From: Candidatus Magasanikiibacteriota bacterium
GTDB taxonomy: Bacteria > Patescibacteriota > Minisyncoccia > UBA6257 > GWB1-50-10
Assembly: GCA_042218035.1 (NCBI GenBank)
Contig: JBDGRM010000022.1
Location: 1 to 41,308, forward strand
Direction of reading: 5' to 3'
DNA: 41,308 nt
This document shows, in pieces, positions 1 to 41,308 of the stretch; the first letter of the stretch is position 1; each line of letters starts with the position of its first letter. Made by a program: the position numbers and the translations under genes. The notes beneath the pieces were generated by a model. That model was not told the DNA's origin. It was given only the letters and a program-made list of their open reading frames with translations, and ran no database searches.

Positions 1-99
1 ATCAGAAGGCCCGTAACGCATATTTAAAGTAATTGCCAGGGAAAAATACAGAGTAACTATATCGACCAGAAGTATTAATGGTTTTTTTAGTTTTTGCAT
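1..99 (-). CDS. 5' end of a membrane protein, probably a sugar transferase (polyprenyl glycosylphosphotransferase); runs off the window
   Basis: Manual translation from ATG at 99: MQKLKKPLILLVDIVTLYFSLAITLNMRYGPSD..., resembling the 'LLxxDxxxLxxSLxxxxxxRY' first TM helix of WbaP/WcaJ-type transferases; divergent from dsbA. Confidence 0.5.
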   Translation of the reverse strand, partial: MQKLKKPLILLVDIVTLYFSLAITLNMRYGPSD

Positions 100-233
100 A
101 ATTTTTATATAAAACTCCGAAAACCTCCTCATATAAATGGTAGACCCTTGCTTTACTTGTTTCAATTGTAAGATTACAGGTTTGTTAGGGTTGTATTTTG
201 GTGTTAAAATACTAATCAGTAATAAAGAAAATC

Positions 234-950
234 ATGCAAAATACAAATTCCAAGAACAACGGCTTACAAAATTATATTCTCCCGATCAGCATTTTAATAG
301 CGGCTATAATGATATCCGGTTCTTTGCTCTATACTTCCATGAGCAAGGCAGGCTCTAAAAAACCTGCAGATAGCAACCAGAAAAAGAAAAAAATTACAGG
401 AACCCCTTCTGCCATAAATAAAGTAACAAAGGATGACCATGTTAAAGGAAGCCTAGATGCTCCTGTAAAAGTTATAGAATATTCTGATTTTGAATGTCCT
501 TTCTGCCAGCGTTTCCACCCTACTATGGAAAAAATTAAAAAAGAATACGGCGATAAAGTTGCTTGGGTCTACAGACACTTTCCCCTTCCACGTTTACACC
601 CATCTGCAAAAAAGGCGGCAGAGGCCTCTGAGTGTGTAGCAAGTTTGCAAGGAGAAGACGCCTTCTGGAGCTTTGCGGACAAATTGTTTGCTAATCAGGA
701 TCAACTTGGCTCAGGTGCTATCGAAAAATATGCTCAAGAGGTTGGAGTTGAAAAATCAAAACTGAATCAGTGCTTGGATAGTGATAAGTTCGTTGATCTA
801 GTAAATAAACACAAACAAAATGCAGCCAAAGCCGGAGCTCGAGGGACTCCATATACAATATTAGTGAGCGATGGAAAGTACGTTCCTATCAATGGAGCCC
901 AGCCTTATAGCCGAGTTTCTCAAGAAATAGATAAACTTCTTAACGATTAA
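234..950 (+). CDS. dsbA: DsbA/BdbD-family thiol-disulfide oxidoreductase, N-terminal membrane anchor
   Basis: TM helix, EYSDFECPFC active site, YRHFPL, cis-Pro loop GTP, GAQPY. Confidence 0.92.
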   Translation: MQNTNSKNNGLQNYILPISILIAAIMISGSLLYTSMSKAGSKKPADSNQKKKKITGTPSAINKVTKDDHVKGSLDAPVKVIEYSDFECPFCQRFHPTMEKIKKEYGDKVAWVYRHFPLPRLHPSAKKAAEASECVASLQGEDAFWSFADKLFANQDQLGSGAIEKYAQEVGVEKSKLNQCLDSDKFVDLVNKHKQNAAKAGARGTPYTILVSDGKYVPINGAQPYSRVSQEIDKLLND

Positions 951-963
951 TCAATAAAAAAAG

Positions 964-1122
964 ATGAGCTGGAACAACTGGCTTATTGTCGTAATAGGTG
1001 GTTTTACTATTATTTCTCCATGGGTGCTCGGATTCTCAGACCTGTCTTTGGTGAGTTGGAATAATATTATTATAGGCAGCCTTATAGTGGTATGTTCTAT
1101 TTGGAACTTCAATGTTAGTTAA
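964..1122 (+). CDS. SPW-repeat small membrane protein (52 aa, absent from the ORF track)
   Basis: MSWNNWLIVVIGGFTIISPWVLGFSDLSLVSWNNIIIGSLIVVCSIWNFNVS*: two TM segments with SPWxLGF and WNNxIxG motifs. Confidence 0.85.
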   Translation: MSWNNWLIVVIGGFTIISPWVLGFSDLSLVSWNNIIIGSLIVVCSIWNFNVS

Positions 1123-1129
1123 ACCTTTT

Positions 1130-1138
1130 TGGTATAAT
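1130..1138 (+). promoter_or_regulatory. extended -10 promoter (TGgTATAAT)
   Basis: Perfect TGnTATAAT ~55 nt upstream of the ORF at 1192. Confidence 0.6.
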
Positions 1139-1191
1139 TAAAATAGGTAATTTTACCAAAAAGGTCGAAAAAAGAGGTATTAATTTTTAAT

Positions 1192-1515
1192 ATGTTTCAA
1201 TCCCTCAAAGATTTATTTGGAGGCGGCTCAAGCGGCAGGAAAGATTTTGAAACGGACAAAGAGACATCAAGCAGCAAAATGACCGAAGAACAAAGCTTTT
1301 CTCAGGATAATTCCGTGACTCGTAATGAAGACCAATCCCCAGATCGAGAAAACCTTTCTGAAAAATTGGATGAAGATATTGCTACCCCGGAACCTCAAGA
1401 AACCACTACCCCTTCCTCCAGCTCAAAATCACCCTCAAGGGAAGAAACACCTAAAAAGACCTGCCCTACATGTGGCACCGAACTACAAAATAAAAAATGT
1501 CCTAATTGTAGTTAG
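1192..1515 (+). CDS. hypothetical disordered protein with C-terminal zinc ribbon
   Basis: S/T/E-rich low complexity, ends CPTCGTELQNKKCPNCS; own promoter and terminator. Confidence 0.7.
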   Translation: MFQSLKDLFGGGSSGRKDFETDKETSSSKMTEEQSFSQDNSVTRNEDQSPDRENLSEKLDEDIATPEPQETTTPSSSSKSPSREETPKKTCPTCGTELQNKKCPNCS

Positions 1516-1557
1516 CAAAGACTTGAGACTTGTATTTTTAAGCCTTTAGCTTACTAT

Positions 1558-1585
1558 AAAAAGCGGCCCGAGCGGGCCGCTTTTT
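1558..1585. terminator. intrinsic (bidirectional) terminator
   Basis: AAAAAGCGGCCCG-AG-CGGGCCGCTTTTT perfect GC stem flanked by A and T tracts. Confidence 0.85.
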
Positions 1586-1598
1586 GTCTGACTAATAG

Positions 1599-1626
1599 TT
1601 GCAGCCTCGTAAAATTCGCTTATACT
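1599..1626 (+). promoter_or_regulatory. probable sigma70 promoter for tRNA-Thr/prfB
   Basis: TTGCAG-N16-TATACT just after the terminator. Confidence 0.45.
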
Positions 1627-1708
1627 TACCACGAGGTAAAAAACAAAAACCTGCATTAGCAAATACTCCAGCCAACTCAGTGTGGTGAATGATAGCGAGC
1701 TTTATACA

Positions 1709-1780
1709 GCCGCCCTAGCTTAATGGCAAAGCACCCCCCTCGTAAGGGGAAGATTGTCGGTTCGAATCCGATGGGCGGCT
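1709..1780 (+). tRNA. trnT: tRNA-Thr(CGT), CCA not encoded
   Basis: Acceptor GCCGCCC/GGGCGGC, D-arm GCTT/AAGC, anticodon loop CT-CGT-AA, T-arm GTCGG-TTCGAAT-CCGAT. Confidence 0.93.
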
Positions 1781-1784
1781 CATT

Positions 1785-2495
1785 ATGAATTACAATCCAA
1801 ACATAGTTTATATTACTGCCAAACCGGGAGCAGGAGGAAAAGATGCCAAAGATTTTGCCATTATGCTCTTAAAAATGTATATGAAATATGCCAAGAAAAA
1901 AGGATGGAAAGCAAAGGTTTTAGATTCTCATACGATACAGATTACCGGCAAGAAAGTATATCCAAAATTGAAGGAAGAGGCCGGTGTTCACAGATTGGTT
2001 AGGATATCCCCCTTTGATTCTGATGACCAGAGACATACCTCCTTTTGTGCTATAGAAGTTTTGCCGGAAATAGCTAAAATCGATCAATCTGATATTGAAA
2101 TTCCCGACCATGATTTGGATGTCAGCTTCTCAAAAGCTAGCGGTCCCGGAGGGCAAAACGTTAACAAAGTTGAAACTGCAGTTCGCATTGTACATAAGCC
2201 AACGGGGGTGAGTGCCTCTTCTCAAGCGGAGCGCTCACAAGCACGTAACAGAAAAAAAGCCCTTAAAATCCTAAAGTCAAAACTCGCTAAACAGATGAAA
2301 GAAAAAAGAGAAGAAGACTTGAACAAGCTGAAAGTGAACACGGAACCCGACTGGGGGCAAGAGACACGCTCCTATGTGCTTGACCCCTATCAGCAAGTGA
2401 GAGACAAGAATTTGGATGTGAAAATATCGCAAGTAAAGGAAGTCCTTGATGGTAATTTGGATATTCTTTATAAGGCAGCTAAGAATGATTCCTAA
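1785..2495 (+). CDS. prfB: peptide chain release factor 2, N-terminally truncated (domain 1 absent)
   Basis: [11 protein letters not shown] (SPF specificity motif), [14 protein letters not shown] (GGQ), RSYVLDPYQ; prfB-ftsE-ftsX synteny. Confidence 0.85.
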
Positions 2496-2648
2496 TCGTG
2501 CAATTCTCTACATATAGAAACTTTCCAAATGGACACTCTTTAGCTTATGAAGTAAACTAATTAAGTGTAAGAATGTTTATAATCAGTTGCGCATTTCAGG
2601 TGGTATAAATCAATTGCCAACTGCTAAATGTCAATTGTCTCCTAACAT

Positions 2649-3338
2649 ATGATTGTTTTTAAAAACGTAAGCAAGCATTACAAACCAGACGGTAGAAAAT
2701 CGGTTGCCTTGGAAAATGTTAGTTTTAAAATTCAACCCAATGAATTTGTTTCAGTAGTAGGTCGTTCCGGCGCTGGTAAATCTACAGTTGTTCGGCTACT
2801 TACCGGCGAGGAAAAGCCTTCGGAGGGTGAAGTTTACTTTGGCTCTTATGAGGTAAATGAATTAGAGCCTGAAGAGTTGCCTGAATTTAGAAGAAATATC
2901 GGCGTAGTATTTCAAGATTTTCGCTTACTTTCTCACAAAACAGCCTTTGAAAACGTGAGCTTTGTTTTGGAGGTAGAGGGATATTCTCAAAAGGAGATAA
3001 ATAACTTGGTCCCCCAAGTGTTGGAATTAGTTGATTTACAGGATAAATCTCATCAATTTCCTGCTGAGCTTTCAGGAGGTGAAAAACAAAGGGTTGCCAT
3101 TGCCCGAGCCATGATAAACAAACCCGAGGTCATAGTAGCAGATGAGCCAACTGGAAATCTAGACCCTAAAAACAAGTGGGAGGTCATTAAACTTTTAACA
3201 AAAATCAATGAATTGGGTAGCACGGTGCTTTTGGCAACGCATGACAAAGAGATTGTAAACTCTTTGGGTCAGAGAGTCATAACTCTTAAAGGGGGGAGGA
3301 TAGTCTCTGATGAGGCTAACGGCAGATTCAAAGCATGA
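2649..3338 (+). CDS. ftsE: cell division ABC ATPase FtsE
   Basis: GRSGAGKST, IGVVFQDFRLL, LSGGEKQRV, ADEPTGNLDP, ATHD; precedes ftsX. Confidence 0.93.
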   Translation: MIVFKNVSKHYKPDGRKSVALENVSFKIQPNEFVSVVGRSGAGKSTVVRLLTGEEKPSEGEVYFGSYEVNELEPEELPEFRRNIGVVFQDFRLLSHKTAFENVSFVLEVEGYSQKEINNLVPQVLELVDLQDKSHQFPAELSGGEKQRVAIARAMINKPEVIVADEPTGNLDPKNKWEVIKLLTKINELGSTVLLATHDKEIVNSLGQRVITLKGGRIVSDEANGRFKA

Positions 3339-3359
3339 TAAATTAATTTTCATACCAAA

Positions 3360-4268
3360 ATGTTTCTTAGCCTTTGGAGAATAATAAAATTCGGTTTTAA
3401 AAATTTCTTTAGAAATAGTTGGCTTTCTATTTCTACTATAAGCGTTATGATTCTCACCTTAGTCGTTTTTGAGGGCCTAATTTTGTTCAATGTAGTATCG
3501 GATAATGCAGTTGAGGCAGTTAAGGATAAGGTAGATATAAGCGTTTATTTTCAAGACAGTGCTTCTGAGGGTGATATTTTAAATATCAAAAAAACATTAG
3601 AGGGCTTTAAAGAAGTTGAAAACGTTACCTATATATCGAAATCAAAAGCTCTTAAGAGATTTAAAAAAAGAAACCCAAATGAAGAAGTAATTTCAAAAAC
3701 GCTCGATGAACTTGAAGGAAACCCCCTTTCGGCTTCTTTGAATATAAAAGCCAAAGAGTTGAGCCAATATGACTCTATAGCTTCATACCTTAATTCAGAC
3801 AGTTTAAAAAAGACTGTAAAAAAGGTTACATACGGCCAAAATGAGCTTGTTATAAATAGACTCCAAAGCATTATTCAAGGGGTTAATGCCGGGGTTTTGA
3901 TCTTAACTCTTTTCTTGTCTTTCCTTGCGGTAGTGGTCACATTGAATACAATAAGCCTGGCTATATTTTCAAACAAAGAGCAAATTAACATTATGAGGAT
4001 GGTTGGTGCTGATAATAAATTCATCCGCGGTCCCTATGTAGTAGAAGGTGTAATCTATGGAATAATAGCAGCTTTGGTTAGTTTTATTATTTTTGTTCCC
4101 TTGGTTAATTTTGTTTCTCCTCATATTGCTGATTTTATAACGAACTTCAGTCTCAAAGATTATTTTAATAAAAACACTCTGCGTCTTGTGACGTATCAAC
4201 TCATTATGGGAGTTGGACTTGGCATAATCTCAAGTATTTTGGCAGTAAGAAAATATCTTAAGGTTTAA
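3360..4268 (+). CDS. ftsX: cell division permease FtsX
   Basis: 4 TM topology with large periplasmic loop, NPL, NTI..., IMRMVGA...FIRGPY..EG. Confidence 0.93.
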   Translation: MFLSLWRIIKFGFKNFFRNSWLSISTISVMILTLVVFEGLILFNVVSDNAVEAVKDKVDISVYFQDSASEGDILNIKKTLEGFKEVENVTYISKSKALKRFKKRNPNEEVISKTLDELEGNPLSASLNIKAKELSQYDSIASYLNSDSLKKTVKKVTYGQNELVINRLQSIIQGVNAGVLILTLFLSFLAVVVTLNTISLAIFSNKEQINIMRMVGADNKFIRGPYVVEGVIYGIIAALVSFIIFVPLVNFVSPHIADFITNFSLKDYFNKNTLRLVTYQLIMGVGLGIISSILAVRKYLKV

Positions 4269-4316
4269 TTAATTTGTTTACCCCTTTTTGTTTAATAATA
4301 ATGTAACCTCTCTCTT

Positions 4317-6332
4317 ATGAACGACAGTGAAAAAATATCCAAATATATCGAAAAACAAAAGGAATTGGTGGATATGGAACGAGAAGAGGAGATGGAAAGA
4401 CACCAAAGAGAAATTAAAAAGTTGTCCGGCAAAGAAAGACAAAGGAAGGGTAGAGCTATACTAAACTTGAAGGGTAAAGATGAGGGTCAAGATTTAGCGG
4501 GCCACTTAGTAAAATTCTCTAAAGTTAAGAAAGATACGAAGTTACCTGAAAATAAAATATCCGTGGGAGATCTTATTATGGTTTCTAAGAAAGACCCTAC
4601 CCGGGATGACAACCCTACCGGCACGGTAATAAAAACAACTAATTATTCCATTACAGCTGCATTCGATGGCCGTCCGCAGGGGTTTGTATACACTAAAGGC
4701 GTTAGGGTAGATTTATACGTTAACGATATTACTTTCCAAAGAATGAAAGAGGCTTTGGATAAACTTCTTGAGCCAAAAGAAAGAATTAGAAAAATTCGGA
4801 ACGCAGTTATTGGAATTGAAAGCATTGAAGAACCCACCCCTGTAGAAGTAGAAAATTGGGAAAACGACGATCTTAATGACTCTCAGAAAAAAGCAGTGAA
4901 AAATTCACTTGGCACAGAGGATATCCATCTTATTCATGGCCCTCCCGGAACAGGAAAGACAACAACTGTTATAGAATTGATAGAGCAGTATGTAAAAGAA
5001 AACAAAAAAATCATAGCCACTGCTGATTCGAATGCCGCTGTTGACAATATTGTAGAATTTTTAGTTGAGAGAGGTGTAAAAACGGTAAGAGTTGGTCACC
5101 CGGCCAGAGTAACGAAACTTTTAAGAAAACACACTCTTGATAGTCTGATCCAAAACAGAGAAGAGCACCAAAAAGCCAGCGGACTAAAAGAGAAAGCCTT
5201 TGATTTACAAGAAAAGCAAGAATCATTAACTTTTCCCTCCGGTCCGAATCGACGTGGACTCTCGAATAGTCAAATAAAAAAGTTGGCCCGAAAGAATAAA
5301 GGTTCCAGAGGCATACGACCCGAAAAAATAAGGAGCATGTCCAAATGGATTCAACTACAAGAAGAAGTAGAAAAACTTTTTTCTAAAGCGGACAAGCTGG
5401 AAAGTAAAGCTTTTAATGAAATTTTGGATGATTTTGAGGTGGTTTGTACTACCAACTCTACTGCCGGAAGCTCTCTTCTAAGTGAAAGAGAGTTTGATAT
5501 CTTGATAATAGACGAGGCAACGCAGGCTACTGAACCTTCTTGTTTGATTCCTATGACATTGGCTAAAAAGACTATTATGGCCGGAGATCACAAGCAACTA
5601 CCTCCAACTGTTCAAAGTCAGGAAGCAAAAGAAAACGGCCTTGACCATACTCTTTTTGAAAAGTTAGCCAAAAGGGAAGGTCGAGGCATAAGAGATCTGC
5701 TTAAGACTCAATATCGAATGAATGGAAAAATAATGAATTTTTCTTCGGATACCTTTTACAACGGCAAAATTGAGGCTCATGAGACAGTTAAAAATCATAC
5801 ATTATCCGACCTCGATTTTGACAATTCCATAATTCATACAAAGTACATAGAAGCTTTGGAGCCTGAGGTGCCAATAATCTTTTTAGACACAAAAAATACC
5901 AACTCTCAAGAGCGGTCAAAGCCAGGCTCTCACTCCAAGGAGAACAGCTATGAGGCAAAAATTTCAACGGGACTAGCAAAGAATGCCCTGAAGGGAGGTC
6001 TAGACCCTCGTCAAGTTGCAGTTATCACTCCTTATGATGACCAATCTGACCTCATAAGCGATAAAATAAAGCAGGATAATTTAGAGGTAAAAACAGTAGA
6101 CGGGTTTCAAGGCAGAGAAAAAGAGATGGTCATTATATCTTTAGTGCGATCGAATACCAACAGAAATATAGGATTTCTTTCCGATTTGCGAAGGTTGAAC
6201 GTTGCTTTAACGAGAGCAAAGCGAAAACTCATTTTAATTGGTGATTCTAGTACTATCTGCGTGAATAACACATACTCAGAGTTGGTAAAATACATAAAAG
6301 AAAACGGAAAGTATATTCAACTACCTTTTTAA
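4317..6332 (+). CDS. IGHMBP2/Upf1-like superfamily 1 helicase
   Basis: HGPPGTGKT, SNAAVDN, IDEATQ, GDHKQLPP, QYRM, TVDGFQGREK, RRLNVALTRA. Confidence 0.92.
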   Translation: MNDSEKISKYIEKQKELVDMEREEEMERHQREIKKLSGKERQRKGRAILNLKGKDEGQDLAGHLVKFSKVKKDTKLPENKISVGDLIMVSKKDPTRDDNPTGTVIKTTNYSITAAFDGRPQGFVYTKGVRVDLYVNDITFQRMKEALDKLLEPKERIRKIRNAVIGIESIEEPTPVEVENWENDDLNDSQKKAVKNSLGTEDIHLIHGPPGTGKTTTVIELIEQYVKENKKIIATADSNAAVDNIVEFLVERGVKTVRVGHPARVTKLLRKHTLDSLIQNREEHQKASGLKEKAFDLQEKQESLTFPSGPNRRGLSNSQIKKLARKNKGSRGIRPEKIRSMSKWIQLQEEVEKLFSKADKLESKAFNEILDDFEVVCTTNSTAGSSLLSEREFDILIIDEATQATEPSCLIPMTLAKKTIMAGDHKQLPPTVQSQEAKENGLDHTLFEKLAKREGRGIRDLLKTQYRMNGKIMNFSSDTFYNGKIEAHETVKNHTLSDLDFDNSIIHTKYIEALEPEVPIIFLDTKNTNSQERSKPGSHSKENSYEAKISTGLAKNALKGGLDPRQVAVITPYDDQSDLISDKIKQDNLEVKTVDGFQGREKEMVIISLVRSNTNRNIGFLSDLRRLNVALTRAKRKLILIGDSSTICVNNTYSELVKYIKENGKYIQLPF

Positions 6333-6339
6333 ATGGTTC

Positions 6340-8952
6340 ATGAAATACGCACATTCACAATCTTTAGATAAAATCAAAAAAGACACGGATACGAATTATA
6401 AGGAAGGACTTTCTAAGCAGGAAGCTGCTAAAAGACTTCAAGAAACAAACAAAAACGAATTGCCTCAGAGCAAGCGAAGATCTACTTGGCAGATAATTTT
6501 TTCCCAATTAAAAAACCCACTTATATACATATTAGTTATAGGGAGTATCTTTTCTTTTTACTTATCAAGGTTAGTTGACGGCTTTGTTATTTTAGCAGCC
6601 GCAATTGTAAGCATTATTGTAGGTCTTTGGCAAGAATATAAATCTGAAAATATATTCGAAAAGTTGAGCTCTGCTATCGAAAGAAAGGCTTTGGTGTTAA
6701 GGGATGGCCAGCAAAGAGAAATCAATGCTCGGAATATAGTAGTGGGCGATGTGATAATTTTAGAAGAAGGAAGAAACGTTCCTGCGGATGGTAGAATTCT
6801 TAAATCAAGGAGTCTAAAAACAGATGAATCCGCTCTTACCGGTGAGTCCGAGCCTGTTCAGAAAGATAGAGACTCTTTAGACAAGAACACCCCTCTAGCT
6901 GAAAGGAGTAATATGGTTTTTATGGGTAGTTCGGTTTTGGAGGGGTCCGGCAAAGCTGTGGTAACCGCTACTGGTCAAGAAACTCAACTGGGAAGGGTAA
7001 CTGAACTTACCCAAACAACAGAAAAAAACCAAACCCCCTTGCAGAAAAAAATATCTCAATTAGCTAACTTCCTTACTTTAGCGGTTTTGTTGGGTGGATT
7101 GGTAATAGTGCTGGCTGGACTGTACCAAGCTAGACCTTTTGGTGAAATATTAATTACTGCTGTTGCAGTTTCGGTTGCGGCAGTACCGGAAGGACTTGTA
7201 CCGGCTATAAGTGTAATTCTTGCAGTAAGCGCAAACAAAATTTACAAGGCTAAGGGGTTGGTGAGGAGGTTGGTAGCAGCAGAAACTCTCGGCTCGGCCT
7301 CTGTAATATGTACAGACAAGACCGGCACTCTTACGAAAGGTAAGATGGAAGTTAAAAAAATAATAACACCGGAAGGCAAGTTGGCCTTTGAGCAGAATAA
7401 AATTAACGAAAAAGAAAGCACTCTAGAAAAAAATAAACATACCAAGCTTATAAAACCTTTATTTTTTGCAAATGAATCAAAAATAGAAAAGACAAAGGAA
7501 GGTTATTATGATTTTGCGGGAAGACCGACTGATAACGCAATAATGAGATCCGCTCTAGCCTTATCAAAGGAAAATTTACCCTCAAAAGATAACCAAATAA
7601 CCAAAGTAGATTTTGATTCTCGGTGGAAATATATAGCCTCTTTTACAAAAAACAAAGTTTTTGTAGGAGGGGCTCCGGAGCAAATATTGAGTTTTACTGA
7701 TTTAAATAATGAGAAGCGAAAAAAAATTATAGATAAAAGCGAAAAACTTGCCCAAAGCGGCTTTCGAATAGTAGCTTTTGGTCAAAAGAATTATTCACAA
7801 AAAGTTTTTGGGTCAACTGACAGAGAAAAGTTGCGTGATATAGCAGAAAGCAACATAAATTTTGTATGCCTTACTGCCATTCGAGACCCTATAAGGCCCG
7901 AAGTGAAAGAATCGTTGCAAATAACCAGAGAAGCGGGCATAACCCCAATCATGGTTACAGGAGACCATCTTCTCACAGCAAAGGCAATAGGTAAGGAGCT
8001 GGGCTTTAAAACAAATGAAGAGTCTACCATCACGGGAGAAGAGCTAAGAGAGCTGGATGAGGAGAGCTTTGAGAAAAGAGTGGAAAATATAGAAGTTTAT
8101 GCTCGAGCGACGCCAGAAAATAAAATGAGGATAGTGGAAAAGTGGCAGAATAAGGGCGAGACAATAGGGATGACGGGAGATGGAGTAAATGACGCCCCCG
8201 CCCTTAAAAAGTCGGACATAGGTATTTCGGTGGAAAGCGGAACTGACGTAGCAAGAGATGCTTCAGACTTGGTTTTACTTGATAACAGTTTTTCGGTTAT
8301 TAAAGAAGCAATAAAACAGGGAAGAGCTGCTTTCGACAACATGAAGAAAATGACTCTCTTTTTGCTTTCGGGTTCTTTAGCGGAGTTTGGAATAATAATA
8401 TTTTCTATCTTAGGCGGGTTTTCTTTGCCCATTACGGGAGTGCAAATATTATGGATTAATTTTATTCAAGATGTTTTCCCCAGCATTTCTTTGGGTTTTG
8501 AGCCTGCAGAAGAAGGAGTAATGAAAAGAGACCCGATTCCAAAATCAAAAACTTTAACTGGTTCTTTTGTAAAGAAGGTGGTTTTTGTTGTAACTATGTT
8601 TATTGTCGTCTTTGGCCTCCTTGCTTTTGTATTTGCTAACTCATACAGCCTTAAGATAGAAACAATGAGGACTATAGTATTCACGATAGTAGGGTTAAAA
8701 TCATTAGCTTATATCTGGCCTATGAAAACACTCAAGGAACCGATATGGAAAGCTGAATTATTTAACAATAAACCACTTATATTTTCAGTTATTTTTGGGG
8801 TCTTTCTCTTAATTTCAGCTGTATACACCCCTTTTCTAAACAGAATTCTCGGCACTGCGCCTTTGAGTTTTGTAGAGTGGCTTCCTGCGATATTTTCAGC
8901 CCTTTTCACTGCAGGTTTGGTTGAAATAATGAAGAAACTTCATCATAATTGA
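6340..8952 (+). CDS. P-type cation-transporting ATPase (P2A, Ca2+/cation)
   Basis: TGES, PEGL, DKTGTLT, MVTGD, MTGDGVNDAPALK, ~10 TM helices. Confidence 0.93.
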   Translation: MKYAHSQSLDKIKKDTDTNYKEGLSKQEAAKRLQETNKNELPQSKRRSTWQIIFSQLKNPLIYILVIGSIFSFYLSRLVDGFVILAAAIVSIIVGLWQEYKSENIFEKLSSAIERKALVLRDGQQREINARNIVVGDVIILEEGRNVPADGRILKSRSLKTDESALTGESEPVQKDRDSLDKNTPLAERSNMVFMGSSVLEGSGKAVVTATGQETQLGRVTELTQTTEKNQTPLQKKISQLANFLTLAVLLGGLVIVLAGLYQARPFGEILITAVAVSVAAVPEGLVPAISVILAVSANKIYKAKGLVRRLVAAETLGSASVICTDKTGTLTKGKMEVKKIITPEGKLAFEQNKINEKESTLEKNKHTKLIKPLFFANESKIEKTKEGYYDFAGRPTDNAIMRSALALSKENLPSKDNQITKVDFDSRWKYIASFTKNKVFVGGAPEQILSFTDLNNEKRKKIIDKSEKLAQSGFRIVAFGQKNYSQKVFGSTDREKLRDIAESNINFVCLTAIRDPIRPEVKESLQITREAGITPIMVTGDHLLTAKAIGKELGFKTNEESTITGEELRELDEESFEKRVENIEVYARATPENKMRIVEKWQNKGETIGMTGDGVNDAPALKKSDIGISVESGTDVARDASDLVLLDNSFSVIKEAIKQGRAAFDNMKKMTLFLLSGSLAEFGIIIFSILGGFSLPITGVQILWINFIQDVFPSISLGFEPAEEGVMKRDPIPKSKTLTGSFVKKVVFVVTMFIVVFGLLAFVFANSYSLKIETMRTIVFTIVGLKSLAYIWPMKTLKEPIWKAELFNNKPLIFSVIFGVFLLISAVYTPFLNRILGTAPLSFVEWLPAIFSALFTAGLVEIMKKLHHN

Positions 8953-8995
8953 TATTTTTGAAATTTAGCCCAGTATTGATACACTCTTTTTAGAT

Positions 8996-9066
8996 TGCCG
9001 GGTCGTCTAATGGTAGGACGCTGGTTTCTGGTACCAGAAATCCTGGTTCGAATCCAGGCCCGGCAG
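8996..9066 (+). tRNA. trnQ: tRNA-Gln(CTG), CCA not encoded in this copy
   Basis: TGCCGGG/CCCGGCA acceptor, CTGGT-TT-CTG-GT-ACCAG anticodon arm, CCTGG-TTCGAAT-CCAGG T-arm. Confidence 0.95.
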
Positions 9067-9298
9067 CTATATTCAACAAGTCTCTCCATCTGGAGAGCCT
9101 TGTTTAATTTTGAGCGTGCTCGTTGTGGCTGGATTCGAATGCAAAAGGGGTCGGAAAAAGTCATTTTTCCCGTGTTGGAAAGCAGGGAGGAGTTTTGCGA
9201 CGACCGCCGAACACCGTCGGTGTAGGGAATCGAACAAAGCCCTGAACCGTATGGTTTGGGTCAAAGTGAGCGACGTTTGATTCCAGGCCCGGCAGCCA
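9053..9298 (+). repeat. 15-bp direct repeat of the tRNA-Gln 3' end (att-like) bracketing a ~214-bp GC-richer insert
   Basis: TCCAGGCCCGGCAGC at 9053-9067 and 9282-9296; the second copy continues into CCA. Confidence 0.8.
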
Positions 9299-9508
9299 CG
9301 TAAAGAGAATTTCTGCGAAATTATCCACGTGGCAAGCTATTGCGAGCCACGTCCAAAAAGTTAAAAAATTTTTTGGGTTTAGGTGAGTCCCGTGATGAAC
9401 TGCAAAGCAGTTCGTTTTACGAGGCCGTTTAGTATACTTTTCTAATAACGAGAAACGTCGGAAAACCGTGGGATATGACAAGAGTTTGTAACTTCAGGTC
9501 CAACAGTA

Positions 9509-9523
9509 CTTCGACAAGCTCAG
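9509..9523 (+). repeat. short REP-like element CTTCGACAAGCTCAG
   Basis: Related palindromic copy at 34955-34974; I recall this motif as a dispersed intergenic repeat in several bacterial groups. Confidence 0.45.
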
Positions 9524-9566
9524 TGCAGGTGCCTCGATTGAATTTACAAACCCAAAAAATAAATCA

Positions 9567-9600
9567 CCCTTCAGTGAGAATCCACTGAAGGGCTTTTCTT
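9567..9600. terminator. intrinsic terminator hairpin
   Basis: CCCTTCAGTG-AGAATC-CACTGAAGGG followed by CTTTTCTTTT; lies just past the stop of the minus-strand ORF. Confidence 0.7.
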
Positions 9601-9601
9601 T

Positions 9602-10000
9602 TCATATATTTTTAGAATCTTCTACAAGTTCTTCAATAAGTTTTGAAGTTGTTTTATATATTTCTTCTATTCTTTCTTCAGGCTCCAGTGACATCTTTAC
9701 ATCCTGCAGAGTTATAGATAATGCCTTAAGCATCTTTGTTTCGTTAGGGCTCCCTTCAATTTTTTCAGTTTCTCTGGCTTTGAATCCTATTAAAAATTTA
9801 GCATAGGAGTCTATCATTTTTTCAGCTACCCTAACACTGCTGTCAATAATTTCACCAAAACAGCTCTTCATTATCTTAAATTCTTCCTCTTTGAGTTCCT
9901 GCTTTAAGTTTTGACTAATCTCCTTTTTTGCTTTTTCAGACTTTTCTTGGAGCTTTTCCTTCCTGTCCTTTGCTGTAGCTAGACGTGTTCCGAATTCCAT
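9602..10000 (-). CDS. hypothetical helical protein (ATG at 10000; TTG at 10006 possible)
   Basis: Open frame with K/E-rich composition like neighbouring genes, terminator at its 3' end; no recognised motif. Confidence 0.65.
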   Translation of the reverse strand: MEFGTRLATAKDRKEKLQEKSEKAKKEISQNLKQELKEEEFKIMKSCFGEIIDSSVRVAEKMIDSYAKFLIGFKARETEKIEGSPNETKMLKALSITLQDVKMSLEPEERIEEIYKTTSKLIEELVEDSKNI

Positions 10001-10177
10001 AGGCAATCTTAGGCTGTGAAAAAGATTTTTGAATTGCTAACTTTATAAAAATAAAAATAATGTATAGTGTCAAACAATTTTTTAGAAAACCTAAAAAAGA
10101 CTCTTTAAACTTCCAAGCCTAATTATTATTTGTTAAATTTTAATTACACCAGCTCTTGAAAAAGTGAATACCGCTTT

Positions 10178-10477
10178 ATGTATGACTTCGTATCCTGCGA
10201 AGTTATAGAGCAGAATAAAGTGATACCTATAAGAGAGAGTGAAAGAGGTGTTATTTTAAGATCCGTCAAAGAAGAAGAATTTTACTTTATTGTGGACAAA
10301 AGCCTAACAAGGATTAGTAGAGAGCCCGAAGGCACTGAGAGGGTCAATGGTGAAGTAATGATTGACCGAATTCTAAAAAAGAACGAAAATAGTCTGCTTG
10401 TTAGACCCAGGCATAAAGAAGCTTTTACCTCTAGAGCAGTTTGGATGCCGAAAGAGAAAGTTAATTCTTCAGGTTAA
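10178..10477 (+). CDS. hypothetical protein (99 aa, beta-rich)
   Basis: ATG-started ORF followed directly by a strong terminator. Confidence 0.6.
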   Translation: MYDFVSCEVIEQNKVIPIRESERGVILRSVKEEEFYFIVDKSLTRISREPEGTERVNGEVMIDRILKKNENSLLVRPRHKEAFTSRAVWMPKEKVNSSG

Positions 10478-10491
10478 AACCTACTTATTCT

Positions 10492-10526
10492 GTCCCGCCG
10501 CCGTTATGGTGGCGGGCTTTTCTTTT
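10492..10526 (+). terminator. intrinsic terminator
   Basis: GTCCCGCCGCC-GTTAT-GGTGGCGGGC-TTTTCTTTT. Confidence 0.8.
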
Positions 10527-10565
10527 GATACAATTATTTTTAGAGAAAGTGATTATTTTTTAAAT

Positions 10566-13500
10566 ATGCCCTTCGGTAATTTTGAAGACCAAAAAAAAGA
10601 AAATAAAGAAACCCAAGATAAAGAAGGTTTTGGTGAACAAGAAGCCAAAACCTTAGATCAGAAATTTTTTGATTTAGGTCCATATGAAACTCCTGAAAAT
10701 AGCGAGTACGAAGAGATTTCAGAAATAGAGTCCGCAGTAGGAAATATCTCCCTTCAACAGCATTTAATTGAAGAAATAGACAAGAGAACTAAAAAAAGAA
10801 TAGAGAAAGAAGTTGATCGTCTTGAAAATGCTTCCCTGGATGAATTATACGAAAAAGCAATAGACCTTAAAAACAGGTTAGCTGAACTGAAAGAGAAAAA
10901 CAATGAAATCAAAGAAAATCATGATCTGGCTGAATTCGAAACAGGAACTTATAGAACTAAAGAAGCTCCGACTGAATTGAAATTTGACCTGGAAGGACCT
11001 GAAGATATTAAAAAGCTTGGTAGATTGCAAGAGGCAATCAACCTCAAGTTCGGAGATTTATACGAAGAGTCTGAATACAAAGAAGGACTACTTTCAGAAC
11101 TGAAAGATATAATAAAAGATCGCCGGCTTCAAAGAGAAGGTTTTGAGAATGAAGAGGATCTAAGAGAAAAAATAAAAAAGCTGAGTGATGAAAGGTTCGA
11201 TTTGCGATTTGATATACGAGATCTAGAAAAGAACAAATCTTTTTTGGAGAAGTTAGGACTGGTAGAAAACCAGGAAAGATTAAAAAAACTTTCCGACAAA
11301 GAAGAGCGCTTTGAAAAAGTTAAAAGTAAAATAGATAAACTGAAAAATATAGAAGATTCTAAAATTCCTCATCCAGAAGGAGGTGTTATTGAATTTGACT
11401 CTAGTTATAGGAACACCCCGAGCACTTTTTTTGTTAAGCATAAGATGATTGAAAACACTAATGACGTTGTAAAAAATAAAATTTCTGATTTTTTTAATAA
11501 AAAACTAGAAAACTTAGCTGAAAAAGACATCTCTGAAATAGACACTAAAAATATAGAAAACAAAATAAATAATATAAAGGATAAGTATCTCGATGATTTA
11601 ATTTCTGAAATTATAAAAGATGAAACATTTTCCGAAGAGAACATTGAGTTGATCCAAAATTACAAAAATTGGCTAAAAAAGGTTTCAAAAAATTACATGG
11701 ATGATTTTGAAGTTGAGAAAGAAAGGCTTCCTGAAAATATAAAGAAGAAGGAGTTTGATCGATTTTGGGACCTTCATACATTTGTCCGCCAAAAGACACA
11801 AGAGTTTTTTGAAGAAGAGTCTTCAGCTATTAAAATATCTAATCTTGAAAAACTTCTTGATAAAATAAAAAGCTTTCAAAAACATCCTTACAGAAGGAAT
11901 ATACAAGAGAAGGTAGAAAAAATAATGACTCTATCACCTCTTCTTGAAGAGACTAAGAAAAACGTTAAATATCAAGAAGCTGCTGAAGAAATAGGATTAA
12001 GTAATAAATTAGAAAGCAAACATTATAGAAAAATGGCAAGAGAGATAGGAAATATAAGGAAATTCCACTCTAATATTTACGATATCAATAAAACGCTTAC
12101 AAAGAATATAGATATGGACTTTTGGTTGAAAGTTAGAAATATGAAATCATTCAAGAGCTTTATGAAGCAAGAAAATATTGATTTAAGATTTGTCAACAAT
12201 GCTATAGAACGAGGTTACTTTTATAATCAAATTATTGATGACAATGGTTCTGAGTATCACTTAAAGCGCGTACTAAAATTTTCCAATCCGGAACTTGTCC
12301 CTATGACAGCACTGGAGATTTGGAGCAAATTTGGAGAAGATGCTGAAGAAATACCTAAGGAAATAGAATCTAAACTTGAAAGTTATCAAGAATACATAAA
12401 ACAGAAAGACTTCAGCCATCTTTCTGAAAAAAAGAAGAGAGTTGTAAATATTCTAGAAAAAAATAATGATATAGAAAGCTTCCTCGATGTATTTAATTCA
12501 CCACAAGGATCTGGAATTGCAGAAGACTTACTTACTGATATGTACGAACGAGGCAATAATATGGAGCAAGATTTTGTAGAAAAATTCATCAAAAGATTTT
12601 CTTTTGGTTTAGATAAACTTTCTGATTTTTGTCTTAAACAAATTGAGAAGGATAGCCATATCTCTAATAGGATATTAAAGAATAAAATTCGTTACCCTGA
12701 GAATTCGGGAACATTTCACTGGGTTATGAATGAGGCAGAAGACTGGTTGAAGCAACGAAGAGATATTTTTGAGTCATTTATGGCAGGTTTATACAAAGTA
12801 GCTGACAATTTAGAAAAAGATGATAAAGACAAAGCCCTAAACATACTATTGGAAAAAGTTGGAAATGTAGTTGATTCAATAAGCACTTACAGTAATCTGA
12901 CAAACCTTGAAAGATTTATAGAAAGTTTTTCTGACAAAGAACAAGAAATGATTGTAAACAAAATTATAAGAAAAGGCATTAAAAAGGAACCTGACAATCC
13001 TAAAGGTTTAATACAGCTAGCAGATAAAAAAATTTCTTACATGGATGAAAAAACTAAAGAAAAAATGGTTGATGTTATTGAAGGAAATGAAGACATTGTA
13101 GTAAATCATAGTTTGATCAATAGTTTTTTAAGCCTATACGAAAACACAGATAAAGACAAAAGATTTGAAATTAGAGATAAAATATTTGAACTTGGAATAC
13201 AGGAAAAACCCGGGCTTTTCAAACAGCTTTATACTCAAGATAACTTTCCTTTTTCTGAAGAGCAGTTAAAAATAATGGAAATTATGAACAAGATTTGGAA
13301 TTCGCCCTCGAAGAGCATGAAAAACCTCGGAATAGAATTAGCTGAACAGATTACCAGCAAAGTTGATATATATGATACTAAGGCTTTAGAAGAAGCTTAC
13401 CAAGAAATTGAGGACATCTTCGTTAAGAACAATATACCTTTTGTTGGTAAACAATATAAGGTTTTTGAGGTTCTAAACCCTGACAAGAGACTTGAAAAAA

Positions 13501-15416
13501 CTAATTTCGGAAGCCCGATACTTTCAGAAAAAAGCAATAACAAGAGGCGACTTATCATTTTTAAAGATCTCTTAAAGGGCAATATTGAAAGCCTTAACAG
13601 GGACCTTGAAAAATATGCTCAAGTTATCGCTGAAGGTCAGGAAGTTTTGGACAAATATGAGCAAGGAGTAGAGTTATCTGCTGCGGAAACAAAAGATTTA
13701 GAGAGCCTATTGATAAAAATTGAAACGCTTTCAGAAAATATTCAGCAAGTAAAGGGTTTTGAGGATGTAGATTTTAAGAACCTTGATATAGATAAAAACA
13801 TAAAAGCTTTAAGAAAAAACTTTAAAGTCCAAGATGATGAAACTATATCAGAAAAGTTTAGCAGAACTTTTATACAAAGATCGAGAGTTTCTGGTCTTGA
13901 AAATTTGAGTGACTTGATAAAATTCTATGATGACCATCGTAAAAAAGTTACGAAGAGAAATAGGCAGAATATAGAAAATGGCAGTTTTAATCTAGAAGAG
14001 AAAGATCTTGCAAAAGGGGTTCAGCTTAGATTTTTTCATAAGCAAATAAATAGAGGGTTTTATTCGCCTGAGTTTGTCGGAGCTGAAACAGAAAAAGCTA
14101 AAAAAACAGTTGAAACTGGAGACCAAACCCCTTTCGACAGTGATGTAATAGAGGTGGGTGAGAGAGATTTGAATACTGTCGTTAAAGAATCACGAGTTAA
14201 AAATTATGGTGATATAACTCTTTTTATTAAAGATAGAAACCAGTTTAACAGAACCGACCAAGAAAAAGCTGAATTAAGTGAAGACAAATTGGAGCTCTTT
14301 AGTTTGGGGAGAGATCATCGAGGAATCAGAACTGGATTTGGCTCTTCACAAATAGATGCCCTAGCAGTTAGTGAAAATTTGCAAAAACAAGAAGAAAGGC
14401 TAGACTCAATTAAATTCTCTATTGCAAGGCAAGGATTTTATATACCAATCACGGATGAAACAGGGGAAGTTATTTTTGATTATGAAGAATTTGAAGAGTA
14501 CAGAGACATATTTTCTGGTATCGAAAGGTATCACGGCGGAGAAATTGAGCTTTCAAGTGAGTGGAAGGGCTCTGATTATGCTTCTCAAATTGAAAATATT
14601 GCTCAAACCGAAGAAAACATAGAGAAAATAGAAAACCTTCGTGACGATTTATATAAAGACATAGAAAAAGCTCTAAATGAAGTCGGAATTGAATTAACCA
14701 AAGGCAGAAATAAAGATTCTCTTATAGGGGCCCACATTATCGATACCGGTTCCACTGGTAGAGGCACCGCTTTGGATATTGAAGATGGGGTGGATTTTGA
14801 CTTTGTAGTCAAACTCAATGATAGAGATTATGAAAAATTTGAACAAGTAGGAGATAAACTCGAAGAAAAATACCCTCTCGACGATGATTACCCTCAAGAC
14901 AATATGCACATGTATCGATTTTTAGAATTCGAACACGAAGAAACAAAAAAGAAAATCAGCTTGGATGTAGGGTTTGTAAAAAGATCTGAATACCAAACTT
15001 TGGATGCTCAAGAAGCTGTATCTCAGAAGTACGATTCAATCAAGGGAAATTACGGAAAAGAAAAATGGCTGGAGGTTCTTTCGAATGTTCGATTTGCCAA
15101 GAAAAAACTTAAAGAGGCTGAATGTTATAAACCTAGTCACAAAGAGGGTGGCCTGGGTGGTATAGGAGTTGAGAATTGGGTTCTCAAGAATGGTGGAGAT
15201 GTCATAAAGGCCTTTAAGGAATTTTATAAAAACTCTTTCAATGAAGACGGAGAAATAATCCCATTCGAAAAGTTTAAGGAGAATTACAAAATTTTCAGCG
15301 CGGGAGAGAATATAAGAGGAAATGAGATAGCTGAGAATTTTGTTGAAGGTAACATGACCAGGTCAGGTTACAAAAAAATGGCAAAACTATCCGAGAAAAT
15401 TGCAAAAAACTCATAA
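10566..15416 (+). CDS. giant (~1616 aa) multidomain protein: coiled-coil/helical N-terminus, possible ART-like domain, C-terminal Pol-beta (class I) nucleotidyltransferase
   Basis: Start moved to ATG 10566 (MPFGNFE...) because the 10398 extension overlaps the previous ORF and a terminator; C-terminus has DTGSTGRGT...DFDFVV, SLDVGF, VRFAKKKLK...GGLGGIGVENWVL. Confidence 0.8.
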   Translation: MPFGNFEDQKKENKETQDKEGFGEQEAKTLDQKFFDLGPYETPENSEYEEISEIESAVGNISLQQHLIEEIDKRTKKRIEKEVDRLENASLDELYEKAIDLKNRLAELKEKNNEIKENHDLAEFETGTYRTKEAPTELKFDLEGPEDIKKLGRLQEAINLKFGDLYEESEYKEGLLSELKDIIKDRRLQREGFENEEDLREKIKKLSDERFDLRFDIRDLEKNKSFLEKLGLVENQERLKKLSDKEERFEKVKSKIDKLKNIEDSKIPHPEGGVIEFDSSYRNTPSTFFVKHKMIENTNDVVKNKISDFFNKKLENLAEKDISEIDTKNIENKINNIKDKYLDDLISEIIKDETFSEENIELIQNYKNWLKKVSKNYMDDFEVEKERLPENIKKKEFDRFWDLHTFVRQKTQEFFEEESSAIKISNLEKLLDKIKSFQKHPYRRNIQEKVEKIMTLSPLLEETKKNVKYQEAAEEIGLSNKLESKHYRKMAREIGNIRKFHSNIYDINKTLTKNIDMDFWLKVRNMKSFKSFMKQENIDLRFVNNAIERGYFYNQIIDDNGSEYHLKRVLKFSNPELVPMTALEIWSKFGEDAEEIPKEIESKLESYQEYIKQKDFSHLSEKKKRVVNILEKNNDIESFLDVFNSPQGSGIAEDLLTDMYERGNNMEQDFVEKFIKRFSFGLDKLSDFCLKQIEKDSHISNRILKNKIRYPENSGTFHWVMNEAEDWLKQRRDIFESFMAGLYKVADNLEKDDKDKALNILLEKVGNVVDSISTYSNLTNLERFIESFSDKEQEMIVNKIIRKGIKKEPDNPKGLIQLADKKISYMDEKTKEKMVDVIEGNEDIVVNHSLINSFLSLYENTDKDKRFEIRDKIFELGIQEKPGLFKQLYTQDNFPFSEEQLKIMEIMNKIWNSPSKSMKNLGIELAEQITSKVDIYDTKALEEAYQEIEDIFVKNNIPFVGKQYKVFEVLNPDKRLEKTNFGSPILSEKSNNKRRLIIFKDLLKGNIESLNRDLEKYAQVIAEGQEVLDKYEQGVELSAAETKDLESLLIKIETLSENIQQVKGFEDVDFKNLDIDKNIKALRKNFKVQDDETISEKFSRTFIQRSRVSGLENLSDLIKFYDDHRKKVTKRNRQNIENGSFNLEEKDLAKGVQLRFFHKQINRGFYSPEFVGAETEKAKKTVETGDQTPFDSDVIEVGERDLNTVVKESRVKNYGDITLFIKDRNQFNRTDQEKAELSEDKLELFSLGRDHRGIRTGFGSSQIDALAVSENLQKQEERLDSIKFSIARQGFYIPITDETGEVIFDYEEFEEYRDIFSGIERYHGGEIELSSEWKGSDYASQIENIAQTEENIEKIENLRDDLYKDIEKALNEVGIELTKGRNKDSLIGAHIIDTGSTGRGTALDIEDGVDFDFVVKLNDRDYEKFEQVGDKLEEKYPLDDDYPQDNMHMYRFLEFEHEETKKKISLDVGFVKRSEYQTLDAQEAVSQKYDSIKGNYGKEKWLEVLSNVRFAKKKLKEAECYKPSHKEGGLGGIGVENWVLKNGGDVIKAFKEFYKNSFNEDGEIIPFEKFKENYKIFSAGENIRGNEIAENFVEGNMTRSGYKKMAKLSEKIAKNS

Positions 15417-15421
15417 GCAAG

Positions 15422-15451
15422 TTGCCTTTTAACCTGAATTAACCCTATACT
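15422..15451 (+). promoter_or_regulatory. sigma70 promoter giving a nearly leaderless yqeY mRNA
   Basis: TTGCCT-N18-TATACT, with 9 nt between the -10 and the ATG. Confidence 0.5.
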
Positions 15452-15460
15452 AAAAACACT

Positions 15461-15910
15461 ATGAATAAAATACAAAAACAACTTAAAAGAGATTTAAAAG
15501 AGTCTATGAAAAAAGGTAAAGATAGTCGAGTTCCGACTATTAGAGATATGTTGGACGGCTTGCGCGCAAAATCAAAAGAAACAGAGGGAGACTTGAGCGA
15601 AGAAAAAGCTCAAAAAGTTTTAAAAAGAAAAGCAAAACAGAGAAGAGACTCAATTGAAAGCTTTGAAGAGGGCGAGAGAGAAGATTTAGCAGAAAAAGAA
15701 AAGAAAGAATTAGAAATTATTGAAGAATACCTTCCAGAGCAATTGGATAATAATGAGTTAGAAAATATAATTGAAAAAATTATTGAAGAGGTTGGGGCTG
15801 TCGACATGAGTGATATGGGCTCTGTTATGGGTCGAGCTATGGAAGAAGTTGGGGTTCGGGCTGAAGGAGGCAGAGTAAAAGAAATGGTCAAGTCAAAACT
15901 TTCCAGCTAA
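15461..15910 (+). CDS. yqeY: GatB/YqeY domain protein
   Basis: KQRRDSIESF...REDLAEKE..ELEIIEEYLPEQL, DMGSVMG. Confidence 0.92.
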   Translation: MNKIQKQLKRDLKESMKKGKDSRVPTIRDMLDGLRAKSKETEGDLSEEKAQKVLKRKAKQRRDSIESFEEGEREDLAEKEKKELEIIEEYLPEQLDNNELENIIEKIIEEVGAVDMSDMGSVMGRAMEEVGVRAEGGRVKEMVKSKLSS

Positions 15911-15965
15911 TAAAAGAAGTTAGCAAAGTCCCGAAGCCGGAACTTTGTGACATAAGGCATTTACA

Positions 15966-16853
15966 ATGGATAAGTTTAATAATTTTCATAATTATATATT
16001 TTTCGGCACTCCGAAATTTGCAGAGATTATTTTAGAAAAACTCATAGAAAATAATTTATCGCCGAGAGTAATAGTATGCAATCCCGACAGACCTGCGGGA
16101 CGCTCTCAAGAATTAAAACCTCCTGCAACGAAAAAAATAGCTCAAGAGTATGACATAAAAACATACCAGCCTGAAAATCTTACGTTGGAGGGTCTCAAAC
16201 AAAACATACCAGAGAACGTTAAAATAGCTCTATTAGCTGCATATGGCCAGATAGTTTCAAGAGATATAATCGAGTATTTTCCGGAAGGGATTATTGGTAT
16301 TCATCCCTCACTTTTGCCTAAATACAGAGGTCCAACTCCTATCAGAACCCCTTTGTTAGAAGGGGAAAACAAAACTGGAACTACTCTATTTTTAATGGAC
16401 GAAAAACTGGATCACGGTCCCATTATTAGCCAGAAAAAAATAAGGATAGAACCTCGGGAGACTTATAAGTCCCTACATAATAAGCTTGCTAAGTTGAGTG
16501 CTGAGTTAATAATAGAAACCTTACCAAAATATCTTGCAGGTAAAGTTAAGCCAAAAGCCCAAAACCACAAATCAGCTACGAAAACCTCTTTTTTTAATAC
16601 TGATGACGGAAAGGTTGAATTCGATGACTTAGTAACGGCCCTAAACGGGAATAAGAAGCTTTCTAAAGAAATTGATAGAAAAATAAGAAGCCTTAACCCT
16701 CGCCCGGGAGTATGGACCAAAACGAAGGATAGAGAAGTTTTAAATTTACCCAAACACAAAAGGGTTAAACTTCTTGAATCCCATTTAGAGGAAGATAAAT
16801 TAGTTCTAGATAAAATTCATGTTGCCGGAAAACCGGAACCAAGAGAACCCTGA
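15966..16853 (+). CDS. fmt: methionyl-tRNA formyltransferase
   Basis: FFGTPKFA, PDRPAGR, AAYGQI, HPSLLPKYRGPTP, LDHGPI. Confidence 0.93.
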   Translation: MDKFNNFHNYIFFGTPKFAEIILEKLIENNLSPRVIVCNPDRPAGRSQELKPPATKKIAQEYDIKTYQPENLTLEGLKQNIPENVKIALLAAYGQIVSRDIIEYFPEGIIGIHPSLLPKYRGPTPIRTPLLEGENKTGTTLFLMDEKLDHGPIISQKKIRIEPRETYKSLHNKLAKLSAELIIETLPKYLAGKVKPKAQNHKSATKTSFFNTDDGKVEFDDLVTALNGNKKLSKEIDRKIRSLNPRPGVWTKTKDREVLNLPKHKRVKLLESHLEEDKLVLDKIHVAGKPEPREP

Positions 16854-16854
16854 A

Positions 16855-17409
16855 TTAAATAGAGAAACCATCAATTTTTTTATATTGTGAGCCCTGTTTT
16901 GACAACTGCGATTCCATTAAGTGAACAGACTGAGGTTTAAAGGATACCTCTAACTCTTTGCTTATTTGAGGAAGGTTTGAAACTTTAGCCGGATCAAAAC
17001 GAGCCAAAGTAATATGGCCTTTATAAGAGCGATTATCTTTGTCCCACTTTAAACCTTGAGATTCTAAAACTTCTCTAACTTTACCTTTTATTGCACCCAT
17101 CTGATTAGATGTATCCTTGCTAGTAGTTGCCCAAATCATTCTTGGCTTAGAGTTGGGTGGAGCCCACATTATTTGATTCATATGTACCTTTACGGGCTCG
17201 ATATTTTGGGTTGCCTTTTCTAGGCCACTCTTGATTTTTTTTAGAGATTGTTTCGGCTGGTTCCCAAGAAACACAAGAGTAAAATGCCATTTTTTGGGTG
17301 GTTCATATCTTATTTTCTGCCCTCTTAATTTTGCTCGTACCGATTTTAAGCTTTTTGATATTTTTTCTTTTGCCTCCTCGTTTAGAGGAAGGGAGATAAA
17401 TAACCTCAT
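16855..17409 (-). CDS. thpR: RNA 2',3'-cyclic phosphodiesterase (2H family)
   Basis: MRLFISL, two HxT motifs (HFTLVFLG, HITLAR), PRMIW, LMESQL...Y. Confidence 0.92.
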   Translation of the reverse strand: MRLFISLPLNEEAKEKISKSLKSVRAKLRGQKIRYEPPKKWHFTLVFLGNQPKQSLKKIKSGLEKATQNIEPVKVHMNQIMWAPPNSKPRMIWATTSKDTSNQMGAIKGKVREVLESQGLKWDKDNRSYKGHITLARFDPAKVSNLPQISKELEVSFKPQSVHLMESQLSKQGSQYKKIDGFSI

Positions 17410-17411
17410 TT

Positions 17412-17936
17412 TTATTTATTTCTTTTTTGAAACTCTTTTAGTTCTTTGTCAGTAAGAACTTTATCTGCTTTGTCCGTAAATAAAATTCCATTGAGATGGT
17501 CTATTTCATGTTGAATGACTCTTGCTAATATTCCCCATGCACTCATGGTTTTTCTTTTTCCTTCTAGGGTTTCATGTTCAATTTTCACCTTTTTTGGCCG
17601 TTCAACTATTCCGTGTTTGTCAGGTATAGATAAACAACCCTCCATCATTTTTTTGGTTTCTTCAGATTTTTTTATTATTTCAGGGTTAAATATTGAATAA
17701 AACTTTGGCTTGTTATTTTCGTCTTTTATTTGAGCAACAAAAAACCTCTTTTCAAGACCCACTTGGTTTGCGCTAAGACCAACCCCGTCAGCTTTATTCA
17801 TAGTCCGCCTCATTTCTTTTACTGTATCTCGAATATTCTTTTTATCTTCCTTCGTAAGGCTGTCAGTATCAATTTTATTAGTTTTCTTTTTCAAGAATTT
17901 TTTGTTTTCTTCATTTGTGGTTTTAAGTATTTCCAT
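17412..17936 (-). CDS. def: peptide deformylase
   Basis: GVGLSANQVG, EGCLSIP, QHEIDHLNG. Confidence 0.95.
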   Translation of the reverse strand: MEILKTTNEENKKFLKKKTNKIDTDSLTKEDKKNIRDTVKEMRRTMNKADGVGLSANQVGLEKRFFVAQIKDENNKPKFYSIFNPEIIKKSEETKKMMEGCLSIPDKHGIVERPKKVKIEHETLEGKRKTMSAWGILARVIQHEIDHLNGILFTDKADKVLTDKELKEFQKRNK

Positions 17937-17944
17937 CTTTGTTT

Positions 17945-18235
17945 TTAAGTATTATCATCGCCCTTCTTTTTTTGGAGAAGTTTCATAAAATAAGCCCCTT
18001 TATTTTCTACGTTTGGTCTATCTGCAACATTTTTTGCTAAATCAATTAAAAAACTTTTTTCGTGCTGTTTGGCAAGCTTAATATAAAGAGACTTATGCTC
18101 TTCATCTTCTAATATTTTTGCCAAGTTAAGACCTGTTAGTTGGTAAGATTTAGTTACTCTTCCTTCCTCTTGACGTTCCTTTATTAATTTCAGATATTCA
18201 TCTTTGATGGATTTGTTATTTTCCTCACTCATCAT
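17945..18235 (-). CDS. hypothetical protein (~96 aa; start at 18235 or 18232)
   Basis: MMSEENN...YQLTGLNLAKILED..HKSLYIKLAK...NKGAYFM; the longer 18463 start overlaps ctpA; apparently co-transcribed with def-thpR. Confidence 0.75.
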   Translation of the reverse strand: MMSEENNKSIKDEYLKLIKERQEEGRVTKSYQLTGLNLAKILEDEEHKSLYIKLAKQHEKSFLIDLAKNVADRPNVENKGAYFMKLLQKKKGDDNT

Positions 18236-18327
18236 TCTATAGTATCTCAGCTTTATGGAGAAAGTAAAGCGTTTGCTCAATAGCTTATTATTGATTAATC
18301 TAATGTATTGTAAGAAGTTAAATTTTA

Positions 18328-19596
18328 ATGATATTTCAAGATAACAAGCCTTTAAAAATAGCTGCTCTGGTATTACTCCTATTGGTAGGAGTTTATTTGG
18401 GATTTCAGGTTGGTGTTGAAAGAGGTAAACAGATTGAAAAATCAGAAGATTTACCTGTTTCAAAAAATTCGGCCCTGCAGGAAAATTTTTCCATGTTTTG
18501 GGAAGCAGTGGAAATAATAAAGGACAACTATTACAAGCCTAAAAAAATTAATGACAAAAAGCTGCTTTACGGCTCTATAGAAGGCGTGGTCAATTCTCTT
18601 GGCGATCCTTATTCCTCCTTTTTAAACCCAAGTGATGCTCAAAAATTCTCAGAGGATATGAGCGGAACTTTTGGTGGGATAGGAGCCAAGATGGGCGTCA
18701 AAGAGGGTCAACTCGTTATTGTTTCCCCATTAAAAGGAAATCCGGCCGAAAAAGAGGGGTTAAAATCTGGAGATAAAATTCTTAAAGTCAATGACAAACT
18801 TACTAATGATCTTTCTATTAAAGAGGCAGTGAAGTTAATTAGAGGTAAGGTGGGCACCAAGGTTGATTTGATGATAATGAGGGATGAATTTAAAAAGCCG
18901 AAGAAATTTACAATTACCCGAGGGAAAATTGAAATTCCAACGCTGGACTGGAAAATGAAAGAGGGCAATATCGCATATATGCAACTTTATAGTTTTAATG
19001 CAAAAGCAGCTTCGCGCTTTTCTGAAGCCTCTTTTCAGGCCTTGCTTGATGGAGCTCAAGGTATTATATTGGACCTGAGAAATAATTCCGGTGGATTTCT
19101 CAAGGTAGCACAGGATATAGCCGGATGGTTTCTTGAAAAAGGGGAGGTAGTTGTAAAAGAAAGGTTTCCTTCAGGCAGAGTAAAAAAGTTTCGAGCACAA
19201 GGAAATGGTGCCTGGGGTAAGTTCCCGATTGTAGTGCTAGTAAACGAGGGCTCAGCTTCCGCTTCTGAGATTGTAGCCGGTGCTCTTAGAGACCGGGCAG
19301 AAGCAACATTAGTCGGAGAAAATACTTTTGGAAAAGGGACTGTTCAAGAAGTAAAGTCTTTAAGTAATGGAGCCAAGATAAAGGTTTCTGTTGCGGAATG
19401 GGTGCTGCCTGATGGTGATACCATTCATAAAAAAGGACTAAAGCCTGGAGTTACTGTTCAATTAGATAAAAATATAGAGAAAGGGGAAGAGGATCCCCAA
19501 TTACAAGAAGCTCTGAGAATTATTAGAAGAAAAGCTCAGATGCAAAATATTAAACAGAATAAAGTTCTACCGTTTAGCGAAACATTAAATCTATAA
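18328..19596 (+). CDS. ctpA: S41 carboxyl-terminal processing protease (PDZ + peptidase)
   Basis: N-terminal TM, GDPYS, FGGIG, ILDLRNNSGG, SASASEI, TFGKGTVQ. Confidence 0.94.
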   Translation: MIFQDNKPLKIAALVLLLLVGVYLGFQVGVERGKQIEKSEDLPVSKNSALQENFSMFWEAVEIIKDNYYKPKKINDKKLLYGSIEGVVNSLGDPYSSFLNPSDAQKFSEDMSGTFGGIGAKMGVKEGQLVIVSPLKGNPAEKEGLKSGDKILKVNDKLTNDLSIKEAVKLIRGKVGTKVDLMIMRDEFKKPKKFTITRGKIEIPTLDWKMKEGNIAYMQLYSFNAKAASRFSEASFQALLDGAQGIILDLRNNSGGFLKVAQDIAGWFLEKGEVVVKERFPSGRVKKFRAQGNGAWGKFPIVVLVNEGSASASEIVAGALRDRAEATLVGENTFGKGTVQEVKSLSNGAKIKVSVAEWVLPDGDTIHKKGLKPGVTVQLDKNIEKGEEDPQLQEALRIIRRKAQMQNIKQNKVLPFSETLNL

Positions 19597-19601
19597 AAAA
19601 T

Positions 19602-20123
19602 ATGGCTAAGAAAAAAATAAAAGTTATATTACTTGATAACGTTCCTGACTTAGGATCTAAATATGATGTAGAAGAGGTCGCTATGGGTTATTTTAGAAAT
19701 TATCTACTTCCGAAAGGGTTGGCAAAGCCTGCTACTGAAGAAGCTCTTGAAAGCCTGGAAGAGAAAAAGAAAAAATGGGAAAAACAAAAACAGGAAAGAG
19801 TTGAAGAGCTCAAAAAGAAGGTTGGCCAGATTGAAAGTAAGACATTTTCTTTTGAGGTTAAAACTGGAGAAGAGGGCCAGGTATACAGCTCCGTCTCAAG
19901 CGCTGATATTAAAGAAAGGTTGTCAGAAGAAGGCTTAGTCGAAAATGTCTCTGTAAAAATAGGCAATCCCATAAGAGAGATAGGAGAGCATGAAGTAAAG
20001 CTTAATTTAGGTGAAGGAGTAAACGCTTATATGTCTATCCTGATAAAACCTGAAGATGGATCTATTGAGGACTACAAAGAAAAAGAGCCATCTCAAGATG
20101 GCTCTGAAGAAGAGGAAAAATAG
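19602..20123 (+). CDS. rplI: 50S ribosomal protein L9 with acidic tail
   Basis: KVILLDNVPDLG...GYFRNYLLPKGLA, GQVYSSV, PIREIGEH. Confidence 0.93.
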   Translation: MAKKKIKVILLDNVPDLGSKYDVEEVAMGYFRNYLLPKGLAKPATEEALESLEEKKKKWEKQKQERVEELKKKVGQIESKTFSFEVKTGEEGQVYSSVSSADIKERLSEEGLVENVSVKIGNPIREIGEHEVKLNLGEGVNAYMSILIKPEDGSIEDYKEKEPSQDGSEEEEK

Positions 20124-20159
20124 CACTCCTTTTTTATTGATTAAAAGAAATAGCGTTAC

Positions 20160-20432
20160 TTACACTACGTTAACTACTTTCACTTTCTTTTGGGAGCCGT
20201 CGAAATTGGTTTTTTTCTTTGTTTCAAACTTAACGGTACCTCCTTCTTTAGCATATAAAGTGTCATCACCCCCTTTCTTAACATTTAAACCGGGGTGATA
20301 TTTAGTTCCTCTTTGTTTTATAATTACATTACCAGGATCAGCAGATTCACCGTCAAAAAGTTTTACACCTAATCTTTTTGATTTAGAATCTCCTGAACCC
20401 TCATAACCTCCTTTTTCTTTTACTTCTGCCAT
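20160..20432 (-). CDS. rpmA: 50S ribosomal protein L27
   Basis: [36 protein letters not shown]. Confidence 0.93.
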
Positions 20433-20503
20433 TTTATTTTATTTAGTATTTAAAAAGTATAATTTTGCCAACCTCAATAGAAATTTAAACATATAGAAAC
20501 TCC

Positions 20504-20671
20504 ATGTCAATTTTTGAGAAGCTGAATATTGAAATTAATATAGACAAAGATTGGATTATAGCAATAATGATAGTAGCTCTTATCGGCTCGGCTTCATTTG
20601 GTGGTGGATATCTCTTTGGGGTGCAGAAAGACCCATCTCCTATAATAATAAAGAGATGTAATAAAAGTTAA
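20504..20671 (+). CDS. small single-TM protein (55 aa, absent from the ORF track)
   Basis: MSIFEKLNIEINIDKDWIIAIMIVALIGSASFGGGYLFGVQKDPSPIIIKRCNKS*; fills the intergenic gap and has a clean TM helix. Confidence 0.7.
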   Translation: MSIFEKLNIEINIDKDWIIAIMIVALIGSASFGGGYLFGVQKDPSPIIIKRCNKS

Positions 20672-20683
20672 CTTAACTTAATT

Positions 20684-21415
20684 ATGAACCAAAACCAAGA
20701 AAAGGAAGACACTAAAACTATGAAAGGGCTTTTTACGATAGGAAAGTTTGACCAATACAGAACAGTGGAGGAGTTGATAAAAAGGTCAAAATCCGACGGT
20801 TTTTACTACACCTTGTTAGTCCTTTCGAGTTTAATTGTTGCCGCTGGGCTTCTTTTGTCTAACGCACCTATAGTAATGGGAGGTATGATCGTAACTCCTC
20901 TTATCACCCCTATTCTTCTAGTTTCTCTAGGTATATCAATAGGAGACTTTAAACTTATAAAAAGAGTAAGCCTGTTTTTGGGAAAATCTATTATTGTTAT
21001 AGCAGGAGTTTCTTTTTTGGTGGGAGTTCTTTTTGGAAAGACAGGCAATGATCCTACTGATCTTTTTTCTTTAGCTGATAATTTAAACGGAGCCGCTCTA
21101 TACTTTTTAGTTGCATTAGTCTCCGGATTCGTAGCAGCTTTTACCTGGACTAGAAAAGGCTTGAGCAGGATAATGCCGGGAATTGCCATAGCAGTAGCGC
21201 TTATACCGCCACTTTCTCTCATAGGGGTAGGTTTTAGTTTTTTTGATGTAGAGATGATACGCTCAAACTTTCTTTTGTTTTTCTTTAATTTAATAGGAAT
21301 AACTTTGGGGGCTACTTTAGTTTTTTCACTTTTTCGTTTTCATGAAGTTGAGGAGAAAGTAGAAAGAGAAGTTGAAAACCAAAAAGAAGAAGAGGTCATT
21401 GAGGAAAGTGAATAA
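20684..21415 (+). CDS. DUF389/TIGR00341-like membrane protein
   Basis: AAGLLLSNAPIVMGGMIVTPL, PGIAIAVALIPPL, multiple TM helices. Confidence 0.88.
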   Translation: MNQNQEKEDTKTMKGLFTIGKFDQYRTVEELIKRSKSDGFYYTLLVLSSLIVAAGLLLSNAPIVMGGMIVTPLITPILLVSLGISIGDFKLIKRVSLFLGKSIIVIAGVSFLVGVLFGKTGNDPTDLFSLADNLNGAALYFLVALVSGFVAAFTWTRKGLSRIMPGIAIAVALIPPLSLIGVGFSFFDVEMIRSNFLLFFFNLIGITLGATLVFSLFRFHEVEEKVEREVENQKEEEVIEESE

Positions 21416-21424
21416 AACTACAGG

Positions 21425-21452
21425 TTGCTTTTTTAATTTTTAATGGTAAAAT
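21425..21452 (+). promoter_or_regulatory. sigma70 promoter
   Basis: TTGCTT-N16-TAAAAT with extended TG. Confidence 0.5.
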
Positions 21453-21492
21453 TCAATAAACTCATTTAATAATTGCTCTGGTTCTTATAAAG

Positions 21493-21981
21493 ATGGCTAA
21501 AAAGACATTTAACACCTCTTCAGGTTTGCAACTGGATATCTCTGAAGTCTCAGCTCAGATAACCGATTTTATCCAAGATTCGCCTCAAAAATCTTACAAA
21601 GTCATAATAGGAACGGACTCTGAAGGGATAAAGGAGAACAAAGCTGATTTTGTAACTGCAATCGTTGTTTATAGAAAAGGTAGAGGAGGACGTTATTTTT
21701 GGAGAAGGCTAGAGAAAAAAGAAGATTACTTTAATATGAGAGAAAGAATTTTAAAAGAAGTGATGCTTTCTCTTGAGGCAGCCAAAAACATTGTGGGTTC
21801 ACTTGAAGAAAAGATAGAATCTAGAAATTGGGACTTTGAAATACATGTCGATGTAGGCACACAAGGACCCTCTAGAAAGCTTATAAAAGAGGTTGTTGGT
21901 ATGATTAGAGCAAATGACTTTGAGGCAAAAACAAAACCGGAAAGTTATGCTGCAAGTTCCGTGGCTGACAGACACGTATAG
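21493..21981 (+). CDS. RNase H-like YkuK (DUF458) family protein
   Basis: IIGTDS, FVTAIVVYR.GRGGRYF, EIHVDVG, KPESYAASSVADRH. Confidence 0.88.
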   Translation: MAKKTFNTSSGLQLDISEVSAQITDFIQDSPQKSYKVIIGTDSEGIKENKADFVTAIVVYRKGRGGRYFWRRLEKKEDYFNMRERILKEVMLSLEAAKNIVGSLEEKIESRNWDFEIHVDVGTQGPSRKLIKEVVGMIRANDFEAKTKPESYAASSVADRHV

Positions 21982-22092
21982 CAAAAGATGCGAAGTTTCC
22001 AAGCTTTCATCAAAACCAGCACTCAAACTTTAAAAAAGACAAACTAAAAAACCTTTATTACTTGAGACATTTAATCTAAAGTTTAGATAATT

Positions 22093-22662
22093 ATGAGTAA
22101 AATAGTTTTTGATTTAGAAACAAAAAATTCGTTCAATGATGTAGGCGGAAGAGATAATTTAGAAGACTTGAAAGTTTCCGTAGTGGGTGTTTATTCGTAT
22201 GAAAAGGATAGTTACATGTGCTTTGAAAATGAAGAAATTGATGAGCTAGCGCCTCTTATGCAAAATGCAGACCCATTAATAGGGTTTTCAAGTAAAACAT
22301 TTGATGTTCCTGTTTTGGATAAGTATTTTAATTATAAACTGAGCGCTGTTCCTCATTTTGATATTTTAGAAAAGTTAGAACAAAAGTACGGAAGCAAAGT
22401 AGGTTTAGGTGACTTGGGAAAAGCAAATTTGGGACTGGATAAAAGTGAAGTATCCGGACTGAAGGCTATTGAGCTTTACAAGAACGGAGAAATGGAAAGG
22501 CTGAAAAAGTATTGTATTCAAGATGTAAGAATTACAAAACAACTGTTTGATCAAATAATATCAAAAGAACACTTGCTTATTCCCAGAAAAAATAAACCTA
22601 CTGAAGAAAAAGTTGAAATAAAATTTGAAGATACCCAGAAACCTCAAAAACAACTAATATGA
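22093..22662 (+). CDS. YprB-like RNase H-fold/DEDD exonuclease domain protein
   Basis: VFDLET, IGF...FDVPVL, HFDIL, YCIQDVRIT. Confidence 0.82.
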   Translation: MSKIVFDLETKNSFNDVGGRDNLEDLKVSVVGVYSYEKDSYMCFENEEIDELAPLMQNADPLIGFSSKTFDVPVLDKYFNYKLSAVPHFDILEKLEQKYGSKVGLGDLGKANLGLDKSEVSGLKAIELYKNGEMERLKKYCIQDVRITKQLFDQIISKEHLLIPRKNKPTEEKVEIKFEDTQKPQKQLI

Positions 22663-22877
22663 AAGATAAAATAAAAAAAGGAGTAGTCTTTTTTCTTGCA
22701 ATTCTTATGGTTTTTGCATTTTCACCATTTTTATTTCTAAGCCCGAATTCGCAAACAAGCCCTCAACAGAATTCTCCTAGCTCAAAACAAAAAAGAGACA
22801 AGCAAGTGGATCCGAACAATTACAATAAGTCTTCTACTTCTACTAATCGAAAGACTAATTCACAGGATGTCTACTAA
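22659..22877 (+). CDS. small membrane-anchored hypothetical protein
   Basis: ATGA overlap with the previous stop, N-terminal TM helix, polar tail. Confidence 0.6.
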   Translation: MKDKIKKGVVFFLAILMVFAFSPFLFLSPNSQTSPQQNSPSSKQKRDKQVDPNNYNKSSTSTNRKTNSQDVY

Positions 22878-24392
22878 GCTATTCCCACTCATTTCTCGCG
22901 GTTTTTTAATATTCATTAAGTCGAGTACTGTAGGGGCTATGTCTGAAAGCATACCTACTTTTGGAATTTTTCTGTTCTCTGAAGACCGTCTTTCGAACTC
23001 TTTTCCAACGAGGTGAATAGGAACGGGATTGGTACTATGTTCCGTTTCTTCTTTTCCTGTTTGGGGGTCAAATAAACGTTCTCCGTTTCCATGATCGGAT
23101 GTTATTAATAAATTAGCCTCTTTATTAAGAGCTGCCTTTACCAGTTTTGATAACTGTTGGTCTAAGAACTCTACCGCATCTATTGTTGGTTGATATTCAC
23201 CTGTATGAGCCATTATGTCTACGTTTGCATAATTTATTAACATAAAAGAAAAATTACCCTCCTCTAGAGAAAGAATAGCTCTATCTGTTATTTCGCGTGC
23301 TTTCATGCGAGGATTTTCCGATTTGTCAGCCAAGTCATCAGAAGGAAGAAGTATTCTGTACTCATTCTCAAATGTCTTGTTTTTAACTCCATTAAAAAAG
23401 TAAGTTATGTTTTCTTCCTTTTCGGTTTCGGTTATTTTTATTTGCATTTTTTGGTTTTTTGACAGAACTTCACATAAAGTATTCTCTACTTTTGTCCTTT
23501 CAAAAGCAACATGAGAAGATACTTCAGATCCGTAATTAGTCATTGTAGTTATAGAAAGATTTTTAAGGTCTTTTATGGGAAATTTTTGAAAATTATTATT
23601 TGAAAAGCTTTGAGCAAGCTGGTTAATACCATCCTTTCTCAGATTAAAAAATATTAAAGCATCCCCTTCCTTAACAGCTCCACCTTCATGAATAGTAGTA
23701 GGTTTTATGTAATTCTCCTTTAAATCTTTTTGTTTGCTATTTTTAAAAACTTCGTTAACCTTTTTGGTTTTTGTTTGGCCGGTCATTGCTTCATATACTT
23801 TTTTCGTTTTCTCCCAATTTTTATTTTGATCCAGCGCATAGTATTTACCTGACAAGCTACCAATCTTCCCCGTCTTATGTTTTTGGGTTTCATCTCTTAT
23901 TTCTTTTATCAATTTGGGGATGGGCTCAGGAGAAGAGGGAGCCTCATCTAAAAAGAGATGGAGATAAACTCTTGATACATTTTCTTTTTTTGCCATCTGA
24001 AGTAAGGCTTTTAAATGATCAATTGAAGCATGAATTGAACCCTTTGTAAGCAACCCGGCTAAGTGTAGGCTTGAGCTGTTTTTTTTAACGTGTTTAAAGG
24101 ATTTTTTTAAGGCTTTATTTTTAAAGAATTTCCCGTTTTCTATTGATTTGTTAATTTTTTTATAGTGTTGATCAACCACTCTTCCTGCTCCCAATGTTAG
24201 GTGACCTACTTCGCTAGTGCCCTTTTCTCCCCAGGGGAGCCCAACTGAAAGACCACTTGCCTTCAGAGAGCCAACCGGAAAGTTTTTCATTAAATAATCA
24301 ATAGTTTCAGTTTTAGCAGTATAAATTGGGTTAACTTCATCTTCCTGACCTATTCCCCAACCATCTAATATTACCATTATCGTATTTTTCAT
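22860..24392 (-). CDS. gpmI: 2,3-bisphosphoglycerate-independent phosphoglycerate mutase family protein (substrate site degenerate)
   Basis: ILDGWG, SEVGH, ETEK, NVDIMAHTG, TSDHGN, HSTNPVP, DIAPT. Confidence 0.88.
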   Translation of the reverse strand: MKNTIMVILDGWGIGQEDEVNPIYTAKTETIDYLMKNFPVGSLKASGLSVGLPWGEKGTSEVGHLTLGAGRVVDQHYKKINKSIENGKFFKNKALKKSFKHVKKNSSSLHLAGLLTKGSIHASIDHLKALLQMAKKENVSRVYLHLFLDEAPSSPEPIPKLIKEIRDETQKHKTGKIGSLSGKYYALDQNKNWEKTKKVYEAMTGQTKTKKVNEVFKNSKQKDLKENYIKPTTIHEGGAVKEGDALIFFNLRKDGINQLAQSFSNNNFQKFPIKDLKNLSITTMTNYGSEVSSHVAFERTKVENTLCEVLSKNQKMQIKITETEKEENITYFFNGVKNKTFENEYRILLPSDDLADKSENPRMKAREITDRAILSLEEGNFSFMLINYANVDIMAHTGEYQPTIDAVEFLDQQLSKLVKAALNKEANLLITSDHGNGERLFDPQTGKEETEHSTNPVPIHLVGKEFERRSSENRKIPKVGMLSDIAPTVLDLMNIKKPREMSGNSLVDIL

Positions 24393-24470
24393 ACTGATTC
24401 CATTTTATCAAATTTTGTTCTTAGAAACAGCCTTTTGTTTTTCCCTTTGATAAGGGTGAATGCATATTTA

Positions 24471-24499
24471 TTGACGGGGTTTCTCTTTTTAACTACCAT
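24471..24499 (+). promoter_or_regulatory. sigma70 promoter for rny
   Basis: TTGACG-N17-TACCAT. Confidence 0.55.
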
Positions 24500-24561
24500 G
24501 CAATTAAGCCGTTTAAAGAGTTTTAAAATGTCGATATTTAATCAATCCATCGAAAAAAATT

Positions 24562-26088
24562 ATGTTAAGCCCCAACCTTTTGTTGGTGGTAGTGGCTTTA
24601 ATAGCAGGCATTGGAGGTGGATATTTTCTCGACACCTTTTTGGCAGACTCCAAAAAAGAATCCGCACGTCAAAAGGCAGAGAAAAAATTAGAAGAAGCGG
24701 AAGAAAAAGCAAAAGATATAGTTTTAGAAGCGAAAGATAAAGCTGCGGAGATACTTTCAGAAATACAAGATGAAAAGAAGGAACAGAAAGAAGAACTTAA
24801 AGAAAGAGAAGAGAGGTTAGACAAAAGAGAAGAAAGAATAGAAGAGGAGAGAAAAGAGATAGACAAGGAAAAAGAGGAATATGAAGAAAAACTTGAAAAG
24901 GTAGAAAAGAAAGAAAAAAAGATAGAGGAGATGAGAGAAGATTTGAATAGTAAACTGGAAGAGATGGCCGAACTCTCCAAAGAAGAAGCTAAAGAGCAAT
25001 TGATGGAAGAGATAGAAGAAGAGTATCGAGAAGAGATTTCCAAGAAAATGATAGATTTGGAAAACGAGAAAAAAGAAAAAATTAAGGAAAAAAGCCTTGA
25101 AATAGTCACTTCCGCCATTCAAAGATACTCTAGAGATCACATAAGTGATATAACCACGACTACAATTTCTATCCCGGATGAAGACATGAAAGGCAAAATA
25201 ATCGGCAGAGACGGAAGAAACATCCGGGCCTTTGAAAGACAAACAGGAGTAGAGGTGATAGTTGATGATGCCCCGGAAAGCATTACATTATCCTCCTTTA
25301 ATCCGTTAAGAAGAGAGCTTGCAAAAATTGCTATGAAAAAGCTTATAGATGACGGAAGAATTCAACCTGCCCGAATTGAAGAAAAGGTAGAAGAGGCTCG
25401 AGAGGAATTGGAGAATCACATAGATAAAGTAGGAGAGGAGGCGGCATATGAGGCGGGTGTACTTGATTTACCTGATGAGATTATCCACTTACTCGGGAAA
25501 TTAAAGTACAGAACCAGTTATGGTCAGAACGTTTTAGATCACTCGATTGAAATGACTCATATTGCAGGAACTATAGCTGCTGAACTTGGAATAGATGTAG
25601 AAACAACAAAAAAAGCGGCCCTCCTCCATGATATAGGTAAGGCCATCGACCATGAGGTGGAAGGAACTCATGTTGAATTAGGCCGAAAACTTCTAAAAAA
25701 GTATGATATAGAAGAAGAAGTTATAAAAGGCATGGAGTCGCACCACGAAGATTACCCCTTCGCTACTCCAGAATCTTACATAGTGGCTGCTGCAGATGCA
25801 ATTTCGGGAGCTCGTCCTGGGGCTCGAAGGGATACACTTGATGAGTACCTTGAAAGAATAGAGGAGATAGAAAATATAGCCAATGAATTTGAAGAGGTGG
25901 AAAAAGCCTATGCCCTTTCAGCCGGTAGAGAAGTAAGGGCGTTTGTGGTGCCGGAAGAGGTCGATGATTATGGTACACTTCAACTTGCAAACAAGATATC
26001 CAATAAGCTTCAATCTGACGTACAGTACCCCGGAGAAATTAAAGTAACTGTAATCAGGGAGGTAAGAGCAGTTGAACACGCCAAGTAG
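24562..26088 (+). CDS. rny: ribonuclease Y
   Basis: N-terminal TM, coiled coil, KH (KGKIIGRDGRNIR), HD (RTSYGQNVLDH, LLHDIGK), RPGAR. Confidence 0.96.
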   Translation: MLSPNLLLVVVALIAGIGGGYFLDTFLADSKKESARQKAEKKLEEAEEKAKDIVLEAKDKAAEILSEIQDEKKEQKEELKEREERLDKREERIEEERKEIDKEKEEYEEKLEKVEKKEKKIEEMREDLNSKLEEMAELSKEEAKEQLMEEIEEEYREEISKKMIDLENEKKEKIKEKSLEIVTSAIQRYSRDHISDITTTTISIPDEDMKGKIIGRDGRNIRAFERQTGVEVIVDDAPESITLSSFNPLRRELAKIAMKKLIDDGRIQPARIEEKVEEAREELENHIDKVGEEAAYEAGVLDLPDEIIHLLGKLKYRTSYGQNVLDHSIEMTHIAGTIAAELGIDVETTKKAALLHDIGKAIDHEVEGTHVELGRKLLKKYDIEEEVIKGMESHHEDYPFATPESYIVAAADAISGARPGARRDTLDEYLERIEEIENIANEFEEVEKAYALSAGREVRAFVVPEEVDDYGTLQLANKISNKLQSDVQYPGEIKVTVIREVRAVEHAK

Positions 26089-26193
26089 TGTAAAATACTT
26101 TGAGTATGTTATTATTAAGATAGATAAAAAGCCTAACAAAGGTCGATGCAAAATAATCAGTGACGAGTAGGGTTTACTCGTTACTTTAAAAGG

Positions 26194-26469
26194 ATGAATA
26201 AAACGGAATTTATAGAGGCAATTTACGAACGAACAGATCTTGATTCAAAGGCACAAACAAAAAGAGCTGTAAACGCAGTATTTGACGAAATTACAGAAAC
26301 GCTTGCCGAGGGAGGAACAGTAAATATTACAGGTTTTGGAAAATTTGAAGTAACTGAAAGAGCTGCCAGAAAAGGAGTTAATCCTCAAACAGGAGAAGAA
26401 ATGGAAATTCCGGCTTCAAACCTACCGAAATTTAGAGCCGGGAAATCTCTAAAAGAAGCTGTCGAATAA
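26194..26469 (+). CDS. hup: DNA-binding protein HU
   Basis: MNKTEFI, GFGKF, RAARKGVNPQTGE, PKFRAGKSLKEAV. Confidence 0.96.
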   Translation: MNKTEFIEAIYERTDLDSKAQTKRAVNAVFDEITETLAEGGTVNITGFGKFEVTERAARKGVNPQTGEEMEIPASNLPKFRAGKSLKEAVE

Positions 26470-26491
26470 AACAAAAAGAATTATAAAAATT

Positions 26492-26525
26492 AGAAAAACC
26501 CCCTTTCAAGGGGGTTTTTCTTTTT
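26492..26525. terminator. bidirectional intrinsic terminator
   Basis: AGAAAAACCCCCTT-TC-AAGGGGGTTTTTCT between convergent genes. Confidence 0.88.
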
Positions 26526-26544
26526 GGTCCTTTAAATTTGTGAC

Positions 26545-27672
26545 CTAATTTTTGAGTAACTCCCTCACAAAGTTACTCATCTCTATAAAAACCTGGTAGC
26601 CATCCTTTATGTTTTTTAAGGATGATTCTACCAAGGTTTTTACAGATTTATTACTTCTACTTTCCATTTTCATATTATTAGAAGTTGTTGAGGCTGTTTT
26701 CGGAGCACTTTTTGAACTTGTAGAATGTGTTTTGCTTTTCTGGGTTGAGGTACTGAAATCTTCGCTAGTGGTAGTATTTTTAATAGAGGGGGATGATGTT
26801 GAGGTGTCTAAACTATCATTAGTTTTTTGAGGCAAGGTAGAAGACCCCTGGTTAGAATCTGAAGTCATTTTGCTGGTGGTTGTGTTGCTACTGTTGGTGG
26901 TAGTAGGCACTTTAACAGACCTTGTTGTAGTGGCCTTTTCTTCTGTGCTGGGTTTAGTAGAGGAGGTAGTGGAAGTTGAACGATGAGAAGGGGTAGAGGT
27001 GCTGGTTTTTTCTTCAATTTTTTCTAAGAACAATTCCATCGCCTTCTTCTTTTGCTCCACACCTTTATTTATAAATTTCTTTGATTTTTTCAAAAACTTA
27101 TTTAACTTTGGGCTGTCATAACCAGCTCTTTCCAACAACTTTACATCTTGCTTAACTTTACTCCATCTCTTTTGGGCAGTCTTCACTATCTTTTCTTCTT
27201 GTTTAATCATAAGAAGATTCTGTACCTCTCTTCTGAGATCATCATAATAATCTTGTCTCCATTTTTTTATTTCTTTAGCCAGTCCCTTAACCTCCCCAAG
27301 ATCCAATTGGTTTTCTTTCTTGTCTATAAATTTTTTCTTTTTATTGAAGTATTCTATTGCCTCTTCGAGTTTGCTTATAGTATCATTCCTCCACTTAATA
27401 ATTTTTTTATTTTTTAGATTCAAAGCCAATAAACTAATCTTCAAATTTTTTGCTTCAGATTTTGAGAGTTCAATAACATTTTTTAGGGTTTTAATTCGCA
27501 AACCTAAGCTTAAAGAGCTATTTTCATCTTTAGCTTGAATTAACTTATCTACACTATTTTTTGTTTTCTTTAAATCCTTTTTTATTTGAGGCGACTGAGC
27601 CATAGCAATCCCGGAAAAAAGAGGAGCGGTTAAAAACAAAGCTAATATAAATTGTAAAACTCTTCTTTTCAT
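26545..27672 (-). CDS. secreted coiled-coil protein with an internal Ser/Thr-rich linker
   Basis: Signal peptide MKRRVLQFILALFLTAPLFSGIAMA|Q, K-rich helices, ~120-aa S/T-rich stretch. Confidence 0.8.
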   Translation of the reverse strand: MKRRVLQFILALFLTAPLFSGIAMAQSPQIKKDLKKTKNSVDKLIQAKDENSSLSLGLRIKTLKNVIELSKSEAKNLKISLLALNLKNKKIIKWRNDTISKLEEAIEYFNKKKKFIDKKENQLDLGEVKGLAKEIKKWRQDYYDDLRREVQNLLMIKQEEKIVKTAQKRWSKVKQDVKLLERAGYDSPKLNKFLKKSKKFINKGVEQKKKAMELFLEKIEEKTSTSTPSHRSTSTTSSTKPSTEEKATTTRSVKVPTTTNSSNTTTSKMTSDSNQGSSTLPQKTNDSLDTSTSSPSIKNTTTSEDFSTSTQKSKTHSTSSKSAPKTASTTSNNMKMESRSNKSVKTLVESSLKNIKDGYQVFIEMSNFVRELLKN

Positions 27673-27677
27673 GATTT

Positions 27678-28145
27678 TTAAAATATTACCCTATTTAGCA
27701 ATTTATTTACTTTTTCCGTTTTATATTTATTCTCAAACTGTTCTATTTGGTTAACCTCTTCTTTTAAAATAGATCCTTGTAGATGATTAGCCTTAGAAGA
27801 AGTAATTTCATTTAGGGCTGTGGCTATAGTTCTGTTTGTCTCCTGATGATAATTTATTTTTTCTAATTTTAGGCTAAGACTTTTAAGTTCTTTTTGGAGA
27901 TTTTGAGAATTTAAAGAGGAAGATATTTTTGGTTTGGTATCTTGCAAGAAAGAGCCCGAAGTTATTCCTATTACTAAAACAAATGTGGCAACCGCAGTTG
28001 CAATTGACCAAGTAGGGAACCTTGAAAAGGTTTGGTTTTCTTGATTTGTAGCCAAAACCAATCGCCGGGTACCCTCGACAAAATCTTTGTCGGGTTCTAC
28101 TTTGCGTAGCTTTTTTAAGTTTTCTTTTATTTCTTCTTTATTCAT
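27678..28145 (-). CDS. single-TM protein, putative anti-sigma factor
   Basis: Overlaps the ECF sigma stop; short cytoplasmic N-terminus (LKKLRKVEPDKDF), central TM. Confidence 0.6.
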   Translation of the reverse strand: MNKEEIKENLKKLRKVEPDKDFVEGTRRLVLATNQENQTFSRFPTWSIATAVATFVLVIGITSGSFLQDTKPKISSSLNSQNLQKELKSLSLKLEKINYHQETNRTIATALNEITSSKANHLQGSILKEEVNQIEQFENKYKTEKVNKLLNRVIF

Positions 28146-28695
28146 CTTCTTGAGATTCGTCTGAGTTAAGAATCTTTTTTAGTTTTTTGAGCCCTCTATG
28201 TTGGGTTACTCGTACTGACACCTCACTTTTATTTAATATATCTGCTATCTCTTTGTTAGAAAGTTCTTCAATGAATTTCAAAACTATTACATTTTGTTGA
28301 TTTTCCGTTAACTCTTCTAAGGCCTTCATTACCTTTTCAAACTTCAAATCTTTGTCCATTTCTTTCTTGTGCTTGTCCGGAGGAGTACTAACCTCATCTT
28401 CAGGAATTTCATCAATATTCAAATGATCTTTATTGGTACGATAATGATCTATTACGGCATTTTTTGCAATTTGGTACAGCCAACTGTGAAATCCAGCCCC
28501 TTTCTGGCTCTCATAACTGCTTATATTTTTCCAAGCTTTGATAAAAACTTTCTGTGTTATATCTTCTGCTTTATCCTTTCTACGAACCCTGAGGTATATA
28601 AAGCGATAAATCTGCTCTATATTATCCTCATAAAGCTTATCGAAAGCCTCGGAATGACCATTTTTTGCTTTTTTTACTAACTTCTCCTCTTTCAT
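28138..28695 (-). CDS. ECF RNA polymerase sigma factor (start MKEEKL at 28695)
   Basis: AFDKLY...IYRFIY, AEDITQKVFIKAW, FHSWLYQIAKNAVIDHYR, region 4 LSNKEIADIL. Confidence 0.93.
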   Translation of the reverse strand: MKEEKLVKKAKNGHSEAFDKLYEDNIEQIYRFIYLRVRRKDKAEDITQKVFIKAWKNISSYESQKGAGFHSWLYQIAKNAVIDHYRTNKDHLNIDEIPEDEVSTPPDKHKKEMDKDLKFEKVMKALEELTENQQNVIVLKFIEELSNKEIADILNKSEVSVRVTQHRGLKKLKKILNSDESQEDE

Positions 28696-28702
28696 ATGTG
28701 GT

Positions 28703-28728
28703 AACGAACGAGTTACGATTTTGTTTCT
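28703..28728 (-). promoter_or_regulatory. ECF-type promoter (AGAAAC-N16-CGTT), probably autoregulatory and leaderless
   Basis: AAC/CGT consensus of ECF promoters; only 7 nt between the -10 and the sigma ATG. Confidence 0.6.
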
Positions 28729-28743
28729 TTTTTGTGTATTTAT

Positions 28744-28770
28744 TGTAACGAAATCACTATCTAAAGCGTA
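28744..28770 (+). promoter_or_regulatory. ECF-type promoter (TGTAAC-N17-CGTA) facing the membrane protein gene
   Basis: Matches SigW/SigM/SigX-like TGwAAC...CGT architecture. Confidence 0.55.
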
Positions 28771-28875
28771 ACACACCCATGTAACACACTCTAAAATAAA
28801 CTTTTAAAGTCTAAAACCCCTTTTAAAACCCCTTCAAAGGTTGCAAAAAATAAAAAAATATTTCATAATTAAATC

Positions 28876-29709
28876 ATGTCAGATGGAAAAGGAAAAAATG
28901 AAAACAACCAATTAATGCCCTCCCGACAGCTTGTTTCTTTTTTAATCGGTTTCGTCGTCACAATATCAGTTATGAATGGGTTAGAAATAGGAGCAAGCTT
29001 CCTTTCTTTGGAGCTGTTACGGGGCATTTTTAATTTTTGGACAAACAATTCCCTTATTTTCTTTTTTGTTGTGTTTTTTCTTGCTATTTCTCTTGGGTCA
29101 GCTAGCGCTGGATATGTAGCCCGAGAAGAGTCCGGCAAGTACGGAATAATTGCTGTTTTACCTGTGGTTCTTGGATATCACTTTCTTGTGGTTTTGAACA
29201 CACTCACTCCAGTTCTTAGCTTTGTAGCGCTTTTTATTGAATTTATTTTGGTTTTAACAGTTGGATGGCATTCCTCAAAGTTTGGAGCAAGATATGGAAA
29301 AAAGTTCAAAGAAATAGAAGATGATGAAGTTTGTACTTTTCTTAATATCTCCTGGCGTAGATGGGTTTGGTTTTGGGTGCCCTTACAATTTACCATAGCT
29401 CAACTCTTAATTTTTGGTTACGCTGTGCTTTTGGATTTGTATGCAGGGTGGCAGTTCATGCTCAATCCTGTCCTTATACAAGAGCAGGGTTGGGTTTTTT
29501 ATCTTATGTTCTTTTCATATTTCACCCTCATTCCTTTGGGGGCCGCTATTTATTTTTTATATTTAGGTTTTCGAGCCTTACAACTGAATAGAAAAGAGGA
29601 GTGGCCGAAAGAGCTATTCAAATTTATAGTTTACTTTTTATTGCTTCCTACCATAGTTAATTTGGTCAATTTAGTTCTTATAAATTACCTTGAGGAACTC
29701 CTCGCGTAA
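28876..29709 (+). CDS. polytopic membrane protein of unknown function
   Basis: About 7 hydrophobic helices, 277 aa. Confidence 0.8.
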   Translation: MSDGKGKNENNQLMPSRQLVSFLIGFVVTISVMNGLEIGASFLSLELLRGIFNFWTNNSLIFFFVVFFLAISLGSASAGYVAREESGKYGIIAVLPVVLGYHFLVVLNTLTPVLSFVALFIEFILVLTVGWHSSKFGARYGKKFKEIEDDEVCTFLNISWRRWVWFWVPLQFTIAQLLIFGYAVLLDLYAGWQFMLNPVLIQEQGWVFYLMFFSYFTLIPLGAAIYFLYLGFRALQLNRKEEWPKELFKFIVYFLLLPTIVNLVNLVLINYLEELLA

Positions 29710-29849
29710 TAATCTCCTTACTTTTGAGAAGTGACGAAGAAATTGACCTGTTATTGGTTTTCCCTTTAGGCTGATTCAGCCTTATCTTCTATAAAAAATA
29801 TCCTTTCTTGCTTTTTAATTCTGGGATTGCTGAATCACTGATTGGGTTG

Positions 29850-29924
29850 TGGTGTGGGATGCGGGATTTGAACCCGCGACTCGAGCTTGGAAGGCTCGTG
29901 TTTTGCCAGCTAAACTAATCCCAC
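29850..29924 (-). tRNA. trnG: tRNA-Gly(TCC), CCA encoded
   Basis: Reverse complement: GTGGGAT/ATCCCAC acceptor, CGAGC-CT-TCC-AA-GCTCG, GCGGG-TTCAAAT-CCCGC, ACCA. Confidence 0.95.
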
Positions 29925-30002
29925 TTACTTACTTGTTAATATATTGCAAAGCAAGCCGTTCTTCAAATAAACGTGTAAATTTTTTATACTTCTAAAAGAT
30001 TC

Positions 30003-30620
30003 ATGCAAGAATATACTAAAAGAATAATAAAGAAATTGTCAGTAATTGGCCTAATTGGATTAGTTACGGTTTTGGCTATACTTGGTTTTGAGTTTATTAA
30101 AAGGTCTACTGGAAACAATGTATCGCAAGATTTTACTAAAGTTTATAAAAAATCTTCCAAGCAAAACAAAAAATTAGTCAAGCTTACAAAAGAAGTTAAT
30201 GACAATATAAGGAAAATAAACACCCTTGACTTGAGAGGTCGAGATAAGGACTCATTAGACCTGCTAAAAGAAACGCGCCGAAAAAATAAAAAAATAAAAA
30301 AGGTAGCCGACAACCTTTCAAGCTCTTTAGATAAATTAAAAAGATTGTTAAAAAAAGCACCTGATTCCCCAAAAAAGAAGACTGTTTCTGAGGCCCTCCA
30401 ATTAGAGATAAAGCTTACCAAAGAAATGAAAGATTACAGCCAAAAAATTAAAACCTTCCTCGATTCTCTTGATAAAGCTATTGCCCAAAACTCTTCCTCT
30501 AAAAAAGTCTCCCTTCAAGAAAAATTGAAACAGGTAAATAAGAAACGAAAGCAAATAAACGATCTCAATAGCAAATTTCTTGCAAAAATAGAGAAGTTAA
30601 ATTCTACGGGCAAAAATTAA
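30003..30620 (+). CDS. membrane-anchored coiled-coil hypothetical protein
   Basis: N-terminal TM followed by K-rich heptads. Confidence 0.75.
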   Translation: MQEYTKRIIKKLSVIGLIGLVTVLAILGFEFIKRSTGNNVSQDFTKVYKKSSKQNKKLVKLTKEVNDNIRKINTLDLRGRDKDSLDLLKETRRKNKKIKKVADNLSSSLDKLKRLLKKAPDSPKKKTVSEALQLEIKLTKEMKDYSQKIKTFLDSLDKAIAQNSSSKKVSLQEKLKQVNKKRKQINDLNSKFLAKIEKLNSTGKN

Positions 30621-30640
30621 CGAGCGACTAATTTTTAAAA

Positions 30641-31240
30641 ATGGATAAATATATAATAGGGGTAGATGAAGCGGGCAGAGGAGCAATAGGTGGTCCTGTG
30701 ACCGCCGGCGCTGTTTTGGTACCCTCCTCTCTTTCATTAAAAAACCTTCCTCGTTCCGGGCTTCGAGACTCAAAGAAGTATACTTTTTCACAAAGGGAAG
30801 AATGGCTGAATTATATTAAGGGAAATTCCTCTATTAATTTTGAGTTTTCCAGTGTTTGGCCAACAGTAATTGATAGAATAAATGTATTTGAGTCTGCCAG
30901 TAGAGCTGCGACCAGAGCTGTTAATAGAGTCATAGACCGGAATAAGATTGACCAAAAAAGAGTAGAAATTGTACTTGACGGGTCTTTAAAATTAAATTCT
31001 CAAGATTTAGATTATGAAGTGATTACTAGAGGGGACCAGAAAAGGAAATCAATTAAGTTAGCTTCTATAGTTGCTAAAGTTAAAAGAGACCAATCCATGA
31101 TAAGAGTTTCTAGAAAGTATCCAGATTATAAATTTGCAAAACACAAAGGTTATTGCACAGAAGAACATGAAAAATTATTAAAGAAAAACGGTCCCTGTAA
31201 ATATCACAGAAGGACTTTTATTCAAAAAATTAAAACTTGA
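30641..31240 (+). CDS. rnhB: ribonuclease HII
   Basis: GVDEAGRG, LRDSKK, VLDG, ASIVAKVKRD, HKGY, HRRTF. Confidence 0.95.
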   Translation: MDKYIIGVDEAGRGAIGGPVTAGAVLVPSSLSLKNLPRSGLRDSKKYTFSQREEWLNYIKGNSSINFEFSSVWPTVIDRINVFESASRAATRAVNRVIDRNKIDQKRVEIVLDGSLKLNSQDLDYEVITRGDQKRKSIKLASIVAKVKRDQSMIRVSRKYPDYKFAKHKGYCTEEHEKLLKKNGPCKYHRRTFIQKIKT

Positions 31241-31265
31241 CACGGCCTTTTTGAAAGGTCACAAT
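31237..31265 (+). promoter_or_regulatory. sigma70 promoter for rpmF-nusB-rnc-smc
   Basis: TTGACA-N17-CACAAT. Confidence 0.6.
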
Positions 31266-31301
31266 TATTTTCAGTGACTTAAATTTAAAATCATTTTTAT
31301 T

Positions 31302-31484
31302 ATGGCTGTTCCAAAACAACATGACTCAAAAGGAAAAGTAGGTAAAAGACAATCCCAAAAAAATGTAGAGAAGAAAAATATTTCTCCTTGCCCGAATTGC
31401 AGAGCACCTCGGTTATCACACAGAATTTGTGACAATTGTGGCTTTTATAAAAGCCAAGAAAAGGGTTCCAGTGAAAGTGAATAA
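31302..31484 (+). CDS. rpmF: 50S ribosomal protein L32 (zinc-binding form)
   Basis: MAVPK, CPNC...HRICDNCGFY. Confidence 0.93.
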   Translation: MAVPKQHDSKGKVGKRQSQKNVEKKNISPCPNCRAPRLSHRICDNCGFYKSQEKGSSESE

Positions 31485-31505
31485 TAATTTTGCCTTTAAA
31501 TAAAA

Positions 31506-31982
31506 ATGGCTACCCGTTCCCTCCTCAGACAAGTTGTTTTTCAGTCTCTTTTTGAGTGGGACTTTTATAACAGAGAAGTAAATCTGGAAGATATAATGGA
31601 GAGAAATATGGAGAAATTTGCTTCTCCAGGTCCTGAAGGAGATCTGATTGATGAACCGGAATTTGCCTGGAAGATAGCGGAAGGAGTAAAGGATAAAATA
31701 GAAAAAATTGATGAAATTATAGAAGAAGCAGCTCCCGAATGGCCTTTGGATAAAATTGATATAGTGGATAGAAATGCACTCCGACTCGGATTATATGAAC
31801 TTTTATACGCAGATAAAGAAGAGGTTCCTCCAAAGGTTGCTATCAATGAAGCCATTGAGCTAGCAAAAAATTTTGGAGGAATCAACTCTCACAAATTTGT
31901 TAATGGAGTCTTGGGAACAGTTTATCGAGAAATGAGAGATGAAGAGGGCGAAGAGGGTGAAAGCCAGAAAAGTGAAGACTAA
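31506..31982 (+). CDS. nusB: transcription antitermination factor NusB
   Basis: [41 protein letters not shown]. Confidence 0.95.
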
Positions 31983-31988
31983 AAAGAA

Positions 31989-32669
31989 ATGGAAGAAATA
32001 GAGAAAAAAATAAATAACTCATTTGAAGACCCTTTACTTTTAAAAGAAGCCCTTACTCATAGATCGTATTTAAATGAACACGCCGACTGGCCAACGGATC
32101 ATAATGAAAGATTAGAGTTTCTGGGTGATGCAGTGCTTGAGCTTGTAGTCACGGACCGCCTCTTTGATAAGTATCCTAATTTTGAAGAGGGGAAATTAAC
32201 CAATATACGAGCAGCTTTAGTGGATCATGATATGCTTTCCAAGGTTGCTTCTGAACTTGAATTAGAAAGGTTTATTTTTCTTTCAAAAGGCGAAAGAGAA
32301 GGAAGAAAAAAAGCTAGAGAGGCTATTTTAGCAAACACAGTAGAGGCCTTAATAGGGGCTGTATACAAAGACAAGGGTTATGACAGAGCAAAAGATTTTA
32401 TTCAACAATTTATCCTTTCTAACCTTGAAAAAATTGTAAACCAAGAGTTATACAAAGATCCAAAAAGTGTATTGCAGGAAGTAGTTCAAGAAAAAAAGAA
32501 GGTAACGCCACATTATAAGGTTTTAGAGCAAGAAGGTCCGGAACATAAAAAAACATTTACAGTCGGAGTATATTTCCAGGAGGACTTTATAGCCGAAGGC
32601 AGGGGTGCCTCAAAGCAAGAGGCGGAAAGTGATGCTGCAAAAAAGGCACTGAAAAAAATTAGAAGTTAA
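31989..32669 (+). CDS. rnc: ribonuclease III
   Basis: ALTHRS, NERLEFLGDAVLEL, EALIGA, dsRBD (DPKS.LQE, GPEH, SKQEAE). Confidence 0.96.
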   Translation: MEEIEKKINNSFEDPLLLKEALTHRSYLNEHADWPTDHNERLEFLGDAVLELVVTDRLFDKYPNFEEGKLTNIRAALVDHDMLSKVASELELERFIFLSKGEREGRKKAREAILANTVEALIGAVYKDKGYDRAKDFIQQFILSNLEKIVNQELYKDPKSVLQEVVQEKKKVTPHYKVLEQEGPEHKKTFTVGVYFQEDFIAEGRGASKQEAESDAAKKALKKIRS

Positions 32670-32677
32670 TAAAAGAA

Positions 32678-34894
32678 ATGCCTCAGAATAATAATTTTCT
32701 AAAAAAAATAGAGCTACAAGGCTTTAAATCCTTCGCTGACAAAACCGTACTTGATTTTAGCGAAGATTTAGTTGGTGTTGTAGGTCCGAATGGATCTGGT
32801 AAATCCAATATAATAGACGCAGTTCGCTGGGCTCTTGGGGAAACCGGAGCAAGCTACTTGCGGGGGGATGTTTTAAAAAATCTTATTTTTGCCGGCACCC
32901 CTAAAAAATCAGCAGCCGGACTTGCTAAAGTTACTCTTCATTTTGATAATAGTTCAGGAATTTTATCCCTAGATACTGATGAAGTGTCGGTTACAAGAAA
33001 AATAGACCGCTCTGGCACCTCTGACTTTTTTCTTAACGGGGAAGAAGTTCGACTGAAAGACCTTAAGCCTATATTTGCCAGAGCAAAACTTGGTTCTCGA
33101 GGGCTTACGATAATAGGGCAAGGACAGTCCGATGTTTTTGTAAAGATTAAACCCGAAGAAAGACGGAGGATGATTGAAGAAATTTTAGGACTCAAGGAGT
33201 TCAGAATAAAAAAGAAAAAGGCAAAAAGGAGACTCGACAAGACTGAGGACAACTTAGAAAAAATAAGAGCTAAAATCTCAGAACTTAAACCACACCTTAA
33301 GTTCCTTAAAAAACAAAAAGAAAAGTGGGACAAAAAACAAGAGGTGCAATCGGAACTTGAAGAGCTTTCTGATGATTATTTCTCCTTTAAATTTCAAAAA
33401 CTCACAACAAAGCTTTCAAAAACAAACAATAAACTTTCTGAACTGAGGAAAAGAAAAAAAGAAAAGAAGAAAAAAATTTCAAGACTCGAAAATAAGCTTG
33501 AGGAAATAAAAGAGCCTTCACCCCAAAAAAAAGAACTTAAAAAGATAAGAGAAAAAACAAAAAAAGTTAAAAAGAAGCGAGACAAACTCGAGAGAAAGCT
33601 TGCCAAGGTGGAAGCTAAGGAAAAGTACATTGCTCAGGAATCTGAAAAGTCCAGCCAGAATTATCCTCAACCCTCTGTTATGGCCGAAAAAATAGAAACC
33701 TTTCTTGACGATATTAAACCACTTTATAAAGAAGAGAAGTTTAATGAGGTTCTGAACAAACTTCGAAATTGGTTAAAAGAATTTGAGAAAATTATTACTC
33801 AAGAAGAGGAAGAAAACGAAAAGCAAAAAGAGAAAAAGGAAGAAAAACACAAAAATCTTCAGGATAGAATAAAGAATATTAAAGCGGAGATTAAAGAGCT
33901 TAATGAGAAGATAGAAAAGCTCCGAAAAAAAGAAGATTCTTTGTTGGAGAACCAGGAAGAGCAGAATATAGAATTTAGAGAGAGGATGGAAGAAATTGAG
34001 AAAAGAAAAACCTCACTTAGAGAAACAGAAGAAAAAATTCAAAGTGAATCGGTAAACAAAGAAAAGGCTCAGTTTAAATTAAAAGAAATAAAAAACAAAT
34101 GGACCTCTCTCGGTTTTTCCATTGAAAAATTAAAAGAAATTTCTGAAGAAAAAGACCTTAAACAAGAAGACAAAAATTGGGATAAAATAGAAAAAAGAAT
34201 AAATAAACTCAGCTCAAAATTATCAGCTATAGGAGAAGTGGACACCTCTATGCTGGATGAATTTGAAGAAACTAAAGAGCGTTATGAATCCTTAAAAGAG
34301 GAAAAGGAAGACTTAGAAAAAGCGCATAAAGACTTAAAGAACTTGATTTCTGACTTGGATAATAAAATTCATGATGAGTTTAAAGATGCATTCTCTCATA
34401 TAAACAAAGAATTTAATGATTATTTCCGGTTGATGTTTGGGGGCGGCAAGGCCAGCTTAAAATTGGAGAAACCCGACAAAGAAAACGAAGGTGAAGAAAT
34501 AGACAAATATAAAGAGGCAGAGGCCGGAGTAGAAATTGATCTCAATGTACCTAGAAAGAAAGTAACAGGCTTAGATATGCTCTCCGGAGGAGAAAAAACT
34601 CTCGTTTCAATAGCGGCACTTTTTGCTTTAATTTCAGTATCTCCACCTCCCTTTCTTATTCTTGATGAGATAGATGCTGCACTGGATGATATAAATTCAA
34701 AACGATTTTCTGATTTAATTAATGAGTTTTCGAGCACAACCCAATTTATAATAGTTACCCACAATAGGATAACCATGGAATCTTTAGATGCATTGTATGG
34801 AATAACCATGGGCGATGATGGAGTATCAAAAGTAGTATCACTGAAATTAGAAGAAGCTCAAGAATATACCGAAAAAGAATCCAGAACAGCGTGA
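32678..34894 (+). CDS. smc: short SMC-family ATPase (738 aa, no recognisable hinge)
   Basis: GFKSFA, GPNGSGKSN, IGQG, LSGGE, LDEIDAALD, VTHN, YGITM; rnc-smc synteny. Confidence 0.88.
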   Translation: MPQNNNFLKKIELQGFKSFADKTVLDFSEDLVGVVGPNGSGKSNIIDAVRWALGETGASYLRGDVLKNLIFAGTPKKSAAGLAKVTLHFDNSSGILSLDTDEVSVTRKIDRSGTSDFFLNGEEVRLKDLKPIFARAKLGSRGLTIIGQGQSDVFVKIKPEERRRMIEEILGLKEFRIKKKKAKRRLDKTEDNLEKIRAKISELKPHLKFLKKQKEKWDKKQEVQSELEELSDDYFSFKFQKLTTKLSKTNNKLSELRKRKKEKKKKISRLENKLEEIKEPSPQKKELKKIREKTKKVKKKRDKLERKLAKVEAKEKYIAQESEKSSQNYPQPSVMAEKIETFLDDIKPLYKEEKFNEVLNKLRNWLKEFEKIITQEEEENEKQKEKKEEKHKNLQDRIKNIKAEIKELNEKIEKLRKKEDSLLENQEEQNIEFRERMEEIEKRKTSLRETEEKIQSESVNKEKAQFKLKEIKNKWTSLGFSIEKLKEISEEKDLKQEDKNWDKIEKRINKLSSKLSAIGEVDTSMLDEFEETKERYESLKEEKEDLEKAHKDLKNLISDLDNKIHDEFKDAFSHINKEFNDYFRLMFGGGKASLKLEKPDKENEGEEIDKYKEAEAGVEIDLNVPRKKVTGLDMLSGGEKTLVSIAALFALISVSPPPFLILDEIDAALDDINSKRFSDLINEFSSTTQFIIVTHNRITMESLDALYGITMGDDGVSKVVSLKLEEAQEYTEKESRTA

Positions 34895-34954
34895 GAGAGT
34901 TGGCTATTCTCTACAAAAACTTCTCGACAAAACCACAGGTGATTTCTCCAAGGC

Positions 34955-34974
34955 TTCGACTGAGCTTAGCCGAA
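34955..34974. repeat. imperfect palindrome TTCGACTGAGCTTAGCCGAA (REP-like)
   Basis: Nearly self-complementary; its reverse complement resembles 9509-9523; flanked by GTGATTT/AAATCAC. Confidence 0.45.
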
Positions 34975-35158
34975 TGTCCGAAAAAATCACTACCCCTCTT
35001 TCACACTTCTCCCTCACCGAAAAGGCGAGACCAAATCGTAGGGTTCCGAAATTCTGTCACCGGTCTCCAGCACCTAAATTACCTTGATTATTTTTATTGA
35101 TTGTTGTAACCTTTATTTTTAGTTGACAGCTATAACTAACTTTAATGACTTAAAAATT

Positions 35159-35611
35159 ATGGTTGCAATTAGATTAAGACCAAAAGGCAAAAAGAAACAA
35201 AAAACATTCCGCTTAGTAGTGGATAAAAAACAATCGAAACATGATGGTGATTTTATTGAAGACCTCGGATGGATAAACCGACGTGAAGATGAGTTTGATG
35301 TTGACAAGGAAAGAGCTGACTACTGGCTATCGGAGGGAGCCCAACCAACGGACGCGGCTCACAATCTCCTGGTTAGAGCCGGGGTCATTGAAGACAGCAA
35401 AAAGTCTGTTCATTCTACGAAGGAAGAGGAATTTGAAGGCGAAGAAGAAAAGCAAGAAGAAGCAGTAGAAGAAGAGTCAGAAGGTGAAGACTCCACTGAA
35501 AAAGAAAAAGAAAAAGAGAAGGACAAAGTTTCCGAGAATGACCAAGAAGAAGATACCGACGAAGATGAAGAGGGTGAAGAAGAAGAGAAAGACAAAGAAA
35601 AAACCGAGTGA
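35159..35611 (+). CDS. rpsP: 30S ribosomal protein S16 with long acidic tail (start MVAIRL at 35159)
   Basis: IRLRP.GKKKQ..FRLVV.K...HDG.FIE.LG, YWLSEGAQPTD. Confidence 0.92.
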   Translation: MVAIRLRPKGKKKQKTFRLVVDKKQSKHDGDFIEDLGWINRREDEFDVDKERADYWLSEGAQPTDAAHNLLVRAGVIEDSKKSVHSTKEEEFEGEEEKQEEAVEEESEGEDSTEKEKEKEKDKVSENDQEEDTDEDEEGEEEEKDKEKTE

Positions 35612-35649
35612 TAGGTGAATAATAACCTCGGCCCCCAACAGGAAAACTC

Positions 35650-35672
35650 AACCTCCCGAAAAGGGAGGTTTT
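35650..35672 (+). terminator. intrinsic terminator
   Basis: AACCTCCC-GAAAA-GGGAGGTT-TT after rpsP. Confidence 0.75.
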
Positions 35673-35708
35673 AAATTTGCTTTTAAGTAGGTCTTTTTAT
35701 CAGAAAAT

Positions 35709-35737
35709 TTGCAAACCTCCTGTTTTTAAAGTAAGCT
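35709..35737 (+). promoter_or_regulatory. sigma70 promoter for uvrB
   Basis: TTGCAA-N17-TAAGCT. Confidence 0.5.
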
Positions 35738-35802
35738 ATTAATTTAAGTAAATAGTTACCTTACACCCCCTTGCTTTTAATAAGGGGCGCATTTCATTTT
35801 TT

Positions 35803-37818
35803 ATGAAAAGAAAAAATAAAAAATTTCAATTGGAGGCTGATTTTAAACCAGCTGGCGATCAGCCAAAAGCTATTGAGGAACTGGTTGATGGTATTAATAA
35901 AGGATATGAACATCAAACGTTACTCGGAGCCACCGGAACCGGAAAGACTTTTACCGTGGCTAATGTAATTGAACAAATTCAAAAACCAACACTTTACATA
36001 GCCCACAACAAAACTCTGGCAGCCCAGCTTTGTAATGAATTAAGAGAACTTTTCCCTCATAATGCCGTTGAGTATTTTGTTTCTTATTACGACTATTACC
36101 AGCCGGAAGCGTACGTACCAACTACCGATACCTATATTGGGAAAGAGGCTATGATAAACGACGAAGTGGATAAATTACGTCACTCGGCCACTACCTCGCT
36201 TTTAACAAGGAAAGATGTAATAGTAGTTTCTTCTGTCTCCTGTATTTACGGACTCGGTGCTCCAAAGTCATACGAAAAGCATATCGTTAATTTAGAAAAA
36301 GGTGAAAAGATTGATCGCCAAGAGTTAACGAAAGAGTTAGTGAGAATTCAATTTGAAAGAACTAACTCTGATCTTAAAAGAGGTACTTTTAGGTTGAAGG
36401 GTAACACTTTAGAAATTATGCCCACGAACCAGGAAGTGATTTACACGATTGATTTGAATAAAGACGACAAAATTGAAGAGATATTTTTAGTTGATCCGGT
36501 AAAGGGCTTTCAAATTGGTAAAACACCAACTGCAGAAGTTATTAATGTAGCACCCGCCCAACACTTTATTACTGAAAAGCCTGAACGGGAAGAGGCTATT
36601 AAAAAAATAAACAAAGAACTCCAGCAGAGACTGAAAGAGCTTGAAAATGAAGGTAAACACTTGGAAGCTGAAAGACTTGAAAGGAGAACCAAAAATGACA
36701 TTGCAATGATTAGAGAAGTTGGATATTGCAGCGGAATAGAAAATTATTCGATTCATTTGTCCGACCGGGAACCCGGTGATCCTCCCGCTACTTTAATAGA
36801 TTATTTTCCCGATGATTTCTTGACTGTTATAGACGAGTCTCATGTAACGGTGCCCCAAATTGGAGGTATGTTTGCAGGGGACCGCTCTCGAAAAGAAACA
36901 TTAGTTGAGCATGGATTCAGACTTCCCTCAGCTTTAGAGAATAGACCTCTCAAGTTTGAGGAATTTGAGGAGAAAACGGACCAAACTATATATACTTCAG
37001 CGACTCCTGATGATTATGAAAAAGAAGTTAGCGAAAAAGTAGTAGAGCAGATTATTAGACCTACGGGGCTTGTGGACCCAAAAGTTACAATAGAGCCCGC
37101 TCGGGGCCAAGTTGATGATCTTATTGAAAAAATTGAAGGGAGAATTGAGCAAGGGGACAGAGTTTTAGTGACTACTTTAACAAAGAAAATGGCCGAGGAT
37201 TTAACCGATTATCTGCAGGATGACAAGGAAATGAGCGTTGCTTATATACATTCCGGGGTGGATACCATAGATAGAATCAAAATCCTTACTAAACTCCGAA
37301 AAGGTGACTACGATATAGTAGTGGGGGTTAACCTATTGAGAGAAGGGCTGGACCTCCCGGAAGTTTCCTTAGTTGCTATTTTGGATGCTGACAAGGAGGG
37401 TTTCTTGCGTTCAGAAACTTCTTTGATTCAGGTGATAGGTCGAGCAGCTCGAAACGTGAGAGGAGAAGTTGTGCTTTATGCAGATGAAATTACCGGCTCT
37501 ATAGAAGCCGCAGTGGAAGAAACTGAGCGGAGACGAAAGAAACAAATTGAATACAATGAAAAGCATGATATTGAGCCGGAGACGATTGACAAAGAAATTT
37601 CTGATATAGCCCCAATTGAGATGGATGAAGTGCTAGAGTTGGAAAATAAGCCTTTGCCCGAAGAAGGAAAAGATATAGAAAAATTAATTGAACAGAAAGA
37701 AAAAGAAATGGAAGAAGCGGCCGACAATCTGGACTTTGAATTAGCTGCGGCTCTGCGAGACGAAATTAAAGAATTAATGAAACAAAAATCAGAATCCGAC
37801 CAGCAGCCGGCCGATTAG
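35803..37818 (+). CDS. uvrB: excinuclease ABC subunit B
   Basis: GDQPKAI, GATGTGKT, YYDYYQPEAY, IDESH, NLLREGLD, C-terminal UVR domain (FELAAALRDEI). Confidence 0.97.
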   Translation: MKRKNKKFQLEADFKPAGDQPKAIEELVDGINKGYEHQTLLGATGTGKTFTVANVIEQIQKPTLYIAHNKTLAAQLCNELRELFPHNAVEYFVSYYDYYQPEAYVPTTDTYIGKEAMINDEVDKLRHSATTSLLTRKDVIVVSSVSCIYGLGAPKSYEKHIVNLEKGEKIDRQELTKELVRIQFERTNSDLKRGTFRLKGNTLEIMPTNQEVIYTIDLNKDDKIEEIFLVDPVKGFQIGKTPTAEVINVAPAQHFITEKPEREEAIKKINKELQQRLKELENEGKHLEAERLERRTKNDIAMIREVGYCSGIENYSIHLSDREPGDPPATLIDYFPDDFLTVIDESHVTVPQIGGMFAGDRSRKETLVEHGFRLPSALENRPLKFEEFEEKTDQTIYTSATPDDYEKEVSEKVVEQIIRPTGLVDPKVTIEPARGQVDDLIEKIEGRIEQGDRVLVTTLTKKMAEDLTDYLQDDKEMSVAYIHSGVDTIDRIKILTKLRKGDYDIVVGVNLLREGLDLPEVSLVAILDADKEGFLRSETSLIQVIGRAARNVRGEVVLYADEITGSIEAAVEETERRRKKQIEYNEKHDIEPETIDKEISDIAPIEMDEVLELENKPLPEEGKDIEKLIEQKEKEMEEAADNLDFELAAALRDEIKELMKQKSESDQQPAD

Positions 37819-37862
37819 AGGATAGGATAGGAATGAATAATTTTTATAGAAATGGGCCGACT

Positions 37863-37972
37863 GTCCGTAGGGAAAGCCCTCAGAAGCCCAATCTCTTCGT
37901 CCTTCCTCGGAGCATTATAATATACTGCTCCTCGTCAGTCCTTGACCTTGAACTTCTGAGAACTTTCTGGAC
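37863..37972. repeat. ~110-bp nested inverted-repeat element (MITE/REP-like or structured RNA)
   Basis: GTCC/GGAC, GAAAG/CTTTC, CTCAGAAG/CTTCTGAG and GGAGCA/TGCTCC nested pairs; GC-richer than flanks. Confidence 0.55.
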
Positions 37973-38035
37973 GAATTCTGATGCTGGCTTTCAAATAATC
38001 TATTTATTTAAAATTATAATAATTAACTAAAAAAT

Positions 38036-38701
38036 ATGAGCCAAGACAAAATAAAAATTGAAGGAGCCAAAGAACATAACCTTAAAGACGTAGATATTGA
38101 AATTCCAAAAAATGAAGTGGTTGTCTTTACCGGTGTTTCCGGCTCGGGGAAGTCAAGCTTAGCCTTCGATACTCTTTTTGCTGAAGGCCAAAGACGTTAT
38201 GTTGAATCTTTATCTTCTTATGCTCGTCAGTTTTTAGCAAAATTGGACAAACCGGATGTAGATGAAATAGTGGGCCTTTCTCCGGCAATTTCAATTGACC
38301 AGAAATCGCCCTCCAAAAACCCTCGTTCCACGGTTGCTACCATAACTGATATTTATGATTATATGCGGGTATTATTTGCTCGGGCCGGTGAACCATATTG
38401 TCCAGAATGCGGCTCTGCTATTACAAGCATGACTGTCCAAGAAATAGTGGACATAGCCTTGGATTTTGCCGAAAAAAAAGAAGGAAAATCTCTTGAGATA
38501 CTTTCCCCAATCGTAAGGGAAGAGGAGGGAGAATTTTACCAAATGCTTTATGACTTATTGGATGCTGGCTTTAGAGAGGCTAGAGTAGATGGGGAGTTTC
38601 AGTCTTTAAGGGATAGAGTAGAGCTGGATGAAGATGAGGAACATACAATAGAAGTTTTATCTGACAGAGTTCCCTACGGCGTTGACCTTGAGGATAAATA
38701 A
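38036..38701 (+). CDS. uvrA: excinuclease ABC subunit A, N-terminal part (reading frame interrupted)
   Basis: [35 protein letters not shown], UvrB-binding domain; stops at AAA-TAA. Confidence 0.9.
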   Translation: MSQDKIKIEGAKEHNLKDVDIEIPKNEVVVFTGVSGSGKSSLAFDTLFAEGQRRYVESLSSYARQFLAKLDKPDVDEIVGLSPAISIDQKSPSKNPRSTVATITDIYDYMRVLFARAGEPYCPECGSAITSMTVQEIVDIALDFAEKKEGKSLEILSPIVREEEGEFYQMLYDLLDAGFREARVDGEFQSLRDRVELDEDEEHTIEVLSDRVPYGVDLEDK

Positions 38702-40550
38702 CCGAAGACGAGTAAGTGAGGCCATTGAGCGATCTCTTAAAAGATCAGACGGTCTTGTAATCATTAAGGTAGGAGAAGAAGAAAAGACACTCTCCTCTAG
38801 ACACACTTGCCCTCGAGACGACTTTACCTTCAAGGAGATAGAGCCAAGGCTTTTCTCTTTTAACAGCCCTTACGGTGCTTGCGATGAATGCGACGGGTTG
38901 GGAACGGCTGAGAAAAAATCCGATGAGATATGTGAAAAATGCCAAGGGAAGCGACTTAAAAAAGAAGCACTTAATGTATTGCTTGAAGGAAAAAACATAG
39001 CGGAGGTGTCTGCCATGTCTATTAAAGAGTCACATGAATTTTTTGACTCGCTTGATACTAATGAAGATGAAAAATTTCAGGAAGTCGTATCAGCTCCGCT
39101 CCGGGAAATTAAAAATAGGCTAAAGTTTCTTTTGGATGTAGGGCTTAATTATTTAACCCTAGACAGAAAAGCAGGCACTCTTTCTGGTGGTGAATCTCAA
39201 AGAATTCGATTGGCTTCCCAAATAGGCTCCGGCCTTACGGGAACTTTGTATGTTTTAGATGAGCCTACTATAGGGCTCCACCAAAAAGACAATGCTCGGC
39301 TTATTGAAACTCTTCATGATCTAAAGGATTTGGGTAATACCGTGTTAGTAGTTGAACATGATGAGAATACCATAAAGTCAGGAGATTATTTGGTTGATAT
39401 AGGTCCCGGCCCTGGAAGACACGGGGGTGAAATTGTAGCTGACGGTAAAATGCCTGAAATTTTAGAAGATGAAGACCAAGAATCTTTGACACTGGATTAC
39501 TTGAGAGGAGACAAAGAAATATCTATACCCGACCAAAAAAGAAAAGTGCGAGATCAGCATGATTCTTTGAAAATTAGAGGAGCGAGCCAGCACAATCTTA
39601 AAGATATTGATGTGGATATTCCGTTACGGAGACTTAACGTTATTACCGGTGTTTCCGGTTCCGGAAAGTCAACCCTTCTCTATGATGTAGTGCATAAACA
39701 TCTTGCTAATGAGCTAAATGGAGCAAGCCACAAAACGGGCTCCTTTGATTCTATTTTAGGGCTTGAATATTTGCATAGAGTAGTGAGCATTGATCAGTCT
39801 CCCATTGGTAGAACTCCTCGTTCCAATCCTGCAACTTACACTGGGGCGTGGGATTACATTCGGGATCTTTTTGCCTCCACCGAAGAAGCAAGAGTAAGAG
39901 GGTACAAAAAAGGAAGATTTAGTTTTAACGTTAAGGGCGGTCGCTGTGAAAACTGCAGGGGGTACGGCACCATAAAAATTGAAATGCATTTTATGCCCGC
40001 TGTGTATGTAGAATGCGATGTTTGTGAGGGAAAAAGATATGACAGAGAAACATTGGAGGTGGAGTACAAGGGTAAAAATATTTATGACGTTTTACAGATG
40101 ACGGTCGAAGAAGCCAGTGAGTTTTTTGATGATATACCTTGGCTGGATGACAGGTTCGATCTTTTAGAAGAAGTTGGTCTGGGTTATTTACGTTTGGGTC
40201 AGCCCTCACCCACACTTTCAGGAGGAGAGGCCCAGAGAGTAAAGCTATCCTCTGAGCTTGCTAAAAAAGACAGAAAAAAGAGCATTTATCTCTTGGATGA
40301 ACCAACTACCGGTCTTCACCTTCATGATGTAAAGAGATTAATAAAAGTAATTCAAAAGTTGGTGGACAGAGGAAATACGGTGGTAGTAATTGAACATCAT
40401 CCAGATGTAATAAAATCTGCCGATTGGGTAATAGACTTGGGTCCTGATGGTGGAAAGGATGGAGGAGAAGTGGTGGCCGAAGGAACCCCCAGGCAGGTTG
40501 CTCGCAAAGAAACTTATACCGGAGATTATCTGCGTGATATCTTTCAATAA
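38700..40550 (+). CDS. uvrA: excinuclease ABC subunit A, C-terminal part in the +1 frame (fused product ~837 aa)
   Basis: [31 protein letters not shown], second [20 protein letters not shown]. Confidence 0.9.
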
Positions 40551-40645
40551 GTTGAAGTTTGAGATAGGTTTTTATTCTTACAGTTTTAAGATAAGATGAA
40601 TGTAAAGAAAAGGTCGAAAATATTTTACTAATTTTTATATCGGTT

Positions 40646-41254
40646 ATGTTTCAATTACCAGAACTTCCTTATAATTATGACGACTTAGAGCCGCCCATCG
40701 ACAAAAAGACAATGAAGATTCACTATAGCAAGCACCACCAAGGCTATGTGAATAAGTTAAATAAAGCATTAGAAGGATATGATAAGCTTAGCTCTAAATC
40801 TGTTCAAGAATTACTTTCCAATCTAGATGATGTTCCACAAGAAGTGAGAACGAAGGTAAGGAATTTTGGTGGGGGCCACCTTAACCATTCGCTTTTTTGG
40901 CCATCTATGAGCCCTAATGGTGGGGGCGAACCAAGCGGACAACTTGCCGATGTGATTAGAAGAGTGTTTGGTGGGTTTGATGAATTCAAGCAAGAATTTG
41001 AAGATACTGCTTCAGGCGTTTTTGGTTCGGGTTGGGGTTGGCTTGTGGCTAATCCCTCCGGAGATTTAGAGCTTGTACAAACTAAAAATCAAGATAATCC
41101 AATATCAAACGATCTAGAGCCATTGCTGGGGGTAGATGTTTGGGAACATGCTTATTACTTGAAATATCAAAACAAACGAGGCGAGTACCTAGAAAACTGG
41201 TGGAGTGTAGTCGACTGGGACAAAATAGAAGAGAGATATCAGAAAATAGTGTAA
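40646..41254 (+). CDS. sodA: superoxide dismutase, Mn-type signature
   Basis: HYSKHH, NFGGGHLNH, NQDNP, DVWEHAYY. Confidence 0.93.
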   Translation: MFQLPELPYNYDDLEPPIDKKTMKIHYSKHHQGYVNKLNKALEGYDKLSSKSVQELLSNLDDVPQEVRTKVRNFGGGHLNHSLFWPSMSPNGGGEPSGQLADVIRRVFGGFDEFKQEFEDTASGVFGSGWGWLVANPSGDLELVQTKNQDNPISNDLEPLLGVDVWEHAYYLKYQNKRGEYLENWWSVVDWDKIEERYQKIV

Positions 41255-41308
41255 CCCTCCAAACAGCAAGGTAAGTATATTTCTTGAATTCCTATTTTTT
41301 CTTTTTAA

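Follow-up and report, generated by a model that had tools for sequence, protein, structure and literature searches.

The window, the whole stretch of 41,308 nucleotides analysed here, contains a giant gene, P0002, whose features are collected in Table 1. The mechanical open reading frame extends from 10398 to 15416 on the forward strand and opens with TTG. The ATG at 10566 is the likely start, giving a protein of 1616 amino acid residues, because a strong terminator-like hairpin closes the upstream ORF. With this orphan ORF terminated there, the giant gene forms a separate unit. Together, the reading frame, the ATG and the hairpin uphold the single giant gene recognized in a preliminary description of the locus. 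The upstream ORF of 99 residues was considered as a partner and rejected: it had no homologue at 81 other loci (best E 0.86) or among 40 relatives.

Tandem repeats were absent from the gene, and neither a signal peptide nor a membrane helix was predicted for the protein (maximum Kyte-Doolittle value of a 19-residue window, 0.68). GC3 amounts to 0.255 in the N-terminal part and 0.304 in the C-terminal module, with neighbouring genes ranging between 0.27 and 0.40. The low GC content of the gene sits mainly in second codon positions and reflects charged, Asn/Ile-rich residues; the composition does not clearly point to a recent import. In an empty-site test, a YqeY neighbourhood was conserved among six relatives but was unlike the window, and hence no insertion site is definable. 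A gene for a LigT/2H phosphoesterase is located 1.4 kb downstream of the giant gene (16855–17409). This adjacency is not conserved, the neighbour cluster of the LigT gene being a singleton among the 81 loci.

Table 1 Features of the giant gene P0002 and its upstream boundary in the window
Feature	Position	Strand	Basis
Terminator-like hairpin	10494..10516	+	10-pair stem, 8 G-C, then T-run
Giant gene P0002, 1616 aa plus stop	10566..15416	+	ORF call and translation
Fast-evolving, highly charged N-terminal region, aa 1-880	10566..13205	+	Without recognisable domain
Conserved all-helical domain, aa 881-1135	13206..13970	+	Helices in AlphaFold models
ADP-ribosyltransferase (NAD+-lobe)-like, beta-rich conserved domain, aa 1136-1325	13971..14540	+	Foldseek and column counts
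Pol-beta nucleotidyltransferase, catalytic and helical lobes, aa 1326-1616	14541..15413	+	Motifs, Foldseek, NTP_transf_2
GS motif	14748-14753, within DTGSTGRGT 14742-14768	+	Translation
DxD motif (DFD)	14793-14801	+	Translation
Third Asp	14964-14966, within SLDVGF 14958-14975	+	Translation
Helical-lobe motif AKKKLKEAECYK...GGLGGIGVENW	~15093-15179	+	Translation

P0002 ends in a conserved unit of about 735 residues, consisting of a helical domain, an ADP-ribosyltransferase (ART)-like domain and a nucleotidyltransferase (NTase), in this order. The preliminary description had divided the protein into about 1100 E/K-rich residues and a C-terminal NTase of about 300. The C-terminal NTase stands, but the helical (~881–1135) and beta-rich (~1136–1325) domains before it had been missed, and the supposed lone NTase on a stalk is in fact the last part of a three-domain module. 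The N-terminal 880 residues evolve fast. Within the first 400, between 42 and 46 of every 100 residues are charged; the region was alignable in a single one of 119 homologues (P0004), and similarity over at least 150 residues was found in 595 of 17766 pairs, versus all 17766 for the C-terminal module. A Pfam scan of this region returned no match and an atlas search with it no usable match. The helical domain carries the motifs SPSxE, KNN(L/I)PxVGK and IFxDLL, and its residues P958, K962 and D1001 are invariant (P78, K82 and D121 of P0233, the 736-residue C-terminal module used for numbering).

The C-terminal domain is an intact two-lobed Pol-beta NTase of the PAP/TUTase/class I CCA/OAS kind, for which catalysis is predicted from the model and the motifs. 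The GS, DxD and third-acid motifs lie exactly at the positions first given for them, and their conservation is complete: G1395, S1396, R1399, D1410, F1411, D1412 and D1467 are invariant in 59/59 aligned homologues from 58 other genomes, as are a K, a Y and the G-G-x-G-x-E of the same domain. The AlphaFold model (pLDDT 88.5, pTM 0.88) bears out the proposed Pol-beta fold. Foldseek returned 36 matches with E ≤ 1e-3, and those listed all belong to the PAP/TUTase/CCA-I/OAS group (E 1.2e-4 to 1e-3, prob 1.00, 280–360 aligned columns). The top match was yeast PAP (1fa0, E 1.2e-4), and Cid1, NF90/NF45, the CCA enzyme of A. fulgidus (1r89, 3.7e-4) and OAS1 (9.6e-4) were also found. At the sequence level, P0002 scored 12 bits against NTP_transf_2 (PF01909; cut-off 21), a model that reached E ≤ 1 in 23/59 members, at best 1.5e-4. 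Since no curated Pfam model reaches its cut-off for the NTase in P0002 or the 59 members, the domain represents a new family within the Pol-beta nucleotidyltransferase superfamily.

The affinity to class I CCA enzymes raises the question of whether P0002 is simply the CCA-adding enzyme of this genome. The preliminary description had argued against a housekeeping CCA enzyme, and this view was confirmed: a class II CCA-type gene (PF01743, 123 bits) is present on another contig of the genome, C12, and the P0002 family occurs in 10/401 genomes sampled from the phylum and is missing from the other 391. A recent study likewise assigns class II CCA enzymes to Patescibacteria (10.64898/2026.05.29.728689). 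Moreover, P0002 lacks the body and tail domains of CCA enzymes, as the protein ends about 150 residues past the third Asp, and tRNA_NucTransf2 (PF09249) matched neither P0002 nor the 59 members. A catalytically dead structural protein is at odds with the invariance of the catalytic residues. Despite class I CCA enzymes among the fold matches, both readings are therefore scarcely credible.

A second reading of the NTase, in line with the sensor-NTase defence protein suggested in the preliminary description, is a self-contained sensor-synthase of a nucleotide second messenger, comparable to OAS, cGAS or CD-NTases. Its N-terminus would sense infection, and its product would target either the ART-like domain itself or an effector encoded at another locus. 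It draws on OAS1 among the Foldseek matches and on weak profile matches: CD-NTase 'cyclase' models of PADLOC (E 1.5e-3 to 7.4e-3, 14–16 bits), SMODS (E 0.026–0.043, 14.5–15.2 bits versus a cut-off of 26.5) and cGAS/OAS2/CdnG profiles (E 0.25–1.3). However, these profile matches cover the generic helix-GS-DxD stretch only and stay below every curated cut-off; the defence-system models gave nothing beyond the 14–16 bits on that stretch. No CD-NTase was among the NTase Foldseek matches listed, where PAP, Cid1 and CCA enzymes rank first. As first noted for this locus, no recognisable Cap effector is adjacent, and across 81 loci there was neither such an effector nor any other conserved neighbour, so that a CBASS-like system was rejected. 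A sensor-synthase is thus very unlikely. Searches with the whole protein against Pfam, NCBIfam, PHROGs and PDB sequences were of no use, the alignment A1 as a profile against the PDB hit low-complexity noise only (fibrinogen), and the viral Foldseek library yielded weak, mostly unnamed matches, one of them to a PARP-like iridovirus protein (E 1.1).

The domain preceding the NTase contains the motifs D-L-x-K-G (K1150, encoded at 14013–14015), SDxTPxDxD (D1186, D1193), HxGIRTG (H1251, R1255) and GFYIP, along with E1169 and E1243 (14292–14294). In a second model covering this domain (pLDDT 87.2), its best Foldseek match was 7yw4, the NAD+ lobe of Tpt1 (prob 0.99, E 0.083, TM 0.66), followed by PARP1, tankyrases, DarT and KptA. 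Enzymes of the ART superfamily (Tpt1/KptA/PARP/tankyrase/DarT) made up 33 of the 46 matches listed, every one with E above 0.05. The entry 7yw4 holds the NAD+ lobe only (residues 101–230), and the His and Thr of the H-G-[ST] motif have a role in NAD+ binding, according to PMC10415124. In hhalign, the beta1-helix motif h-h-[KHR]-G-x(4-5)-h-x-x-I-L-x-x-G aligned to LYHGT...I...G of KptA, and the K-G-V motif of P0002 fell on the H-G-T of KptA, at E 0.07–0.09 and a probability under 1%. The column of the HGT histidine holds K in 56/60 members, H in two and R in two, and 56/60 read K-G-[VI]. As His and Thr of HGT are replaced in these 56 members, the use of NAD+ by the ART-like domain appears doubtful from its sequence. 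Pfam gave nothing consistent for the domain among 60 members, and a PDB profile search with it no match.

In four further genomes the ART-like domain occurs in giant proteins that lack this NTase. Two of these sister proteins read L-L-H-G-T and Y-I-H-G-S where P0002 has K-G-V. In one sister protein an HD domain (PF01966, E 3.3e-4, 21.4 bits, just under the cut-off of 22) comes after the ART-like domain, and in another a DUF294-type NTase does (PF03445, 23.4 bits, above cut-off). The coupling of the ART-like domain to end-processing enzymes in these proteins counts in favour of the explanation preferred below. Stand-alone ART-like and NTase domains were also sought, and 29 and 15 short matches, respectively, were found; the pieces are near-identical and sit for the most part on contigs of 0.6–3 kb, so they are probably fragments, and the few on long contigs may be split genes.

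The P0002 family comprises at least 762 sequence clusters. It has no match in Pfam, NCBIfam, PADLOC or PHROG and no name in any source, and literature searches on the topic found no paper, in agreement with its first portrayal as undescribed. Among 401 sampled Patescibacteria the gene was present in ten (8/339 of high quality), and in an order of small-genome gut Bacilli in 11/121; the carriers have genomes of 0.7–1.7 Mb. None of 24 genomes from the same family as the window carried it, and the sole carrier from the same order (L083) belongs to a well-supported clade other than that of the window. Copies were absent from 50,697 phage records, 72,556 plasmids and IMG/VR contigs. A polyvalent protein of a phage or conjugative element was accordingly rejected, the neighbours being chromosomal housekeeping genes. 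The largest neighbour cluster was represented at 7 of 81 loci, small adjacent ORFs on the same strand occupied 7/63 upstream and 7/69 downstream positions, and 96 flanking ORFs were mostly of housekeeping type, with one transposase. The gene hence stands alone, without a conserved partner.

Giant size, a fast-evolving N-terminus and the small genomes of its carriers would suit an exported effector of an episymbiont or host-dependent bacterium, the other role raised in the preliminary description, which would ADP-ribosylate and/or nucleotidylylate macromolecules of a host or competitor and use its N-terminus for delivery or targeting. Both ADP-ribosylation and AMPylation by NTase-fold enzymes are classic modes of effector action. 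The protein has, however, neither signal peptide nor membrane segment, secretion genes were absent from the vicinity here and at 80 other loci, and gut Bacilli not known as epibionts carry members of the family as well. We consider such an effector quite unlikely.

P0002 is, at our best guess, an accessory enzyme with two domains acting on RNA ends. Stated in full, P0002 would be a soluble, stand-alone accessory enzyme in which a variable N-terminus of about 880 residues is combined with a module of about 735 residues (helical, ART-derived and intact NTase domains), with a function in end-processing that may be related to conflict; this reading is put forward tentatively, at slightly less than an even chance. 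With NTPs as donors, the NTase would attach nucleotides to a hydroxyl of ribose, the 3' end of an RNA or tRNA being the most likely site. The ART-derived domain may bind or chemically process the same end, either like Tpt1 with NAD+ or with an altered ligand, the latter because His-Gly-Thr has become Lys-Gly-Val. The variable N-terminal part would set the specificity for a target or partner. The conflict could consist in an attack on RNA, or its repair, during infection by phages or encounters with a host or competitor. The gene, its family, the predicted domain folds, the invariant residues, the distribution and the lack of partners are observations; the substrate, the chemistry of the ART-like domain and this biological role are inferred. 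The sparse and tree-incongruent distribution suggests a conflict-related role over a core function. Because the flanks are of housekeeping type, GC3 resembles that of the neighbours and phage or plasmid copies are absent, it is only the patchiness and the fast N-terminus that point towards conflict.

The same enzymatic parts could also serve maintenance instead of acting as a weapon. In the repair of RNA or tRNA 3' ends, a Tpt1-like domain would remove a 2'-phosphate or other block and a CCA/PAP-like domain would rebuild the end. Consistent with this are the Tpt1 NAD+ lobe, to which the middle domain comes closest in fold, the match of the NTase to class I CCA enzymes, the pairing of the ART-like domain with an HD phosphohydrolase in a sister protein and the LigT/2H phosphoesterase gene downstream. 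A combination of NTase and HD phosphoesterase likewise occurs in the bacterial class II CCA-adding enzyme, in which the HD domain is C-terminal. KptA, 2H and ligase proteins act jointly in RNA repair, as described in PMC9503650, which also speaks for repair. On the other hand, the distribution is too sparse for maintenance (10/401; 0/24 in the same family) and HGT is replaced by KGV. P0002 has no counterpart of the RNA lobe of Tpt1, where some of the catalytic residues of that enzyme reside, and PF01885 (KptA) had no match in this genome or 150 other Patescibacteria (0/151). The adjacency to LigT is not conserved among the 81 loci, and the hypervariable N-terminus of about 880 residues is hard to explain. 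A dedicated repair enzyme is, on balance, unlikely.

A bolder reading can be envisaged, in which the family would be a new one-protein system of ultra-small bacteria: the ART-derived domain and the template-independent NTase would act sequentially on the same RNA end, triggered or targeted through the hypervariable N-terminus, and the system would serve in abortive infection or as an inter-bacterial weapon. For example, an ADP-ribose-type or phosphate-linked group might first mark or prime the end, which would subsequently be extended. We regard this reading as quite unlikely; if true, it would constitute a chemistry not yet described. Patescibacteria and small-genome gut Bacilli can afford few dispensable genes, yet some of them keep a gene of 4–5 kb, whose last 735 residues are conserved over at least 762 clusters with what look like two active sites. 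Knowledge of the substrate would annotate hundreds of 'hypothetical' giant proteins and would show what an ART-derived domain does when Lys replaces the NAD-binding His. It might also uncover a novel type of reaction at RNA ends, or a one-gene conflict system of a new kind, in organisms about whose interactions with hosts and phages little is understood.

Among known systems, Tpt1/KptA and the H-Y-E/H-H-h clade of ADP-ribosyltransferases (PARPs, tankyrases, DarT) come closest in structure to the model of residues 1136–1325 of P0002, which may adopt the split beta-sheet, NAD+-binding fold of this superfamily. In contrast to Tpt1/KptA, P0002 has no winged-helix RNA lobe, and an all-helical region precedes its ART-like domain. 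The domain has an invariant set of its own (E1169, D1186, D1193, E1243 and R1255) without known counterpart in ARTs, and Pfam, PDB profile searches and hhalign gave no significant sequence-profile link to known ART families. PAP (1fa0), Cid1 (4e7x) and the archaeal CCA enzyme (1r89) are two-lobed and, like P0002, have the GS, DxD and third-Asp motifs ahead of a helical lobe, at a sequence identity to P0002 of 10–16%. The helical-lobe pattern K-x-x-L-K...Y-K...G-G-h-G-G-x-x-x-E-x-W resembles K-x-W-A-K...G-x-L-G-G of PAP and G-F-S-G-Y-x-x-E of archaeal CCA enzymes. P0002 differs from PAP in lacking an RRM-like domain and from CCA enzymes in lacking an RNA-binding body and tail, and unlike in all three, its NTase forms the C-terminal end, with the helical and ART-like domains invariably in front of it. 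CD-NTases, OAS and cGAS belong to the same superfamily as the NTase of P0002, with weak matches to the N-lobe motifs that are all below cut-off. The bacterial class II CCA enzyme unites an NTase and an end-healing HD phosphoesterase in one polypeptide; similarly, the P0002 family joins an NTase to an ART-derived domain that resembles end-processing enzymes, and a sister protein joins the ART-like domain to HD. The class II enzyme differs from P0002 in both NTase class and partner domain.

The giant gene of the window is real, conserved and stand-alone. In the ORF listing it lies within a single TTG-initiated open frame. Because a strong terminator-like hairpin closes the ORF upstream and the next ATG, the first one 3' of this hairpin, follows at position 10566, the gene was defined from this codon; it encodes a protein of 1616 amino acid residues, in agreement with the extent given in the preliminary description. 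For the small upstream ORF, no homologue was found at the 81 other loci searched or in 40 related genomes. The first 400 residues of the giant protein are highly charged (42–46 charged residues per 100), the N-terminus is not signal-like, and no membrane helix was predicted (maximum Kyte-Doolittle value of a 19-residue window 0.68); a putative exported effector, one of the roles first considered, appears rather improbable. The sequencing runs X1–X4 from two studies contain 28–72% of the words sampled from positions 12000–15416 of the window; X1 and X4 are labelled as salt lake metagenomes, X2 and X3 bear no label, and no RNA run was listed.

Features of the giant gene and its surroundings in the window
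Feature	Position	Strand	Remark
SMUBP-2/Upf1-like SF1 helicase gene	4317-6332	+	AAA_11/AAA_12
P-type cation ATPase gene	6340-8952	+	7 bases after the helicase gene
Orphan ORF	10178-10477	+	99 aa, directly upstream of the giant gene; no Pfam family
Open frame of the giant gene	10398-15416	+	TTG-initiated
Terminator-like hairpin	10494-10516		10 pairs, G-C-rich, T-run; closes the 99-aa ORF
Giant gene	10566-15416	+	1616 aa
GS motif	14742-14768	+	DTGSTGRGT
DxD motif	14793-14801	+	DFD
Third Asp	14964-14966	+	within SLDVGF
LigT/2H 2'-5' RNA ligase-like phosphoesterase gene	16855-17409	-	beside def and fmt, 1.4 kb downstream of the giant gene

A word-indexed protein search with residues 1250–1616 (7995 candidates scored) yielded 710 relatives of 888–2828 aa at E ≤ 1e-3. 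None of them bears a functional name, and precomputed Pfam hits were scattered (3 of the 120 relatives listed). When 1.84 billion cluster representatives were searched exhaustively with HMMER, 762 matched at E ≤ 1e-3, of which 659 reached ≤ 1e-10 and 408 reached ≤ 1e-30; in nearly all of them the match lies at the very C-terminal end of a protein of 1000–2400 aa. The conserved unit is larger than the approximately 300 residues initially proposed: by local BLAST it comprises ~720–735 aa, with all 119 homologues aligning over ~950–1600 and 106 of them from ~900, and it was covered in one stretch by 194 of 229 proteins in a phmmer search. Only one BLAST homologue (P0004) aligned with the N-terminal 850 aa. 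The region ahead of the module has a median length of ~714 aa and ranges from 3 to 2062 in the phmmer set. Among 189 proteins the module could be aligned in all 17766 pairs, an N-terminal similarity of at least 150 aa being found in only 595; this similarity occurs in 188 of 328 pairs at 50–60% module identity and in 37 of 11210 pairs at 30–40%. As it fades with module identity, the N-terminus is co-inherited with the module and evolves far faster. No Pfam family was found at E ≤ 1e-3 in 32 diverse full-length members. Four short proteins (P0124, P0126, P0266 and P0272; 252–464 aa), encoded on contigs of 13–42 kb, resemble the module in its C-terminal part only; instead of assembly fragments, they may represent split or truncated genes. 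A description of the family or its architecture was not found in the literature searched; supplementary files could list such architectures.

The C-terminal domain (residues 1326–1616) had been described as a class I nucleotidyltransferase (NTase), and translation placed its GS, DFD and third-Asp motifs exactly where they had been reported. The sequence of the giant protein alone reached no curated family: Pfam gave no match to the whole protein, searches against NCBIfam, PHROGs and PDB sequences returned nothing useful, and the C-terminal 366 aa matched SMODS and NTP_transf_2 with E-values of 0.043 and 0.85. In an alignment of the last ~290 aa from the window and 58 loci of other genomes, residues G1395, S1396, R1399, D1410, F1411, D1412 and D1467 were invariant, as were N, K, Y and G-G-x-G-x-E of the helical lobe; judged by these residues, the active site of the giant protein is intact. 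NTP_transf_2 matched 23 of the 59 sequences at E ≤ 1 (best 1.5e-4) and SMODS six. A Komeilibacteria-labelled homologue (L019:7228–8067) was left out of this alignment for one in-frame stop within the NTase domain, which could reflect a pseudogene, a sequencing error or recoding. An AlphaFold2 model of the 736-aa module (56-row alignment; pLDDT 88.5, pTM 0.88) gave 36 Foldseek matches in the PDB at E ≤ 1e-3, every one with probability 1.00, including yeast poly(A) polymerase (1.2e-4), Cid1 (1.7e-4), the CCA-adding enzyme of A. fulgidus (3.7e-4), OAS1 (9.6e-4) and NF90/NF45. The reported fold is thus confirmed as far as the PAP/TUTase/CCA-I/OAS group, within which no one family is clearly the closest. 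A language-model atlas search, taken as a lead only, pointed in the same direction with archaeal CCA-type and OAS clusters. PADLOC matched CD-NTase 'cyclase' models alone, at 14–16 bits and restricted to the GS-DxD stretch, and a PDB profile search with the NTase returned only cGAS, OAS2 and CdnG (E 0.25–1.3); CD-NTases were absent among the Foldseek rows listed. We consider a putative second-messenger synthase quite improbable.

The preliminary description had missed a beta-rich domain (residues 1136–1325), which separates the helical domain (residues 881–1135) from the NTase. A separate model of module residues 1–470 (pLDDT 87.2) found as its top PDB match 7yw4 (probability 0.99, E 0.083, TM 0.66 on the target), which its source describes as the NAD+ lobe of yeast Tpt1 alone, residues 101–230 (PMC10415124). 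Tpt1/KptA, PARP1, tankyrases or DarT made up 33 of the 46 structure-search rows listed (E 0.08–1.4). This resemblance was not borne out by sequence methods: Pfam gave no consistent match in 60 members, a PDB profile search none, and PF01885 was unmatched in the genome of the window. Alignments by hhalign with E. coli KptA and a 14-sequence KptA profile were non-significant (E 0.07–0.09, probability <1%); both placed D-L-x-K-G-V...I-L-Q-N-G on L-Y-H-G-T...I-x-x-x-G of KptA, its NAD-binding HGT motif. Taken with the sister proteins described below, the domain probably has an ART-derived fold. Across 60 sequences E1169, D1186, D1193, E1243 and P1294 occur in all, P1189 and R1255 in 59, G1151, T1188 and Y1292 in 58, D1147 in 57, and K1150 (otherwise H 2, R 2) and H1251 in 56, forming a conserved pocket-like motif set, the second beside the NTase site. 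Since Lys and Val/Ile replace His and Thr in 56 of the 60, the use of NAD+ by this domain is doubtful.

A profile of the ART-like domain matched 14 of 401 genomes of the phylum, four more than carry the whole module. The four additional genomes (G215, G257, G242 and G148) encode the domain within sister giant proteins (L120–L123, respectively; open frames of 718–1885 aa) that matched neither the NTase nor the helical-domain profile. The domain is terminal in one of them; in the other three, what comes next is an HD domain (PF01966, E 3.3e-4, 21.4 bits, cut-off 22), a DUF294-type NTase (PF03445, 23.4 bits, above cut-off) or ~225 aa with no significant match. In the profile alignment the K-G-V position reads L-L-H-G-T and Y-I-H-G-S in two of the four, and the canonical H-G-[ST] also occurs in two main-family members (L044 and L046).

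Small-genome bacteria carry the giant gene as an accessory gene. When each of 185,579 species was represented by a single genome, 416 pattern hits were obtained, of which 382 encoded a relative. Among the best 80 loci, the labels span many lineages of Patescibacteria as well as 'Bacilli'/Erysipelotrichaceae MAGs from gut or rumen; ten loci are labelled 'uncultured Gammaproteobacteria', a label we distrust because the three genomes checked measure only 0.8–1.4 Mb. Several 'Gammaproteobacteria' or 'Micavibrio' carriers have genomes of this size or branch with Patescibacteria in the tree, and two MAGs labelled Daviesbacteria and Rikenellaceae (L026, L047) share identical module sequences; all are probably mislabelled or contaminated bins. 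The family is present in 10 of 401 sampled Patescibacteria (8 of 339 high-quality). Within the window's own taxonomic family none of 24 genomes carries it, elsewhere in the order one of 16 does, and in the order that includes one Bacilli carrier the count is 11 of 121. One branch of an IQ-TREE tree of 80 module sequences (quick search, LG+G4) separates the 30 Bacillota rows from all others (SH-aLRT 100). In this tree the window groups with L002–L004 (support 100) and L006 (95), and the only carrier from its order (L083) falls in another supported clade (99). The gut Bacilli G444 (C1, C3) and G461 (C1, C13) hold two copies each, every copy 32–34% identical to the window's module. Searches of 50,697 phage records, 72,556 plasmids and IMG/VR contigs revealed no relatives.

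The genome of the window (679 kb, 50 contigs, 95.6% complete) carries a class II PolyA_pol/CCA-type gene on contig C12 (123 bits), which bears out the earlier view that the giant protein is not the CCA enzyme; a CCA enzyme or a dead protein is scarcely credible. Nor is the gene CBASS-like, the largest cluster of neighbouring proteins (±6 kb) occurring in only 7 of 81 loci. The 96 ORFs directly flanking family genes include release factors (3), aminoacyl-tRNA synthetases, TGT, CTP synthase, ribosomal proteins and one transposase; a small same-strand ORF lies within 200 bp at only 7 of the 63 positions upstream and 7 of the 69 downstream. In the window, the pairing of a helicase with a P-type cation ATPase is odd for an operon. 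The nearby LigT/2H gene is suggestive given the Tpt1-like domain; this adjacency was not seen at other loci.

The patchy occurrence of the family and its hypervariable N-terminus suggest a role in conflict. A putative repair enzyme is unlikely. NTases of the PAP/TUTase/CCA-I/OAS group either modify RNA 3' ends by tailing or CCA addition, or synthesize 2'-5' oligoadenylates; Tpt1, the nearest structural relative of the ART-like domain, processes RNA 2'-phosphates, and in other proteins this domain has an HD phosphohydrolase or a different NTase as its partner. As nucleotide/RNA-end chemistry would be the common denominator of all these, we tentatively favour, at slightly below even chances, a putative two-domain RNA-end-modifying enzyme that would combine a PAP/TUTase/CCA-I/OAS-like NTase with a Tpt1-like domain.
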